64,000 nucleotides of DNA from a virus. Lineage: Duplodnaviria; Caudoviricetes. The DNA is taken from positions 1-64,000 of IMG/VR virus record IMGVR_UViG_3300013901_000005; one strand, written 5' to 3'. Below, one piece after another: positions 1 to 64,000 of the stretch (within the stretch, counting starts at the first letter, position 1; the number at the start of each line of letters is the position of its first letter). The translations under genes and the position numbers were made by a program. The notes beneath the pieces are model-generated. The model was not told where the DNA came from, made no database searches, and saw only the letters and a list, made by a program, of their open reading frames with translations.

Positions 1-1
1 G

Positions 2-358
2 GACTACAGTCATCAGATATGGTTTGAGGATATGCTAGAAGAGATGAATCGATATACGGATGAGAATAAGAGAAAATTCGATATTATCGCGGCTACCGCG
101 ATGGCGGAACTTGCCGACGAGGAATTGTAGGGAGTTGTACCATATAAGGTTGAGGATATTACAAAAGGCTGGAAGAAAATAGGATATTATACAGATGAAT
201 TCGGAAGGAGACGATATGGTGAGATTCCGGATTAGAATAACAATAATAATATAAGGTGGAATAATAATTTTGGAGACACATATGAAGACCCTGGAAGAAT
301 TAGAACAAGTAATCCGAGATATTATCAGGGATATTTACCACAAGGAATACATTGGTAA
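2..358 (+). CDS. terL: Terminase large subunit, C-terminal part (5' truncated by window; TAG=Gln)
   Basis: Frame 2 reads ..HQIWFEDMLEEMNRYTDENKRKFDIIAATAMAELADEEL.. through two TAGs to TAA at 356-358. It resembles the crAss-like TerL nuclease C-terminus and lies just upstream of the portal. Confidence 0.75.
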
Positions 359-599
359 GATATCCGTTTAGAAATTACCGGTAGGATACAATATCAAACT
401 GGGGATGAACACTCCGGATCAGCCAATTACCATTTATTCGGAATTGGAGGGAGAGGAGTTTCTGAAATTTATACGACAAGAAATAAAAGATAGAAGATTT
501 AATCTGGTTTTCTTCGGCTCGGTTCATTTACGGGAGCCGTTTGACTGCCAGCCAAGAAATACAGCATGTAGCTGCCATGACGAAAGACGAACTTATTGA
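282..599 (+). CDS. Small hypothetical protein between terminase and portal (105 aa)
   Basis: ATG 282 (MKTLEELEQVIRDII..) is in frame with ORF 405..599 across one TAG and overlaps the portal start. Confidence 0.7.
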
Positions 600-3500
600 A
601 AAGACTGACAAAGCTATTAATGAACTAGTCTATGCCAAATACGATCTGCAGAAAGCGTACAATTATTATAATGGAGTGCGAGATGCGGATTAGTTTAGAT
701 ATTTGGAGGAAGTCTATGGAGCGAATGTTCCTACTACATTACATTTTACACCATTAATCAAAAAGCATATTGACGCTTTGCTTGGTGAGTATCTCGAAAC
801 ACCGATCCTTCCAAAAATACAATGCAAGGACGAAGAGACAATCACGAATATCTATAGGGATAAATAGATAGCCATAGCAAAGGAATCAAGACAGTTTCTT
901 TTATAGAAAATGAAGAATGCTACGTTAAACTAGATTACTGGAAAAGAGACTAATGATGGACTCATAGAGTAGTAGCTAAAATAGCTGATTGAAGATCTAA
1001 ATAAAAATTTTATTTCTGAATATGAAATAGCTGCATAGAATGTTATAGAATATATTATGCAGTCTAGGGATACAGATTTAATGAACGCATTACGGGATAT
1101 GCTTTTTGATTTGCTGGTCACAGGTTATGCATTTTATAGAGTAAAGCCCACTGTAGATAATAACAATATTAAAATTCAGGTACTTAATCCGCTGAATACT
1201 TTTATCGATAGGAATATTGAATCGCCGTATGTCAAAAACTCATATAGAGTTGTGGTTAGGAGTTGGATGTCAAAACAGCAGATTCTCAATATTTACGGTA
1301 AGCGGATGACTGAAGATGATAGGAAGATTCTGGATGAGAAGTGGGGTTCTATATATGAGAACGCATGGTACTACGTACATATGGGAGTTAATAAAAACGG
1401 TGTTCCCGCAACAGACGGTCTTAGAGCCGGTGAGGAAGTTACGCCAGGTTATCCAACGCAGAGTTATAACCTTCACTAGGAATTAATCCCTGTATATAAC
1501 GTAGAGTGGCTGGAAACAGATAAGGATTTCGTAATGCAAAGATATACTACGGTACGTATTGGAGAGGAAATATATATATTAACTGGAAAAGACGAGCATG
1601 TTATTAGAAGTCGTTCAAACCCTACGCAGTGTGGTCTTTCTGTAAATGGATTGTACTTTCTTAATAGGGGGACGAATCCATATTCGATGGTTTTAACATG
1701 CGCATCTTTATAGGATTAACAAAACTAGTTCTAGAAAAATCTCGTGAATTTCTGGGAAGCCGTTTAGGTAATCAGAATCCTAGTCCAATTATTGGATAGG
1801 TTCAACGACTATTATGTAGGGTCAAGTGACCCGAAGTGCGAGAATATTAAATATTTATAATATGAAATTAAATGAAAAAGAATTTAAACAAAAGGTAGCC
1901 GAATTATATAACGGTGAAATAAATATTATTGGGAAATATAAAGGATTAAGTTTTCCAATAATATGTAGTGATAAATATGGCGTATTTAAAATACAAAAAG
2001 CATTTTTATTATTAAAATATAGGCCAACAATAAAAATTGCGATGAATAAAACAGAGTATTTTATGAATATGTTAAAATAGAAATAGCCAAATATTTATAA
2101 TAGCTTAGAACCAATGTCTGAATACATTACTGCTAAACAAAAAATGTTGTTTAAAGATAGATTTGGAATAGTTGCAACAACTCCAGATAATTTAATACAT
2201 GGGCATATTCCAAATATAAAATCAGCAATAAACAGGAAAGATTATTTCAAAAATCAATTATTATTTATATATGGAGATAAATATGATTTTGAAATAACCT
2301 CAACAAATAGACATTTTGGTACTGTTACATTGATTTGTAAAAAGCATGGAAGACAATATATTGACTCGGATTCAATATTTTTAGGATCAGGTTGTCCATG
2401 TTGTAATAAAAAATGGGAAAAAAGCACAACATTTTATTTGGTTAATCTATTTTCTGAGGAAGAAAATTTTTATAAATTAGGAATTTCACATTATGACAAA
2501 AATGGTAATATAAGAAGGTTTAATGAATATAAAAATTTGGGATATAATATTAATATTATATATACACATACATTTGATGATTATATACAATGTAAAGAAT
2601 TTGAATTAAAGTTAAAAAGATTAATTAAATATAATTTATATATTCCAAAAAAATGGCCAAATGAAACATCTACCGAAGCGTTTACAAATGAATTGTTACC
2701 ATTAATTAAGCAAAATTTAATATATGATATAGTCTCAACTTCTGATGAAAGTCAGAGAAACACACGAAGTAACGAATTGTGTTAAAGAAATTGTAGTACG
2801 ATCTCCTTATATTCTACCGTGATAATTTGATTGCCAGTAGTGGTACAATAGGTGACTGGATTGACCAGACACTTATTCCCGCATAGCTTGGCGTTGATCT
2901 TCCTGAAAGGGTAAAAAACTGGATGTCCCTAAAAAAATAGGGCCTTGGTCTTTTGGATTCTTCATAGGAAGGTCGTTTGGCTTCTGGCGCTGCTCCATTG
3001 AATACAATATTCAATGGATTTGACAATACGGTAAAAGCATAGTCAATATAGGCAATATAGATTGCCATAGACTCTATAGAAGCAACTGTGTCGTCAATTA
3101 CAGGTGTATTTAGGGAGCGACTGAATGGTATCCAGCAGAAGGATGCCGTGACAAATGTTAAAATAGGAGCGTAGAATTCTTTTGTCTAGACAAAGCAGTA
3201 TTATCATTAGATGGATTTGATTGTTAATGAACTTTTACTGGATTGTTTAAACTAGGCAAAGATAGTATGGAAGAACGGACTTACTGGAAGCATTGTGCTT
3301 GGTGATAAATACCAAAAGGTATTTACCGCACTTCCAGAATATTTTACGCTTACTGACTTCGATATACGTATTATTACGAGTGCGGATATTGTTAAAGACC
3401 TGGAACAGATACGTGCGATTATTCCTGAATTTGTAAAATCTGGCGGACTTCCCCCGGATATTATCGTAGAGGCCCTTACAAGCAAGAGCATACCGGATCT

Positions 3501-3837
3501 TAAATATAAGATCAAGAAAGCGATGCAGAAATAGAAGGAGGAAGGAACATAGATGTAGCAATTATAGCAGCAGAATGAACAATTACAGGAATAGCTTAAA
3601 TAGGTAAGTTCATAGCTTCAGCAGGCATAGGGCAAAGTATAGCAGCTTAATCAGGCAAAACTCCAGTTGGATCAACAGGAGATGGAACTCAAAATGAAGA
3701 TTGAGCAATTTAAGGCACAGACAGATCGTACTTACAAAATAAATATGGCTGAAGAGGCAAAGAGAAGAACCGAAATAGAGCTTAAACAAATGTCAGATGG
3801 AAATCCGTATAACGATCAAATAAAACAACTCGAATGA
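577..3837 (+). CDS. Portal protein, spliced: exon1 577..1716, exon2 2794..3837 (TAG=Gln)
   Basis: MTKDELIEKTDKAINELVY..YNYYNGVRD..FTPLIKKHIDALLGEYL; the join reads ..CASLQD|QYDLLIFYRDNLIASSG; Gln-rich coiled-coil C-terminus; follows terL; same frame as ORFs 1057 and 3295. Confidence 0.85.
1717..2793 (+). mobile_element. Group I intron in portal gene
   Basis: Exon ends in U (TAGGAT), pairing with GTTCTA (P1, U.G at the site). ACTA pairs with exon2 TAGT (P10). Core motifs AATTTCTGGGA, AATCAGAAT, GTTCAACGACTA, GATATAGTCT; ends in G; removal restores the frame. Confidence 0.9.
1862..2785 (+). CDS. Intron-encoded putative homing endonuclease (Zn-ribbon plus C-terminal GIY-YIG-like domain), 307 aa, two TAG codons
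   Basis: ORFs 1826..2080 and 2114..2785 share a frame joined by TAGs; CKKHG..GCPCC and FYLVNLFSEEENFYKLGIS motifs; located inside the intron. Confidence 0.75.
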
Positions 3838-4598
3838 TACCAATAATTAAAGTATGTAATATAGGTAAGAATAATATTGTTATTACAGATCTGACGTAGG
3901 ATTCTGACGAATATATTGATGAGAAAATAACAGATACTAACCAATATTACAAATAGAATAGATTTAAGTACAGCGAGACCTGTACTATTAATATTATACA
4001 GAGAAACAAGATTGATAAGGAGGAGGTTGAAGCAACGCTTTTTACCGATCATATTTCATATCTCGACGAGCAGTATTATGAAATCCAATCAGATGGTCAT
4101 TATACGGTATATCATTGTATATTACCTACAGTAAACTGGCTGGAAGGCCAGCTTCAGAATGAATAGAATATCCTTTCGGAGGATATTGATATTTATGTGA
4201 CAGATGGGGAGAATATATATAATTATTGTGAAGGAGAATTAAAGGAAATAGAACCAGTTATACTTGCAAATGCAAATACTGAAAATACGACTATTTCCAG
4301 AGTAGAGGTTGATGAATTTATGGTTTATCAATTATATAATTGCTATATCAGTCTATGTAAAACTCTGTTTAACGATTTAGCAATCAGATGTAAAAAATCT
4401 GGTGATTATGATGAAATAACATATAAAAGGGATTTTCTTTGGATGACTATCAATGTTCTGAAATACCTTGTAGAATTTGGTAATTTTGGAGAGGCTGAAA
4501 GAATTCTTGAAGAAGTTAATTATTGTGGAGGATTTTGCGATGGATCAGAAATGCGGAGTAAATCCGGCTCTGGATGTGGATGCAACAAAGAAGCTTAA
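3834..4598 (+). CDS. Hypothetical virion-module protein with Cys-rich C-terminus (254 aa)
   Basis: ATGA overlap with the portal stop; in frame with ORF 4197..4598; ends CGGFC..GSGCGC. Confidence 0.75.
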
Positions 4599-4761
4599 AA
4601 AGAAAATCATAAAAGATTATGTTCGTATTGTTAAAAGAATGAACAAAGGATATAAAGATGATTTCAGATATATACTCAACGAGATTAGTTTTCTTGGTGT
4701 ATGGAGTAATTTAGATAAACCGAATATAATTTACGAATATTTTATAAATTATGGCATGTAA
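4576..4761 (+). CDS. Small hypothetical protein (start uncertain)
   Basis: C-terminal part of ORF 4477..4761; fills the gap and overlaps both neighbours. Confidence 0.5.
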   Translation: MDATKKLKKKIIKDYVRIVKRMNKGYKDDFRYILNEISFLGVWSNLDKPNIIYEYFINYGM

Positions 4762-5716
4762 TGACCAATTTAGGCATGTGTGTCTAAAGGATTTGGAGGA
4801 CTACATCAAGAGGGATGAATATTTTTCAGATTTCTCCGATGAGGAAAAGGCTATAATTAGAAAAAATCTAGGACTTACTGCATCAGGAGAATCTGACTAC
4901 AATCCTACAATATTCTCTATGACCCATAAAGAAATGACGGAATTTCTATAGGATCACAAAAAATTAAATGTTGGATATATTTATAAAATTACTGATTTCT
5001 AGACAATATATAAAGAAGGTGACTAGGTGTGTGGATTGGATCATATTCCTAGCAAAGTATATTGGATGTATTTAAGGGCAGTTGGTGAATCGACATTTGA
5101 TTCTAGGGTTTTTCTCGTTGATCCAGATGGGAAAGTCAATAGTTGTAGCAAATGGATTGTAGAATATGACATAACTAGACACGAAGTGTCTCCGGGCATA
5201 TATGATAAAGGCCAAATCACATATCTTAAAGATCAATATGGTAATGAGGCTTACTTTGATTTTAAAAACCGAAAAGTTTTAAAAACTGTTGAGGAGCTTA
5301 AAAGTTTTCCAAGATCTTATGACGAGGATACTTACTTCTACACTTTTGATAATGACGGAGAAGATGGTACAGAACACGGGTGGTCAAATAACCATTTAAG
5401 TTCTGACTGTTCTAGAAATATATTTCTAAATGATACTTTTAGCGTATATTTAGAACCACACTGTCATGACAATGTGTTTACAAAAGGATGTATAAATAGT
5501 AGATTTGGATCATATACTTTTAAGAATATTTTTATAAATGCTGTAAACAACTGTAGCGGAACTGTTAGTAATGCTATAATTGGATCCGGAACAGAAACAG
5601 ATCCATTTAAAAGAATTGATGATTTTTCTACAAAATATGCAATAACTCAGCTTGATGAGGATACTGAAACCTTTTAGGTAAAAATGTATGGAAAACAAGA
5701 TACTGGGAATAGCTGA
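4751..5716 (+). CDS. Hypothetical structural protein with short beta-helix-like repeats (321 aa)
   Basis: ORFs 4751 and 5027 joined through TAGs; true stop TGA 5714-5716; KGQITYLKDQYGNEAYFDFKN followed by NxF repeats. Confidence 0.7.
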
Positions 5717-6581
5717 TTAGCCGGATCTTTTATTAAAATCAAAAAAGCCGGCAGAACACTGCTCTGATCAGGTTCTTTTAAAAAATAATTATCTTTCCGA
5801 GTTCTTTACAAAAAGTGATAAGGAAAAGGTTCTTAGAAATCTTGGGATTTTCGATATTATAAATAATATTACCGATACTGGATATATCACAGAGAAGAAA
5901 TTATAGAAACTTCTTGAAGATTATCTTAAAAAAGAAAAAATAGGAGATAGCCCAGAAGATATCGATAATATAGTTTATAATAATGATGATTATCCGGACG
6001 TGAAGACTCTTCATGACGCGCTTGATTTACTGTTATACAAAGATCTTACCATGACAATAAATATAAGCCCATAGATCGCAGAAAAAGGGGATACAGTTGA
6101 ATAGGTTGTTATTACCTGGGATTATAATAAAAAAGTGAAAAGTCAGACGCTTTATAGTTCTGATTATCTAGGAGGGATTTCAATAGAGAATGATTCCAGA
6201 AGTCTTACTGTAAACAAAGATATAAAGACTGGCTGTTCTTTTAAGATTTCCGGTAGCGACAATAAAAAAACCGTTGAAGGAACTGTATCTTTAAAATTTT
6301 ATCCTGGAATATATTATGGTAGTGGAATAGACCAGCCTGATATGAGTACAATATAGAAAACGCTTCGTGCAAACAGATATTGTACGGTAACAGTTAATGC
6401 TAGTTCCGGATAGTATATATGGATATTCTTACCATAGGAATATGGGAATCCTACTTTTACAGTAGGAGGGTTTTCCGGAGGTTTTTATAAGAGTGGTACA
6501 ATAAAGCACAAGGAAACTACATATAATATATGGAGAAGCGATAATCACAGTCTCGGAAATACGACAATTAATATTTCATAA
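5688..6581 (+). CDS. Putative fibre-associated protein (Ig-like C-terminal domains)
   Basis: ATG 5688 to TAA 6581 in the frame of ORF 6135; C-terminus TVNASSGQYIWIFLP..FTVGGFSGGF..WRSDNHSLGNTTINIS. Confidence 0.7.
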
Positions 6582-6583
6582 TT

Positions 6584-9500
6584 ATGGCAGTAGAACTAAT
6601 CAGTGAAATAGTTTAGAAAAACGGAGGGGCCTTCCCACTGTTAGATTCGAATAATCTAAGGGGAGGCTTCTACTCAGTTGATAATATATCAGAACGGGAC
6701 AATATTCCAGAACAGAGAAGAAAGACCGGAATGTTATGTTATGTTAAGGAAGATGAAAAATATTATAAGCTAAACAATGATAATACCTGGGAAGAGGCAA
6801 AATTTGGTGGTGGAGGAATATAGATTTTCGATTAGGAAATGCTAGATGCCGCTGATGAGCTACCAGAGAAATATATTACAATAGCAAATAAGGAAACAGA
6901 TTTAAATGGAAGCACTACTTCCAGGGAGATAAAAGAAACTGGAACATATGTTGATATATTGTTTTCAGCAATAAGAAAATTACAAAGCGAGGTTGCGAAA
7001 TTAAGAAATTCATTCCAGTATGGTATTTATTCATATACTGGAATAAATACCGCAATGTCTCAGCAGGTTGAAGGAATAAGGGATCCAGACGAAGAACCAT
7101 TATGGGCAATTGAAGAAGAGGATCTTTCTTCGGTTTATTCAATGGTTATTGGCCTTGGAAACGATTTGACACCAGAATCAGAAGTAGATGCTAGTGTTGA
7201 CGGAATATTAAAATTAGGAAATAATGTTATCTGGGAATATAAAGAGGATGATGTTTCCGATCCTAAATTATTCTTATATCTTTCAACAACCGGATTAGAT
7301 ATTGATATCAGTCTAGGGGAATATTCTTTTAATTTAAAGGATTTTGATATATCAAAAGCTGATTCTTATAATATTATGATCTGTTTAAACAGAAACAGCG
7401 AAAATAGTTTTATATATTTAAGTATAGGTACTGGTGACAAGACAATAAAAGAGGGATATTTATATAATAACCAAATTGTTAAAGCGCCAAAATATATTAA
7501 TAAAGAATATTCTTTTAAATCAATTATATTTAATAATCTATCACTTTCCAAATTAAATATTTATTCAAAATATTAGGATTTCTCAAAATAGGTTATACCT
7601 AGCGCACCTACTGATTAGGATTATAAATATGGTGCTGCCCATTTGACAATTCGTTCTGTTAAGACAAAGGCTATTTTAGATAGTATTTAGAATTAGCTAC
7701 CAGAGAACGAGTTGATATATGTAGAAAACGAGAAGAGATTGTATATTAAGAATAATTATTCACTTACACAAATTGGAAGTGGTGGAGGATCCCAAACAGA
7801 AGAAGGAATGACGAAAGAAGAATTGTTTAAAGAATTAATAAATATGGGCCTGGTTAAAAATACCGGAACTGAGTAGGCTCCTGTTTATGAAATAAATGAT
7901 TTTGCTGATATCAATTTAGTAAATCAAGATACTGGCAAAATATTTAAAATAAGTGTAAATAGTGATGGATCAATAAGAAGTGATTTGATTCCAGACAATA
8001 CGGAGTTACTCAGTTCTCGTATTTTAAAAAGTGATCTATCACTAGGTTCAACATAGAACGTAAGAGGTTTTATCGGACTTTTAGGTTTGGCTGAAGCTCA
8101 AAAAGCCGGATCTAAATTATTGCTGAGTACAGATATTGGGTTGTATGCTGACCGAATAAAAATAGGAGCTTTCTATGCACCTTTTATTACTGATAAAGTA
8201 TATGGATGCAACAGGGCGTTTATAGAGCTGGAAAACACTTCTGATAAAGACTTTTGCTTGAAAGGGTGCTATCTGCATTTTACAAGGCCTGTAGATAATC
8301 AATAGACTGTATATCATCTTCCTCTTACTGGGACGATAAAAGCTGGAAGTACATATCTTATAGTTGGGAAAGAATATGCTGAACTATATGATAAAAATGT
8401 AGTTATTAAAGTATCTTCATTTGATCAGGAATGGTTTGAAAATGGAGAATTAATTGATTTCTCGATTAATCCAGAAGACAAAGATAAAAAATTAGGATAT
8501 GGTTTTGCAATTACCTACGGTAATAAAGATCTTTCATATGATACGTCTTTGTATAAGAAATCATCATCAGAAGACTTGGCAAAACTATCTGAAATATCTT
8601 TATCTACCTCTGATTTTCCTAGAGTATATGACAATAGTTTTATTGATGCTATATATTATTATAATATGGTAGTAGACGCATCAAATGTTGGTAGGTGGGC
8701 TTCCACAGCAGTTTCAATCACATCAAATACAATGTATAAGAATATGTTTGAATTGGATCCTGCAAAACAAGCATTTCAAAGCCTAAACAAAAAGGATAGT
8801 TCTAGGGCAAGATGGGATAACACTAATGATATATGGGTAATGGATTTGTCTAGCCCGATTATCAAGTTCCCTCATTCTGATGATACTTATGATATAGGTT
8901 ATTTCTCTCCAAAGGCCTCTTACGAAAAGAAGAACGTAGCAACGGATAAATCCAAATTGGATTCAACAAAACCAAATATGGTTACTTGCTCTTTTGGAGT
9001 TGACATATATACAACTAGATGCTTTAACTGGATTTCTGTAGGATATTATGATGAATATCTATATCTTAGAAAACGCGGAGAAACAGAATGGAAAAAGTTT
9101 GAATCCTACAAAGGAGACTCTTCCGAATTTTCAGCACAAGAAGAATATCCAAGAAGAAAAGCATATAAGGAAAGTACAATTAATATTATATATAAAAGAA
9201 TTGCAAATAGATTTCCAGGAGATAATACTTTCTATACAGCACATAAGTGTGTGATAGAATTGAGTGACGAAAATCCAGCATCTCCAATCGTTTATGAATA
9301 TAAGGTTGGAAGGGATGATTGCGAATCCGATATTTAGACATTTACAATATATCCGAAATCCTATCGTCCAGTTATTTACCAAGTAACTGATTAGTAGGGA
9401 TTCCACTGGGTTGAATACTAGGTATGGGCAGCCGCAGCTACAGAAGTTTATGATAAAATCAAGACAGACCAGGAGACAAACAATATAATACCAATATTAA

Positions 9501-10828
9501 TTAATACTGGAGATATGACTTAGAATGGTACTCGTATCAACGAATGGTATGATTATTATTAGGCTGGCAGAATATTGTTTAAAGAATTTGAGCAAATGAA
9601 CGTTGTTGGAAATAACGATCTTTGTGGAACAAACGTAAACGAGTTAGGTACTGGTGATGATATTGGAAAATCAAATTCTTTCTACTTCCATGTATTTTAT
9701 TGCTATGATATTGGTGACGATACTGAAGAAAATGGTAAATTTATACCAATTGTAAATAATAAATATATTCCTAGTTTATATTATTTTGATTCTGCCAATT
9801 TCAGATTTGTAATGATAAATAGCGAGATTACGCAAGTTAATTGTAGGGATTGGTTTGGGCTTAGCAAATAGTTAAGCGATGGAAATTAGGATGTATGCAA
9901 TATATATACTGGATTCTATTTAACCTCAAAAGATTATAACGATTCTTTTACTTCTGTTTATTCTATGGTATACCATATGTTAGAAATGGATAAGGAGTCA
10001 AAATCTGGAAAGCAATATATAATTGCCTGTCACGAGATGCCATTTACTGTTATTACAAACAGTAGCATTGCTGATACTCAAAAATAGTATTCTAGATCTG
10101 TAGGGCCAAATGGAGGTGCTTTGATTGGAAGTCATTGCAATCAACTTACAAAAGATGAAACTGGAAAAGGAACCTATTGGCTTAGTAGGCTTTTAGAGAA
10201 GGCTGGAGTTAAACTTTGTATTGGTGGGCATAAACACACCTATGCTTGTACATATCCTTTAAGAGAATACTTCAAATTTGGAGATAATTACCAATATAGT
10301 AGTGATAACTATTCAGATTGGAGTTCCAAATATAATATGGAGTCAACACTGCAAAATGACAATGTACAATGGGTAGTTGATTAGAAGAATTTAACGAAAT
10401 TCCCATTGACAAAACGAGAGAATGTTGGTTCTGATCCAGCTGGAAGTTTTTATCCATATACTGCAGATCCAGAACTTCAGGGCGGCGTAGTATATTTTAT
10501 GTGCCAGGCAACAGGATTTAAACTTACATCAAACAAAGAGTTACCAAGTGCTAACCAGAAATTTTCAGTAGTCGTTCCTAAGACTTCTGTATCTGGTGGA
10601 GCCGATAAAGCAAGTGCTGAACAGAAATACCCAATGTTTGGTATTATAGATTTAAATGATAATTACACTATCAAGCTAGTTCGAATAGCAAATATACTTA
10701 ACGCAAAGGCTGCATTTAATCAAAGTACATTTGGAACTTCTGATATGAAATTACAATATTTTCAGAACGTTTCCGATAATAATTATGGCCAATGGGTTGA
10801 CAACGATACTATAATGCTTACGATATGA
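6584..10828 (+). CDS. 1414-aa protein: fibre-type N-terminus, lamin-tail-like domain, purple-acid-phosphatase-like metallophosphoesterase
   Basis: ORFs 6839, 8087, 8549, 9575, 10121 and 10406 are all in one frame. Motifs FIELENTSDKDFCLKGCYL (LTD-like) and VTDQQ, NTGDMTQNG, VGNND, CHEMP, GGHKH (calcineurin-like motif set). Confidence 0.8.
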
Positions 10829-13800
10829 AACTAAATGGTAAAAACAGAATAATATCAGAAGACGATATTGAACTTTCTGGTAGTTCTTTATCAGAAAAGT
10901 TTGAATCGCAGCAATAGGAAATAGATGAACTGAAAAGTAATGTTAAATGGATATATAAATACGGAGGTGTTGGAAAGGGCGGAAGTGGTGGAGGAGGCTC
11001 CACTACAGCCTTCTCTATATATGCGACATTGGATGGAGTTCAATTAAGTGGAAATTCAATAATATTAAAAGAACCAGGAGTGTATAATTTATTTGTTAAA
11101 ATAAATAATCCTAACAATGGTCAATTTAATGTTACTTACACGTACTCTTCTACAGATAAAACTGGAAATGCCTAGAAATAGTAGAACACACAAATATTAA
11201 ATATAGAAAATAGGTATACTTTAGATGTAAATATTACTTTGAACAATAACGATACTTTAACTGTAGATGTTACAGATGGAAATGACAACAAGCAGGTCAG
11301 CTGTTCTTATGTAACAACGCCTTATCAGTTTTCCTTTACTTCAATATCTGATGGTGATAATCATAATCCGTATGGAGAAGAAATATTTATAAATACTGCA
11401 AAATAGAATGGATTAAATTTAAATTTGGATTATTCAATTTCTGTTAGCGTATAGTCTATTACATACAAATATTAGTTTAATGGAGAAACAACTGAAGGTA
11501 CTATAGAAGATAATTTCGGATCGATTAAATTTAAGGTTGATCCAGATTTCTTGGTTCCTGAAAACGCCGGATATTATAATGCTATAATTGAAATAACCGT
11601 AACGCCAACAAACCAAGATCCAGTAACTCTTAAATATAATAAATATATAAATTTAATACCAGAAGATTTGTATTTATTGGTATTACCTGAGACTGGACAT
11701 ATTTATAAATAGCCTACGGAGTCGCCAGAAGAGTATCTGCCTGGATATATTACATTTAATTATCGAGTGTATTGTGGAGCAAATCAAAATAGATCCTATA
11801 ACGTGCTTGCATATTTAAATGGAGAGCAAATTAATGAAAAGACAGTAGTTGAACGAAGTTATGAAACATTAAAATTGCCTGCAAACAACGCAGGAGAAAA
11901 CACAATAGAATTTAAAATAGGCACAAGTTATAGCGCTGTATATTATTTTTATGTATCTGAAATAGAAAATACTATAAATTGGTTTGATGAATAGTGGGTT
12001 TAGAATTATTATCGATTAGGAGATAGTACAAATACTTTTAATGGTGGAGCCGGTGTAATGGGAATTACCTAGTCGGTAAATAGCTCATCAATATCTATTA
12101 ATAATATTAATATACCAGAAGTATCTGGATAGGATGCGTTAAACACGCATATTGCTATCGGATTACAATATAATGCAATAAATAATACTGATAACCCAAT
12201 TATATAGTTATATGGCCAGACAAGTAGCACGCCCATCGTTCAAATAAAATAGTCGAAAATAACTATAAAAGGCGTAGACTATGATGTTTATATTAAAAAA
12301 CAGGATGATGCGGATATTTCAGAAGTATCAAACTTTCATTTATTGTAGATATTTTCAAAATATACAAAAAGTATTGGAAATGATTTGTATTATCAAATAT
12401 CAATTTATATAGATGGGAGACTTGAAGCCGAAGCTGGCAATTTTAGTACAAGTAGTTTAAGTGTTTCAAGAATTGAAATTTGCCCATCGAATTGTTTTAT
12501 AAATTGTTTAGATGTTGATTATATAATAAAGAATCCATCAATAAGTGAATAGTAGTTTGGAGATTATCAAGTATATAAGTATTTCTCTAAATACGAGGAA
12601 AGTATTTTACATGAATCTATTAATCCAACGTTGATAAATCTTTTGTCTGGATTTAATGTGGACAGCAATGGTAGGGTAGCTACTAATAGTACAACAATAA
12701 ATAGTATTGCAAATTTAATTGATACTCCATCTTTGTTGTTTACTTGTGAATACGATGGAGATGAAGCGGACTTTTGGACAAAACTAGAATAGAAGTATGA
12801 AGAAGACGGTGTTGGATCTGATTTCAGTTTTAATGTCAAGCTTTATTGGAGTCATGGAGGAACAGAATTAAAAGAAATTGCTGTTCCGTCTGATATGAAA
12901 GGTGCTGAATTTATAGCAAATCTTTAGGGATCTTCAACAAAGTTAAACAAATCAAAAAATTTTTTCTTGGGATTATAGAATACTAACGAGGATAGCAAGG
13001 ATTCATATTTATTTTCTCCGAACTTTAAAAATGGCGATAGCTCAACTTTCCTTCCAGAAAAAGGATTTAACCTAAAAGCTGATGTTGTTGATAGTAGCCA
13101 TTCGAATAATACTGCTTGTGGTAAATTCGTAAATACGGTTTGTAAAAAATTCAATACAAACGAAACTGGAGTATATAAAGATTATATAAGAAATTGTCTT
13201 GAAGGATTCCCGATTCTATTGTATATAGAGATAGTTACAAGCATAGATGACGTAGGTACAAAAGCTCATAATTTTTATTATTTAGGAATATATAATTTTA
13301 ATCTTGGCCGAGAATCGTATTATAATCTTGGATATAGGGATTTATCCGTATTTTACAACAGTCAAAAGTCAACTGGTAAGTTAATTGATTCTGGAGATAA
13401 CTTTACTTTCTTTTCAGTTCCTATTGATGATGATAAAAATAAAAAAGGAATTGGAGTAGCCGAAATACAAGGAGGATCTAATTATTTCGATTTTTCTCAA
13501 TATGACAAATCTATATTGTTCAAACTTGCAAATGACAATGACCAGACATATATGTTTGGAGACATAGTTTATGGAAGCGAATCTACACTAGCAGATGTAT
13601 AGGATAAAATAGCAAATCTAGTAAAATAGATTGCAAGATCCGGAGGATATATATTTAATTATTTAAAGAAAAAGTTTGGCCCCTATTCGGATGCTTATAC
13701 CGCTGCAAATGAAGATGGTAGTTCAAAAAACTAGGTGCCAGATTTTACGACGCAATATTCACGAAGTATAGAGCAATCTGGTAACGTATATACTCCAAAA

Positions 13801-16800
13801 GAAAAAATAGATATAAATTCCATAACTACAGGAGAATTGAGATAGCTAGTCGTACCTGATATTGATAACGGATCTGTAAATTCACTTGATTTTTAGAGTT
13901 TATCTGAGTATTACACTATTTGTATGACACTTGGTCTTGTTGATAGTGTAATGAAAAACATGAATATAAAAACCTGGGATATGTTAACTTGGGTTCTTGC
14001 ATTTTACGACATGGATACTTGCCTTGGTATTGATAATGCAGGTAATGATACTAGTTATTTTGCTTTTTCAGATTATTGGTATGGGAAAAAGACATCTGAA
14101 GGTAATACTGATGAACCTTAGCCAGTAAATATTTACAGGGATTTTTATTCAAAAACAGAAGGGAATAGCGAGGCTGGTTTTGATACCCCAAGTAGTTATA
14201 TTTTTGCAATAGCAAAATACGCAAAATTACTATTAAACGGAAGCACCGATATTTAGTATTTATCAGAATATCCACAACAGCTATATGCAAAATGGCGAAG
14301 TGGGACATCAAACTCAAAAACAAACGAGGGGATCCTTTGTAACGCAGATAATTTTATGGAGAAATTTTTCTCTAATAATATAGGAAAAATAGACCCATTA
14401 CTTGTAACGTTCAATTATAGATATAAGTATTTTAAATTATCTGGAATAGGGTGGGATAATTACAACTATAAAAAATTCCATGGAACTAGAATAAACAAAG
14501 TACGTGATTGGTTAAATGGTAGACTTCATATTTTGGATGATTATTTTAATTTAAACAAACAATCTGTAAACGCAATAACATATCTTGATGAAAATGATAC
14601 ATGGCAAACTCTGAAAAATGGTAATACAACAATTTCTGATATTACTTACGATAGTCAAACGTATAATTTACAAGGCAATCCTGATATATAGATTTTGCAT
14701 GATATATTTTCAAATGATACTTCGTCTTCTGGGTTGTAGACATCAAAGTCTGTATCTTTACTAATAAAATGTCCAGAAAATTCACCATTGCAGATATATA
14801 ATGCAAATAAAAGCGTATGGATGAATTATATTTTAGGCGGAAATAATTATCAAAAAATTGAGTTTTAGCCAACAGGACAACAAGCTATCCATTTTGGTGG
14901 ATCTTAGGCCTGGACTTATTTATCATCAATTGACTGGGTGTCACAGAGTGGCCCAATATCCATTACTTCAAAAAATCTTGAAAATATAACTGGGACTTCT
15001 GGTACATTCTCCGGAATCTCTCTTTCAATCCCGAGTTTAAAAGATTTGAAACTCAATTCTAATACGTATTCTGGATTGTTGTCTTTAAAAAGTAGTATTA
15101 ATTATCCAAATTTAAAATCAATTGATATTTCAGGATCTAACTTATCAATGACATTAGATGATTTATCTATTGATTATTTGAATATTTCTAATATTCAAAA
15201 CTCATAGGCAGAAATAACAATAACCAATTGTAATCAATTAAAAGATAATTTTTATTACGGATCTCTTGTATTGCAAAGTTTAACACTAAGTGGAAATAAG
15301 CAAATTGGAGACATAAATCTAGATGGTAACAAAATAAGTAAATTAGATCTTTCTTGTAGTACAGCTGGAAAGACAATATCTATAAGTAATGATATTTCTG
15401 TATCAAGTATTTCTTTAACTGGATTTGAAAACATTAAAATAAATGGATGCCCAAATTTACAATCGGTTGTAATAAAGCAGGGAAATTACTCATAGGTTAA
15501 AAATATATCCATAACAAATTGTAGTAATAAAGATTTAAAAATATAGACTGGGGAAATTCAAGTTGAAAATACGGTAGTTGACTTTTCGGAAATTACAACA
15601 ATAGAAACTGTTAATTTGAGATATTCTTCTGGAATAACTAAATTAATATTACCGAACAATGTAAAATTGACAGGAGCGGCCTGCTAGGGGTTAAATAGTT
15701 TGCAATCTATATCTGGAACCAATATACAAATAGCTGGAAGTTACATATTCTATAATTGTACTAAATATAATATGCGAGATCAAAATGGTTAGTACACCGA
15801 TTTTAACGTATAGACAAACGATATATCGTATTTGTTTTATATGAACAATACATCAAAAGTGATAACTTTAGAGGATGCAAAACATTTTATAACGTAGTGT
15901 ATTAGCGATGAGAGAAAAGCAACTATAACAAATATGTATGGTATGTTTTATGGAAATCAAGGTATTAATTATGATATAGAATAGTTTAAGAGTGATTTAA
16001 ATGGAGAATCGAAAAATTATATTGATTTTAGCAAATTTAAATCAAATGAATTGAATGTTAATTGGATGTTTGCAAATACGAATGTAAAATGTTATAATAA
16101 AAATATGCTTAATTTTAATGTGAAAACATTAAATATGTATGCATTTATTGATCCAATGCCAACTACTGATGACGGCAGTGTATATGTAACAATAGATAGT
16201 CTTGAAAATATAATAGATAAAGTTAAAATGTTATTTGGGACTTATTCAAATAATCGTAGAAAGTTTATTTTTTTAAATGAATCCGGAGATAAAGAGACTG
16301 GAGAAATTAAATTAAAAAACTTTTTTAATCCCAATGAAAAGCATCCAATAAAACTTTAGTAGCTAGATAGGTTTTATACAGACGCAGATTAGACTGTTGA
16401 TTTTACTGGTACATTTACAGAAGACTGGAAGTCTTTAACAACTTTACGAGATTTTATGTGGAAATCAAATCAGAAATATAAAGGCATAGAAAATCTTCTA
16501 TATGATTTACCTAGCTTGCAAACAATTGGCTTGATTTTTCTCAGATCTTCAATTGACCAAAGAGTGGATTTGTTTAATTTTATAAATTGGGAGAATTTTA
16601 CCCAGAAAGGATTAACCCAAAAAGGATTAATAGATTATAATCGAATTGAGCATAATGTTAACTTCGATTTTGATAAAAAAATAACATTAGAAAATTATAA
16701 TAAATTATGTAATTTATTTATAAAATCCAATATAGTTAATCTTGTTGATATTTTTAGAAATTGCAATATTGAAGGAGTAACTGATGAATTCACGTTTGGT

Positions 16801-18255
16801 ACATCAACTACAGTTAATAACACAATTGAAAATATTTGTGGCCTTTTCTATAATTGTAAATTAATAAATAATGGACGAGAATATCCAATACCTATAAGTA
16901 ATACATTTTTTAAAAATCTATCAAATATAAAAGATGTATATTCTACTTTTTCATATTGTAGTTTTTCAAATCCAATACCTTTTAATTTCTTCAATAAACG
17001 GCAAGTTTCTTCATCAATAAATAGTAAAGTATATGTTGATAATAATGGAGAAAAAGTTGATGCTACTTTAACAATATATGAATACCGCCCAGATATGATA
17101 GAATTTGGATATGTATTTTATAATTCTAGTTTTACAGCTACAAATAGGCATTTTGAATATACTGGATAGATTCCAAAAAATAACGTATATTGTGAAACGA
17201 CTGGTAGGAATGATTATACAAAATATTACACAAAACATTCAATTGTAAATGACGATAATACGGTAACATATAAATATATAGAACATACTTTGGAATAGCC
17301 ATATGAGATAACTGATTGTGAGAGCATAGAAGGGTATTATATATCTGAAATATCACCTACCACACAAGATAGTTATACGAATCCGGGTTTAGATATAAAA
17401 AAATCCTCAGAAGATTTTGATATCACAAATTGTTTATGTATCCCTCCGGATTTCTTCTATGGTATTAACAAAACACAACCAGTTAACTGTAATTGTGCAT
17501 TGTCTTGTTAGACAGGAGGCGAGTTAGTGGGAATAATACCAGAACATATCTTTTACAATAATACTAATGTTTCAGTGTCTCATACTTTTAGGAAACAAAT
17601 AATTATCCCAAGAAAGATTAAACAAATCAAAAATAATGACGAAATAGTAAACGTATATTCTAGCTTTCCATCGAATTATACAAATTACACAAATCTTGAT
17701 TATGCATTTGATATATATCCAATAATTCCTATAAATGATAAAACGGAAAATAATTTTGTATTTATCATATTAAAAGATTCTATAGGAAAAAACACTACAA
17801 GTATGAAGCATGCTTTTGATGTTTTTCGTACTGAAAATAAGTATATACATAGTTAGACAACTGGTAAATTAGATTCATATATTAATTATATGGGATATAT
17901 CCAGGGTGATACAGTAATAACAGGATTTGATATGGAATATTTTAAAAAATTATATATTGACAGTCTGTTTTATGGATGGCTTGGATTTGTTTGTTATGGA
18001 AATTTATTTAATAGTAATTTTACATTATCTGAGAATAAAATAAATAATAAGGAAAATATAGTATTTAGGCCTGCTTCTAGTATTACCAGTAGTGCTGATT
18101 CAGAAATATCTATTAACATTAAATTTCCATTAGCAGATAATAAAATAGATTATTTTTACAACGCATATACATATAACAATATGATAAAAACAAGTTAGAT
18201 AAGTAATTCTAATAGTAAAAATTGGTATTTATAGGCTGGATTTGTAATACAATAA
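10825..18255 (+). CDS. 2476-aa protein with central CotH-kinase-like domain and C-terminal leucine-rich (BspA/DUF285-like) repeats
   Basis: The + ORF fragments from 11767 to 17890 share one frame; ATGA overlap with the previous gene. Motifs LQGSST..KN, LKADVVDSSHSNN, YLGIYNFN, GLVDSVMKN, FYDMDTCLGIDNAG, then LxxLxL and xMFxxC repeats. Confidence 0.8.
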
Positions 18256-18258
18256 TAT

Positions 18259-18918
18259 ATGGCACTTAATAAAAATATTTCAGTATGGAGAGGGAATAAA
18301 ATCCCTCCTACAGATTTTCATCTTTGGGTTAAAGAATCCGGTACTATATGGATGAAATTACCTGGAGAGGATAATTGGTAGTGCGTAGGATCATCTACTA
18401 CAGAAGATCTTGCCAATAAGATCATAAAATTAGAAGAGGCTTATCAAAAGCAATAGGAAGTACTTGATGAAGTTAATGGACAATTAGAAATTATAAATCA
18501 CGGATAGATCTAGATGTCATCTCCAGAAGGAAGCAATTATAATATTTATTCAATTGTAGGAGGTGATGGATAGAATGTGTTTGGTGGAAGCGAAATCTAG
18601 GTTCCAAAATTATTTCAAGTAAAGATAGGAAATGAGGATGCTTTTGTGAAAGACGGCTAGATTGTATTAGGAGAGAAGAAAGAAATGGACTATCTTTTAT
18701 AGTTAATATATAATAATGGTTCATACGAGTTAACAAAAACAAAGATTCCAACAAATAATATTTCTGCAGGAGATGGGCTATAGCTTTCAGATGGTGTTAT
18801 GAGTATTAAGATTGACTAGACATCAAGTGATCATTTATCAGTTTCTAAAGACGGTTTGAAATTAGATGATATTCCAGTAGATAATATCAGTATTGAAGAT
18901 ATACAAAATTATTTTTAA
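18259..18918 (+). CDS. Putative fibre component (219 aa)
   Basis: MALNKNISVWRGNKIPPTDFHLWVK..AGDGLQLSDGVMSIKID..ISIEDIQNYF; open under TAG=Gln. Confidence 0.7.
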
Positions 18919-18933
18919 TAAAAATTAATAATT

Positions 18934-19719
18934 ATGGCAAAATATTTAGACAAAGAAGGTCTGGATAAATTGATCGAATTAATTAAAACAAACTTTCCGC
19001 AGTATGATGCTGAAAAAGTAATTACTAGTAGTGGTTTGAAGGCAACACAGGATGGAAGTGCTACAACAGTATGGGCATCAGATGGTACAAAAATGGATCT
19101 GAGTGATTACGCTGCACTTGTTGCTGACAAATATCCATTTGGCATTTCTTCATTCTCTTCAACGAAAAGCGGTGTTATTGAAGTAAGTACAACGCCTATT
19201 ACCCCTACTTTTAGTTGGAGCTATAAAAACGAAAAACACACTGTTAATAGTCAGACTGTGTCGGACGGCACAACAACAAAGACTGTTGCAGTAGGTACGA
19301 AAACTTTGGCTTGGGATCCTGTTGATATAAGTACAAGAAAAACCGTAACATTTACTTTAGCTGCAAAGGCTGACGAAAATACAAAAACAGATTCAAAATC
19401 CGTTTCTTTAACAACTGTTCACAGGAAATATTATGGAGTTTTGGATTCTGCAGACGTTCCAACATCTACTGACGGTTTAACGGCTTGCGATATTTCTAAT
19501 TCTGTAAAACAAGATATCACGGTTACGCTTAATAATCAAAGACTTTGTTATATGTATCCAAGTTATTTTACAGTATCAAAAATAACTGAGCAAAATAATT
19601 TTGATGTTACTAAGTCTTTTGATACAAAAACAACTACGATTAATGGCGTGGCTTATACTTGTCAAATATAGACGGATGCTGCTAGCACTGACGGCGGTTT
19701 CACTTATCATTTTAATTAA
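18934..19719 (+). CDS. Putative fibre component with KYLDxxGL N-terminus
   Basis: ORF 18934..19671 extended past TAG to TAA 19719. Confidence 0.75.
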
Positions 19720-19738
19720 TTAATAGGAGGATAAATTT

Positions 19739-21160
19739 ATGGCAATGACAATAGTTGATCAATTTGATCTTAAAGCGTAGAAATTTAATTTCTCTCGTGA
19801 TTATTTTGAGAGTGAAGATCTTTTAAAAGCAGCTCCAGTAACAGATTTCCCCGATCATTTTATAACAAATGTCGCTGGGTAGCTTTGGCAACTAACAAAG
19901 TCAACTGGCGTATATGACAACGAATCTAAGAAATGGACAACAAGCCCATGGCACCAGCTCGAGTTTGGTGACAAAAATGCGCTGACAACTTCTGGAAGTG
20001 ATAATACCATTTCTCAAAATGGTCAAAATCTAAGTAAAATTCAGCTTAATGATGGTGCCAATAAAGTTACTATTGATACAACAGGTGGTATTAATATTAA
20101 CTCTTTTGGTACTGGCAAAACCGGTGGCGTAACTCTTACAAATACTGGTCTTAAATTTGATGATGATAGTGGAGACGAGTTCACAGTTTGGACTACAAAT
20201 GGTGCAACAAAGAGTATCAAAGGCATCGCGACCAGCGGAGAGATTGAAGCAATATAGAATAAACTTGAAGGTATTGATGATACCGTAGTAAGTTATGTCA
20301 ATGATAAGGTTGCTGGTCTTTCATAGGCTCTCGTATTTAAGGGAAGTATCAATAGTAATGATGCCCTTCTCGCCCTGACACCAAAGATCGGTGATACTTA
20401 CGTAGTAGGTACTGCTGGTGAGTTTGCTGGAGAGACTTGTGAAGTAGGTGATACTTTGGTATGTACTGCTGCTAAGGACGGTGATACCGCTGCAACTTGG
20501 ATTGTTGTTCAGAGAAATATAGATGGTGCTGTAATCAACGGAGAACCTGAAAAGAACTGGGAAGGCGCTTTGATGGTCGGCGCTGCAGGAAACCAAGTTG
20601 TTGGTATTACTGGTACTGAAGGCCAGATCGTAGTTGCTGATGCTGAAGGTCATCCTACTTTTGCTAATGCCACTTTTGGTTCAGCTACTGATGTTCAGGC
20701 TGCACAAAAAGCCGCCGAAGCAGCACAAGCCACTGCTACAGAAGCAAAAACCACAGCTGATGCAAATGCAAACGAGATAACACAAATAAAGACCGATCTT
20801 GATAATAAGGCTAGTACTGACGTAGCGACTGAAACAACCAACGGTTTGATGTCTGCTGAAGACAAGAAGAAGTTGGGTAGCCTTTAGAATTTCACACTTA
20901 CTGCCGCTACAGCGGACAGTCTTGGCGGTGTTATCGTTCCTGACGCTTCTACTTCTGGTCTTACCATAAAAGAGGATGGTACATTAACACTTAAATCCAA
21001 AGGCGCAGCCGTTAGCCAAGGATTATACAAAATAGCTGTTGATGGTTTTGGACGAGTAACAAGCACAGAAGCAGTTTCTGTAGAAAATGATCTTGGCATT
21101 AGTTCTTTATCTGCTGATGATGTAGTAAAAGCTTTTAATGGCAGTGATGAATAGAAGTAA
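19739..21160 (+). CDS. Putative tail/head fibre protein (473 aa)
   Basis: In frame with ORF 20456; NGLMSAEDKKKL, AATADSLGGV and YKIAVDGFGRVT fibre repeats. Confidence 0.75.
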
Positions 21161-21222
21161 AAATAATTTGATTTTCAGATTTTTTTAATTAATATTAAAT
21201 AGTAATTATAAATAAATATATT

Positions 21223-22521
21223 ATGGCTGATACAAAAAAATTTCTTAGCTACGAGGGTTTATAGACTCTTGTAAATCAAATTAACACAAAAATTAAACCG
21301 AAGGCTGATGCTGCTTCTGCAATTGGAGTTGAAGGTAACACAGTTAGTTTAAAACTCGACAATTCTGGTAACGTTCAGTTTAGCTAGAGTGCTACCGGAC
21401 TTAAAGGTTCTGTAACAATCCCTGCTGCTACTGTTACCGGTGTAAAAAGCGGTGATAAAGTACTTGCAATGGATGGTACTTCTCTTACAAGTACTCTTAA
21501 TATGAAGTATGAAAACTAGCATATTAATTTGTATGGAATCGACACAAAAACTCCTATTGCCTCAATTGACGCTGCTGATTTTATAAAGGATGGTATGCTT
21601 GACAATGCCTCATTTAACGAGGACACAAAAGAAATTACACTTACCTTTAATACTGCTTCTGGTAAAGATCCAATAGTTATTAATGTAAGTTCTCTAGTTG
21701 ATACTTATACTGCTGCAGAGGATGGTGGTTTGACATTGAAAGATCATGCTTTTAGCGTTGATACGACAAAGATTGCTACCGCCGAGTCCGTAACAAACGT
21801 TTCGACTGCTGTTTCTAAGTTGGCCGGAGCTGCCGTACAGTCTGCAGATGCCGCTGCTGCCAGCAATTATGTATAGGCAACGGTTAACAAGTCTGGTACA
21901 AAACTTACTGTTGGCGCTAATGCTACAATACAGGCAATCGCTACGGCTTCTGCTAGTACTGAGGCTCCGAAGAAAGGTCTTGCTGAGGCTTCTGATGTAA
22001 AGACTTATGTTGACACTGCAAAGCAAGCTGCTATTGATGCTGCAAAGTCCGCTTCTAGCACTGATGCCGCTTCAAAGATTGATACTGCAATAAAGGCACT
22101 CAATGCTACTGTAACTTCTGATGATACAGCTGTTGCTACTGTAAAGGTGGTAGAGTCTGCTGGTAAAATTACTGATGTTTAGGTAACGAATGTTGCTGCT
22201 GGCGTTGCATATACTGCAAAGACTGCTTCTGCTGCCGCTAACCTTGCTGCTACTACCGCAACTGGTGCTGTTACCGGTGCTGATATCGCTTAGATTAAGA
22301 GCTATGTTGACGCTGTATCTGCCGCTGACGGTTCTGCTACAGATACAAAGATAACAAAGGCTATAAATGAGCTTGACTCGACTGCATCTGGTACTGGTGG
22401 TTTCTCGAAGGTAACGGTAACTTAGGTAGATGGAAAAATTACCAATGTTACTGTTGATGACACAGCTGTCGCAATTTCCGCTGAGGAGATACAGAAACTT
22501 ATTGATGGTGAGACCGCTTAA
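21223..22521 (+). CDS. Putative fibre protein, Ala/Thr-rich (432 aa)
   Basis: MADTKKFLSYEGLQTLV..SIDAADFIKDGML..; in frame with ORF 21529; stop TAA 22521. Confidence 0.75.
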
Positions 22522-22548
22522 TAATTAAAAATAAATAATAATATAGCA

Positions 22549-22656
22549 ATGGCAGATAAAACTAAATTTCTCGATTTAAACGGCTTAAAGATCTTTCTTA
22601 AAAATCTCGATGAGAGATATATAAAGACTGTAGATCTTTGGGAAGAGAAAGAATAA
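22549..22656 (+). CDS. 35-aa peptide made of little more than the fibre N-terminal motif
   Basis: MADKTKFLDLNGLKIFLKNLDERYIKTVDLWEEKE; AT-rich leader like neighbouring genes; motif matches adjacent fibre N-termini. Confidence 0.65.
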   Translation: MADKTKFLDLNGLKIFLKNLDERYIKTVDLWEEKE

Positions 22657-22688
22657 TATTTTTTATTATATTTTGGCAAAAGTAAAAT

Positions 22689-23066
22689 ATGATAAATAAA
22701 CCTTTAATCCACTTTTTAACGAAATCTCAATTTGAGAAATCGTTAGAAAGTGGAGATTTAACGGATAAAAGTTTGTGCTTCATAAAAGATGTATAGGAAA
22801 TATATACTCATGGTCAATTATATTCTTGTCATTTTGGCACAAATATGAATGTAGATAAAATAGAAGCGGATAAGGATAATAAAGGTCTAAAAATAACTTT
22901 TGCTAATAATGGTACTACAATTATTTCTTTATAGGAAATTTTAGATAATACCTACGCTTCTATAACAAAAATAAAAGAAATTGAAGATATTCTTAATACT
23001 AAATAGGATAAAATAAAAAGTTCATATAATTCAAATACTGAAACTTGGACTTTAGAAAATTTATAA
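22689..23066 (+). CDS. Hypothetical fibre-module protein (125 aa)
   Basis: MINKPLIHFLTKSQF..SLCFIKDVQEIYTHGQLY; open under TAG=Gln. Confidence 0.65.
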
Positions 23067-23072
23067 TAAATT

Positions 23073-24354
23073 ATGGCAAGTATTTCAAAAATTACTATTG
23101 GCGGAACAACTTATGATATAAAGGACGCTACCGCCCGTGGCTATTCGCGTCTTGTTGGTGTAACAAAGGTTGCTATCTCAGACGGGGGGGGTATAGGTTC
23201 CTACTGATCTGTATGGTACAAGTGCTACAGTATCAAGTATCAATGTAGGTGATATGGTTATTTATGGTAACCTCGAGTTCATCTGGGCGCCTGCCCCTAC
23301 AGACGGAAAGACAGCAGATGCGTCTGGTCATCCCGTGACCGCACACTGGCACGAGTTTGGTGCTGTTTAGGCTACAAGTACCGCTAAAGTCACAACTGGT
23401 ATTTCTGCTAAATTGGCTAGTGGGGCTGTTTCTGGTACGGCAGTTAAAGTTACTTCTGGTGGTGCGCATACACATAACGTTTCTGCATCTAGCGATTATA
23501 CTCCTGCTGGTTCTATATCGGCAGTTCCTACAACTGGTCATACTCATAGTGTTACAGCAAAAGGATCTGTTTCAATAACAACTGCTGCTCCGACTTCTAG
23601 TCAGGCTGCTTCCTACACTCCTGCTGGTTAGGTATCCGTATCAAAGAATACTCTTGCAGGTGCTAGTCACACTCATACTTACGACAAGACAACAAGTATA
23701 ACAAGCGCAGCAGGTACAGCCGATTCGAATACTTTCGCAGCATTGACTGGTGTTATAACTGGTTCTTCTGCTGTATCTGTGTCTGGTTCTGTTACAGTGC
23801 CTACTGTGAGTGCATCGGAAGTGACGTCTTCATTGATTTCTAGTAACTCGGATGTTATCGCTGTAAATGCTTCTGTTTCTGGTGAAATATTGACACTTAG
23901 TAATGTTACGGCTACGAAAACTGTTTTCTCAAACGTCAAATCAAGTAAAACAAATGTTGGGTCTACTAGTGCAAGTTTCACTGCAACATCTGGTACTACA
24001 AAGTTCCTTACTAGCGCATCTGGTACTACGGGTTATTTCAAACTTACTCCGAATACCACATCAACTTCTACTGGTGGTTCCGGTGTTACTATTACTGGTG
24101 ATCCTAGTGCTTCGTTCACTGGTACTGGCGTTATGATAAACGGATCGTTTACTGGTACCGCTGTCACTTCTGGAGGTCCGAGTGCTACTGCAGCTCCTAC
24201 ATTTACTGGTACAAAGGCTACAATTACCGTTTCTGGTACTGCTGCTTCTGCTGGTGCTCACGACCATGCGAACACTGTTACCCAGGGTTCTGTTGGTACT
24301 GGTATTACGATTACAGATCCTGGTCACACACACACGATTAACCAATAGGCATAA
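23073..24354 (+). CDS. HxH-repeat needle-type tail fibre, frameshifted at a G8 run (23184-23191)
   Basis: MASISKITIGGTTYDIKDATAR.. stops at TGA shortly after G8. The +1 frame continues VQVPTD..WHEFG..GAHTH..GHTH..SHTH..AHDH..GHTH to TAA 24354. Confidence 0.75.
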
Positions 24355-24364
24355 TTTAAGATAA

Positions 24365-24550
24365 ATGAGTAATATTAAATAGATTAAGGTTGGAAATTCG
24401 TCATACGATATTACAGCTACATAGACTATAAATAAGCTGTCATTGACAGATTGTAATGGAACTACAGAATGGTCATTTGACGGGTCTTCCGCATAGTCTA
24501 TTAAAGCTATTACCTTGACGGAGTTAAATACATTATTAAATAGTATGTAA
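24365..24550 (+). CDS. Small fibre-module protein (61 aa)
   Basis: MSNIKQIKVGNSSYDITA..WSFDGSSAQSIKAITLTELNTLLNSM; three TAGs. Confidence 0.65.
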
Positions 24551-24561
24551 TAAGATATTGA

Positions 24562-24599
24562 AAAGCGGAGGAGAATTAACTTCTCCGCTTTATTTTTTT
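24562..24599 (+). terminator. Intrinsic terminator
   Basis: AAAGCGGAG..CTCCGCTTT hairpin followed by a T-rich tract. Confidence 0.75.
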
Positions 24600-24622
24600 A
24601 ATTTATAAATAATAAGTATAAT

Positions 24623-26440
24623 ATGGCAACAACTAAATTTCTTGATTATACAGGTCTGAGTAAACTTGTGGAGAAGATAAAGAATACTTATGTAAGACAG
24701 GATAGCCAATATGAGGCTAATCTTCAATGGGGAGGTAAGAATTTTGCAAATTCTTACGGCCCTATAGATGCTGCAATGATACCTGATTTAGGTGCTAACA
24801 GATTTGATATGGGAGCAGCTGAAGGTATAACAATAGAATATAGTAATGATGCTGGTGTTACCTGGGAAGACTATGGTACTAGCGATTTTAATAAAGTAAG
24901 TTTGATTTCTTCTCTTAATAATTATTCAGGTTTTTGTATTGGTAAAACAAAATCATCCTCCCCTGCCAATGATATGCTGAGAGTAACTATAGATACAAGT
25001 AAAGAAACTGGTATCAATAGCTATTTCACAATGAATAAAGTTTATGTACATTGTTCTACAAATGGCTCAACAAACAGTTATTGCACAATACAGGCAGCAT
25101 TACAAAGCACTCCTACAGTATTTACAGATGTTGTTACAAAGGTGCCAATCTCTGGATGGACAGGGTATAATATTATTAATATACCACCAATAGTCACTTA
25201 TGGAAATTCACCATCATCTCAATATGGAAGGCTAAGATTTATATTTGGTAATACAGGTAATACATCAGATTATAGTGGGTTAACTATAATGAAGATAAAA
25301 GCCTATGGTAATGGCTATATTCGCCTACCAGGTAACCTTGCTAGACTAGGCGTACCATATACTATTGAAGGCACAGACAGTTCTGTTGAATTCCCTGCAA
25401 ATGTAACAGCTACACAGTTTGTTGGCTCTTTAAATGGTAATGCCGCCTCAGCAACTAAGATAGGCACATCAGCAGTAGGCAGTTCAACTAAACCTGTATA
25501 TATTAATAGTGGCACTCCTACTGCATGCAGTGATACAATTTCAGTAAGTATTACAGGTAATGCAGCTACTGCCACAAAAGCAACCAATGCTGATAATGCA
25601 TCAAAGGTAAATAGCCATACTGTTAATTCTGATGTTCCAAGTAATGCTGTATTTACTGATAAGAATGTTACCCAATACGTATATACTGACACTACCGCTT
25701 CTTTGAGTTATCCATTGCTAATAGGAACGTCAGAAGGCGCATCGAATACTGTTACAGATATCGTTTCGGTCACACCAAAAATATTAGCAAATCCAACACT
25801 TGGAAATATTAGGGCATCCAATTTTGAAGGAAATATAAATGGTCATTCTGTTGGAACAGATGTTCCTAGCAATGCTAAGTTTACTGACTCGCATTATACA
25901 ACTGGTTTAAGAATTGGAGCAAGCGGCACAGGATCAAATGCTGCAACGACAAACGGGAATACATATATTAAAGTAACTGATGATGGCACTTATAGGGAAG
26001 GTCATTTGATAAAAGGTACTGGAGCAACTACGGTAACTAGTGATGCAAATGGAAATATAACGATAAATTCTACTAATACACAATATAGTAACGCAACTAC
26101 AAGTTCTCCAGGTTTAATGTCAGCAAATGACAAATCTAAACTTGACAATTCTGTATTAACCAATGTATGGGATGGGAAAAATGGATATATAAAACTTGGT
26201 GATAAAAATATAATCAGATGGAGCGAACATTCTGGATATGATATTATTATAAATGGAGATAATAAAGGTGGATTCTATATTTATGATGGGGCTAGCTCTA
26301 AAGGAACAAACTGGGGTATAAATGGAATTGACTTTGAAAAATTTCCTACAAATGTCCTTTTGGGAGCGCATAATGATTACGCTACGGCAGTTTCTACAAC
26401 AGATATACAGTCTTGGATTGATGAAGCGATTACATTATGA
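24623..26440 (+). CDS. Tail fibre / receptor-binding protein (605 aa, no TAG codons)
   Basis: Intact code-11 ORF; KFLDYTGL N-terminus; GNAASATK, HTVNSDVPSNAVFTD and GLMSANDKSKLD fibre repeats. Confidence 0.8.
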   Translation: MATTKFLDYTGLSKLVEKIKNTYVRQDSQYEANLQWGGKNFANSYGPIDAAMIPDLGANRFDMGAAEGITIEYSNDAGVTWEDYGTSDFNKVSLISSLNNYSGFCIGKTKSSSPANDMLRVTIDTSKETGINSYFTMNKVYVHCSTNGSTNSYCTIQAALQSTPTVFTDVVTKVPISGWTGYNIINIPPIVTYGNSPSSQYGRLRFIFGNTGNTSDYSGLTIMKIKAYGNGYIRLPGNLARLGVPYTIEGTDSSVEFPANVTATQFVGSLNGNAASATKIGTSAVGSSTKPVYINSGTPTACSDTISVSITGNAATATKATNADNASKVNSHTVNSDVPSNAVFTDKNVTQYVYTDTTASLSYPLLIGTSEGASNTVTDIVSVTPKILANPTLGNIRASNFEGNINGHSVGTDVPSNAKFTDSHYTTGLRIGASGTGSNAATTNGNTYIKVTDDGTYREGHLIKGTGATTVTSDANGNITINSTNTQYSNATTSSPGLMSANDKSKLDNSVLTNVWDGKNGYIKLGDKNIIRWSEHSGYDIIINGDNKGGFYIYDGASSKGTNWGINGIDFEKFPTNVLLGAHNDYATAVSTTDIQSWIDEAITL

Positions 26441-27270
26441 ATTTTGTAAATACAGACGGTGTTAAAAAAGTTATCTCTGGCATAAAGACATGGATAGCTA
26501 AAAAAATGATAGAATGGTGGGGAACCCTTTAGATTTCCCATGTAGATGGTGACAAAGACCAATGGGAATTTTCATCGGATATTGTTGATGGAAAACCAAA
26601 ATTATGGTTAAGGACAACAGATTGGAAATATAGCAAATGGATAGAGACAACCGCCAACAATTGGTTCCCATTTACCTGCGCCCCTGCTTAGCCGCAAAAT
26701 TTAAAAGATGGAGGGAAATACCAAAGTTATTATTTTAATTCAATAAATGTAAATCCATCAAACGGAAAGCTTAGATTATAGGGGACAACAACAGCAATGG
26801 GTTTTAAAGTTCCAGGAGGAACGGATACGTAGGTCATTCTTGGCGATGGTAGTACAAAGGAAATCTCTTCTTTAAATTTTGAAAATAATATACCAACGAT
26901 TAATTCAATGATACGTACAGAAATTGCTCGTAGTAGCAACAATCCAATTGTATTCCCAATAACCGATGAGACGTATTCGAAGTTTGAGAATATGAACTTC
27001 TTTTAGGCAATGGATGAAAATATGGTGTTTAAAAGAATAAATGACACAAATAATGGATACCCAATGTTTGTAGCAGACTGTATTTCAACTTTAGATTTAC
27101 ATGAGCAAATAGTTGCATATATTGTTGATGAAGTTGGAATATTTGGTGATAATTATTTATATAATATATGTTTTGCCATTTATACGGAAGGCTTGGATAT
27201 TGATAATTTTCCTGGCGATGGATCTACTTATGATACGGAACTTGAAATTGATGATATAACAATTGGATGA
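26437..27270 (+). CDS. Fibre-tip paralog 1
   Basis: MNFVNTDGVKKVISGIKTW..PKLWLRTTDWKYSKW..VNP..LGDGSTK; in frame with ORF 27010. Confidence 0.7.
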
Positions 27271-27271
27271 T

Positions 27272-28120
27272 ATGGAATTTTTAAATGGATTGGGATTATA
27301 GAGCGTTATTTCCAAAATAAAGATTTGGGCAATAACTAAATTAGGTGAATTTTGGGGAAATTTAAAATTGTCAAGAGTTGACGGTTCAAAATCCGCATGG
27401 GAATTTAAGGCTGGAGTTATAGATAATACAGAATCACCTTTTGGAAAATCACCTAAAATATGGTTAAACACAACCGATTGGACATATAGTAAATGGAATG
27501 ATTGTAATCTGGATTATGATTATCCAATAGTTACAGCACCAGCATAGTACGCCAATTTAACAAATGGTGGAAAATATTAGAATTATTATACAAATAGTAT
27601 AACAGTAAACCCTTACAAAGGAAACATGAAAGCCAATTAGATTACTGCTGGCCAATTTAAAATAACAAACGGAAATAGTTCGTAGATGATAATGGCTGAC
27701 GGGTCAGTAAAGTCGATTGCAGAATTACCAAATTCAACCGTAAAAGGAGTGGTTGGAGTGATTGACTAGAATATCACATCAACCGCAAAGGCTTTTTTAA
27801 TTAATGACGAGGATTACCAAACATTTATGGGAAGTGGCTCAAATACTGATTTGGCATTTTTTCAATTATATACTTCTGGAACAATGTTTGCTCGCGTAAA
27901 TCGTTATTGGTTGGATAGTTCTTTGGAAGAAGTTAGTGGAGAACGAGAAGCCAGATTTATGGCTTATAGCGCTTTAACAGATAAAACATATGTAGCATGG
28001 CCTACAATTTATAATAAAAACAATTATCTTGTGTTTGCAACTACCGATAATCCAAGATCTGGTTATCATGGATGGTGGGATAATACAGTTATAAGTCAGG
28101 ATAAATTAGAATTTGTATAA
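27272..28120 (+). CDS. Fibre-tip paralog 2
   Basis: MEFLNGLGLQSVISKIKIW..PKIWLNTTDWTYSKW..VNP..MADGSVK; in frame with ORF 27827. Confidence 0.7.
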
Positions 28121-28122
28121 TT

Positions 28123-28938
28123 ATGGATTTTGTAGATAGCACAGGAATACATTATTTTATAACCAATTTTAAGAAATGGGTGATAAATCAAATAAATAAT
28201 TGGTGGAAGCTTTTAAAACTTTCACATAGATATTTAGATAAATCAAATTGGGAATATGATATTGCGGTGGTCGCAAATGACGATTCGTAGACTAAAGGCA
28301 AATACCCTGTAGTCCCAAAATTGTATTTTTATACAACAGATTGGAAAACGTCGAAATGGTCTGAAACTTCAAATTCGAATAATTTTCCAATGTCAATCGC
28401 TCCTGAAGTAACAATGGAAAATAATTCTATGAAGGAAAGTGGCTATACTAGTAGTATAATGGTTAACCCAGCTTTTGGCGATATTACAGCAGCTGGAATT
28501 ATAACCGCTACAACGTTTAGAGATTCGTTAAAGTCTGGAAACATTTTATTGGCTGATGGATCAACAAAGTCAGAAACAAATTTATCCGCTCAAAATGTTA
28601 TGACAACAAATGCTAATATGATTCAAGCAGTATATTCACCATCCTCAGCAAGAAGCATAACTTATACAATAACAATTGACTAGAAAAATTTGTTAAATGG
28701 TAGTGGTTTAGGACATGATATTTGTTTTTTCAAATCTGATGATAACGTAATATTCCAAAGATGTTCAAGAACCTATTATAATAGCAGTTGGGAAAATGCA
28801 ATGTTTGTAGGTTATTTCATGAACACACAGTTTAAATTAATTAAAATAATAGCTAAGGTAATGGATGATAAAATACAATTTACCCCTGATAATTCAAATG
28901 GGTAGGTAGTTTCCGGGCCAGCTTTTGAAATAAAATAA
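28123..28938 (+). CDS. Fibre-tip paralog 3
   Basis: MDFVDSTGIHYFITNFKKW..PKLYFYTTDWKTSKW..VNP..LADGSTK; joins ORFs 28321 and 28690. Confidence 0.7.
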
Positions 28939-28944
28939 TAAATT

Positions 28945-29325
28945 ATGTCAAAATATCTAGATTTAACTGGATTAAAGAAAATCATTGATTGGGCTAAAAG
29001 TAATTTTGTTTATTATAAAGAAGACTCAGATGGAAAATACCTATGTCAAAATGGAAATATCATTAATCAAATCACTCTGAAGGATGATGTTTCCACTTAT
29101 TTACCTGGAGGATATAGAGGTATTAGTACAACAATATATCAAGGATTGATTCGATTTAGCAATGATGCTTCGAATTATATTTAGATCAATTATGATGGTA
29201 TAACACAACAAAATGGATTATCAACAGAATGTTTTACAAGAGATGGTAACTACTATGATTTAACCAAGAAACTAGATGCCGATGCAACAATAACATAATA
29301 AGAAATAAACAATTTATTCAAATGA
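28945..29325 (+). CDS. Short fibre-module protein (126 aa)
   Basis: MSKYLDLTGLKKIIDWAK..ATITYKEINNLFK; one TAG read through. Confidence 0.7.
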
Positions 29326-30268
29326 CAAAATATTTAGATTTTAATGGATTAAATAAAGTTATTGAATATATCAAAGATAAATTTTTATTAAAATCGGATT
29401 TTAACGAAAAGAACGTATAGTGGTACGGGTCTACTGGAAGTTCTGCTGATTTTACAAGTGTAACACCAATAGACGCAGGTGTTATTTCCGAGTTGGGAAA
29501 TGATAGATTTATTTATTCTAATACAAAAGGAATAACCGTTGAAAGAAGTATAGATAATGGGCAGACATGGGTTGACCAAAACAAGCCGATAGATTATAGA
29601 CCTGCATGGGTAACACAAAAAGGTAATTACCCATATTCTATATGTGGTAGTAATGAAGAGCATCCAGAAAATTGCTTATTAAGAATTACGTATACTTTTG
29701 GTGAAGGGTATATTGGTCTTTATGCAATATTATATAAATTTTGTATTTTTGATAAGTCGTATGCAAATCTATCTGATGATAAATATTGCACAATTCAATA
29801 TTCTACATATGAAAAGCCTGATATTTTTTAGGATTTAGAAACAGCACGAATTACGCATGGATACAATGTTATTAATACAAAAATGATTACAACTGTTGGA
29901 TCGAATAATAAAATTCCTTCTTATGTAAAAAAATAAGATTTATTTTTGGTTCTGGCTCAAGAGCAAAAACCGGATATGGATATAGTATTTCTAAAATAAT
30001 GGCATATGGCCCATTGGTTTGGGAATGTGAATCAAATATGGCACAGTATGGACATTTGTATTATTGCTATGATAATTAGGAGGCGCACTTCCCATATATT
30101 GTAAGCGCTTCCAGATTTAAAGGAACTGCAGATAATGCAACAACAGTTAATAACCATACTGTTTTGTCAGATGTGCCTTCAGATGCTAAATTTACAGATA
30201 CTACATACGATGCAGTAAGTATAGATGATATTCAGAAATGGATTGACGAAGAAATATCTATAAGTTAA
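29322..30268 (+). CDS. Fibre protein paralogous to 24623..26440, frameshifted at A7 (29927-29933)
   Basis: MTKYLDFNGL..PIDAGVISELGNDRF.. stops at GTA AAA AAA TAA. The -1 frame continues IRFIFG..KIMAYG..HTVLSDVPSDAKFTD..DIQKWIDE, collinear with the paralog. Confidence 0.7.
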
Positions 30269-30412
30269 TTATTGTTAAAAGCAATAAAATAAATTTTGAT
30301 ATATATCATTTTATAATTAAAATTATAAAAAGAAAATAAAAGTGTAATAAAAAGATAATAACTTTATTATAATTTGTATGTTATCTTTTTTTTATTACTA
30401 GATATATTTAAT

Positions 30413-30420
30413 TAAATTTG
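30413..30420 (+). promoter_or_regulatory. Bacteroidota-type -7 promoter element (TAnnTTTG)
   Basis: TAAATTTG within TAATTAAATTTG, shortly upstream of ATG 30437. Confidence 0.5.
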
Positions 30421-30436
30421 TATTACGAAAGCCATA

Positions 30437-32692
30437 ATGAAATTAGATACTAAAACTTATTTAGTAGGGAAAAACATAAATACTCTTGGGAGTAGTGATA
30501 TACCACAAAATGCATTGGACATAACAGAGGGGGACTCACAATTATATCATATAATACCAAGTTGTGCATATATTATAAGTAATGGTATTGCTACTCCGCA
30601 AGAGATTTCTTTTTTCTTATTTAAAAAGGAAAACAATTCGATATAGGATATAACGAATAGAACAAAATTTGTTATAAATTATACAATAAATGGTGTAAAC
30701 GGCACTTTTAATTTAAAGTCAAATAAATTTGCTGAAACGGATTTTGATTATTCGTTTAGCGATATAACTTCACTTATTGTAAAGGCTTATGACGAAGATA
30801 TAGAAGCTGCTGAATTTAATATTGCCTGTGTAGAATAGAAATCAGGCAGTAGCAGTGGCACGACAGGAGAAAAAGGAGAAGATGGAATAACATTTTATGT
30901 ATTACCTAGTATTGTTACCCTTCAGTCAAATGAGGACGGGATAGTAGAGGATAGCTAGTTAATAGATAAGACGGTATAGATAATAGCATATAGAGGTTCA
31001 GAAAAACTGGATAATGTCAAGATAGAGCCAAATGGTTTTGAGTTGTAGAACGCAGAAGTCGAAATGGTTGACGGAAGTACAGATACATTTAGATTTAAAC
31101 ACATCGCACAACACGAAATAAATATATCACAGGAGGACGAATCCGCTTCAACAAAAAAAACAATTTCTTATACGTCCGGTTATGCTGTGGTAAAGTTCGT
31201 AGCCGATAAAACTCTCTGCAAAACTACAGTACCATTTGTTGTTGATAATACAGTTTTATACACTTCTTATTACGAGAGAACCGATAAATAGCTTACTAGC
31301 CAATATGCGGTTTATAAAGAGATAAATGGAAATATTGAAAAATATAATACAAAAATCCAACTAGATGCTGAAAGCTTGTAGGCAACAGCAAAATCAGTAT
31401 AGCAAAATGGCGAACAATTAAAAACAGATTATAATAATTGGAAAACAACAGCTGAGGGGACTACTCAGAAAATACAATCGAAGGTAGAAACTTTATAGGA
31501 TGGTGTAACAAATGTCTAGAATAAGGTTGCGACCCTTGAAGCAACAGCAGACGGATTCGAGTAGACAGTCAATATTGTAAAAACTTATATTGGAGAAAAT
31601 GGTGTTCAGCAACAAGAAAAAATGGGATCTTATTTTAAAGAGCATGCCAACGAAATTGTTGCTGGAGTTTTTTCCGATGGTACTGGTACTGACGCAAAAG
31701 AGAGTGTTATGACGCTAACCGATAGTCGTTTTGGAATAAACCTTTTAAAGAACGGATTAAATGTAGCTGGGTTCGAATTAGCTGATGAAGGAGGCAACGG
31801 AGAAGGAACGGGTAGCAAATTTAAAGTAAATGCTGATAACATAACCTTAATTTCAAAAGAAGTATCCGCTTCTGGAAATCTTTCTGCAAAATCGTTGACA
31901 ACAAAGCCAGATGGGGATGATCCTTCAATAATTTCAATAGAAGGAAGTTATTTAAAAGCATATAATAAAAAGAGCTATCATAATACAGAAGACAGCAGTC
32001 AAGACAAGCCCAATCTTATACTAGGTACAAATAACGGGAAATTACAATTTGATTATTATGATGACAACAGAAATCTTATATGGTCTCTTGGGTAGAATGG
32101 GTTTGTACAGTATATAACATGGGGAAATCTTGATAGAAAGAAACAATTTATTATTTTGGATTTAAAAATTGGAAAGCTAAAATCAAACGAAGTTGGCATC
32201 GAAAAAGGAGATCTTTTAGATTCTAGCTCTTTCTGGTATATAGATTCTCCAGGACAAGCCGGATCTGCAATACCTGGAACAGCTGTTACTTGTTATCAAT
32301 ATGTAGCCCCAAACAATAAAGGAGCTATAATGGAGGATAAAAATCACAGCCTTTCTTCTGAGGAAGCTGCAGAATATAATTATAAATGGTTTTGTCTTAC
32401 ATCTGGATCTACTTATAATGAAACTAATATCTCAACTTGGAATTTAAAAGACACACAAAATATATAGCTTGTTGGTTCTAATAGTTTAGGTACTTTAAAT
32501 ATAAATAAAGCTGTTGTCGAAAGTGGGTCTATATGGCAATCTGTTTCCCCAATTTCAAATGATTATAATATTATAAATATCGGATCAACAGACATAAAAA
32601 AAATAAATTCAAATCCAACAAGTTAGGATAATGCTCTAATAGATGCTGGAATTATATATTGTAATAGTGTTAGTCAGAATATAAAATCATAA
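30437..32692 (+). CDS. Putative tail/fibre protein with coiled-coil region (751 aa)
   Basis: ORFs 30437, 31064, 31622 and 32156 share a frame; IQLDAESL, TLEATADGFEQTV and FKVNADNITL resemble phage minor tail proteins. Confidence 0.7.
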
Positions 32693-32704
32693 TAATTTAA
32701 AAAA

Positions 32705-32986
32705 ATGAAAAAGATAATTAAAATATTTTCTGATATGCAACATAATTTACCGCTTTGTTTATTGGTTAGTATCTTAATTTCATTTGTTTTTTCAAGATAT
32801 TTTTATGGAATTACTGACCGGAAATTATTTAGCTGTTATTGCGGATTTACGATTTCAATATTTATAGGAATTATAATAAAAGAATATTTTATAGATAAAA
32901 TTATTAAACGTGAATTAATAAACAAACAAAATATATATAATGATATTATAGGCTCGTTCATAGGGTCTCTAATGTGTTATTTATGA
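32705..32986 (+). CDS. Small membrane protein (about 3 TM segments)
   Basis: Intact ORF with hydrophobic segments; KExxD..DIIGSFIG pattern. Confidence 0.65.
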   Translation: MKKIIKIFSDMQHNLPLCLLVSILISFVFSRYFYGITDRKLFSCYCGFTISIFIGIIIKEYFIDKIIKRELINKQNIYNDIIGSFIGSLMCYL

Positions 32987-33306
32987 ATAAGAAACAACAG
33001 GAGCTGGAGCGGATTACGAAAATAGTAATCGACTGTTGTGCGATGGAAATAGATGATGAAGGAAAGACAAATATTACAATAAAAGATGTGACTGGGAAGT
33101 CAAGAAAAACAAATTTGGTTATGACGAGATGTATTCTCGCAGCGAAGATTCTTTCTCACGGCTTTTCCATCGACACAATAGCAAATCTGCTCAATAGATC
33201 AGTTTCTGCTGTAAGGCATTTATTAAAACTGGGACACTGGTTTAAAAGAACCTCAAAAGCATATAATATAGCAAATAAGGAGGTTGAAGAAAAATGCGAA
33301 AAATAA
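32983..33306 (+). CDS. Helix-turn-helix DNA-binding protein (DnaA C-terminal-like)
   Basis: ITIKDVTGKSRKTNLVMTR..FSIDTIANLLNRSVSAVRHL. Confidence 0.65.
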   Translation: MNKKQQELERITKIVIDCCAMEIDDEGKTNITIKDVTGKSRKTNLVMTRCILAAKILSHGFSIDTIANLLNRSVSAVRHLLKLGHWFKRTSKAYNIANKEVEEKCEK

Positions 33307-33315
33307 AAACAAAAT

Positions 33316-33357
33316 AAAAAGGTGATAACTCTGTCAAAATAGGGTTGTCACCTTTTT
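33316..33357 (+). terminator. Intrinsic terminator-like hairpin
   Basis: AAAAAGGTGATAACTCT..AGGGTTGTCACCTTTTT. Confidence 0.65.
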
Positions 33358-33378
33358 CTGTTTATATATATTATTAAT

Positions 33379-33386
33379 TAAATTTG
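33379..33386 (+). promoter_or_regulatory. Bacteroidota-type -7 promoter element
   Basis: TAATTAAATTTG upstream of ATG 33436. Confidence 0.55.
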
Positions 33387-33435
33387 CAATAGATAGCTAT
33401 CAATAAAGTATTTATTAATTTAATTTTAATTTTGT

Positions 33436-34362
33436 ATGGACAGTAAAGTTTTTATGTTTCCAGAATCAAGCAACGGCAATTTGGCTTCAATGTTAGCACC
33501 GTTGCTTCAGTAGAGAGGTGTAGATCCAAATATGCTGCTCGCAATGAATAAAAATAACGGCTTCGGAGGAGAAGGCGGATGGTTCATGTGGGTTATTTTC
33601 CTTTTCTTCCTTATGGGATGGGGAGAAAATGGCTGGGGAGGCTTCGGTAGATAGAATGGTTTGGCTAATGAAATAAATAATGATTATGGTCGAGATTTAC
33701 TTATGCAAGCAATTAATGGTAATGGCAATTCTATTAATTCTCTGGCTACGAACCTCAACTGCTCAGTAGGATAGGTATAGGCAGCAATAAATAATGTTAT
33801 GGGCCAGATTTCCGGTGTTGGGAATCAATTGGGATTGACAGGACAGCAGGTTATAAATGCAATACAGCAAGGCAATACAAATATTGCACAGCAAATCTGT
33901 GACTGTTGCTGCAAGACAAATAATAATATAACAACACAAGGTTATGAAAGTAAATTGGCAATATGCCAGTAGACGCATAGTCTGAATGACACAGCAAATA
34001 CAAATGCAATTATGCTTAGAGATGCTGGCCAGGCCAATACAAATGCCATATTAGGCAAATTAGACCAGATGACCACACAAGCTTTATAGGATAAGATTGA
34101 TTCGCTTAGAGAGAAAAACAGTACACTTATGTCTACTTTGAGCAATGAGCATCAGACAGCATAGATACAGCAAAGTCAGGCACAGCAGTTAATACCAATA
34201 AATGCGGCATTAACGGATCTTAGTAGCAGACTTGCAAAGATAGAGTGTAATCAGCCGGAAGTTGCGAAGGTTCCATATACGCCGGCAATGGGAGGTTTTA
34301 TACCGGTTAATTATGGTGTAAATGCCGCAAGTCTAGCAACAGGTAATTGTGGCTGCGTATGA
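33436..34362 (+). CDS. Conserved-type phage protein with Gly-rich/TM segment, CDCCC motif and coiled coil (308 aa; absent from the ORF track)
   Basis: MDSKVFMFPE..GFGGEGGWFMWVIFLFFLMGWG..QICDCCCKT..QALQDKIDSLRE; open under TAG=Gln to TGA 34362. Confidence 0.75.
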
Positions 34363-34745
34363 TAGTTGGTATGTTTCCATATTGGTATTCACCAGTTATA
34401 ATCCCGTTTGGTTTTAGAAATAATATTAAAAGGCTAGATCAGAATGGTATTTTTGTAGTAGAAACGGATAGTGTTTCTCTGAATACTGGTTCTAGTGTAG
34501 ATTATGGAATAAAGGAATCCATTTATAATCAATTACCTTGTGAGTGTATTATATTATTAAAAATAAAATCAGCTGTTCCTACTGGCGGTGCGGCATTGCC
34601 AGTTACGATTGCCGGATCAAAACCAGTAGTTGATAGCCAGGGATCGAATATTACTGGAAAAGATATTGAGACAGAAACTGAGAGATTGGCTTATTTAAAT
34701 AAAAAGAGTGGTTTATTGCGTTTTATGGAATATACCGCAGCTTAA
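34359..34745 (+). CDS. Hypothetical protein
   Basis: ORF 34347..34745; likely ATG at 34359 (ATGA overlap) or 34371. Confidence 0.65.
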   Translation: MIVGMFPYWYSPVIIPFGFRNNIKRLDQNGIFVVETDSVSLNTGSSVDYGIKESIYNQLPCECIILLKIKSAVPTGGAALPVTIAGSKPVVDSQGSNITGKDIETETERLAYLNKKSGLLRFMEYTAA

Positions 34746-34756
34746 TTTATTAATTT

Positions 34757-35236
34757 ATGTTTTCAGCGCTTAGAAAGGGAAGTCAGGTATATGTATTGAC
34801 AAAAGACGGTATACCGGAATTGATAAAAGGAGTTATTGAATCAACGACATATCCGACATACAATACGAATTATTATAATGGGCAGACAATGGATATTAAT
34901 ATAAGAACTGACAATGATAATATGGAATTTAAGAATATAGTCCCTACACTTTCTGTAGTTGATTATAAAAATATTATATTGTCAGAAACGAAAGAATTAT
35001 TAATACCAGAAGTGGAGAATATGTTACAGAACAGCAAAAGTATTGTTGAAAATGTCGAATATCATAGAAATGTCGTATAGCAATGCGAAAAGATGTTAAA
35101 AGATTTAAGTCCTAAATATGCCAAAGAGATACAGCATGATGAGGATATAAATAATTTAAAGTCAGAAATGGGAGGGATAAAGTCAAAGATTGATACAATT
35201 ATACAAATGCTTTCTAAGTCTGGCAATAACAATTGA
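34757..35236 (+). CDS. Hypothetical protein with C-terminal coiled coil
   Basis: ORF 34757 extended through one TAG to TGA 35236. Confidence 0.7.
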
Positions 35237-35241
35237 ATATT

Positions 35242-35412
35242 ATGAGAGGAATGATTGAAATTAAAGAGGATACATATGATGACACAATAGAACATCTGAA
35301 AAGAATTAAGACAATTGCTTGCAAATTAATGAAGGCATTGGAAGAACATTCTGATATTTATGATGACGAAGAGGATGGTCGTCGAAGAAGTAGGAATAGA
35401 TACGATTATTAA
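35242..35412 (+). CDS. Small charged hypothetical protein (56 aa)
   Basis: MRGMIEIKEDTYDD..DDEEDGRRRSRNRYDY. Confidence 0.6.
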   Translation: MRGMIEIKEDTYDDTIEHLKRIKTIACKLMKALEEHSDIYDDEEDGRRRSRNRYDY

Positions 35413-35419
35413 TTGATAA

Positions 35420-35457
35420 GGCGGCAATATTAATTTATTGTCGCCGTTTTTATTTTT
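35420..35457 (+). terminator. Intrinsic terminator
   Basis: GGCGGCAATA..TATTGTCGCC followed by a T tract. Confidence 0.7.
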
Positions 35458-35462
35458 ATATT

Positions 35463-35822
35463 ATGGAGGATTTTACTGAATACGATATTAAGCCAAAAGG
35501 TTTTGTTAATTATTTAAGATATCATGGACATCATCTGAATAAAGAATTATGCGAGTACATTTGCAGATAGTAGTTTGATAACCAATATACAAAAGATGAT
35601 TATATGAATTTTTGTACAAATAATAACGCTATATGCGAAGAGAAAAATATTTATGATAAAGTTTATCTGTATAATTATTATCGACATTTAAATCTAGATG
35701 ACTAGATTATATTATAGATAATATGCGCAATATTGGAAAAAGAACCGAATATGATATTTAATAGGGTATTGGCAGATTCTGCAAAACTCGGAATATCAAT
35801 TGATTGGGAAGATTTTATATAA
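35463..35822 (+). CDS. Hypothetical protein (119 aa)
   Basis: MEDFTEYDIKPKGFVNYLRYHGHHLNKELCEY..GISIDWEDFI; open under TAG=Gln. Confidence 0.7.
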
Positions 35823-35831
35823 AAAAAATAT

Positions 35832-35862
35832 TTTGATTATTTAAAATAAATAATTAAATTTG
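35832..35862 (+). promoter_or_regulatory. Bacteroidota-type promoter (-33 TTTG, 19-nt spacer, -7 TAAATTTG)
   Basis: Exact match to the TTTG / TAnnTTTG consensus, directly upstream of the structured non-coding region. Confidence 0.7.
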
Positions 35863-35868
35863 TGATGA

Positions 35869-36191
35869 TAGGATTCAAGACCCGGGAATCTCAATCGCCC
35901 TCATTCCGATGCAACGATCAAGGGGAGGGCCGGACTAGGGTAGTAGGTGCGCGGTTGAAATAATATCGAAACATAGCGCTGAGGTTCAAATCTAGCTGTC
36001 AAATTCATACATATAAACGAAAAGCAGTACGCCTGCGAGTCAAAGGTTGGGGGCACAAAGGTACTTTTAGGTTAGGAAATCTTATTTCCGAGACACCTTT
36101 TCGGGAAGTTGTATGATTAGGGGAATTAGCGATTTTTCCCCTGTAAAACTACTAGGGCGAATTATATCTATACTTTTTTAGTATAGATATA
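35869..36191 (+). ncRNA. Candidate structured non-coding RNA of unknown class
   Basis: GC-enriched island with no listed ORF, between a promoter and a terminal hairpin; closing stem TCGCCCT/AGGGCGA and several internal hairpins. Confidence 0.55.
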
Positions 36192-36251
36192 TGTAAAATA
36201 TTGACTATCAATTATTTACGTAAAAAATAGATAATTGATAGTCTTTTTTAT

Positions 36252-36282
36252 TTTGATAATTAATAAAAAATAATTATATTTG
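36252..36282 (+). promoter_or_regulatory. Bacteroidota-type promoter (-33 TTTG, 19-nt spacer, -7 TATATTTG)
   Basis: Consensus match ending 4 nt before ATG 36287. Confidence 0.65.
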
Positions 36283-36286
36283 TAAT

Positions 36287-36754
36287 ATGGAATTACTTTT
36301 AAAACGTATTGCCAAAAAGAAAGAATATACAATTGGAAAGTTGTATATTGATAATAAGTATTTCTGTGATACACTTGAAGATACTGATAGAAATCTGAAA
36401 TAGTCAATGTCAGAAAGCGAGATTAAGAAAATAAAGATTCCTGGAAAAACAGCAATCCCTATCGGAATATATAGAATAAATATGAATGTTGTAAGTCCGA
36501 AGTTTGGAAGTAAGGCTTTTTACAAAGCTGTTTGTAATGGGAAAATTCCTAGATTAATGGAAGTCCCTGGATTTCAAGGAATTCTAATACACTCTGGAAA
36601 TGGCTCATCTGAAACTGACGGATGTTTACTCGTAGGAAAAAATAAAGTTATAGGGAAAGTATTAGAATCACAGAATACTTTTACAAGATTAGTACGGGAT
36701 TATTTAATCCCAGCCAATAAAAGAAACGAATCAATTAAAATAGCAATTCAATGA
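36287..36754 (+). CDS. DUF5675-like (L,D-transpeptidase-fold) protein, putative endolysin; single TAG
   Basis: MELLLKR..YTIGKLYID..FCDTLED..TAIPIGIY..VPGFQGILIHSGN..TDGCLLVG. Confidence 0.75.
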
Positions 36755-37086
36755 ATTGGTTAAAAGAAAGTAATCGTACTGAGCATTTAAGATACGGTTA
36801 TATATTAGCCTGTTACCTTTCTGTAGTATTTACGGCAGGTTGTGCTGTAGGTATGGAATTTAAGGATTGGCAATATGGTGGTAAGTTTGACTGGCTGGAT
36901 ATTGCCGCTACTATTATCGGTGGTATTTTAGGTTAGGTTATTCAGTTAGGATGGATATTATTATTGTGTTTAACAATAAAATATAGTAGTGTATGGTATT
37001 GTATTGGATTATTCTTTTATTTATATGCAATATCCAATATAAACTATAGGCTATTTAAGAATGGACAGATAAAGAAAGAGAGATAA
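36751..37086 (+). CDS. Small multi-pass membrane protein, possibly lysis-associated
   Basis: ORF 36751 extended through TAG to TAA 37086; MEFKD..FDWLDIAATIIGG; hydrophobic. Confidence 0.65.
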
Positions 37087-37120
37087 GATTTAATATTATT
37101 TAATTAAATGTTTTATGTAA

Positions 37121-38143
37121 ATGGCAGAGAATTTAGTAGATGATATCGATGACGATTTGGATGGAGTCGAATCACCGTAGGATTCAAAGGATGACACAAC
37201 CACAACAACAGATACGACTCCGGAAGATAATTCTGGAGAACAAACAGATTTCATAAGTCAGTTGCTGAAAGATCGTGGAATTGAGGATAAGTCTCAGATT
37301 CAGTTTGAGGAAGACGGGGTTATAAAGAATGTTAATTGGGATGACCTTACGGATTAGGACAAACTGAATATTATCAGAACTTCCAGTCCAGTGCAAAAAA
37401 GCAATTCCGATGATCTCGATCAGGCGGAATTAAGTCTGATTAATCATATTAGGGAAAGTGGTATGTCGCCAAGTGAGTATATTGACTATGCTACCGCACA
37501 GGCGATAAGTAATTACCAGAATGATAATTCGGTACCACAGTATTCCATTGATCAGTATGATGATGATTCGTTGTATATCGCAGATTTTATGAGTCGTATA
37601 CAGGGATCTACAGAGGAAGAGGCTAGAGAGGCATTGGAACAAGCTAAAAGTAATGAGGACTTATGGAAAAGACAGATTGAGTCTATCAGAAATCAGTATA
37701 AGACGATTGAGGACGAGACACGTATGCAACAGCAATCAGAACAAGATGCAATAGCACAGGAACGTTTCAATCAGTTTTCTGATCAGGTAGTAAATGAGAT
37801 TAATGGACTGAAGACATATTCCGGATACGATCTGAATCTTCAGGATGATGACATGCAGGAGATTTATGATTTTATCACCAGTACGGATGCTGCCGGTAAC
37901 AACTATTTTGCAAAGGCATTGGCAGATCCGAAGATTTTGGTTAGAACAGCCTGGCTTACTCTTCATGGCGAGGATATGCTGGATGATATTACAGACTATT
38001 ATCAGAAAGCCATAACGAAGGCAAGACAGGAAGGATATGAGAAAGGTCTTAAAGATAACGGAAATAGAAAACCAGATGTAGTGTATCAGCCCAAGCACGC
38101 CGCCAAAGGAGCGGAAATTTATGATGACTTGGATGATTTTTAA
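37121..38143 (+). CDS. Acidic protein preceding the major capsid gene, putative scaffold
   Basis: Very acidic N-terminus, coiled coil, two TAGs; in frame with ORF 37391; immediately upstream of MCP. Confidence 0.7.
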
Positions 38144-38168
38144 TCTAAACTAAATTTTTATAATTAAT

Positions 38169-41100
38169 ATGTTAGTTGCTAGTTTTACATCAAGAATCCC
38201 TACAATGGGTGAAGTTGTTTGCCCATTTAAAATTCTGTGGATTGCTGGGAACCCTCCGATATACTAACATATTTTATTTGGGTAATCAGCAGCCTAGTAT
38301 TTTTAAATAAAGGTTCAACGACTACTAAGCGCAGAATAATATAATGATATAGTCTGATCTTATAAAATGGTAAATTATAAGTTAACAAAATGCAAACTAA
38401 GACATATGAGGATTGGTCAAAGTATCTCGGTGCTCGTCCGAAGCGCCTGGGTGTTGTAGCCCGTATGTACACTGATAACACTTTGAGTTATCTTACCGAT
38501 GGTTTGCGTAATATTTTCTATAAGGATGAGAAGGCAAATACCTTCCAGATTTCTGATTCACTTCTTTTTGAGTGGCAGACAGAGGTAAATAATATTAAGC
38601 ATGTTGAGTTTGCTGACCGCCCGTCTACCGATGGCGCAAATGGTTCGGAAATCACAATGGCATTTGTCGAGAACTATTATAATAAGTTTGATATCTTCCG
38701 TATTGACGGAAGCCGTCAGCAGTGTATCGTAGTTTCTCATCCTATTCGCAAGCGTGATAAATATTTCCAATAATTGTCTCGCTTTAAATAAATTCTTTAA
38801 ATTGCTGGAAAGCATTTATTGTAACCAGCAGCGTGATTGTTGTAACAATAGCGTTCAACGACTAGATGAAAATCATAAATTAATTTTAAAAACTGAATTA
38901 CAAATGAAATATATAGTATTTTTAACAACCGGTCTGAAAACAAATAGAAATCTTGTAGGAGTGCATAAGACAAATACACCTGATATTTTTGATGGATATT
39001 TAGGAGATGGAGTTGAGGCAGACAAAGCCAGTTCATTTATGTATCCGAAATCAGCATTTCAGTATGACGTTAAGATGACCGGAAGTAAGAGTTACCGTAG
39101 AATAACCATTGCAACCTGCGATACATATAAGGAAGCCTGTGCTAAGGCAAATAAGATTATCGACAATATTATAGATGATACATCATATTATAATTTTGAA
39201 AGAATTGATTCCCGTACAGTATATCAGTATGATCTTGTTGGAAAGTTAAAGAGAAAATGGAATTTTATGGAAATTGCAGATTTCTATAATTATCCGCAGG
39301 AAAGAATTAAGTGCTTTATTGATTTAAAAGTATCTTTTTCCGATTCTTTTTGGTCTTTTGATAAGTATATTGATATTAATGAATATAATGATAATTTTAT
39401 AAATCATGTTACATATATTTATAATAAGAACGGGAAACTGATAAAGGTTTACAGCAATTATGATGATGCGATAAAGTTTTTAAATTGTCCGGTAAAACAG
39501 GCGCTGGATGCGATAAAGACACAGAGAGACATAAACGGATATTATATTTCCAATAAACTATACAGCCTTTTTGAACCGAAACCAAGGAGACAGAATAAGT
39601 CACAGATATTCCACGTTTATAAGGATACCGGGGAATATCTCGGAGCGTATAAAGGAAAGACCGTAATGAAGGTTATCAATCAACATTCATGGAAAAAGAT
39701 CTCGAATACTTTCAACCTATATGGTGGGTGGTATAAGGACTTTTATCTTTCACTGGTTACTGTGGATAAAATCCCAGAAAGGCCATGGAAAAAGAAGGTA
39801 GAGGTTTACGACAAGGATGGAAAGCTAATTGAGACTGTTTATAATCTAAATATACTTGGATCAAAATATAAAGTTCCTAAAAACAAAATTGTCGATATTC
39901 AGCAGGGAAATAAATATTATGGTGATTATATATTTAAATACTATAGTAAATGATATAGTCTAAATGAATTATTGGGAGCTCCAGGTACGTCTCATAGATA
40001 ATACCTATGATACTACCTTGGATCTCAATTATTGTAATCCGGGTGATACTACCACTTTCCAATCGGTAGCACAACCTGAATTAAGCGAGGAAGGCGAAGT
40101 AGTTGAAAATGAGTTACTTTCCTCCGTTAATATTAATATTTAACGAAAAATTAAATAAATATTCTTAATTGCTGGAAGGCTGAATTATGCTAATCAGCAG
40201 CGATTCTCTAAATAATAAACAAAGAGAACGTTCAACGACTAATCCAAATGGATGTAGGGGAGGTAACCCCGAAATGGAATAAATCTAAAATTTGAATACT
40301 GCGTCAAGGCAGGATATAAAAACGCAAAACAAGTCACCTTGGGCAAACGAAACGTTTGTAAAGGTTTTGTATTTAAATATTTAGATTAAGATATAGTCTG
40401 AACAATATGGAAACATATTGATTAACACAAATTGTACTCAAAGTTCCAGTCCAATATGGAACTTCATCGCAACTATATGACAACCTTCCGTTGTGACGCA
40501 AGCTGGTCTAGCCTCTACGCACTTCAGGAAGATGTATTTATGCGTATTGCTGACGATACGGATAAATCAAAGGGCGAAGGTGTTTACAAGATGTTGAAGA
40601 AGGAGAAGGAACTCCTCGATACATTTATGTACGCCATGAATACAGGGTTGAGAATAACAGCTCTGTCTAAATTCTTCTAATTGCTGGGAAAACCATTTAA
40701 TGGTTTATCAGCAGCTAAGATATTTAAATTAGTGGGAAACAATTTTTATATAATGTTCAACGACTATCCGAGTAAGGGTAGGTATTTAAAATACCAAAAT
40801 GGAGAATAATTTAAAATATATTGTATATCAAACAATAAATATAGTAAATAATAAAATATATATTGGAATCCACGGAACAAAAGATCCAATGAGATTTGAT
40901 GGATATATAGGAAATGGCGTTAATATAAATTATCCATCAACTTATATGAATCCAAAATTTCCATTTCAATTTGCAGTAAAAAAATATGGAACTTCAAATT
41001 TCAAAAGAAGTGTATTGTATATATATAATACAGAAATTGAAGCTCTTTTAAAAGAAGAGGAAATTGTAAATGAAGATTTTATAAAAAGGAACGACACATA

Positions 41101-44100
41101 TAATATTGCGATTGGCGGCAAAAAACGGCCATACGTTCCTATATACAATAAAATATATCAATTTAATGAAAACGGCAAATTATTAAAAGTATGGAATAAT
41201 ATTTATGAGATTTCTGATTTTTTTGAAACGTGGAAGCAATCAATTTATAGTGCAATTAATAATAAACAAAGATTGTATGGTTTTTATTGGAGTTATCAAA
41301 AAGAAATATGCATAAAAGATTTTTCAAATTCAAATAAAAACAGAAAGGTTTACCAATATTCAAAAGATGGAAAATGTATTGCAATTTATAATAGTATTGG
41401 AGAAGCTAGTAAGATTCTGAATATTTCTTCATCAAATATTATAAATAATGTAAACAATGGGTCTTTAACAAAAAACGATTATTATTTGTCATACAAATTA
41501 TATGATCAATATGTTTGTAGACCAAGAATGGATTTAAAAAATAAAATATTGTATTTGTATGATTTAGACGGAAATTTCATAAATAATACAACATCAAAAG
41601 ATTTCAAAAAAAAATACAATATTCATTCATATAAAGAATTAGAAAATGCAATATTAAACAATAAACCAATTCAAAAAAACCAAATAAAATTAGAAAAGTT
41701 TAATAAAATAGAAAAATATATTCCAATTAATAAAAAGAAAAAAGTTGAGATTTATAAAACAAATAGAGATTTTGTCGCAGAATTTGACAGTGTATCAAAT
41801 GCATGTAGACAATTAAAATTAGACCGCTCAACAATTTCAAAAATATTAAGAGGATGTGCCAAACGAACAAAAGGATATACAATTAAATATAAAAATTAAA
41901 GATATAGTCTACTCTTTATAGTAATATAAAGTATTTAAGTGTTATTAAATAAAGGAAATGTGGATTAATTAATAGTTCACAAAAAATTTCTCTAATTGCT
42001 GGAAAACCTTTAGTGAGACAACCAGCAGCTAAAAATGAAAATCATTTTGGGTTCAACGACTAATTGAAAAATAATAATAAATAAAAAGGGAAATAAATTA
42101 TGGAATATATAGTTTACAAAACAATAAATAAAATTAATAATAAATTTTATATAGGAGTTCACAAAACTGAAAATTCTAAAATATTTGATGGATATATAGG
42201 ATGTGGAATATATATTAATAAAGCAAAATATATCAAATCGCCAAATACATATTTTTTAAAAGCAATTAAAAAGTATGGTACTGATAATTTTTATAGAGTA
42301 GTTTTAAAATCTTTTAATAATTATAATGATGCTCTAGATCTGGAAAGATGGCTAGTTACTGAAAAGTTTATTAAAGATAATAATAATTATAATTCTGCTA
42401 TTGGTGGAGGGTTGTCTCCAAAAAATAATAAAGAAATATATCAATATGACTTAAATGGTAAATTAATTAAAAAGTGGAACTCTATGGTTGATATTAATAA
42501 TGCATTTAAAACCCATATTCAAATGAGTTATATTATTAATAATAGAAGAAGTTTTGCCGGATTTCTTTGGTCATTTAATAAGAATATAAATATTGATGAG
42601 TATATTTTGCATAATAATAGAGGGTTTATATCTCAATATGATTCTAAATTTAATTTTATCAGAAAATTTAAATCTTCTAAAGAAGCATCTAAAATTTTAA
42701 ACATACCCTTAGGATCAATAATTTCTAGTGTTTTTAGAAGAAAAAAAATAGACGGTTTTTATTTTTTAAAAGCTGATTTTGATATTGACGAACTTTTTAA
42801 AGATGAAATAAATTATGTTTATCGACAAACAAAAATATTTCAATATAATGATGATGGGGACTTTATAAATGTATATAAATCGATTTTAAATTGTTCAAAA
42901 GAATTAAATTTATCCTATAATAAAATAAAAGAAATTATTAATAAAAAGGAAAAGTTTAATAATTATTATTTATCATATAGATATGATACATCATATTTTA
43001 ATATAAAATTTCCAAATAAAAAAGTAATAATAAAAGTTTTGCAATATGATAAAAATAATCGGTTTATTAAAGAATGGGATGATATTAAACAATTATTAAA
43101 AGAATACCCAGAAGCACTAAAAGTTTGTAGAAACAAATTAAAGACACATAAAAATTATATATTCAAATATAAAATAATTTAAAGATATAGTCTGATCTTT
43201 GCAGTAATGTAAAGTTAACATAAATGGTTAATGGCAAGGCAACAATCGTAGAGCCTGATACTCAGAGACCTATAAAAATATATGTAGGGGTAATCAGTGA
43301 TGATTATTATAAAATCTTTTGAATTGCTGGAAATCCAAATGGATAATCAGCAGCTATATTGATATATCAGTAAAGTTCAGAGACTATCCGGTTATGGAAT
43401 ACATAAAATATGGAAGCAAAAGATAACTCATAAAAATTAAATAAAGTAATTTATGAAATATATAGTATATTGTACAATAAATTTAATTAATAATAAAATT
43501 TATATTGGAGTTCACAAAATTGATCCCAAACAAGTTAATGATTATTATTTAGGTTGTGGATGTTTTAGCAATAGTCCAAAATCGTATAATAAAAGAAATA
43601 CTGCTTTTTGCTGTGCAGTCTCAAAATATGGGCCATCAAATTTTAAAAGGGAGACAATTAAAGAATTTGACACATTAGAAGAGGCGCTTGAACTAGAAAA
43701 AGAAATTGTTAATAAAACATTCCTAAAAAGAAAAGATATTTATAACCAAATAGAAGGTGGTGGTTATCCACCAACTTTAGAAAAAAAAGTGTATCAATAT
43801 AATTTAAATGGATACTTTATGATGGAATGGAAATCTATAAAATCTATTACTAATTATTTTAATATAAATAAAGATAGAATAAATATGGTTATAAAATCAA
43901 AACGATCTTTTAATGCTTGTTATTGGTCATATAAATACGTAATACGCTTAGATACCTCTAATTATCGACCGAGTTCAAGAGGCAGTATAAGAGTCTTTTC
44001 TAAAGATAAAAAATTATTATATAATTTTGAGAATACAACAAAAGCAGCAGAATTTTTAAATATTAGACGAGAAAAAATAACAAATGCTATATATGGTAAA

Positions 44101-46141
44101 TATGCAACAAATAATTATTATTTTTTAAAAGAAGACGAAGATATTGAAACATATTTAAGTAAAAATAATAAAAATCAACATATATTTCAATATGATGAAA
44201 ATGGAAGTTTATTAAACGAATATAACAATGTTGCAGAAATAAGAAAAAATATAAATATAATAAAAATGATTTAAAAAGAGCAGTTAAAAATAATAGTTTA
44301 TTAAATGGTTTTTATTGGTCTTATTTTAAATGTAATAACATATTAAATAATGAGTTAATGATATAGTCCGACACTACTAGTAATAGTAGATAACAGAGAA
44401 TGATATATAGGCGAGGGAGCAATCCCTCAGATTGAGGCCGCAGCCAACAAATACGTTTATAATGACAAGCCCAGTCTGCCGTTGTTCAATATGATTATGG
44501 CAGATATGTCAGACAAGTGTCAGAGCGATACAGGCAATCACTACGCTTTTGTGGTGAATCGAATTCTTTGGAATGATATTAACCTCGTTCTTGGTGAGTT
44601 CCTTTCACACTATCGCACTGATGGTTCATTTATGTACTCAAAGTCAGCTAACCAGGGCAAGGGTGGTTACGTAAAAGTAGGTGCCACATATGATACATAT
44701 GAGTTCGCTAGTTAATGCCGGCGAATAAAAATTTATTAAATTGCTGGAAAATTATATAAAAATATAAACTATAACATAATTGGAAACAGTATGTGTGAAT
44801 GTTTAAAAATTATATTTTATAATAACCAGCAGCAAACTTCCTAAACAATAAAATTGCATGGAAGCTGTTCAACGACTATTTTAACAAAATAAGAAATATC
44901 TAAAAGAATAAACGTTATGAATTTAAAATATATATTATACATTACAATTAATACTATTAATGGAAAGTTTTATATTGGTGTACATAAAACAAATCCAGAA
45001 GTTTTTGATGGATATATTGGAAATGGAATATATCGTCAATCAGAAGCTGTGAAAAATACACCATTCCATAAAGCAGTAAAGAAATATGGGTATGATAATT
45101 TTAAAAGAACTATTATAAAAATTTTTCCATTTGATGAACAAGGATATACTGATGCATATAAATTAGAATCAATTTTAGTTAATGAAACTTTATTAAAAAA
45201 CAAAAATTGTTATAATTGTTCACTAGGCGGATTTGGTAGTATAAATAATGATAATTTAAAAAAAATTTATAAATTTGATTTAAATGGAAATTATTTAAGA
45301 AGTTTTAAGTCTGTTAGAGAAGCTGCTTTATCTATTAATCCAGAAAACATTTATAATACAATCAAATCAATAAGAAATAATTGTTTAGGTATATCAAAAA
45401 GTAGTTTTGGATATTATTGGAGCTATATAAAGCAATTTAATTATTCAAATAACAATAGCAAAAAAATATCTCAATATACTTTATCTGGAAAATTTATTAA
45501 AAACTATAATAGTATTGAAGAAGCACAATTTGATTTACATTTAAATTCAATTGCATAGGCGATTTCAAAGCATTATAATTGTGGAGGTTTTCAATGGAGA
45601 TTTTATAATGGATCTACAAAAGATATCACTCCTTTAATAAACGAACGAAATAAGAATAAAATATTACCAATATTAATGATAGATATAAAAACTGGAAATA
45701 CAAAAAAATATAGTAGTATTCAAGAATGTGTAATAAAAAATCCTCAATTAAGAAAAACTCAAATAAACAGAGTTATAAAAAAAATAATTAAGTCACATAA
45801 AGGATTTTATTTTAAATATGATAACGATAATATAGTCTAAATTGGGCAACTCTATAACCTTTATGGTTGATAGAGCACTCACTCGCGAATATCCTACAAA
45901 GGGATATGGTGTATGTATCGACTTGACCGCTGACAAGACAACTGGTATGCCAGCTATTGGCAAATTTAGTCTTACCGGAAAAGACTTTATGACAAATAAG
46001 GTCATTGGTGTAGGCGGTTATGACGGAAAAACCTCTGGTGAGGTAGCCAGCAATGTGGCTGGCAGTAAGCTGATAATGAGTGGGTATGCAGGTATTGCAT
46101 GCTTTGCTCCGTATCGTTCAGTTATTTTGCGTCAGGCTTAA
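38169..46141 (+). CDS. Major capsid protein, 475 aa, spliced from 8 exons: 38169-38210, 38393-38758, 39967-40095, 40435-40648, 41940-41965, 43227-43273, 44403-44709, 45845-46141
   Basis: Exons total 1428 nt and give one open frame: MLVASFTSRIPTMG|QTKTYEDW..RKRD|NYWELQ..ELSEEG|YSKFQSN..NTGL|LLNKGNVD|VNGKATI..RPI|YIGEGAIPQ..YEFA|GNSITF..ILRQA. Resembles crAss-like MCP and follows the scaffold gene. Confidence 0.88.
38211..38392 (+). mobile_element. MCP group I intron 1 (182 nt, no ORF)
   Basis: P1 AATGGGT/GCCCATT; core ATTGCTGGGA, AATCAGCAG, GTTCAACGACTA, GATATAGTCT; terminal G. Confidence 0.9.
38759..39966 (+). mobile_element. MCP group I intron 2
   Basis: P1 AGCGTGAT/GTCTCGCT; P10 CCAATAATT/AATTATTGG; full core motifs. 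Confidence 0.9.
38904..39953 (+). CDS. Intron 2 GIY-YIG/NUMOD-family protein with degenerate active-site motifs (349 aa)
   Basis: MKYIVFLTTGLKTNRNLVGVHKT..FDGYLGDG; VYQYDLVGKL-type NUMOD1 repeats. Confidence 0.75.
   Translation: MKYIVFLTTGLKTNRNLVGVHKTNTPDIFDGYLGDGVEADKASSFMYPKSAFQYDVKMTGSKSYRRITIATCDTYKEACAKANKIIDNIIDDTSYYNFERIDSRTVYQYDLVGKLKRKWNFMEIADFYNYPQERIKCFIDLKVSFSDSFWSFDKYIDINEYNDNFINHVTYIYNKNGKLIKVYSNYDDAIKFLNCPVKQALDAIKTQRDINGYYISNKLYSLFEPKPRRQNKSQIFHVYKDTGEYLGAYKGKTVMKVINQHSWKKISNTFNLYGGWYKDFYLSLVTVDKIPERPWKKKVEVYDKDGKLIETVYNLNILGSKYKVPKNKIVDIQQGNKYYGDYIFKYYSK
40096..40434 (+). mobile_element. MCP group I intron 3 (339 nt, endonuclease remnant)
   Basis: Core motifs present; P1 GAGGAAGGC/ACTTTCCTC; residual ..LGKRNVCKGFVFKYLD* before GATATAGTCT. 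Confidence 0.85.
40649..41939 (+). mobile_element. MCP group I intron 4
   Basis: P1 ACAGGGT/GCTCTGT; P10 AATAACA/TGTTATT; core motifs. Confidence 0.9.
40799..41899 (+). CDS. Intron 4 GIY-YIG homing endonuclease with NUMOD1 repeats
   Basis: YIVYQTINIVNNKIYIGIH..FDGYIGNG..KEEEIV..YN; VYQYSKDGK repeats. Confidence 0.85.
   Translation: MENNLKYIVYQTINIVNNKIYIGIHGTKDPMRFDGYIGNGVNINYPSTYMNPKFPFQFAVKKYGTSNFKRSVLYIYNTEIEALLKEEEIVNEDFIKRNDTYNIAIGGKKRPYVPIYNKIYQFNENGKLLKVWNNIYEISDFFETWKQSIYSAINNKQRLYGFYWSYQKEICIKDFSNSNKNRKVYQYSKDGKCIAIYNSIGEASKILNISSSNIINNVNNGSLTKNDYYLSYKLYDQYVCRPRMDLKNKILYLYDLDGNFINNTTSKDFKKKYNIHSYKELENAILNNKPIQKNQIKLEKFNKIEKYIPINKKKKVEIYKTNRDFVAEFDSVSNACRQLKLDRSTISKILRGCAKRTKGYTIKYKN
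41966..43226 (+). mobile_element. MCP group I intron 5
   Basis: P1 TGTGGAT/GTTCACA; core motifs; terminal G. Confidence 0.9.
42100..43182 (+). CDS. Intron 5 GIY-YIG homing endonuclease with NUMOD1 repeats
   Basis: YIVYKTINKINNKFYIGVH..DGYIGCG..LERWLV..YN. Confidence 0.85.
   Translation: MEYIVYKTINKINNKFYIGVHKTENSKIFDGYIGCGIYINKAKYIKSPNTYFLKAIKKYGTDNFYRVVLKSFNNYNDALDLERWLVTEKFIKDNNNYNSAIGGGLSPKNNKEIYQYDLNGKLIKKWNSMVDINNAFKTHIQMSYIINNRRSFAGFLWSFNKNINIDEYILHNNRGFISQYDSKFNFIRKFKSSKEASKILNIPLGSIISSVFRRKKIDGFYFLKADFDIDELFKDEINYVYRQTKIFQYNDDGDFINVYKSILNCSKELNLSYNKIKEIINKKEKFNNYYLSYRYDTSYFNIKFPNKKVIIKVLQYDKNNRFIKEWDDIKQLLKEYPEALKVCRNKLKTHKNYIFKYKII
43274..44402 (+). mobile_element. MCP group I intron 6
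   Basis: P1 CCTAT/GTAGG; P10 ATATAT; core AATTGCTGGAA, AATCAGCAG, GTTCAGAGACTA, GATATAGTCC. Confidence 0.9.
43453..44274 (+). CDS. Intron 6 GIY-YIG homing endonuclease; last NUMOD repeat frameshifted near 44244-44249
   Basis: YIVYCTINLINNKIYIGVH..; the -1 frame continues KYKYNKNDLKRAVKNNSLLNGFYWSY. Confidence 0.8.
   Translation: MKYIVYCTINLINNKIYIGVHKIDPKQVNDYYLGCGCFSNSPKSYNKRNTAFCCAVSKYGPSNFKRETIKEFDTLEEALELEKEIVNKTFLKRKDIYNQIEGGGYPPTLEKKVYQYNLNGYFMMEWKSIKSITNYFNINKDRINMVIKSKRSFNACYWSYKYVIRLDTSNYRPSSRGSIRVFSKDKKLLYNFENTTKAAEFLNIRREKITNAIYGKYATNNYYFLKEDEDIETYLSKNNKNQHIFQYDENGSLLNEYNNVAEIRKNINIIKMI
44710..45844 (+). mobile_element. MCP group I intron 7
   Basis: P1 TTCGCT/GGCGAA; P10 TGCC/GGCA; core motifs; terminal G. 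Confidence 0.9.
44917..45840 (+). CDS. Intron 7 GIY-YIG homing endonuclease (307 aa, one TAG)
   Basis: ORF 44917..45558 reads through TAG into AISKHYNCGGFQWRF..SHKGFYFKY to TAA 45840. Confidence 0.85.
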
Positions 46142-46185
46142 TAATAACGATACAATAAATTAAAAAAATAGAAAATGAGATAAAC

Positions 46186-46218
46186 CCGGAGGAGCACAGT
46201 CTCCTCCGGTTATATTTA
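46186..46218 (+). terminator. Hairpin after MCP, probable terminator
   Basis: CCGGAGGAG-CACAGT-CTCCTCCGG followed by TTATATTT. Confidence 0.6.
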
Positions 46219-46233
46219 ATGTTAAATGTATTA

Positions 46234-47106
46234 ATGATGGTAGCAAATAAGAAAGTCACAAAAGCAGATATTGTTTTTGATGATAAAATAATAACATTAA
46301 AAAGCACATATGACAAGGCTGGAATTAAATATTTCCTACAACCTTGTAAGAACAAATATGGCTAGTTTCCACCCTGTATTAAGAAAGTGAATTCACAGGG
46401 TGATATGATTATGAGTGAGAAGGAGCGCGACGCATATTCTGAAGGTCGTGCAGTATTCTTTCCAGAAAATCATATTTTTGTAGTTCAGAGCGGAAAGACT
46501 TATAATCTTGATGATCCCTACGATAAGGCGGAATGGGAGGCAATTGAGAATTGTCCTTTGATTGCGAAGAGCCGCGATGAGAAAGACGCAAACGGAAATC
46601 TTATTATTGATGGCCCACGTTCTACGGCATTACATCCGGCAAGATATGGTGTCGCAGAATTGTATGTCGATCGTCCTGGAGTTCAGGCACAGCGCCGAGT
46701 AACTCGTAAACAACTTATCCATAAGGCAGAATCGTTTATCTATGATGATCCTAGAGGTCTTGATGGACAGATGAATATTGCCCGTATTTTGGGTAAGGAT
46801 ATGAGAAATCAGCCTATTGCTGACGTTCTTGATTATCTATTGGATGTTGCAGATAAGGATCCGCAGAGAATTATTAATATCTATTCTGATGATATTTCAA
46901 CACAATTGATGTTTCTTGATGCAAAGGAGAAGCATATTATTGTTTTGAGAAACAAGCTATATTTCTATGGAGATAATATTGTCCTCGGTGCAACTGATGA
47001 GGCAGCACTTGCCTGGTTGCGAGAACCGAAGAATCAGAAGATAGTAGAACTGATAAAGAGAGACGTATATCCTGAGTTCTATTCGGAAGATAAGAATAAA
47101 AAGTAA
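46234..47106 (+). CDS. Conserved-type head-module protein downstream of MCP
   Basis: ORF 46387 extended upstream through one TAG to ATG 46234/46237. Confidence 0.7.
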
Positions 47107-47125
47107 TAATTAAAATTATACCGCA

Positions 47126-48043
47126 GTGACATCTAGAGAGGCGTATAAAAATCTTTTAATTGAATTAAATAAGGTTAATGCATCTCCTATTTTATTGGAT
47201 GATTTTAACTATTTAATCAATAAGGCCATAATTTAGGTGGCTAACAAGAGGTATAATATCTATGATACTTCACAGCAGGTTGCCGATGATTTACGCGTAT
47301 TAAAATCTACAGCATTTTTAAAGAAAGAGGAAAAAGATTTTAATGCTATCGATGATATTACAGCATATGGTTTAACGGGTACTTCTTATGTTGTCCATTT
47401 TCCTTTGGATTATTTTCATCTGTTAAATTGCATATGTGTTTTTAAGATTAAAGGAAATTCGGTAAACTGCAAAAAAGACGGAGAGCTGGTTTAGTTCGCC
47501 GCAAAAAGGGTTACTTCTGATTCATGGCCTGTTATTAATTCAAATTATTATTTTAGACCAAGACCAGAATAGCCATATTATTTTATTCACAATATAAATA
47601 CCTCTACAGAACTACCTACAAATAAAATTGAAGTTGAAAATCTGACTAGGGACACTGATGGCACTGATACAAGTATTCCTTCTACTTTTACTTTTAATGG
47701 ATAGGAAATATCTACAAAGAAAAAGCAATAGGAAGTACGATATGGGAATTATTCAAGTATTCGGTGTGAGATACGGTGTGGTTCAGATACTTCTAAATAT
47801 GAGCCAGTAGGGGTAGTTATAGATTATCTGAAAGTTCCTAAGTATGTGAAACTAACCTAGGATGAGTTAGATATGGTTGAGGATAATTCGTAGGTACTGG
47901 AATTTCCAGAACCTTTATGTTTTGAGATAATGAATGAACTGGTGCATTTGGCAATGGAAAATATTGCCGAACCAAGATTATAGACACATATTCCAGTTAC
48001 AGCGTCGGTTGCAAGTCCAGTTCAGCAGTCGACAAAAAAATAA
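47126..48043 (+). CDS. Putative ring / head-tail adaptor protein
   Basis: GTG start MTSREAYKNLLIELNKVNASPILLDDFNYLINKAI..DDLRVLK..PLDYFHLL..IDYLKVP..LEFPE. Confidence 0.65.
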
Positions 48044-48058
48044 TAAAATTTTATAATT

Positions 48059-49030
48059 ATGTTTCAATTTACAACTACTAATGTAATTAATTCTTTAAAG
48101 GATCTTACTACCGGTAAGGATCTTATTGTTACAACCGGCACAAATGGTGCAGAGCTTACCGATGAGGTTATTATCAAGCGAATTGGCGATTTCAAGAAAG
48201 CCAATGTATAGGATATCTATTATACACCTGGTTCTGAGGCTGAGCTTGCCGCTGTTTGTTTTGATATGACTGGTCTTGAAGCCGATGGTAAGTATCGTTT
48301 GAATCTTTATATTGGTCTTACCCAGGGTTCTGCTGACAGTCGTTATGCAAATGATCTTTATCATAAGGGTAAGGCTTTCTCGATTGATTTTGTTGCCGAT
48401 GCAGACGCTGCTAAGACAGCAGAGAATCTTGTCAATATTCTTAATAAGTATGATATTCTTGTTTATGGCGATCGTCAGTTGAAGGCTAGTGCAAAGACTG
48501 CATTTGTTGCTATCGAGGCAGTAAACGAGTATCAGCGTTTTGTTCGTGCAAATATCGAGAAGTTCGATCCTACTGCTTATTTTGAGATGGGCGATTATAA
48601 GGTTGTTAAGAGCCTTGCTGATCTTAAAGTAGCAGAGCATGATAAAGTTGTTAAGGATGGTGCTCCTGTAGGGGCTGGTAAATTCCTTGGTAAGGAAGGC
48701 TTTGGTACGTATTCGTATCTTCTTCACAATCTTCGTCTCCCGACTTCTGCCCGTTCTGAGGCATTTGCCTGGAATAAGGAAGAGAGTCCTGTACCTGGTG
48801 TTGTCTATGACGAGTATGTACTTCATTATTGTGCTGATCGTGGCGAGCTTGGTATGAACGCTGTCGGTGATACCGTTAAGTCGGTTACTACCCACGTATT
48901 CTATGTACCCAATACTTTAAAGAAGGAGTTCTAGACTGCTTTGAAGAGAGTTGGCACAATTATTGATAATACAACTGGTTAGGCTGTTGCTGAGCAATCA
49001 GCTACTGGTGGTAAGAGTGTAAAGGCTTAA
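48059..49030 (+). CDS. Putative abundant structural protein (auxiliary capsid-like)
   Basis: MFQFTTTNVINS.. in frame with ORF 48266; biased codon use (GCT/GGT/CTT); followed by a terminator. Confidence 0.65.
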
Positions 49031-49051
49031 TTAAGTTTAACTAAATAATTT

Positions 49052-49090
49052 AGGCGAAAGCGAGATGATCGCCTTCGCCTTTATTTTTTT
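49052..49090 (+). terminator. Intrinsic terminator
   Basis: AGGCGAAAGCGA..TCGCCTTCGCCT followed by a T tract. Confidence 0.75.
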
Positions 49091-49096
49091 ATATAT

Positions 49097-49786
49097 ATGT
49101 ATAGTTAGGTTGAGAAACTAGCTTCTGCCGTTTATAATGATATTGTAAGCGGTTTATAGGGATTCCATATAAATTCCAGTATCAATATGGAATAGCTTAT
49201 TGATGATATAATATCAGAAAGGCTATAGGTTATTAAGGAATATGCGATAAAGGGTATTCTTCCAGTTGATGATTTATATGTATCAATAAACTGTATTCCA
49301 GTAGAGTGTGGAAATATTGATAAATGTTCGTGCCGTTCTGATTATTAGGATCCGAATGATCTGCATTTGCATTTTGAGATACCATAGCTTCTGAATGATT
49401 ATTAGGATTTATCAATAGCATATATAGGATCTGTTGATAAATAGCTTCCTTTTATTTATTATACATCGCCATAGGCAATGAGAATATAGAAATATAGGAA
49501 GAGAGGAAAGGATAGGCCATATGTATGGATTGACACTTCCCCGAATGAGAATGGAATGTATGATTGTTGGGCGTTCAATGCACCGCTTTTAAAAACCATA
49601 TCTATTACTGGTATTTTTAAGGATCCCAGACAACTGGAAAAATATTCCTGTTGTATAGAGAATTCAGATGACAATTTGTCATTTATAGATAATGAGGTTA
49701 AGAAAAGGCTTACTTCAAAAAAGATATAGTATTATAGATAGCTTGCTGCACAGCCGCTTCCTAATACCTAGACATACACAGCATGA
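49097..49786 (+). CDS. Putative ring/tail structural protein, TAG-dense (absent from the ORF track)
   Basis: MYSQVEKLASAVYNDIVSGL..HFEIPQLL..YIGSVD..GIFKDPRQL; about 12 TAG codons. Confidence 0.7.
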
Positions 49787-50478
49787 TAGCGAATAATGAT
49801 TTTCACTACGCATAGTTTCTTCTTGATGAATTATATGGTATTAAAATGCCGGATGAGAAATTTGAGGAAATTGGACTTATTGCATTTGATAGAATAGGCA
49901 ATAAAAGAATGAGAATATATAGATATACCATTCATTTGGATGATTGCGTAAACTATGTAGATCTTCCGTGCAACTGTGATTAGCTTGAAGCTGTTACAAC
50001 TGGTTTTGAGGATTGGAATTATTCAACAAATGATACACCAAACGGTGATATCAGCTCTGCCTTTACCGAATAGTATATTGAATATAGGAAGCATAATATG
50101 GATAAAATGTATATTCCTGGAAAATATATTAAATATGAGCTAGTTGGAGATAGGCTTTATTTTAAAGAGCATTGGCCGATAATCAATATATTATATAGAG
50201 GATAGGAGGTTGATGATAATGGCCTACCAAAACTTACGGATAAAGAGGCAGTTGCAATTGCTACGTTCTGTGCTTATATTACGAAATATAAAGAAGGGTT
50301 AAAGACGATGAATACATAGATAGTATAGCTAGCCGAGTCACTTAATGCCAAATGGCTTTTACAATGCGATTAGGCTAGAATACAGCATATGACACAGAAT
50401 GATTTTGATGAAATCTTAGATGCAAAAACTGCTTGGGGCAGAAAATAGTATAGGAAATCTTTTAAATTAAATCAATGA
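49783..50478 (+). CDS. Putative ring/tail tubular protein (absent from the ORF track)
   Basis: MIANNDFHYA..FEEIGLIAFDRIGNK..VDLPCNCDQLEAVT..ILYRGQEVDDNGLP; ATGA overlaps at both ends. Confidence 0.7.
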
Positions 50479-51473
50479 GATAGTTGGCACAGGGTTTTGC
50501 TTTTAATGCAAAGGAATTAATGGCAAATATGAATATGAAAAGGTTGACTTTTTTAGGCAAAGACTGTATTCCATATACTCACGATAAACACAAAGATGAA
50601 TTTAGTGCAAATGTTTTTCTTACGCATTTCTTTTTGGTTGTAAATGATATTATAGAAAGAAATGTTACATATCATATTTTTAGAAGAACTGGAGCTAAAG
50701 GTCTTTTAAAGACTAGAATTATTAGAGGTCATCGTTTTAAAAAGTTATATAATGTTGGTTTTTTTAAAGGTCTTGATCCTATGAAAACCTATTTTACAGG
50801 AGCCGAGTTAATTGTAAGTATATATTGTTATAAAAAGCCTTTCATTCAACCAGTTTATCTAAATGAGTTCTTATAGAAAGATTTAATAAAAAAGTTGAAT
50901 GAAGGAAAGCAATATGGGGACGGAAAAATAGAAACTACGTGGAGAGATTATATGGATAAAATATATGAAAAATATTCAAATATTCCACGGAAGGATCTTA
51001 ATTATATTGTTTGTACTGGATGGTCAAATTTTTTACAATTAAAATTAAGAGGAGCGGATATTTCCCTTTTACAAAGACCAGCAAAGGCATATATAGGAAA
51101 GCTTTTCAAAGATGAATTGGATCATTTTGAATATTACAAAAAAAAGATGCTTTTCAAAATGATGTTTCTTGACAGAAAAAAACATAAATTAAAATTGGGA
51201 GATAAATGGTATATTTATCTTACTAAATCACAACTTGAAAAGCTAAAGCAAGGTACTTGTACGATGAATCTGAAAGCATATAGGACAAGAGAACTGGCCG
51301 ATTTGGGAACAAGTTTAGGTACATACGTATATTCAATAAAAAGAGAAGAAGAGTCCAATATATATAGTAGAAGTTTTGAACAAGAAGATTTTAAAAATAT
51401 GGTATTTGAATGTGAGAGAAAAGCAACCACATTTAAATATATTTAGGATAATTTAAAGAAATACAAAGTATGA
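50475..51473 (+). CDS. Basic hypothetical protein, possibly IHF/HU-like DNA-binding
   Basis: Joins ORFs 50484 and 50895 through TAG; Lys-rich; the family call is tentative. Confidence 0.55.
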
Positions 51474-54400
51474 GTGTCAAAGTAGCGACTAACTAGTTTT
51501 CTAATGGTTTGATCTGCGATTACAATGAATATTTAGTATAGCAAGACAAGACATTAACAAATGCACTCAATGCTACTTTTATATCTAATATCGGAGAAAT
51601 GGGAGCCATACAAAATGATATGGGAAATTTAGAAATCCCAGATGAATTAAAGGATGGAAGCGTAAAACTCTCAGATGGTTTTTAGCCAATAGGTATAAAA
51701 GAGCATAATGGTATAATATATATAGCATCGATAAATGAAAAAGGCGAATGTGAAATAGGAAGTTATCCATCGCCGAATTATAAAAAGATAGAAGCATAGA
51801 GCCTTGACGCAATAGAAGTGAAAGAGCAAGAAGTTAATTTGGTAGAATCATATCAACCTTTAATGAATTGCGTAAATACAGATGTAGATGGATAGAAAAA
51901 ATTGTATTATACAAGTTAGATGGATCAAGGAGGTGTTTAGATAAAACCATGTAGAACAGTTCTTTTTAATTGGGATATTAACCACCCAGTTGATATATAG
52001 ATATAGCCATCATATGACGGATCGGTTAATTTGTTGATTAATGATAATAAAAACATACCTAGATTAATAAATACTAGGTTTAGTGTTACTTCTTCTGGAA
52101 AGGCAAAGATACCAAACAGAATGAAGAATAATGCTAATTTATATAGAATAATTCCAAAGCTCGAAAATGAATAGGAGTTTGATTAGGATAAATTTGATAT
52201 TGATACATCGCTTATTAAGCGCGTAAATAAATTTCCAATTATAGATTATGAGGGACAGCTAGAAAACGGAAATTTGAATGTTGGTAATTATGTATTTTAT
52301 ATTAAATATTGTGATTATGATAAAAATGAAACAGATTGGGTTGCCGAATCTGGTATTATTTCTGTGTTTAAAGGTACAGACGCAGATCCATTTACAATAA
52401 ATGGAGGAATTGAGAATGAAAATGCGAATAAAACAATATAGTTAAAATTAAATAATTTTGACACATCATATGATTTTATAAAAGTATATTATACTAAAAG
52501 TTCCTCATAGGCAAATATAGAACCTGTTCCAGAAGCATACGAAATTATAGATCCAATATTTGTTTCAGATGATTGTATAATATCAATTACTGGAAACGAA
52601 GATAAAAAATAGATAGGACTGGATTATATTCAGACTAGCTATTCTACAATTGAATATGCAAAAACATAGGCTTAGATTTAGAATAGGATGTTTTTTGCCA
52701 ATATAAAAGAACCAGATTTACTATATAAGGATTTAACCGATATTAGCCTACATATTAATCCATATGTTAATAAAATAAAATCAAAAGATAAAATAGGTCA
52801 TATAAGCCAAAAGGATTATAGTGAGGATTCCGAAATAAAAGAATCAACAGAAAAACATATATTTAAAGGTGAATATTATAATACAAAGAATATTTATTAT
52901 AATGTAGGATATTGGAATGAGGAATATTATAGATTAGGTATTGTTTATATAAATAAAGATGGATCTAATTCTCCTGTATTTAATCTTCCTGGAGGAGAGA
53001 TTACTGGATTTACCGATAATAAAAATACTGTATATTTGCATACTGTTATGTTAAAGAACGAATGTCCGAGTATTTTTGCATAGTCGACAAAAAGCCGCCA
53101 ATCATTCATAATAGATGGAAATTATATACAAAAAACCAAAATCAACACAAAGGGTGTTATACATATAAACGATAAGTAGATATCATACACAAATGATGAT
53201 TATATTTATTCACTGGGAGTATAGATATCACCTGAAATATAGAATTATCTTTTTGAACTGGGAATAAAGGGTTTTTTTATTGTAAGAAAGAAAAGAATAA
53301 AAACAATATTGGCATAGGGCTTTACGATGCCATGGGATAAAGAATCCCATTTACCTGTTGTTGAATATTGGGCAAAAAGTTTTCCGTATGTGAATGGCGG
53401 AAGTAAAATGGCTGGATTTGAATTAAACAAAAATAGCCTTAGTTATGTATTAAACAACAAAGACAACAATGATACAGTATCAATTGCTGGATCTTTCAGT
53501 AAATACATTGAAAATGTCGGAGGATATAATTCAAAGTCGGATAAAAAAATGATGTGGTTTCCACACTATTTTGTTGAGAGCTTTCTTACACAAACCGGAC
53601 AGGATACTAGAGATTGGAGAAAAACCGGTGATTCTACCAAAGACGGTTCTGTTGTAGGAGAAAGCTATCTTCTTACTAGGTGTCTTACAAATAGCTATTT
53701 GCCTAGGCTACACAATATACTTCCGTGTTGTATTGACGAGAAAATGGTTGACTGGCAAAGTACGGATAAAGATTGGTTATACAGACAATATAATCTTAAA
53801 GGATATTTTGTATTGACAAAGGATCCAAATGTGGCGTTTCAACCTGATTTTATAAATACTACATTTACTGATTTCGAAAGTGCCTTTGAATATTTATTGA
53901 TGGGACTTGGTGATTAGGACTAGAACCCAAATTATTTTACAGAATTACGATTTAGACTTTTTAATAATTTAAGTGAAACTAGTACGAGTGTTCAACTTAT
54001 AGATACTGCGAACCTTGTTGCATATTTAAAAAAATTTGAAGCCATTGATTTTACTTGCAAAAACAATCTTACAATTTTATAGTAGTTATAGTATGCCATA
54101 AAAGTGGATTCGTTTAATTATTAGTATAATTTTAAATTTGGGGATAATGATAACGAAAAGGTTTATTCTGATTTCAACGATATTATATATGATTATGTAA
54201 AATAGCTCGGAGAATCCGACAATAAAGAATATACTATTAATTTCAAATTAAATGTAAAAGTTCTAAATTAGAATAATACTATAATAGAGAGCTTTGAAGA
54301 ATTTATTAATAATTAGTTTTATAATAAAAATTACGGAGAGCTTTCTTACAAAGGGGAGAAACCGCAATATACTACATAGCAAAAAGGAGCGCCAGATTCT

Positions 54401-57253
54401 GGATATGCATATTCGTCAAATACAGATTATTATTATACGCCATAGCTATGTTTAAGAGAAGATGGATCAATCCCAATTTTCCCAAACGATTCCACAAATA
54501 AGTATTTAGCAAATGAATTATACGAATCGAAATGCTATTACTCGAGTTATATAATTACAAATGGAAAGGAGAAAGGCCCAGAAAAGGAGAAGCCACAATA
54601 TTTCTATATGCATTGGTATAATAGATATAAGTATTGTGACGGGAATTAGCTTACGGCAATATGTCCAGAATTTGAAGTTAATCAGACGGATTTTAATTAG
54701 TTCTTTACAGGATAGGAGCTTTCAATTAAGTATACAGCTTTCCAATAGGGTATGCCAATTAGGGATACGGAAAATGAAAGACATTATTATCCATATTATA
54801 AGTATTCTGAAGACCGGAAAGAGAATTCTGGAAAAGTGTATGAATACGATAACGATTATTTAAACAAGGAACTTAAATACAAGATTATAGGGGTTACAGA
54901 AAATCTTCCCACAGTAGGTATTGATCATACTATATTTACTTCGTTAGCTGGAAATGCGCAGGAGGCATATCGTACTAGTTTTATAAATGAACAGCATTCC
55001 GCAGAAAGAGGTAATATGAATGGAGAGGATTTTAATAGCAAAAATGATCAAGATTTTAATTTCGTGAGAGGAATCTATTCACCATATTTAGGAATTGTTG
55101 CAAAGCAATATAATAACTCTTCAGAGAAAGACAGAGGCTATAGTTATACTTTTAACATATATGCGAAAGGGACATAGTTCTGGGATGAAAATGGCGAGGA
55201 TCCAAATCTTTTAATAAGGTTTAATGATAATTCACCATATTATCCAATATCAAATAGAATAGAATTTAATGATAAAGGAGAGAATATTGAATAGGATATA
55301 TTTAGAGGAGATTGCTTCTTATGCACTTTTACGCATAGGGTAAATAGGAACTTTTAGGATTCTACTGCGCCTACAAATGATGTTATACTATATCCTGAAA
55401 CATGGGAAAAACATTATAAAGGTGATGGTTCTGAAAATGACAAAATCCAAAGAGGAGATATCAATGCTGTTAAATTAGGAAGTTGGATTACGATTAAAAT
55501 AAAATCTACAAATAATCTTTCAATAAGAACTGTTGATGAGTCAAATAGGGATGAGATGGCGATATTTGGACATGGAAGACGGTTTTATCCAATAGAACCT
55601 ATATCTGCAGAAGGCGGTACAAAGATTGCAACATCATATATTTCAAATAATGGATTTAAAACAAATTTGGGATTAAAAAGGTTTGTCGGGTATAAAGATT
55701 CTGCATATATAAGAAATGAATTTAAAAACAGAATAATATATTCAGATGTAAATACAACAGATTCATTTATTAATGGATATAGAGTTTTTAAAACAGGAAA
55801 TTACCAAGATTATTCAAAACAATATGGTGAAATAACAAAACTCATACCATTAGGGAATAATTTAGTTTGTATTATGGAGCATGGTGTTGGTTTAATACCA
55901 ATTAATGAAAGAGCTCTTGTAGCAAATGGAGATGGTGGAGAAGTATTTATAAATAACAAAACAATCCTTCCGGAGAATATAGTAATGATTAATGAATCGT
56001 ATGGTTGTCAATGGCCAGAAGCAGTTATTTCAACACCATATTTTATATTTGGCTTAGACGCATCAGAAAGGAAAATATGGACTACAGATGGTACAAAATT
56101 ACAAATAATATCTGATAATAAAATTTCTAAATTTTTACAGGAAAATATTTCATTTAAGGAAAATGAAGTTGATATTAATATAATAAATTCAAATATTAAA
56201 ACAACTTACAATGCAAAGAAAAACGATGTAATGTTTACGGTATGGAATACAAAAGAGAATAAAATTTGGAATGTTTGCTATAATATTACGTTTGGTAATT
56301 TCTCGACTTTTTATTCGTGGATACCATCATATTCTGTTAATATAGACAATACGATGTATTCATTTGAATACCATATTCCAAAAGATAATAAAGATTTCTG
56401 GGATCATGATAATCATATATGGAAACACGGAAATTTAAAAGATTAGTATGTAAAGCCGACAAATTGGTATGGAAATACTTATCCTTTTGAATTTGAGTTT
56501 ATTGTAAATGATTCTATCTATTTATAGAAAATATTTTAGAATTTAAAAATAATAGCAAATAACGTGGAACCAGAATCTTTTCATTTTACCGTTTCTGGAG
56601 ATGCATATTCTTTTAAGGATGATTTGAAAAATATTTATTATAGATAGGAAGCAACCAGGGATCTTATGAATGGGCTGGGTTCGAATATTGAATATGATAA
56701 ATAGTATTCAAATACTGAATTGGATCAATAGAAAAAATCTGTTAAATTTACAGAATATTATAAAAAGGAAAAGCCAATATATTATATGTATGAGATTTAT
56801 AAATAGTTAACAGGAGATGGAAAAAATTACGATAATCTTTCTGGTACGGAAGTAGTAAAAAATAAACTTACAGATCATTATGAGATTTCTACGCATATTA
56901 AGAACACTTCTATAGAGAAAGATAATCGTTTAAGAGGTAATTCCCAATACAAAGAAAATGAATGGCATATACAGATTCCTTCTATAAATTTTAGGGAAAA
57001 GAATGAGGATAAATGGAAAGTACCACCAATAGTTTTACCGAAAAGCTCCGATAATTATGATATAAAATCCACAAACATAAATAAGTTACCGGCTGGATAT
57101 CGTTTTTCCGATATTGACACTGAAGATAGCTGGTCTGACAGAGAAGAAGCAAAAATTAGAGATAAATATATTAAGATTAAAATACGATATAATGGAAACA
57201 AGCTAGCCACAATATACAGTATTTTAACAATGTTTCAATTAAGTACATCATAA
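51470..57253 (+). CDS. Tail stabilisation / muzzle protein (P22 gp10-like), 1927 aa
   Basis: N-terminus NQFSNGLICD..LTNALNATF..IQNDMGN; YYRLGIVYI, DYSKQYGEITKL and IRDKYIKIKIRY motifs; ORFs 52688-55556 in one frame. Confidence 0.75.
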
Positions 57254-59412
57254 TGGCATATATAGATAGAAATTTTACACCAAAAAATCTTTCCAATTAG
57301 CCGCTTTTCCAATTACCAAAATCAGTTTTTTCTACGTAGTTTGACTAGCAATTATCAAACAAATTACGTAAACAACAATAGCATCAATATAGAGTATAGG
57401 CTTGGAAGAATGTGGGAAATACTTATTTAGGAGCCGCAGCACAATAGGCATTATCGATGTTTGGAAATAATATTTTCGGAGATTCGGAAGTTGGAAATAT
57501 GGCAAGCCAGGCAGTAGGTAATGTTGTTAATGATATGTTTAATTCCAATGGATTAAAATCTGGAATTGGTGATACCGTAATGGGAATAACAACTTCTGGT
57601 TTGTCAAATAGCAAAAATGCTGGAGCAAGAGCTGCTGGATCCGTATTGAATAGTGTCGGTTCTTAGGCGATAAACAATGTAGTTGGAAAATCCAATCTTC
57701 TTTCTGGATTTAATGGATATACGGGAGCTGGTATAGCGATAGGTGCTGTAAATGCCGCACTTAAACCGAAAACAGAATATAATGGTGAAAAAGGAAAGAT
57801 AACACAAGGTTTAGATACTATTGATTCGGTTGGTACTGCGGCTCTTTCTGCTATTCCAGTGGTTGGCCCAATTCTAGGATTGGCAAAATCAGCACTAGAT
57901 ACTGGTTTTAAGGCTCTTAATAATGCTGGCTATGGTACTGATGGCTAGACTACGGTAGATGCGCTTTTAGGAAGTAATATGATTGGAGAAGCCCTTTTGC
58001 CACTTTCTTTAATTAATGGTAAAAACGGAAAGACAACCTTAAAGCTAACCCCTAGGACATTTCAAGAAAATCAAGATCTTTCAAAAATAGAATCTGCTTA
58101 TACAGATACTGTATAGCAAGGATAGACAGCATGGAAACGGCAAGGGAAGAAATATGGTATGCTTTCTCACGGAGCATATAATAAAGCAAATAAACTCATT
58201 AATTGGTATGGAAATGCCAATGAAGCCCTTTTAAATATGGATCAATAGAATAAAATAGCAGATGCTAGGCAATAGGCAAATGGATTGGGAAACATCCAAT
58301 ATAATATTGATTTACAGGGTGGTTTAGACCCATAGACCTTAGTAGCAAAGGATGGAGCAAAAATAGAAAAGCCAATGCAGATTATCGAAGAGGTTATTCC
58401 ATAGTCAATTATTGATGATGTTGTTCCACAATTTTAGGGAGGAGGATAGCTTTTAGAAGAGGTTGTTATTCGGCCATCTGAAGACGATATGAAAGGAATA
58501 ATAGCAAAACGATGGCCTGCGATTAAAAATACTTCTGAATATCATATTTATAGGGATCCGGAATTTACAAAAGACAAAACCGGTTTAGGTTCAATAGAAT
58601 ATATTGCAGAACCTGAGATAAAATATAAAAATGGCTTTATTTTAAAGAATCCAAATAATACGCCAACAATAGTGTTTAATCCAGATACAAATACGATAGA
58701 TGATATTTAGTTGGATGTCCTTCACCATTTTAGAAATACCGATTAGAAATATCAATAGGTATTAAAGCAATTTTAGGATTATATTCTAAAAAATAGAAAA
58801 GGTGATGTTTTCTGGAATAGCGAATTAGGTTAGAAATTTAGAGAGTCAAAACAATCACCAGATAAATACAAAGATTTTATAGATAATAATATAAATGATT
58901 AGTATATTATTTAGGGGATAGACGGAGTTCTTCGAGATTTGATGGCTTCTGATAAAACTAGAAAGAAATCAGATTATCAAGCAAAAGAGGACGCTGAAAA
59001 ACAATGGTTGTTTGACGATACTGCAAAACAATTATATTAGAATATAGTTGATTATTTAAGTACTGGAGAGTTAAAACCATAGTAGTTTAAAAATGGCGGT
59101 GAGTTAAATATAATACCAGAAGGTGCGCTTCATAAGAATCTTCATCATATGGAAGATGACGAAAATATTACAAAAAAAGGTATTCCTGTTGTTGGTGAGG
59201 GGAATAATGGAGAGCGTGAGCAATTTGCCGAGATAGAAAGGTCTGAGATTATTCTTAGAAAAAGCCTTACAGAAAAACTCGAGAAAATGTTTAGAAAATA
59301 TAAGTCTGATATTTCTTAGTCAGAAAAAGACTAGGTGGCAACAAAAGCAGGCGAAATCTTAGTAGATGAATTATTGAATAAAACAATTGATAATACAAAA
59401 GAATTATTATGA
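57253..59412 (+). CDS. Putative internal virion (ejection/cargo) protein with Gly/Ala-rich hydrophobic region
   Basis: Joins ORFs 57457 and 58489; AALSAIPVVGPILG; C-terminal NIIPEGALHK..KGIPVV..AEIERSEII. Confidence 0.65.
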
Positions 59413-60260
59413 ACAAAGCAATTAAAGCATAGTGGGGAGTTGTTGTACCTAGAGTTCTGCCTATTATTGGGTAGTTTATCGAATCTTTACCGTCATTGGC
59501 CGCAGCTGCAGGAATAGCTGGAAGTTTTGTAGATGCAAAAGTTAATGACCATTCAGATAGTAAAAAATAGCTTAGATAGCAAGTAGCGCAACTAGCATAG
59601 CAAAGAAGACATCAGATGGCTGTTGCTGCTGCTAGGAATTTTACAGCTCCAACTTTAAATAATACACAATCTTCAGATGCGACACGGATAACTAGACCAG
59701 TTGTTGTTTCTACTACCCGACCTACTTCACTTAATCTTCATAGAACCGCAACAACAAAAGTACATCCAATAGCAATTACCAGGACAATGAGTGCTGCTTA
59801 GGATTCTACAGGAACAGCACCTAGAGATACTACAAATACAGCACCACGAGATACAACAGGAACCGCAACACCAGCAACAACAGAAACAGACAATCGTAGT
59901 TTGAGAGAGAAACTTGGTGACAGAATTGCTGGAAGAGGTCGGTAGAAACCGAAGCCAAAGCCATAGCAAAATCAAAATACGGAAAACCCAGAACCATTTT
60001 GGAAAAAATATTGGAAAGGACTTGCAGCTGGTGGAGTAGCAGGTGCTCCGTGGATATATAAAGGTGGAAAACGAGTTGTCAATGAATGGTTTAATGCATG
60101 GGGAGACGGAAACGAAAATCCAAAAGATAGTACTACGGTTGTTAAGTCTGTAAATACTTAGCCTATTAATAATAATCAACAGTAGGATACTATTTCTGTT
60201 AATGATAATGATGCATTATTGTTTTAGTCTGCCGCTGAAGATGATAAGTTGATAAGATGA
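59409..60260 (+). CDS. Low-complexity Thr/Gln/Pro-rich protein, possible cargo
   Basis: ATGA overlaps at both ends; in frame with ORF 59616; RDTTxTA repeats. Confidence 0.6.
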
Positions 60261-60835
60261 TAACAATATATATTAATGATAAAGAATATAAGATAAAAGA
60301 GGCAAAAACTGAAGAAGAAAAAAGAAAAGGACTTTAGGGTATTAAAAAACTTCCAGAAAATGAAGGTATGCTCTTTTATTTTAATGACAATGAAAAACCG
60401 CAAATGTGGATGGACAAGGTAAATATTCCACTGGATATTATTTTTATAGATAATGATATGGAGGTTATTTATGTTTATCACGCGAAACCAAATGACAAGG
60501 CTTTGGTATCATACCCAGACACAAAATATGTGTTGGAATTAAATGCTAATAGTGGTGTTGTAGTAGGAGACGATATAGAATTTGATGATGAATCAGCACC
60601 AGTCATGAAGGTTCTAGCATAGGACGGTTCTTCATAGATGGATTTGTGGGGAGGAGAGAGAATATTCAGAAGAGCTTTCACGAAGCAATTAATTGAATGG
60701 GCAAAGAAAGCCGAAGAAAACAAAAACAACACTGAATTATTTGAAAAAATATGTAGGAGAATAGGTAAGAAAATGTTCAGGGAAATTAATGCATAGAATA
60801 ATAGAAAGCCAGAATATGTAGATACCCCAAAATAA
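60257..60835 (+). CDS. DUF192-like protein with C-terminal extension
   Basis: AKTEEEKRKGLQG..EGMLFYF..MWMDKVNIPLDIIFID..YVLELNA. Confidence 0.75.
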
Positions 60836-60909
60836 GATAAAATTTATTTTGATTTATTAAAAAAAATAATTAAATTTATTCAGTAAATTTAATTTAATTA
60901 ATAATTATT

Positions 60910-61227
60910 ATGAGAATTATACCACGTAAGTTTTAGGATGGTGGTGCTGTTGATGCACCACAGGAGGAGGCCGTAGATCAGGGTGCTCCGGTAGAGGGAA
61001 CTACTCCAGAGGAGCAGGCACCCCAAGGTTAGGAAGATCCAATGATGCAGATTGTTCAGATGTTTGCTGAAGGTCTGCAGAAACAAGATTGTCAACTTTT
61101 GGCGCAGGGAGCACAGATGTTCCTTTAGCTCGTCCAGCAGTCGCAGGGCGGAGCAGCCCCACAAGAGGAACAAGGACAACCAGTATTTAAAAAGGGTGGT
61201 ATCCTTGTTCGTAGAATTAAGAAGTAA
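60910..61227 (+). CDS. Small Gln/Glu/Pro-rich virion protein (105 aa)
   Basis: MRIIPRKFQDGG..DPMMQIVQMFAEGLQKQDCQLLAQGA..PVFKKGGILVRRIKK. Confidence 0.7.
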
Positions 61228-61241
61228 TTTTATTTAATACA

Positions 61242-61277
61242 TTGGGGAAGGTATGTTGTATACTTTCCCCAATTTTT
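61242..61277 (+). terminator. Intrinsic terminator
   Basis: TTGGGGAAGGTAT..ATACTTTCCCCAA followed by a T tract. Confidence 0.75.
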
Positions 61278-61290
61278 GTTTTATAGAAAA

Positions 61291-64000
61291 ATGGAAACAC
61301 CGAAAACATACAAATTTAACGATAAGAATTATAAATTATCAGATTTTCAGTCTTCTTCAAATGAGGGCTGGGATGAATACAGAAGTGCTTTGAGAGATGG
61401 AGAGAAAAATCAAGATGCTTTGAATTAGGCATATGATTATATGATAGACGGTATTAATAATGGAACAATAACAATTAAAGATGGGAACTTTTATACAAAT
61501 GATGAAAATATATTAAATAATAAATAGTTATATGGAGAGGTGACATATTATTTGAAAAGACAATTAGGCAAATCAAATGAATATATATCACCAGAAGAAA
61601 AAAGAAAGGTTGCATTGACAAATTCAGCTTTTGCAAATAATTTCAATAACTATATGTTTAATAGCAATGCATTTAATACAGAAGATTTTATAAATCTTGA
61701 TACACCGGATGAGAAAACTGGAAAGAGAGCAACGACAAATCGGGTTGCGGCAATCGGTAATTATCTAAACCAAATTGATCTTGATAGGGATTTTAAAGAT
61801 TTTGATGATGTAACTAGACAACGATACGCACAATATATTGACGATGCAAAAAAGGCCGTTGCTGACGGAACGATAACTTCAAATGAGTATCTAGCATTAT
61901 CTAGACTTTTTGGACAACAGGGAAATTGGAAAAATATTTTTACAACTGAAAAAAATCTTTCTACTACCGATTCAGATGATAATCAAACAACCGGAACCGA
62001 AACAACTGCTGCTCAACAAACTCCACAATAGGTTTTGGAAAATTATATGACAACGGAAATACCAGAATATACTGGAAAGGAAGAATCTTATAATGTTGAT
62101 ACAAACCTGAAATTTGGAAAAGGAACACAATAGATTTGGGGTAATATGATGCGTATTATCTCAAATGAGGCATTGATAAAAATGTTGTTATTATTAAATA
62201 ATGATCCTAAACTAACTTTAGATAAATTTGATTATATATAGAGAGCTGCAAAGCAAACCGGTGCTGATAAATTACGTTTTGTAATGCCAACAAGTGATTA
62301 GGCAAAATATCTGATTTTAGGGAATTTAAAATCTAGAAATCTTCTTACTGATATTGGTGATGGCAAATATATGTATTATATAAATAAATCACCATATGCG
62401 CTTATTTGGGATACAAAATAGAAGAAGTTATTTAAGACTGCTGCAAGAAATGTTGAATATATTGTAAGGGATAAATTGAATCAGTTTAGAAGTTCAAATG
62501 GAAATGCTTCTGACAACTGGTATACAAAATATATGTAGGATAATAATACTTCATAGGTTGAAAGCGATAAAAAAGGCGGTGTGCTAAAGGCTCAGACAGG
62601 AATGAAGGCGTTATTTGATTATTCGTTAAATTTTAAACCATAGGCTCCAGATTTTATGAGCTATTCACCAAGTTCTAGTTGGTTTACAAAATATTATGAT
62701 ACAAATCTTCCTAGTGGTGGATATACAGGATCTGACTACAATAAAGCTGTTTTTTATACTGATGATGATTTAAAAAATACAAATAGATATCGCAGATGGT
62801 ATAATCCAGAAACAAAACAATATGAATTATAGAATAGAGGTGATGCTGCGTCTACTGATAATATATCAGCTGGGAATGGATTATATGATGTAGAGGGGAT
62901 TGATGGATCATAGACACCTGACGAGAATCTCGAAGCAATGTCTTGGAATAGCGATTGGATACAACGTTTGATTACTAATGAAAAACTAGCAGAATCTTTT
63001 GCTAGACGATATAAGGATTTAAATGGATCAACAAATGGCGCATAGGCTTCAAATTGGTTTAATCCAGATGGGACTTTTAATTTTGAAAAATTCAAATAGG
63101 AAATACCAAATGGAAACGGAAAACTTTTTGTATGGTCTGATAAATTAAACGGTATAGGCCACGATGTATATAAAGGAAGAATGTATGGCATTTTTGACCC
63201 AAGTATAAATCAGGTTGTATATTATAATAATATACCAGAAGGATATAAGGTTAACGGAGACGCTAAATCATTTAATGATATTACTGATTTATATATGTTA
63301 GAAAAGGATCCGAGCTATAAAGCAAAAGGAAATGACGGAAAGCAAATAGGATCAACAAATAATATAAAAGATCTATAGGTAGATAACCCATATGACAAAC
63401 TAGGAAAGGCTGATTTGTTAGCTTTAAGCCGTTTAAGAATGGTATTGGATAACAATAAAAGAAATGCCGATATATTAAAAAGAGGTCTTACCCCAGTACA
63501 ATATGATACTTATAGGGAAAATTCACCTATCACTGGAGCATATACAACAATGTCCCAATATGGGAATATGGCTGCAAAAATCAATAGCCAAATGGCGGAT
63601 ATGCAGTCCGCTGACGGACGGGCTAGAATATTGGCATAGCTTAAAGGCGCATCATAGGCTGATGAATTAAGATAGAAAGGTATTGCAGCGGATGTTGCAG
63701 AACGGGCCCGTACAGAGCAATTATCCAGACAATATGAAAACCAGAATAAGGAACGTAGGCAGACAATAGCAAATAAAAATATTGATAATCTTGCTGCTTA
63801 TAGAAAAGAGCTTTCAAGTATTGATGCTAATAGAAATATGGCTGATTTTACAAGTAAGGATACTTATTTGAAATAGTATGAAGCTGATTATAGATAGAAG
63901 CAACTTAAAAAGAAACAAATGTATGATAATTATATCAAATCAATTGCTGATGCTGAGATTACATCATTCTATGCTGACGAAATGAAAAAAGCATCTAATG
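61291..64000 (+). CDS. Large putative cargo/ejection protein (3' truncated by window)
   Basis: ORFs 61540, 63181 and 63415 share the frame of ATG 61291; DKKGGVLKAQTG motif; helical Q/A-rich C-terminal part. Confidence 0.7.

Follow-up and report, generated by a model that had tools for sequence, protein, structure and literature searches.

The locus examined here raises the question of what is encoded by a GC-rich stretch without a reading frame that lies just upstream of a putative lysin gene in an AT-rich phage genome. The window, namely the whole stretch of DNA that was analysed, comprises the first 64 kb of a 155,233-bp IMG/VR virus record. As the first-pass annotation had described, the stretch is an island in its composition, with a GC content of 0.41-0.50 over positions 35850-36150 against 0.14-0.30 on both flanks, and it contains no plus-strand ORF of 60 aa or more under table 11 or with TAG read as glutamine. 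The same annotation had proposed a novel, independently expressed structured RNA of the phage, and the data presented below, including a conserved promoter, a conserved terminator, a separate promoter for the lysin gene and the covariation of paired positions, lend support to this proposal at the sequence level. The fold energy of the island is mild on either strand relative to shuffled sequences (z = -2.3 on the plus strand and -2.0 on the minus strand), and the case therefore rests on comparative data.

The genome appears to use a modified genetic code, since TAG must be a sense codon for the long plus-strand frames (e.g., 14 in-frame TAG codons in a 751-aa frame). A suppressor tRNA with the anticodon CUA is encoded at genome positions 151589-151662, within the 131-152 kb region where the tRNAs of the genome cluster. 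In the same region, ARAGORN in intron mode called a tRNA-Cys (GCA) with a 109-nt intron on the minus strand (genome 144080-144266), either a spurious prediction or a genuine tRNA gene with an intron. The 5′ neighbour of the island is a complete gene for a DUF7841 protein (35463-35822; profile positions 6-113 of 114 matched). The 3′ neighbour is the plus-strand gene of an L,D-carboxypeptidase-type lysin (DUF5675; 36287-36754) with a TAG at codon 39, followed on the same strand by a gene whose translation gives a holin-like membrane protein of 111 aa (36751-37086) with a TAG at codon 62. The lysin and its homologues are listed under PF18925, the phrog_1501 match covers most of the family profile, and the closest GenBank relatives of the lysin belong to crAss-like Bacteroides phages (50-61% identity), the tblastn matches being annotated as L,D-carboxypeptidase. 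The large structural proteins examined for taxonomy gave no informative match in PHROG and Pfam and no match by tblastn; the label "crAss-like" is therefore based on relatives of the lysin, on the type of promoter and on TAG recoding. The number of in-frame TAG codons in the lysin and holin-like genes ranges from 0 to 3 among relatives, and codon 62 of the holin-like gene is CAG or CAA in L020 and L010, indicating that TAG gating of the lysis genes is not fixed.

Homologues of the island were traced from metagenome lysin relatives to their contigs, and exact-motif scans were added, giving 17 distinct sequences (alignment A2); these represent about five lineages, and the independent compensatory events discussed below are therefore modest in number. 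The homologues are 72-99% identical, all 17 are placed between the lysin gene and one and the same upstream spacer, and every one traced through the lysin has a spacer of about 463 nt upstream of that gene. In L014 and L015, the RNA and the lysin are retained and the upstream genes differ. In L023, a 167-kb relative, the gene order is the same, the spacer measures just 86 nt and the RNA is lacking; covariance model R1 found no copy over the 6.4-kb L023 locus. These patterns indicate that the RNA is an accessory unit linked to the lysin side. The upstream island is likewise absent from distant lysin relatives in IMG/VR (L002-L005), and neither R1 nor the module model R2 had a match in the whole genomes G002-G004, which are complete crAss-like genomes of about 100 kb. 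In the genome under study, R1 scores 319 bits at 35867-36165 and finds a single copy in 155 kb. The core is 75-93% identical between lineages and the lysin DNA 72-78%, showing conservation that at least equals that of the flanking coding genes.

Motif scans in phage contigs also gave related RNAs of three further types, B, C and D, with the window RNA designated type A. A blastn search with the window RNA and types B and C against 50,697 GenBank phages gave no match, and R2, applied to look for a cellular source from which the phage might have captured the RNA, matched none of 151 sampled Bacteroidota genomes, which is a weak test with strict filters. Nine exact-motif matches in 185,579 species genomes (L040-L048) were all located inside long ORFs without flanking helices and were rejected as coding-sequence coincidences, and L025, L026, L027, L031 and L039 were discarded as chance pattern matches. 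Literature searches on non-coding or structured RNA in Crassvirales retrieved no account of such an RNA, which is not proof of its absence.

How the island would be transcribed can be read from its borders. A perfect -33/-7 promoter had been recognised upstream of the island, and the perfect pattern match at 35832-35862 on the plus strand, of the Bacteroidota type with TTTG at -33 and TAAATTTG at -7 separated by N19, agrees with this; both boxes are kept in all relatives, and the promoter is presumably active. The RNA had been thought to start about 7 nt past this promoter, at 35869; the start is better placed at 35867, where the first helix begins 5 nt past the -7 box and covaries at three positions. 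At the other end, the 12-bp hairpin at 36163-36191 that had been taken as the end of the RNA is indeed present, AU-rich and found in most relatives, but it is lost in L013 and L017 and is not followed by a U-run. The conserved terminator is instead the next hairpin on the plus strand, a putative intrinsic terminator at 36203-36249 with a 13-bp stem (36203-36215/36231-36243) and a run of UUUUUU (36244-36249). All relatives retain its stem, with one-sided changes that yield G.U pairs, workable on the plus strand only; owing to the scarcity of G-C pairs in the stem, a simple scanner did not report this terminator.

A second, near-identical promoter pattern for the lysis cassette follows at 36252-36282 on the plus strand, its -33 box abutting the U-run of the terminator, and it is almost invariant in relatives. 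The lysin ATG (36287) lies 5 nt past its own box, the same spacing as that between the RNA and its promoter. These two are the only intergenic plus-strand matches to the motif in the window. In the RNA-lacking L023, positions 2915-3000 contain a terminator hairpin and a -7-like box about 27 nt before the lysin ATG; this different spacing indicates that the near-leaderless arrangement is specific to the RNA-bearing clade. From these elements, host sigma-A RNA polymerase would start at about 35867 and stop at the terminator, releasing an RNA of about 380 nt, and the unit of promoter, RNA and terminator would have been inserted between the genes of the DUF7841 protein and the lysin.

The extended motif TTTGAT...AATTAWATTTG has three strong AT-rich copies in the 155-kb genome: one stands before the RNA, one before the lysis cassette and one before a minus-strand unit of an acidic ORF and the suppressor tRNA. 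The third copy is located at genome 152165-152135 on the minus strand (TTTGAT...AATTATATTTG), and its unit (152165-151589) comprises an acidic ORF of about 135 aa that is free of TAG and, some 50 nt further on, the suppressor tRNA-CUA. Canonical host-type promoters may thus serve three units only, namely the suppressor tRNA, the lysis cassette and the RNA.

The sharing of extended promoters among these units is the main attraction of a circuit of TAG recoding and lysis timing, in which binding of the RNA to the suppressor tRNA-CUA, or to some other translation factor, would time the translation of those late and lysis genes that contain TAG. The window RNA also has slightly more UAG triplets than expected (11 versus 6.0, p about 0.03). 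Several observations weigh against such a circuit: L023 reads TAG as glutamine and has no RNA at the site, the UAG count ranges from 6 to 13 across relatives, and the 73% of the type C genome that was examined has no suppressor tRNA and no clear recoding. Mimicry of the TAG site of the holin-like gene was rejected as well, because the 12-nt identity between 36065-36076 and 36926-36937 is not kept in relatives. We therefore consider a TAG circuit very improbable.

The comparative evidence for a folded RNA was obtained from a structure of 81 proposed pairs, derived with RNAalifold and refined manually. In alignment A2, 96.4% of the 1377 cells are standard pairs, compared with 41-50% after a shift of the 3′ partners by 1-3 columns. 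Changes on both sides occur in 18 of the 81 pairs (1-6 when slid), and the covariation score is 0.187 (at most 0.076 when slid). An all-against-all analysis of column covariation was swamped by phylogenetic signal. With respect to the strand, pairing falls from 96.4% on the plus strand to 83.8% if the minus strand is read; G.U pairs account for 189 cells and form the majority at 12 of the 81 pairs. As these G.U pairs fit the plus strand only, the plus-strand RNA is the functional form. The covariation among homologues that the first-pass annotation had called for is thus strong and strand specific in the 17 distinct sequences, and we conclude with high confidence that the island encodes a real and novel structured RNA, read from the plus strand and maintained by selection.

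The same data bear on the view that the island acts as DNA, as a replication origin, a packaging site or a set of protein-binding palindromes, and not as RNA. The type C copy does have recA and 5-6 tandem copies of a 16-nt repeat as neighbours, in an intergenic region between divergent genes, and perfect AU-rich hairpins follow the core in the window. Nevertheless, the 189 G.U cells would turn into A.C mismatches in cruciform DNA or if the opposite strand were read, and the compensatory changes keep pairing and not sequence. Further, the island and its surroundings are free of tandem repeats, and the cumulative GC skew shows no turn here. A purely DNA-level element is, in our judgement, hardly credible.

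The conserved core of the RNA extends over about 300 nt (35867-36165, plus strand), as delimited by the R1 score, covariation and identity, and is composed of two domains. Domain 1 (35867-36000) is a four-way junction of H1, H2, H3 and the H4 arm, recognised by covariation. H1 (35867-35871/35996-36000) pairs GAUAG with CUGUC and has changed on both sides in 3 of its 5 pairs, occurring as GAUAG/CUGUC, GAUAG/CUAUC, UACAG/CUGUA and GGUAG/CUACC. H2 (35872-35876/35886-35890) has changed on both sides in 4 of 6 pairs, and the H3 hairpin (35897-35930) in 2 pairs. The H4-H5-H6 module (35935-35995), on which R2 scores 90 bits, is common to all four RNA types and consists of H4 (35935-35939/35991-35995), H5 (35946-35950/35976-35980) and H6 (35952-35955/35965-35968), the last with the loop UGAAAUAAU and a register set by cross-type comparison. 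It also contains the conserved internal-loop strands UAGUA and GAGGUU and the bulge AAACAUAG. The RNAalifold register of H5 and the first register of H6 (UUGA/UCGA) were superseded after the cross-type comparison.

Domain 2 (36005-36116, plus strand) is closed by H7 (36005-36011/36110-36116) and H8 (36018-36024/36097-36103). H7 is invariant within the family, and types C and D swap in other complementary sequences; H8 has changed on both sides in 3 pairs. The domain further includes an inner helix of AGUAC/GUACU (36026-36030/36061-36065), a variable hairpin (36075-36089) and the conserved strings UAUAAA, GGUUGGGGG, UUUUAGGUUA, AGACACC and GGAAGU. Downstream of it, a 3′ hairpin of UAGGGGAA and UUCCCCUG (36118-36143) covaries, with a G-C to A-U change in L020 and G.U, G-C and A-U all found at one pair. 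The 3′ tail carries an unpaired CUAGGG (36152-36157), of which UAGGG is invariant in 17 of 17 sequences and the C is replaced by A in L037. A T-loop reading of GGUUCAAAUC was dropped, as it is not kept in types B to D, and a pseudoknot of GAGGU with ACCUU was rejected because it clashes with the covarying H8.

This fold retains two of the five pairings that had been read from the single sequence. The hairpins of GGATTC with GAATCT at the 5′ end and of AGGGGAA with TTCCCCT are both preserved among relatives through compensatory changes. The long-range pairing of TCGCCCT (35895) with AGGGCGA (36154), on the other hand, is reduced in most relatives to 4 possible base pairs (CCCU/AGGG). The segment GCCCUC pairs locally with GAGGGC and covaries with it, G-C changing to A-U six times and C-G to U-A three times; the positions flanking CCCU covary with this local partner, and the two alternative conformers that had been suggested find no support. 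Two other proposed helices were abandoned. The pairing of GTAGGTGCGC with GTACGCCTGC fails in relatives, where GGUGC pairs with GCGCU. That of TTCCGAGA with TTTCGGGA is allowed in single sequences, but its register shifts between lineages, and it competes with the better-supported pairing of CGAAAAG (36018-36024) with CUUUUCG (36097-36103) and with the hairpin at 36075-36089, both of which have a fixed register.

Because the phage carries introns, the fold must also be compared with that of group I introns. Several are found in the capsid gene of the window, two of them above the Rfam threshold (38201-38375 and 40095-40420), and homing-endonuclease genes adjoin types B and C, so that the island might be a group I intron that has degenerated or stands free, or what remains of such an intron. 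However, the group I model RF00028 does not match the island even at E up to 10, and the helix order, in our own reading of the fold, lacks the P3/P7 arrangement. The H4-H6 module is absent from the introns of the phage itself, and both neighbouring genes are complete, leaving no exons to join. An origin in a group I intron is thus extremely improbable. The first-pass annotation had likewise seen no resemblance to tRNA, tmRNA or a group I core, and ARAGORN found no tRNA or tmRNA genes in the window.

Comparison with Rfam 15 (4227 models) identified no known family at its gathering threshold at the island; the set includes riboswitches, small ribozymes, RNase P, GOLLD, ROOL, pRNA, T-box and GIR1, as well as 6S, SRP and Y RNA. 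With E up to 10 over 35700-36350, the sole matches were mir-1302 (18.7 bits, threshold 62) and GEBRO (13.2 bits, threshold 284.7), in line with the first-pass expectation of novelty. In the loci of the type B and type C copies, Rfam also gave no match at the RNA. Other candidates were rejected on different grounds. The template RNA of a retron (msr-msd), a DRT or a DGR was set aside, as the island is single-copy and RVT_1 found no reverse transcriptase in the 155-kb genome, where the controls were matched; a type III antitoxin RNA of the ToxI kind was set aside, as 35700-36400 contains no tandem repeats. Concerning antisense targets, 12 hits of 12 nt were found in the phage genome against 9.65 expected, which is not above chance.

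The related RNA types provide an independent view of both fold and context. Type B is represented by L029, L034 (minus strand), L061 and L063-L065, type C by L038 from a 110-kb record, and type D by L062 (IMGVR_UViG_3300029448_000024), on the minus strand at about 4576-4870 of a 65-kb record. All three share the helix order of the window RNA with different helix sequences. On the H4-H6 arm, R1 scores 51-52 bits in type B (L029 and L034) and 16.5 bits in type C, and R2 scores 47 bits on type C; in the type B relatives, the shared arm is up to 93% identical. A module alignment of 12 sequences from types A, B and C has 98% of cells paired, compared with 30-41% when slid. Between types A and D, the helices and their order match and the spacing nearly so, D having the same four-way junction, with different sequences in H1 (ACAGC/GCUGU), H4 (UUGGG/CCCAA), H5 (ACUGC/GCGGU), H6 (GCCU/AGGC), H7 (CGACAC/GUGUCG) and H8 (CUCGG/CCGAG). 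The strings conserved across types are UAGUA, GAGGUU, the loop UGARAUAAY, AAACAUAG, UAUAAA, UUAGG, AGACRCC and GGAARU, among which UAGUA and GAGGUU probably form a loop-E-like internal loop.

The genomic positions of these types differ. Type D lies directly 5′ of a holin gene (phrog_3427, E = 1e-20), which is followed by a gene for an 844-aa secreted protein, and neither a terminator nor a consensus promoter was found between the RNA and the holin gene. Type B follows a Bacteroidota-type promoter and precedes an HNH endonuclease gene (L065, RNA at 6390-6660) or a small ORF and a GIY-YIG-like ORF (L029, RNA at 1300-1600, and L034), and no terminator was recognised between the type B RNAs and the ORFs that follow them. 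In L063, L064 and L065, ATGGCACAT occurs before the RNA and again at the start of the next ORF (the HNH gene in L065), which looks like a duplicated gene start. Type C occupies part of a 1.4-kb intergenic region between divergent genes, with recA and a gene for a SegE-type endonuclease as neighbours; about 200 nt past the RNA, L038 carries 5-6 tandem copies of the 16-nt CTAGCTAGTTTAAATT (4595-4682), and these repeats may be origin iterons. All four types are co-directional with the downstream genes and stand at the start of gene blocks. Adjacency to lysis genes is found for the window RNA and type D and not for types B and C.

These contexts must be weighed for the mechanism, and the main rival to a stand-alone RNA gene is a cis-acting leader of the lysis/late unit, which would control the passage of polymerase beyond 36203-36249 into the lysin, holin-like and capsid genes. 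By analogy, such a leader could be a riboswitch-like sensor or an RNA that makes polymerase resistant to termination, as in HK022 put or EAR. The layout fits, as the RNA is flanked by a promoter and a terminator, lysis and capsid genes come next in the same orientation, and the whole resembles the lambda arrangement PR'-6S-tR'-S-R-Rz. The missing terminators between types B and D and their next ORFs suit a leader better than a stand-alone gene, type D stands straight before a holin gene, and the shared orientation of all four types at the head of their gene blocks points the same way; types B and D could be leaders. Nevertheless, the almost invariant promoter of the lysin gene lies after the terminator, where a leader would have no need of it. 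The terminator itself is conserved, and neither an antiterminator pairing nor any conserved alternative pairing of the 3′ part of the RNA with the 5′ strand of the terminator was found by eye. Types B and C are not beside lysis genes, and known antitermination RNAs are far smaller than the window RNA. On balance, a leader is an unlikely explanation of the window RNA, albeit one to be taken seriously.

A stand-alone gene is favoured because the conserved terminator and the conserved second promoter insulate the lysin gene. Since the lysin keeps a near-identical promoter of its own, we infer that the RNA acts as a folded molecule in trans, where it would be a ribozyme, or a scaffold or decoy that engages a protein or another RNA, and would not work by long antisense pairing. 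Taken as a whole, the statement that the island is a stand-alone gene for an uncatalogued structured RNA seems to us somewhat probable, and action in trans, as a separate part of this statement, is plausible but falls a little short of probable. The position at the lysis block and the holin gene next to type D suggest a role at the lysis or a late stage.

The novelty of this finding lies in the RNA family and its fold, the mechanism being only proposed. The RNA comes from phage contigs of the human gut, which possess promoters of the Bacteroidota type and a crAss-like lysin, and the sequence set, the secondary structure and the covariance models R1 and R2 make it directly testable. Large and intricate bacterial or phage RNAs that belong to no family are rare, and those that have been solved are ribozymes, ribonucleoprotein cores or self-assembling particles. 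We put forward, as a speculation that will more probably fail than hold, that the four types belong to a new class of complex-folded phage RNAs, with at least four types in unrelated phage genomes, which is either a new ribozyme or a timing device for lysis and late genes; a device of the latter kind would act, for example, on RNA polymerase or a lysis factor. The features proposed for this class are the four-way junction, the loop-E-like internal loop, the 9-nt UGARAUAAY loop and a second domain of two helices. Control of lysis or of late transcription by this RNA, if true, would amount to a switch made of RNA in phages about whose gene regulation hardly anything is known.

Several known systems share features with this unit. 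The packaging RNA of phi29 is also a structured RNA that a phage encodes as a separate transcript, within the structural gene block or close to it; the window RNA differs in having no Rfam match and no identified loop-loop complementarity, and the phage type is unrelated. The group I introns of the same phage are likewise GC-rich structured islands in an AT-rich genome, and homing-endonuclease genes lie near some relatives of the window RNA as well, but the latter has neither an RF00028 match nor exons and possesses another helix topology. ToxI and similar RNA antitoxins show the same succession of promoter, RNA, terminator and a gene whose product can potentially kill the cell; unlike them, the window RNA is one complex fold, not a series of short repeat units, and the downstream gene has its own promoter.

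The lambda PR'-6S RNA-tR' segment and the HK022 put/EAR elements are similar in that a host-type promoter gives a short transcript whose terminator stands just before lysis and late genes. The differences are that the lysin in the window has a separate promoter after the terminator, that the window RNA is far larger and more elaborately folded, and that no Q-like factor or read-through is known for it. GOLLD and ROOL, orphan RNAs that occur mainly in phages and prophages, resemble the window RNA as large, multi-helix, conserved phage RNAs that have no coding potential and were recognised by covariation. Their sizes are about 580 and 800 nt, compared with the core of about 300 nt here, and the window RNA matches neither family in Rfam and is found in phages with Bacteroidota-type promoters.

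Finally, the unit as a whole can be compared with phage morons, which have their own host-type promoter and terminator, a GC content unlike that of their surroundings and a site that is empty in a syntenic relative. For the unit described here, a promoter and a terminator, both predicted at the sequence level, an atypical composition and the empty site in L023 were all found. The unit differs from a typical moron in that its cargo is an RNA and not a protein, and in that it carries a near copy of the promoter of the downstream gene.

Follow-up and report, generated by a model that had tools for sequence, protein, structure and literature searches.

The window analysed here is a stretch of 64,000 nucleotides, positions 1 to 64,000 of the IMG/VR virus record IMGVR_UViG_3300013901_000005. 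Between positions 38169 and 46141 (+), it contains a major capsid gene that is divided into eight exons of 42, 366, 129, 214, 26, 47, 307 and 297 nt. These sum to 1428 nt and are spread across 7973 nt, such that coding sequence makes up 17.9% of the span and introns 82%. When spliced, the exons encode a protein of 475 aa with a single terminal TAA, and no exon contains an internal stop or a frameshift. The exon map was derived by searching the window with the intronless homolog P0001 (MT835470.1) using tblastn, followed by reading the junctions one by one. An earlier note, made from the sequence alone, had proposed 1428 coding nt within 7973 nt, about 82% intron, and micro-exons of 26, 42 and 47 nt; our independent reconstruction arrived at identical numbers.

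Exon 1 (42 nt, 38169..38210 (+)) carries the ATG start and codons 1–14 and matches P0001 residues 1–15 by tblastn. In intronless relatives it is joined to the rest of the gene, and its 3'-terminal T is paired to G38221. Exon 2 (366 nt, codons 15–136, 38393..38758 (+)) is 57% identical to P0001 residues 16–141 (tblastn), and its protein is 96–97% identical to that of the two close relatives L008 and L009. Exon 3 (129 nt, codons 137–179, 39967..40095 (+); 62% identity to P0001 residues 138–182 by tblastn) has C, not T, at its 3' end, and its junction between EEG and Y is gap-free against 14 homologs. Exon 4 (214 nt, 40435..40648 (+); P0001 residues 181–253 by tblastn) extends from codon 180 to the first base of codon 251, with a nucleotide identity of 96% to L008/L009. 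Two micro-exons follow. Exon 5 (26 nt, 41940..41965 (+)), located by spliced alignment with a relatives-only profile, completes codon 251 and continues through codon 259, and exon 6 (47 nt, 43227..43273 (+)), located by tblastn to P0001 residues 263–284 and by spliced alignment, covers codon 260 to the second base of codon 275. The two are contiguous in L008 and L009, both of which lack intron 5. Exon 7 (307 nt, 44403..44709 (+); P0001 residues 266–372 by tblastn) begins with the third base of codon 275 and ends with codon 377, and exon 8 (297 nt including the TAA, codons 378–475, 45845..46141 (+)) is 54% identical to P0001 residues 375–472 (tblastn); these two exons are likewise contiguous in L008/L009.

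A second map, computed with a spliced-alignment dynamic programme from a profile of eight intronless relatives only, consisted of the same eight exons. With a bonus for a terminal G, the programme shifted only the junction of intron 1, by 1 nt; without this bonus, three junctions moved by 1–3 nt at sequence-ambiguous positions. In the alignment of the spliced product to 14 homologs, all seven junctions are gap-free. We also carried out the check that the earlier note had suggested, an alignment of the 475-aa product to intronless capsid proteins: it is colinear and gapless with the 475-aa capsid proteins of related phages, at 76–78% identity. The same gapless colinearity is found with 473-aa PF23898 proteins.

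The seven inserts could be confirmed as group I introns of the capsid gene, each predicted to be self-splicing by its core motifs, its pairings and the restoration of the reading frame. All of them contain the group I core motifs (A/G)ATTGCTGG, then GTTCANNGACTA, then (G/A)ATATAGTC, which correspond to J3/4-P4, P6'-J6/7-P7 and J8/7-P7'; the order is also kept in all five introns that bear an ORF. The motif GTTCANNGACTA was found eight times in the window compared to 0.16 expected occurrences (50-fold enrichment), and seven of the eight lie one per intron. A terminal G is present in all seven introns and a terminal T in six of the seven 5' exons, exon 3 ending in C. A P1 of 5–9 bp with U.G at the 5' splice site was found for introns 1, 2, 4, 5, 6 and 7, and P10 comprises 4–12 bp across the seven introns. 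Counted by the shuffle script, P1 and P10 add up to 11–18 bp per intron, which shuffled intron heads matched in 0–63 of 5000 trials. The proposal that each junction is backed by P1 (and most also by P10), a terminal G and frame restoration holds, P10 being present in all seven introns, with the correction that intron 3 has C opposite A instead of U.G. Only introns 1 and 3 pass the gathering score of RF00028 (50 bits). Introns 2, 4, 5 and 6 stay below it (32–46 bits, with separate 3' pieces of 20–25 bits for introns 4, 5 and 6), and their match is split by the ORF.

Intron 1 (182 nt, no ORF, 38211..38392 (+); RF00028 62.6 bits) has a P1 of 7 bp with U.G, a P10 of 5 bp and a terminal G. Orthologs at the same site occur in L008, L009 and L012, and the identity to the L008/L009 introns is 88.7%. 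Intron 2 (1208 nt, 38759..39966 (+)) matches RF00028 with its 5' half (34.6 bits, E 5.6e-6) and has a P1 of 9 bp with one mismatch and a P10 of 12 bp. Intron 3 (339 nt, no ORF, 40096..40434 (+)) reaches 68.3 bits. Intron 4 (1291 nt, 40649..41939 (+); 36.9 bits for the 5' part and 25.3 bits for the 3' part; P1 7 bp with U.G, P10 7 bp) is 90.5% identical to the same-site intron of L009. For intron 5 (1261 nt, 41966..43226 (+); 32.4 and 23.2 bits; P1 7 bp with U.G, P10 6 bp), no ortholog was found among the 17 loci mapped, where site 259 is filled in the present genome only. Intron 6 (1129 nt, 43274..44402 (+); 45.9 and 20.4 bits; P1 5 bp with U.G, P10 6 bp) has a ribozyme part with 83% identity to an ORF-less 235-nt intron at the same site of L008. 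Intron 7 (1135 nt, 44710..45844 (+); P1 7 bp with U.G, P10 4 bp) scored only 17.8 bits in a local scan (E 0.016). Its J3/4-P4 and P6'-J6/7-P7 motifs are separated by 128 nt, compared to 53–76 nt in the other six introns, and we read this long insertion as an extended P5. Orthologs of intron 7 are present at the same site in L011 and L012. The 26-nt exon 5 has the dual role that had been proposed for it: its nt 1–7 form P10 of intron 4 and its nt 20–26 form P1 of intron 5, without overlap. At the micro-exons, the guide-sequence pairings of neighbouring introns are 12 nt apart.

Intron 3 deviates from the other introns at its 5' splice site, where C40095 lies opposite A40116 and the near-universal U.G is absent. 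Its P1 has 8 bp (GAGGAAGG with CUUUCCUC), and its P10 was paired by hand as ACUCA with UGAGU, the script also giving 5 bp. All six orthologs of this intron (L012, L015, L017, L022, L024 and L025) carry U.G in place of the C.A; two compensatory changes in P1 separate the window from L015, and the counterparts in L015, L017 and L024, which measure 996 nt and bear an ORF, are 81–84% identical to it. Relative to U.G, both bases have changed in a coordinated way, and the C.A keeps the wobble geometry. Alternative donors at U40100, U40103 and U40104 were rejected, as they break the frame or add three residues where all homologs are gap-free; they are also ruled out by the orthologous introns, which set the junction after the Gly codon. 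Looking for the C.A variant of intron 3 in other genomes, we retrieved only the three known U.G contigs. Engineered group I systems rank c-A second in reactivity, behind u-G, with a lower efficiency (PMC11417360). A natural change from U.G to C.A at a 5' splice site would be unusual; we otherwise found it described only in engineered ribozymes.

Putative GIY-YIG/NUMOD homing-endonuclease genes are present in five of the seven introns (2, 4, 5, 6 and 7) and, according to the Rfam model coordinates, occupy the P8 position of the ribozyme. NUMOD1 was detected in all five ORFs (30.9–57.8 bits, cut-off 22.8), and the cut-off of PF01541 is reached by the intron 6 ORF only (22.6 bits, equal to the cut-off). 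The ORFs of introns 4–7 contain a readable YIVY...(K/F)YIG and also match the 'homing endonuclease' families phrog_314 and phrog_19446 (E 1e-18 to 1e-25). The endonuclease-like ORF of intron 2 (349 aa, 38904-39953 (+); NUMOD1 30.9 bits) instead reads YIVF...LVG, a degenerate GIY-YIG with YIG replaced by LVG, and had no match to these two families in the PHROG search; it is intact and 78% identical in L008/L009. The ORF of intron 4 (366 aa, 40799-41899 (+)) matches phrog_314 with E 1.2e-18 and NUMOD1 with 57.8 bits, and that of intron 5 (360 aa, 42100-43182 (+)) matches phrog_314 with E 2e-19, a search of IMG/VR giving no close relative of the latter endonuclease. The ORF of intron 6 (273 aa, 43453-44274 (+)) is frameshifted, with the C-terminal NUMOD-like part in another frame past an A-run near 44241-44247. 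The ORF of intron 7 (44917-45840 (+); phrog_314 E 2.6e-25) would reach 307 aa with read-through of the TAG at 45556-45558, and a tRNA with anticodon CUA (amber suppressor) is located at 151589-151662 of the genome. The endonuclease paralogs are 26–44% identical to one another, and same-site orthologs are 48–90% identical. Since the ORF of intron 6 is frameshifted and that of intron 2 has a degenerate YIG, not all endonucleases need be active. A second ATATAGT near the start of each endonuclease ORF was considered as a duplicated ribozyme segment and rejected, as it corresponds to the codons of the YIVY motif.

Searches of PHROGs and Pfam with single exons gave no capsid match, since, for a family this weak, the fragments are too short. 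As a proxy, we used intronless proteins of equal length that are 77–78% identical to the spliced product; these score 44.5–47.7 bits against PF23898 Crass_capsid (cut-off 27), and P0001 scores 52.2 bits. One homolog is called major capsid protein by a source. PDB sequence searches, whether with a single protein or a profile of 20 sequences, returned noise only. For an AlphaFold model of the relative L014, which is of low confidence (pLDDT 52.9) and was used for Foldseek only, the top seven matches were phicrAss001 capsid chains (E 4e-12 to 8e-10, with a TM of only ~0.3), and other phage capsids came next. The capsid gene occurs in one copy in the genome of 155,233 bp, which is 100% complete according to CheckV.

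When comparing the gene to its relatives, we find that its intron content varies. Eight relatives carry an uninterrupted capsid gene of 475 codons (76–78% identity), and intron counts of 0, 1, 3, 7 and 9 occur for the same 1425-nt gene. L008 and L009 have seven introns each at partly different sites, including a 14-nt exon; L008 shares five and L009 four of the window's seven sites, and the absence of introns 5 and 7 from both provides direct empty sites. For the site catalogue, 17 loci were mapped, with L019 excluded due to a poor alignment, probably caused by frameshifts, and L025 being too distant for the no-indel model. Across the clade, the capsid gene has at least 15 insertion sites. The same site may be filled, empty, or occupied by an ORF-plus or an ORF-minus intron, indicating ongoing intron gain and loss.

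The exons also bear traces of exchange. Between the window and L008/L009, nucleotide identity is 61–70% in cds 421–540 and 85–100% elsewhere. The replaced 117-nt tract in exon 3 of the window ends exactly at intron 3, and the nearest relatives have a different intron 9 nt upstream of the intron 3 site. Along with the filled and empty states of one site among relatives, this tract end is indirect support that the endonucleases may cleave intronless alleles site-specifically. The earlier note had suggested that neighbouring introns may block or co-convert one another. The replaced tract is in line with this idea, whereas introns 14–33 nt apart that coexist in relatives speak against strict blocking; the comparison thus lends some support to the view that neighbouring introns may interfere. 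Judging from intact reading frames and cores, group I introns that are 14–26 nt apart would still splice.

We consider it highly probable that the locus is the sole major capsid gene of a complete 155-kb crAss-like gut phage that has been colonised by seven mobile group I introns, and that these are selfish passengers and not a regulatory device. The codon position at which each intron would have entered is conserved. In the transcript, the introns would each form a ribozyme core, in which the internal guide sequence makes P1 with the 3' end of the preceding exon and P10 with the 5' end of the following one, and would be excised by two transesterifications. The mature message of 1428 nt would then encode an HK97-type capsid protein of 475 aa, with all seven introns presumably spliced efficiently in vivo. 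During co-infection, the intron-borne endonucleases, which are probably active, would cut intronless alleles and copy the intron together with flanking exon sequence into them. The two short introns are ORF-less forms.

An extension of this reading has two parts: the capsid gene of the clade would be an arena of at least 15 competing intron/endonuclease lineages in which neighbours separated by a few bases displace one another by co-conversion of the exon between them, and the C.A of intron 3 would be a slow, possibly pH-sensitive step that limits the appearance of capsid protein. That both parts hold together seems unlikely. Quite unlikely, too, is a regulatory gate, as put forward in the earlier note, where ordered or slow splicing or exon skipping times or limits the capsid protein. 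Intron 3 could be a slow step given the lower efficiency of c-A than u-G in engineered systems, and the short distance between guide-sequence pairings at the micro-exons would also fit; however, the eight intronless relatives encode the same protein and others carry one to nine introns at varying sites, thus the introns are not conserved in the way that a device would be. In addition, the loss of exon 4, 5, 6 or 7 alone (214, 26, 47 or 307 nt) shifts the frame, so that exon-skipped products would be waste. Gating by splicing order, timing or skipping is left unsupported.

We regard it as very improbable that the gene is dead or dying in a defective genome because at least one intron no longer splices, e.g. 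intron 3 because of its C.A or intron 7 because of the oversized insertion. Such decay could account for the missing U.G, for the marginal detection of intron 7 by Rfam and for the two endonuclease genes that look damaged, but it is difficult to reconcile with a sole capsid gene in a complete genome, whose exons are free of stops and frameshifts and whose introns have all core motifs intact. Furthermore, the C.A retains the wobble geometry through a coordinated double change, and intron 7 has same-site orthologs in two other phages. We give hardly any credence to an assembly artefact, i.e. a chimera of strain variants with an inflated intron count, since, even though the contig is a metagenome assembly and exon 3 differs in ancestry from its neighbours, the independent contigs L008 and L009 are organised in the same way, with seven introns each and five and four shared sites, all junctions are base-precise with the frame kept, and the mosaic tract stops precisely at the site of an intron, which is what homing predicts.

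The locus has parallels in other systems. The td intron of T4 with I-TevI is a phage group I intron whose GIY-YIG endonuclease has a modular DNA-binding tail, and homing is accompanied by co-conversion of flanking exon sequence. T4 has one intron per gene, with the ORF in a different ribozyme loop, whereas the ORFs are here in the P8 position and the endonucleases are distant from characterised ones, with Pfam GIY-YIG scores at or below the threshold. Fungal mitochondrial cox1 can carry a dozen or more group I introns, with very short exons, mostly LAGLIDADG endonucleases and protein-assisted splicing. Like the capsid locus, cox1 is a conserved gene packed with group I introns at specific sites, in which homing endonucleases and micro-exons occur and strains differ in the introns that they carry; cox1 differs in being organellar and not viral, and in its LAGLIDADG endonucleases and assisted splicing.

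Among crAss-like phages, intron-rich capsid genes have already been reported (Yutin et al. 2021, PMC7886860), as the earlier note correctly stated. The seven-intron capsid gene is extreme but not unique: close relatives have seven introns and another has nine. In the Zeta-group cMAG OLRF01000054, the MCP gene consists of five fragments with four intervening segments that were recognised through protein domains (PMC7886860). Compared by description, both lineages are crAss-like and have an MCP gene broken by several group I introns with endonuclease domains, suppressor tRNAs and a high intron load, but OLRF01000054 comes without base-level junctions, whereas here eight exons and seven introns are mapped to the base, including micro-exons of 26–47 nt and the C.A site. 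The genome size of 155,233 bp falls within the Zeta-group range of 145–192 kb (PMC7886860); together with the high intron load and the amber suppressor tRNA, this is circumstantial evidence for Zeta.

As summarised in PMC11878797, orf142 of Staphylococcus phage Twort contains three group I introns and undergoes exon skipping (Landthaler and Shub 1999). By that summary, a single late structural phage gene is likewise interrupted by several self-splicing group I introns in Twort, three compared to seven here; splicing was shown experimentally there, whereas here it is predicted. The Jug jumbo gut phages of Bacteroides or Phocaeicola have ~18 group I introns per genome, which split essential genes, and about half of the tested introns were confirmed as spliced by metatranscriptome reads (PMC12880540). 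These differ from the present introns in being mostly ~206-nt ORF-less introns by which terL, nrdD and polymerase genes are divided into two or three parts, and seven introns in one gene are not reported there (PMC12880540).

The locus provides a base-level map of one of the most intron-dense protein genes that we found described in any virus, and the comparison to relatives makes what seemed an isolated oddity part of a system. Since no exon alone matches a capsid family, the capsid gene of such phages would escape gene callers altogether. The set of loci constitutes a natural data set on how homing endonucleases shape phage mosaicism and on the minimum spacing of group I introns (14–26 nt).

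The source record in IMG/VR comprises 155,233 bp, of which the window covers the first 64 kb, and is 100% complete according to CheckV. Between 38.1 and 46.2 kb, the ORF listing contains four short capsid-like fragments that alternate with five ORFs beginning with a YIVY...YIG-type motif. As a query we took P0001 from a phage collection, an intronless 473-aa ORF of MT835470.1 that matches PF23898 (Crassvirus major capsid protein; 52.2 bits, cut-off 27) and also PHROG 11589 (major head protein). With tblastn, this protein aligned to the window in eight colinear pieces, two of them very short, and the exon boundaries were then set by reading each junction. The exons are E1 at 38169-38210 (42 nt), E2 at 38393-38758 (366 nt), E3 at 39967-40095 (129 nt), E4 at 40435-40648 (214 nt), E5 at 41940-41965 (26 nt), E6 at 43227-43273 (47 nt), E7 at 44403-44709 (307 nt) and E8 at 45845-46141 (297 nt). 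Together they total 1428 nt and encode a 475-aa product with a single stop, and introns make up 82% of the 7973-nt span. Our own junction reading thus gave figures identical to those of the earlier note, whose observation is correct. Over its full length, the spliced product matches 473-aa members of the family at 57-61% identity, and none of its seven junctions is gapped in an alignment of 15 sequences. A spliced-alignment dynamic programme, using a profile from eight intronless relatives only, returned the same eight exons. With a bonus for a terminal G, the sole shift was 1 nt at the intron 1 junction; without it, the shifts were of 1-3 nt and affected three junctions, where the sequence is ambiguous.

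Three kinds of evidence point to the spliced product as the capsid protein. PF23898 matches, at 44-52 bits, intronless proteins that have the same length as the product and are 77-78% identical to it; the homolog P0022 is named 'major capsid protein' by its source; and a Foldseek search with a poor model (pLDDT 52.9) of the protein from the related locus L014 returned the phicrAss001 capsid chains first (E 4e-12), followed by other HK97-type capsids. No second copy of the capsid gene was found in the genome. The capsid gene of another relative (MT835492.1, 3001-4380) has the usual extent of 1.4 kb but is divided into three ORFs; the breaks come from stops or frameshifts and not from introns, and may be recoded stops or errors of assembly in a record marked 'unverified'.

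All seven inserts carry hallmarks of group I introns. Introns 1 and 3 exceed the gathering score of the Rfam model RF00028 (62.6 and 68.3 bits), introns 2, 4, 5 and 6 have 5' core matches of 32-46 bits, and introns 4, 5 and 6 have additional separate 3' matches of 20-25 bits. The endonuclease ORF occupies the P8 position of the model, between positions 158 and 219. Intron 7 was matched by a local scan only (17.8 bits, E 0.016). Its J3/4-P4 and P6'-J6/7-P7 motifs are 128 nt apart, compared to 53-76 nt in introns 1-6, and we read this as an extended P5. The motifs (A/G)ATTGCTGG, GTTCANNGACTA and (G/A)ATATAGTC occur in this order in all seven introns, and GTTCANNGACTA is found eight times in the window compared to 0.16 expected, seven of these being one per intron. 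Every intron ends in G, and at six of the seven sites the upstream exon ends in U opposite a G of the guide sequence. The guide pairs with the upstream exon over 5-9 bp (P1) and with the downstream exon over 4-12 bp (P10), and the observed P1 and P10 pairing combined was equalled by just 0-63 of 5000 shuffled intron heads. The 26-nt E5 had been proposed to serve two introns, and we found both pairings: nt 1-7 form P10 with the intron 4 guide and the last 7 nt form P1 with the intron 5 guide, 12 nt apart.

The structural interpretation of the earlier note needs correction only at intron 3, where exon 3 ends in C, the sole exception to the upstream U. The protein alignment allows no other junction here because EEG/Y is gap-free in all homologs. 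The guide, read by hand from the sequence, is UGAGU-U-A-CUUUCCUC: the eight bases at its 3' end form pairs with exon GAGGAAGG, the five at its 5' end with ACUCA in exon 4, and C40095 sits opposite A40116 at the 5' splice site. The shuffle script scores this hand-derived pairing likewise. All six orthologous introns at the same codon (L012, L015, L017, L022, L024 and L025) have GGT and a guide G at the homologous position; the window thus differs by a coordinated change of U to C and of G to A. Compared to L015, another two P1 base pairs show compensatory double changes, in support of the helix. Among base pairs in engineered group I systems, c-A ranks second in reactivity, behind u-G (PMC11417360). 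A search for further genomes carrying the C.A variant of intron 3 found none.

Relatives of exon 2 were found at 18 IMG/VR loci, and their introns were mapped by spliced alignment (sites are capsid codon positions). Eight loci (L010, L013, L014, L016, L018, L020, L021 and L023) have an uninterrupted 475-codon gene. One intron is present in L011 (site 377) and in L015 and L017 (site 179), three in L022 (15, 179 and 432.7) and L024 (27, 179 and 321.7). Seven were mapped in L008 (14, 136, 176, 250.3, 274.7, 452.7 and 457.3) and in L009 (the same sites, with 269 in place of 274.7), and nine in L012 (IMGVR_UViG_3300017569_000030, 9717-17782), with exons including 33, 32, 24 and 33 nt. Most of the relatives' introns have the core motifs in order. 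The capsid gene has at least 15 distinct intron sites, six of them within codons 250-280. All seven window sites adjoin an invariant or nearly invariant family residue, as expected of endonuclease targets. Every window intron but intron 5 has same-site orthologs elsewhere, often with the opposite ORF state. In L008 and L009, whose exon 2 is 96-97% identical to the window, introns 5 and 7 are absent, and both joins are therefore directly visible in near-identical DNA. These two loci also have a 14-nt micro-exon (L008 13381-13394, L009 15609-15622) between the introns at 452.7 and 457.3, shorter than any window exon and placed by spliced alignment only; of the three core motifs searched for, two are missing from the intron at 452.7.

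Outside positions 421-537, the window coding sequence is 85-100% identical to L008 and L009. Within this tract, identity is 61-70%, which does not exceed the identity to distant lineages. The tract extends from 12 nt into exon 3 to exactly intron 3, and L008 and L009 instead have an unrelated intron at site 176, 9 nt upstream of the intron 3 site. In the sequences compared, this pattern suggests that an intron was replaced with co-conversion of exon sequence, in either direction. It is the only evidence that bears on the proposal that neighbouring introns interfere; introns only 14-33 nt apart coexist in relatives, which counts against strict exclusion.

The ORFs of introns 4-7 match PHROG homing-endonuclease families (E 1e-18 to 1e-25), and NUMOD1 repeats occur in all five intron ORFs. 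Identity among the five is only 26-44%, compared to 48-90% between same-site orthologs, and they are old site-specific lineages and not recent duplicates. In the intron 2 ORF, the YIG motif is degenerate, yet this ORF is intact and is 78% identical in two relatives. The intron 6 ORF has lost its C-terminal NUMOD-like part through a frame change in an A-run (44241-44247), for which an error in sequencing, slippage or true inactivation by mutation may be responsible. The intron 7 ORF gives a whole 307-aa protein only with readthrough of its single TAG, and an amber suppressor tRNA (anticodon CUA) is encoded outside the window (genome 151589-151662, minus strand). In relatives, the endonucleases contain up to five TAG each, and in-frame TAG in the capsid gene (noted for L010, L013, L016, L021 and L023) lies mostly at Gln positions, e.g. 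codon 15; no TAG occurs in the capsid exons of the window. One intron each of L012 and L024 has a LAGLIDADG-like instead of a GIY-YIG ORF.

Elsewhere in the genome, a portal fragment (window 1057-1479, phrog_6547) is followed by a group I P7 motif at 1800, an HNH-type endonuclease ORF spanning 2114-2785 (phrog_681, E 1e-24) and a J8/7 motif at 2726. The portal gene (1057-2800) thus also looks split by an intron, judging from these motifs. Two more P7 and J8/7 pairs lie outside the window on the minus strand (genome ~109.2-109.3 kb and ~119.4-119.5 kb), which raises the count for the genome to at least ten such introns, including the seven of the capsid gene.

Yutin et al. 2021 (PMC7886860) described group I introns in core genes of Delta- and Zeta-group crAss-like phages, among them the major capsid gene; they showed one such gene from the Zeta group in five fragments, and a single genome had as many as 14 introns. 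A Jug phage genome has, on average, 18.5 group I introns, and RNA reads confirmed about half of the tested junctions (PMC12880540). Twort orf142, as cited in PMC11878797, has three introns and exon skipping. Intron-split genes of this kind are therefore already known, and the suggestion that splicing gates capsid production is speculation. What the locus adds is a higher intron count per gene, the base-level junctions and the micro-exons, together with the C.A site and the comparative catalogue of intron sites.

Follow-up and report, generated by a model that had tools for sequence, protein, structure and literature searches.

The third intron of the capsid gene described here carries a C.A pair at its 5′ splice site, a position at which a U.G pair is near-universal among group I introns. 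The last base of exon 3, C40095, at position −1 relative to the 5′ splice site, was found opposite A40116 of the internal guide sequence, as the initial annotation of this DNA had claimed, and the position of the junction is fixed by the encoded protein. The U.G hallmark is absent in intron 3, and the other group I sequence features tested are present. Altogether, the data make it very likely that intron 3 functions as a group I intron with a natural C.A pair, descended from a mobile intron with U.G.

The capsid gene and its third intron

The stretch of DNA analysed (hereafter the window) corresponds to the first 64 kb of a single-contig genome of 155,233 bases from a probable crAss-like gut phage. 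A single gene on the plus strand occupies positions 38169-46141 and is composed of eight exons, with a total length of 1428 nt, separated by seven group I introns. The exons were located by tblastn of intronless homologues at 38169-38210, 38393-38758, 39967-40095, 40435-40648, 41940-41965, 43227-43273, 44403-44709, and 45845-46141. All seven group I introns found in the window sit in this gene, and a search of the window for an eighth one found none. The comparison of intron 3 with seven other introns in the initial annotation was thus right as to the U.G pair and wrong as to the count, which is six: reading by hand of the remaining introns of the gene revealed U.G at the 5′ splice site in 6/6 (sites after 38210, 38758, 40648, 41965, 43273, and 44709).

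The identity of the gene was established through an intronless 473-aa capsid homologue from a human faecal phage record (L001, MT835470), whose sequence is 42-62% identical to the exons of the window. This homologue matched the Pfam family PF23898 (Crass_capsid, Crassvirus major capsid protein) with 52.2 bits over a cut-off of 27, and it also matched PHROG 11589, major head protein. Scanning of the single exons of the window with PF23898 gave zero matches, and PHROG and Pfam scans of these single exons likewise returned nothing useful. When a full-length capsid homologue was compared by tblastn with the whole 155-kb genome, matches were restricted to the exons listed above, which indicates that the genome has a single capsid gene. 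Judged from these comparisons, the host gene of intron 3 is the single major capsid gene of the genome and is taken to be essential, in agreement with the earlier description of the host gene as an essential one.

The junction between exons 3 and 4 was determined from the protein. In 11 intronless capsid genes (L001, L005, L006, L007, L008, L010, L013, L015, L017, L018, and L019), the corresponding region reads PE(L/A)(S/H)EEG-Y(S/V/T)K(F/Y)QS with zero gaps, and the end of exon 3 (129 nt, 39967-40095, NYWELQ...PELSEEG; placed by tblastn and sequence) joined to the start of exon 4 (40435-40648, YSKFQSNMEL...; placed by tblastn) results in the same peptide. Since this peptide is ungapped in the intronless genes, the junction is fixed at 40095|40435 on the protein level. 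Every in-frame, stop-free junction with G as the last intron base was listed, and among the junctions listed only 40095|40435 reproduced the conserved peptide. Junctions with U at −1 (40077, 40104, 40110, and 40119) were rejected, as residues would be added, deleted or substituted in a peptide of invariant length; positions 40110 and 40119 fall, in addition, inside the guide. A junction at a U elsewhere had been named beforehand as the outcome contrary to a C.A pair, and none of these alternatives fits the conserved protein. Alternative foldings around the site were also discarded. When drawn by hand, P1 registers in which C40095 would pair with G40113 or G40126 either require bulges of 3 nt or consist of no more than 2-3 pairs, and for a hairpin GUAGUU/AGUUAC (40099-40104 with 40112-40117), in which U40103 faces G40113, no position of the omega-G restores the reading frame.

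Intron 3 spans 339 nt (40096-40434) and ends in the omega-G, G40434, as deduced from the Rfam model RF00028 and from the alignment of orthologues. The RF00028 match extends over 40095-40420 with 68.3 bits, in comparison with a gathering score of 50, and covers model positions 1-253, that is, the full model; on this basis it is classed as a bona fide group I intron. The 5′ strand of P1 (40087-40097) consists of the exon sequence GAGGAAGGC (40087-40095) and the first two intron bases, GA, and is supported by the sequence, RNAfold, and the orthologues. Its 3′ strand is the internal guide sequence UUACUUUCCUC (40114-40124, defined from orthologue columns), within which the partner of the exon is ACTTTCCTC (40116-40124, also given as ACUUUCCUC). 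From the 5′ end, the exon pairs are G-C, A-U, G-C, G-C, A-U, A-U, G.U, and G-C, followed by C40095 opposite A40116, and the helix continues on the intron side with G40096.U40115 and A40097-U40114. P1 is therefore a continuous helix of eight exon pairs, the C.A pair, and two intron pairs. The 3′ exon is matched by the guide segment UGAGU (40110-40114), which forms five perfect P10 pairs with ACUCA at bases 2-6 of exon 4 (40436-40440). This segment lies directly 5′ of the P1 segment of the guide and is collinear with it, and five covarying versions of P10 were observed among orthologues.

Downstream of P1, the Rfam and orthologue alignments place a P2 hairpin at 40126-40144. The catalytic core (40160-40281), delimited by the Rfam alignment, covariation in P4-P6, and motif positions, includes the two strands of P3 (40160-40165 and 40276-40281, from the Rfam alignment), P4-P5 (40170-40199) and P6 (40200-40231), both from the Rfam alignment and covariation, and J6/7 with the 5′ strand of P7 (GUUCAACGACUA, 40232-40241, from motif positions). 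The segment from the 3′ strand of P8 through the intron end (40380-40434) was assigned from the Rfam alignment and orthologues, as were J8/7 and the 3′ strand of P7 (GAUAUAGUC, 40390-40398); it includes the P9 hairpin with its GAAA loop (40403-40420), followed by a 14-nt tail ending in the omega-G. The P7 helix (GACUA/UAGUC), J6/7, and J8/7 vary little or not at all across orthologues, and compensatory changes occur among them in the P4-P6 and P9 helices. From the conservation of P3, P4, P7, and P9, the ribozyme core of intron 3 is judged to be intact. The loop of P8 contains the remnant of a GIY-YIG endonuclease gene, consisting of the last 29 codons (CVKAGYKNAKQV...FKYLD) and the stop codon (40300-40389), which was recognised by comparison with intact open reading frames in two orthologues, of 237 aa in L044 (C.A) and 240 aa in L028 (U.G). 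The endonuclease gene being intact in these orthologues and a remnant in the window, intron 3 of the window is a deletion derivative of a mobile intron.

Orthologous introns with U.G or C.A

A search with exon 2 identified 19 related capsid loci in IMG/VR, several of them with an intron at exactly the site of intron 3. A pattern built on a conserved intron stretch retrieved 18 IMG/VR stretches, all with an exon ending in GGU and a G in the guide, and removal of duplicates left 16 distinct U.G introns. In the column alignment of the IMG/VR orthologues and the window, the window alone showed C and A at the two positions where the orthologues have U and G. A single metagenome scan, targeted to the guide-A state only, resulted in 37 hits, of which 34 were chance matches lacking an intron core and three were real introns, all three with GGC at the exon end (contigs L072, L044, and L045). 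The orthologous introns, whose inspection had been put forward as a check on the C.A pair, thus amount to 20 distinct introns at this site, 16 with U and G and four with C and A, and the mixed states U/A or C/G were found in none of them. The occurrence of these two combinations, never mixed in 20 introns, is more than chance. The closest comparison is provided by L037 (the same intron as L012/L022), with exon GAGGAAGGU and guide GCUUUCCUC, whose P1 is identical to that of the window except for U instead of C and G instead of A. This intron and the 16 U.G orthologues bear out the natural double substitution that had been inferred from the window.

The three metagenomic C.A introns are found at increasing distance from the window, with flanking DNA identities of 84-95% for L072, 76-91% for L044, and 65-73% for L045. 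L072 is a 162-kb contig with 111x coverage. The intron of L044 is 963 nt long and is probably still mobile, because its endonuclease reading frame is intact. L045 has a different P1, formed by GAAGAGGGC with ACUCUCUUC, and its capsid gene contains an in-frame TAG at a Gln position.

Variation in the exon strand of P1 allowed us to compare the splice-site pair with its neighbours. This strand spans three codons, whose synonymous third positions (−7, −4, and −1) all vary, and the guide co-varies with them. At −7 and −4 the guide follows Watson-Crick rules (G-C to A-U, and A-U to G-C), and covariation is also seen at −6 in L036, whose exon has a non-synonymous change there (Glu to Lys). In each of the four introns with C at −1, the guide base has gone from G to A. 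Retention of the former G would have given a Watson-Crick pair, stronger than the wobble, yet the guide became A; this suggests selection on wobble geometry, that is, that the splice-site pair is selected for its wobble shape and not for its letters. The natural pattern agrees with the results of mutagenesis at this position. In the intronless alleles, the glycine codon at this position is GGT in most cases, GGC in L018, and GGA in L001.

The number of origins of the C.A pair was estimated from a tree based on 221 ribozyme columns outside P1. The introns of the window, L072, and L044 formed a clade (97/100) within a supported group (99/97) that includes the U.G introns L009, L028, L033, and L037, and L045 appeared as a long branch inside this same group. 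FastTree united L045 with two introns lacking the endonuclease, L026 and L032, at a weak support of 0.52, and IQ-TREE did not reproduce this grouping. The most parsimonious reconstruction contains two changes between U.G and C.A, and a single origin differs from it by 1.07 in log-likelihood, with a p-AU of 0.11. The tree thus indicates that the switch to C.A arose once or twice, and with one or two origins the covariation at −1 rests on few events. It has to be noted that the closer C.A relatives may, with appreciable probability, simply have retained both bases by chance.

The two bases of the pair were verified in independent data. A 59-aa open reading frame running from exon 3 into the intron was indexed in 28 blocks of public assemblies, from which 23 contigs were read. 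Since GGN and TTR codons are synonymous at the protein level, the DNA of ten loci was checked. These loci, from ten samples (ENA, JGI, and Logan), showed GGC and a guide A in 10/10 cases; over positions 39964-40440 they differed from the window by 0-3 further changes, and some of the contigs had 13-30x coverage. GGT with G at these positions, the other observation said in advance to speak against the pair, was not what these ten assemblies contained. A reading of C and A as sequencing or assembly errors has a negligible probability, as the ten near-identical assemblies and the three diverged contigs all carry both bases, and sequencing error is thereby excluded. The C.A allele is not rare and was seen in many independent metagenomes.

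Splicing with a C.A pair and alternative explanations

The proposed mechanism is that of a phage IA-type group I intron, whose ancestor would have carried a GIY-YIG endonuclease, most of the gene having since been lost. In P1 the end of the 5′ exon would pair with the internal guide sequence, and an external guanosine would attack after C40095; P10 would then align the 3′ exon for ligation after omega-G 40434, in the usual two transesterifications. The U(−1).G pair is proposed to have become C(−1).A through a synonymous change of the glycine codon GGU to GGC and a change of G to A in the guide. An A+.C wobble, in which N1 of the adenine is protonated, has the same shape as G.U; in most contexts, only a fraction of adenines is protonated at N1 when the pH is close to neutral. 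The working form of the pair is most likely such an A+.C wobble, which would present the scissile phosphate alike. Protonation of A40116, and with it the pH dependence of splicing suggested in the initial annotation, is put forward as a hypothesis from chemical expectation, and a reasonable one on chemical grounds. The C.A pair also lacks the 2-amino group of guanine that docks into J4/5 in the Tetrahymena ribozyme, and the unusually long P1 (8 exon and 2 intron pairs) together with the adjacent P10 might compensate for the missing contact. For the G.U pair of the Tetrahymena ribozyme, the energetic worth of this amino group has been put at 2 kcal/mol or more in docking, with a further 1 kcal/mol or so in the transition state (PMC13692252, citing work of Strobel and Cech and of Knitt et al.), and splicing may be slower or less accurate when it is missing. 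We infer that intron 3 splices in vivo, because the genome has a single capsid gene, the core is conserved, the allele is abundant, and there is a precedent in engineered introns, in which Tetrahymena constructs with c-A showed precise two-step splicing, at 54% or better (PMC11417360).

An alternative explanation is that C and A form an unpaired 1x1 loop, the site being set by the length of the helix and by tertiary contacts, and that the change is a neutral or slightly deleterious hitch-hiker with no pH dependence. The minimum-free-energy structure obtained with RNAfold is consistent with it, as it contains the same P1 as a stable helix with a 1x1 C/A internal loop, and the long P1 and P10 could define the site alone. 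Nor was a compensating change visible in the wobble receptor: the window and the U.G intron L033 do not differ in J4/5 and J5/4, and no consistent correlate of C.A was found in J4/5 or J5/4 among the introns compared, CGAUC being present in L044 and L045, but not in the window or L072, and CAAUC or UAAUC elsewhere. However, the change of the guide G to A in 4/4 C-bearing introns would be needless if geometry were irrelevant, U/A or C/G occurred in 0/20 distinct orthologues, and c-A is the second most reactive pair after u-G in engineered systems (PMC11417360). For these reasons we consider an unpaired loop rather unlikely and favour a paired, wobble-shaped C.A. Far less probable is the use of a shifted or cryptic site, either by cutting after G40094 and joining to G40434 (GGG UAC, Gly-Tyr) or by cutting after U40104, which adds Glu-Val-Val. 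The former shift, GG|...U|G, would encode the same protein, and a one-base shift of the 5′ site from the U.G pair has been reported for group B IStrons (PMC4227781); on the other hand, the omega-G would become a U, the cut would fall after a Watson-Crick G-C pair, and 16/16 U.G orthologues have the canonical U|...G| arrangement at the corresponding positions, their 3′ ends being almost the same. The U40104 site has no guide G partner and inserts three residues into the peptide of invariant length.

We regard it as slightly less probable still that the intron is splicing-defective and that the genome belongs to a dead or helper-dependent variant. The deletion of the endonuclease gene does attest to some decay, but the allele is present in at least 10 samples with coverage of up to 30x, and of 111x in L072. 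Conservation of the ribozyme core, the presence of just one capsid gene in the genome, and the persistence of C.A in diverged phages also speak against a defect. Beyond a functional intron with a C.A pair, it is conceivable, though unlikely, that in the A.C lineage the splicing of the capsid transcript, and thus virion production, is tuned by intracellular pH or ions, as an A.C pair depends on a proton and is without the amino contact of guanine, or else that the GGC/A allele shifts the endonuclease target or immunity between co-infecting phages.

Relation to known introns

Nearly everything that is known of the role of the splice-site pair in group I introns comes from mutants of a single ribozyme. 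Engineered C.A mutants at the splice site of the Tetrahymena intron were reportedly made by Doudna, Cormack and Szostak in 1989, and Hur and Waring are said to have described, in 1995 (Nucleic Acids Res 23:4466), group I introns whose 5′ splice site naturally has a C.G pair. These natural C.G introns also have C as the last exon base, but its partner is still G and the pair is Watson-Crick, whereas in intron 3 the guide base is A and the pair would be wobble-shaped. The engineered Tetrahymena C.A introns, including the P1-cA circularisation construct (PMC11417360), have the same pair at the same position, with accurate two-step splicing. Unlike these laboratory constructs, intron 3 occurs naturally, in a viral gene that is essential; it has been inherited by diverged phages and is seen in many samples, and its orthologues document the switch from U.G to C.A. 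Group B IStrons are likewise a natural exception to the rule by which the U of the U.G pair is the last base of the 5′ exon; they keep U.G and are cut one base away, whereas in intron 3 the pair is replaced and the position of the cut is unchanged (PMC4227781). A full-text literature search for a natural C.A splice-site pair found no report, although classic older work was not covered by it and an earlier description is possible. Judged from the literature searched, the natural C.A pair appears to be new; engineered C.A, natural C.G, and the IStron shift are the known departures from U.G.

In its general organisation, intron 3 resembles the phage IA introns with homing endonucleases, such as those of T4 td, nrdB, and sunY and those of orf142 from Staphylococcus phage Twort. 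Common features are the P1-P10 architecture, a guide that pairs with both exons, the omega-G, the core elements GUUCAACGACUA and GAUAUAGUC, an endonuclease gene housed in a peripheral loop, and an insertion site within a conserved codon of an essential gene. The differences are the C.A pair instead of U.G and the endonuclease gene, which in the window is reduced to its last 29 codons.

The site of intron 3 constitutes a natural experiment, in which orthologues have either U.G or C.A and no Watson-Crick intermediate was seen, and its evolution supports selection for a wobble shape. If splicing occurs as inferred, the contact through the guanine 2-amino group would be dispensable in a natural intron of an essential gene. 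The orthologues provide matched pairs of natural ribozymes (the window or L044 vs L028 or L037) for measuring the worth of this contact. In addition, a recent preprint names the requirement for U at −1 as a key limitation of programmable trans-splicing ribozymes (PMC13692252), and a natural scaffold in which C is accepted at −1 opposite an ordinary adenine would be a ready starting point for ribozyme engineering.

Searches of phage-collection DNA with the intron and with the surrounding 20 kb gave no matches. According to Yutin et al. 2021 (PMC7886860), crAss-like phages of the Zeta group have 145-192-kb genomes, in which group I introns number up to 14 and the capsid gene is split into many fragments; in that study, introns were detected via endonuclease domains, and the analysis does not seem to have extended to splice-site pairs. 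The genome studied here shares with the phages so described an intron-rich capsid gene, and the relatives found in this work are also TAG-recoded. Its size, its intron load, and the TAG recoding of its relatives fit the Zeta group of crAss-like phages.

Organization of the capsid gene

The sole major capsid gene in the window (38169-46141) is interrupted by seven group I introns, which divide it into eight exons and make up about 82% of the locus. Three of these exons are micro-exons of 42, 26 and 47 nt. The 26-nt exon (41940-41965) must perform double duty, providing the P10 pairing with the guide of intron 4 as well as the 5' exon strand of the P1 helix of intron 5.

Intron content and insertion sites in relatives

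The alignment of the window to L072, a related contig that also bears the C.A intron, skips from 40650 to 43211, and introns 4 and 5 are absent from this relative, indicating that the intron content of the capsid gene varies among close relatives. The nearest relatives by exon 2, L003 (region 11690-11890) and L004 (region 11690-13040), with 96-97% identity to the window in that exon, are both intronless at the EEG/Y insertion site of intron 3. Both carry, 9 nt upstream of this site, an unrelated group I intron, whose boundaries apparently lie after TTGTCT and between ATG and GAAGAAGGATAC. The same capsid codons thus contain adjacent insertion sites for two different introns.

Endonuclease decay and TAG codons

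Intron 3 retains only the final 29 codons and the stop of a homing-endonuclease gene (40300-40389). Most of its orthologues are 963-996 nt long, but those of L026, L032, L045 and L072 are likewise short (266-331 nt). Loss of the endonuclease gene seems to have occurred more than once, on several occasions.

Capsid exons of a number of related phages (L006, L009, L014, L016, L018 and L045) contain in-frame stops where the other phages have Gln, as in YSKF*SQ and VA*PELSEEG, with TAG. The pattern is consistent with the reassignment of TAG to Gln known from descriptions of crAss-like phages. No in-frame stops were found in the capsid exons of the window itself. Intron 7 holds a GIY-YIG endonuclease ORF (44893-45840) that a single in-frame TAG (45556-45558) interrupts. 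Either this ORF is a pseudogene, or it is a remnant of, or an adaptation to, a background in which TAG is recoded.
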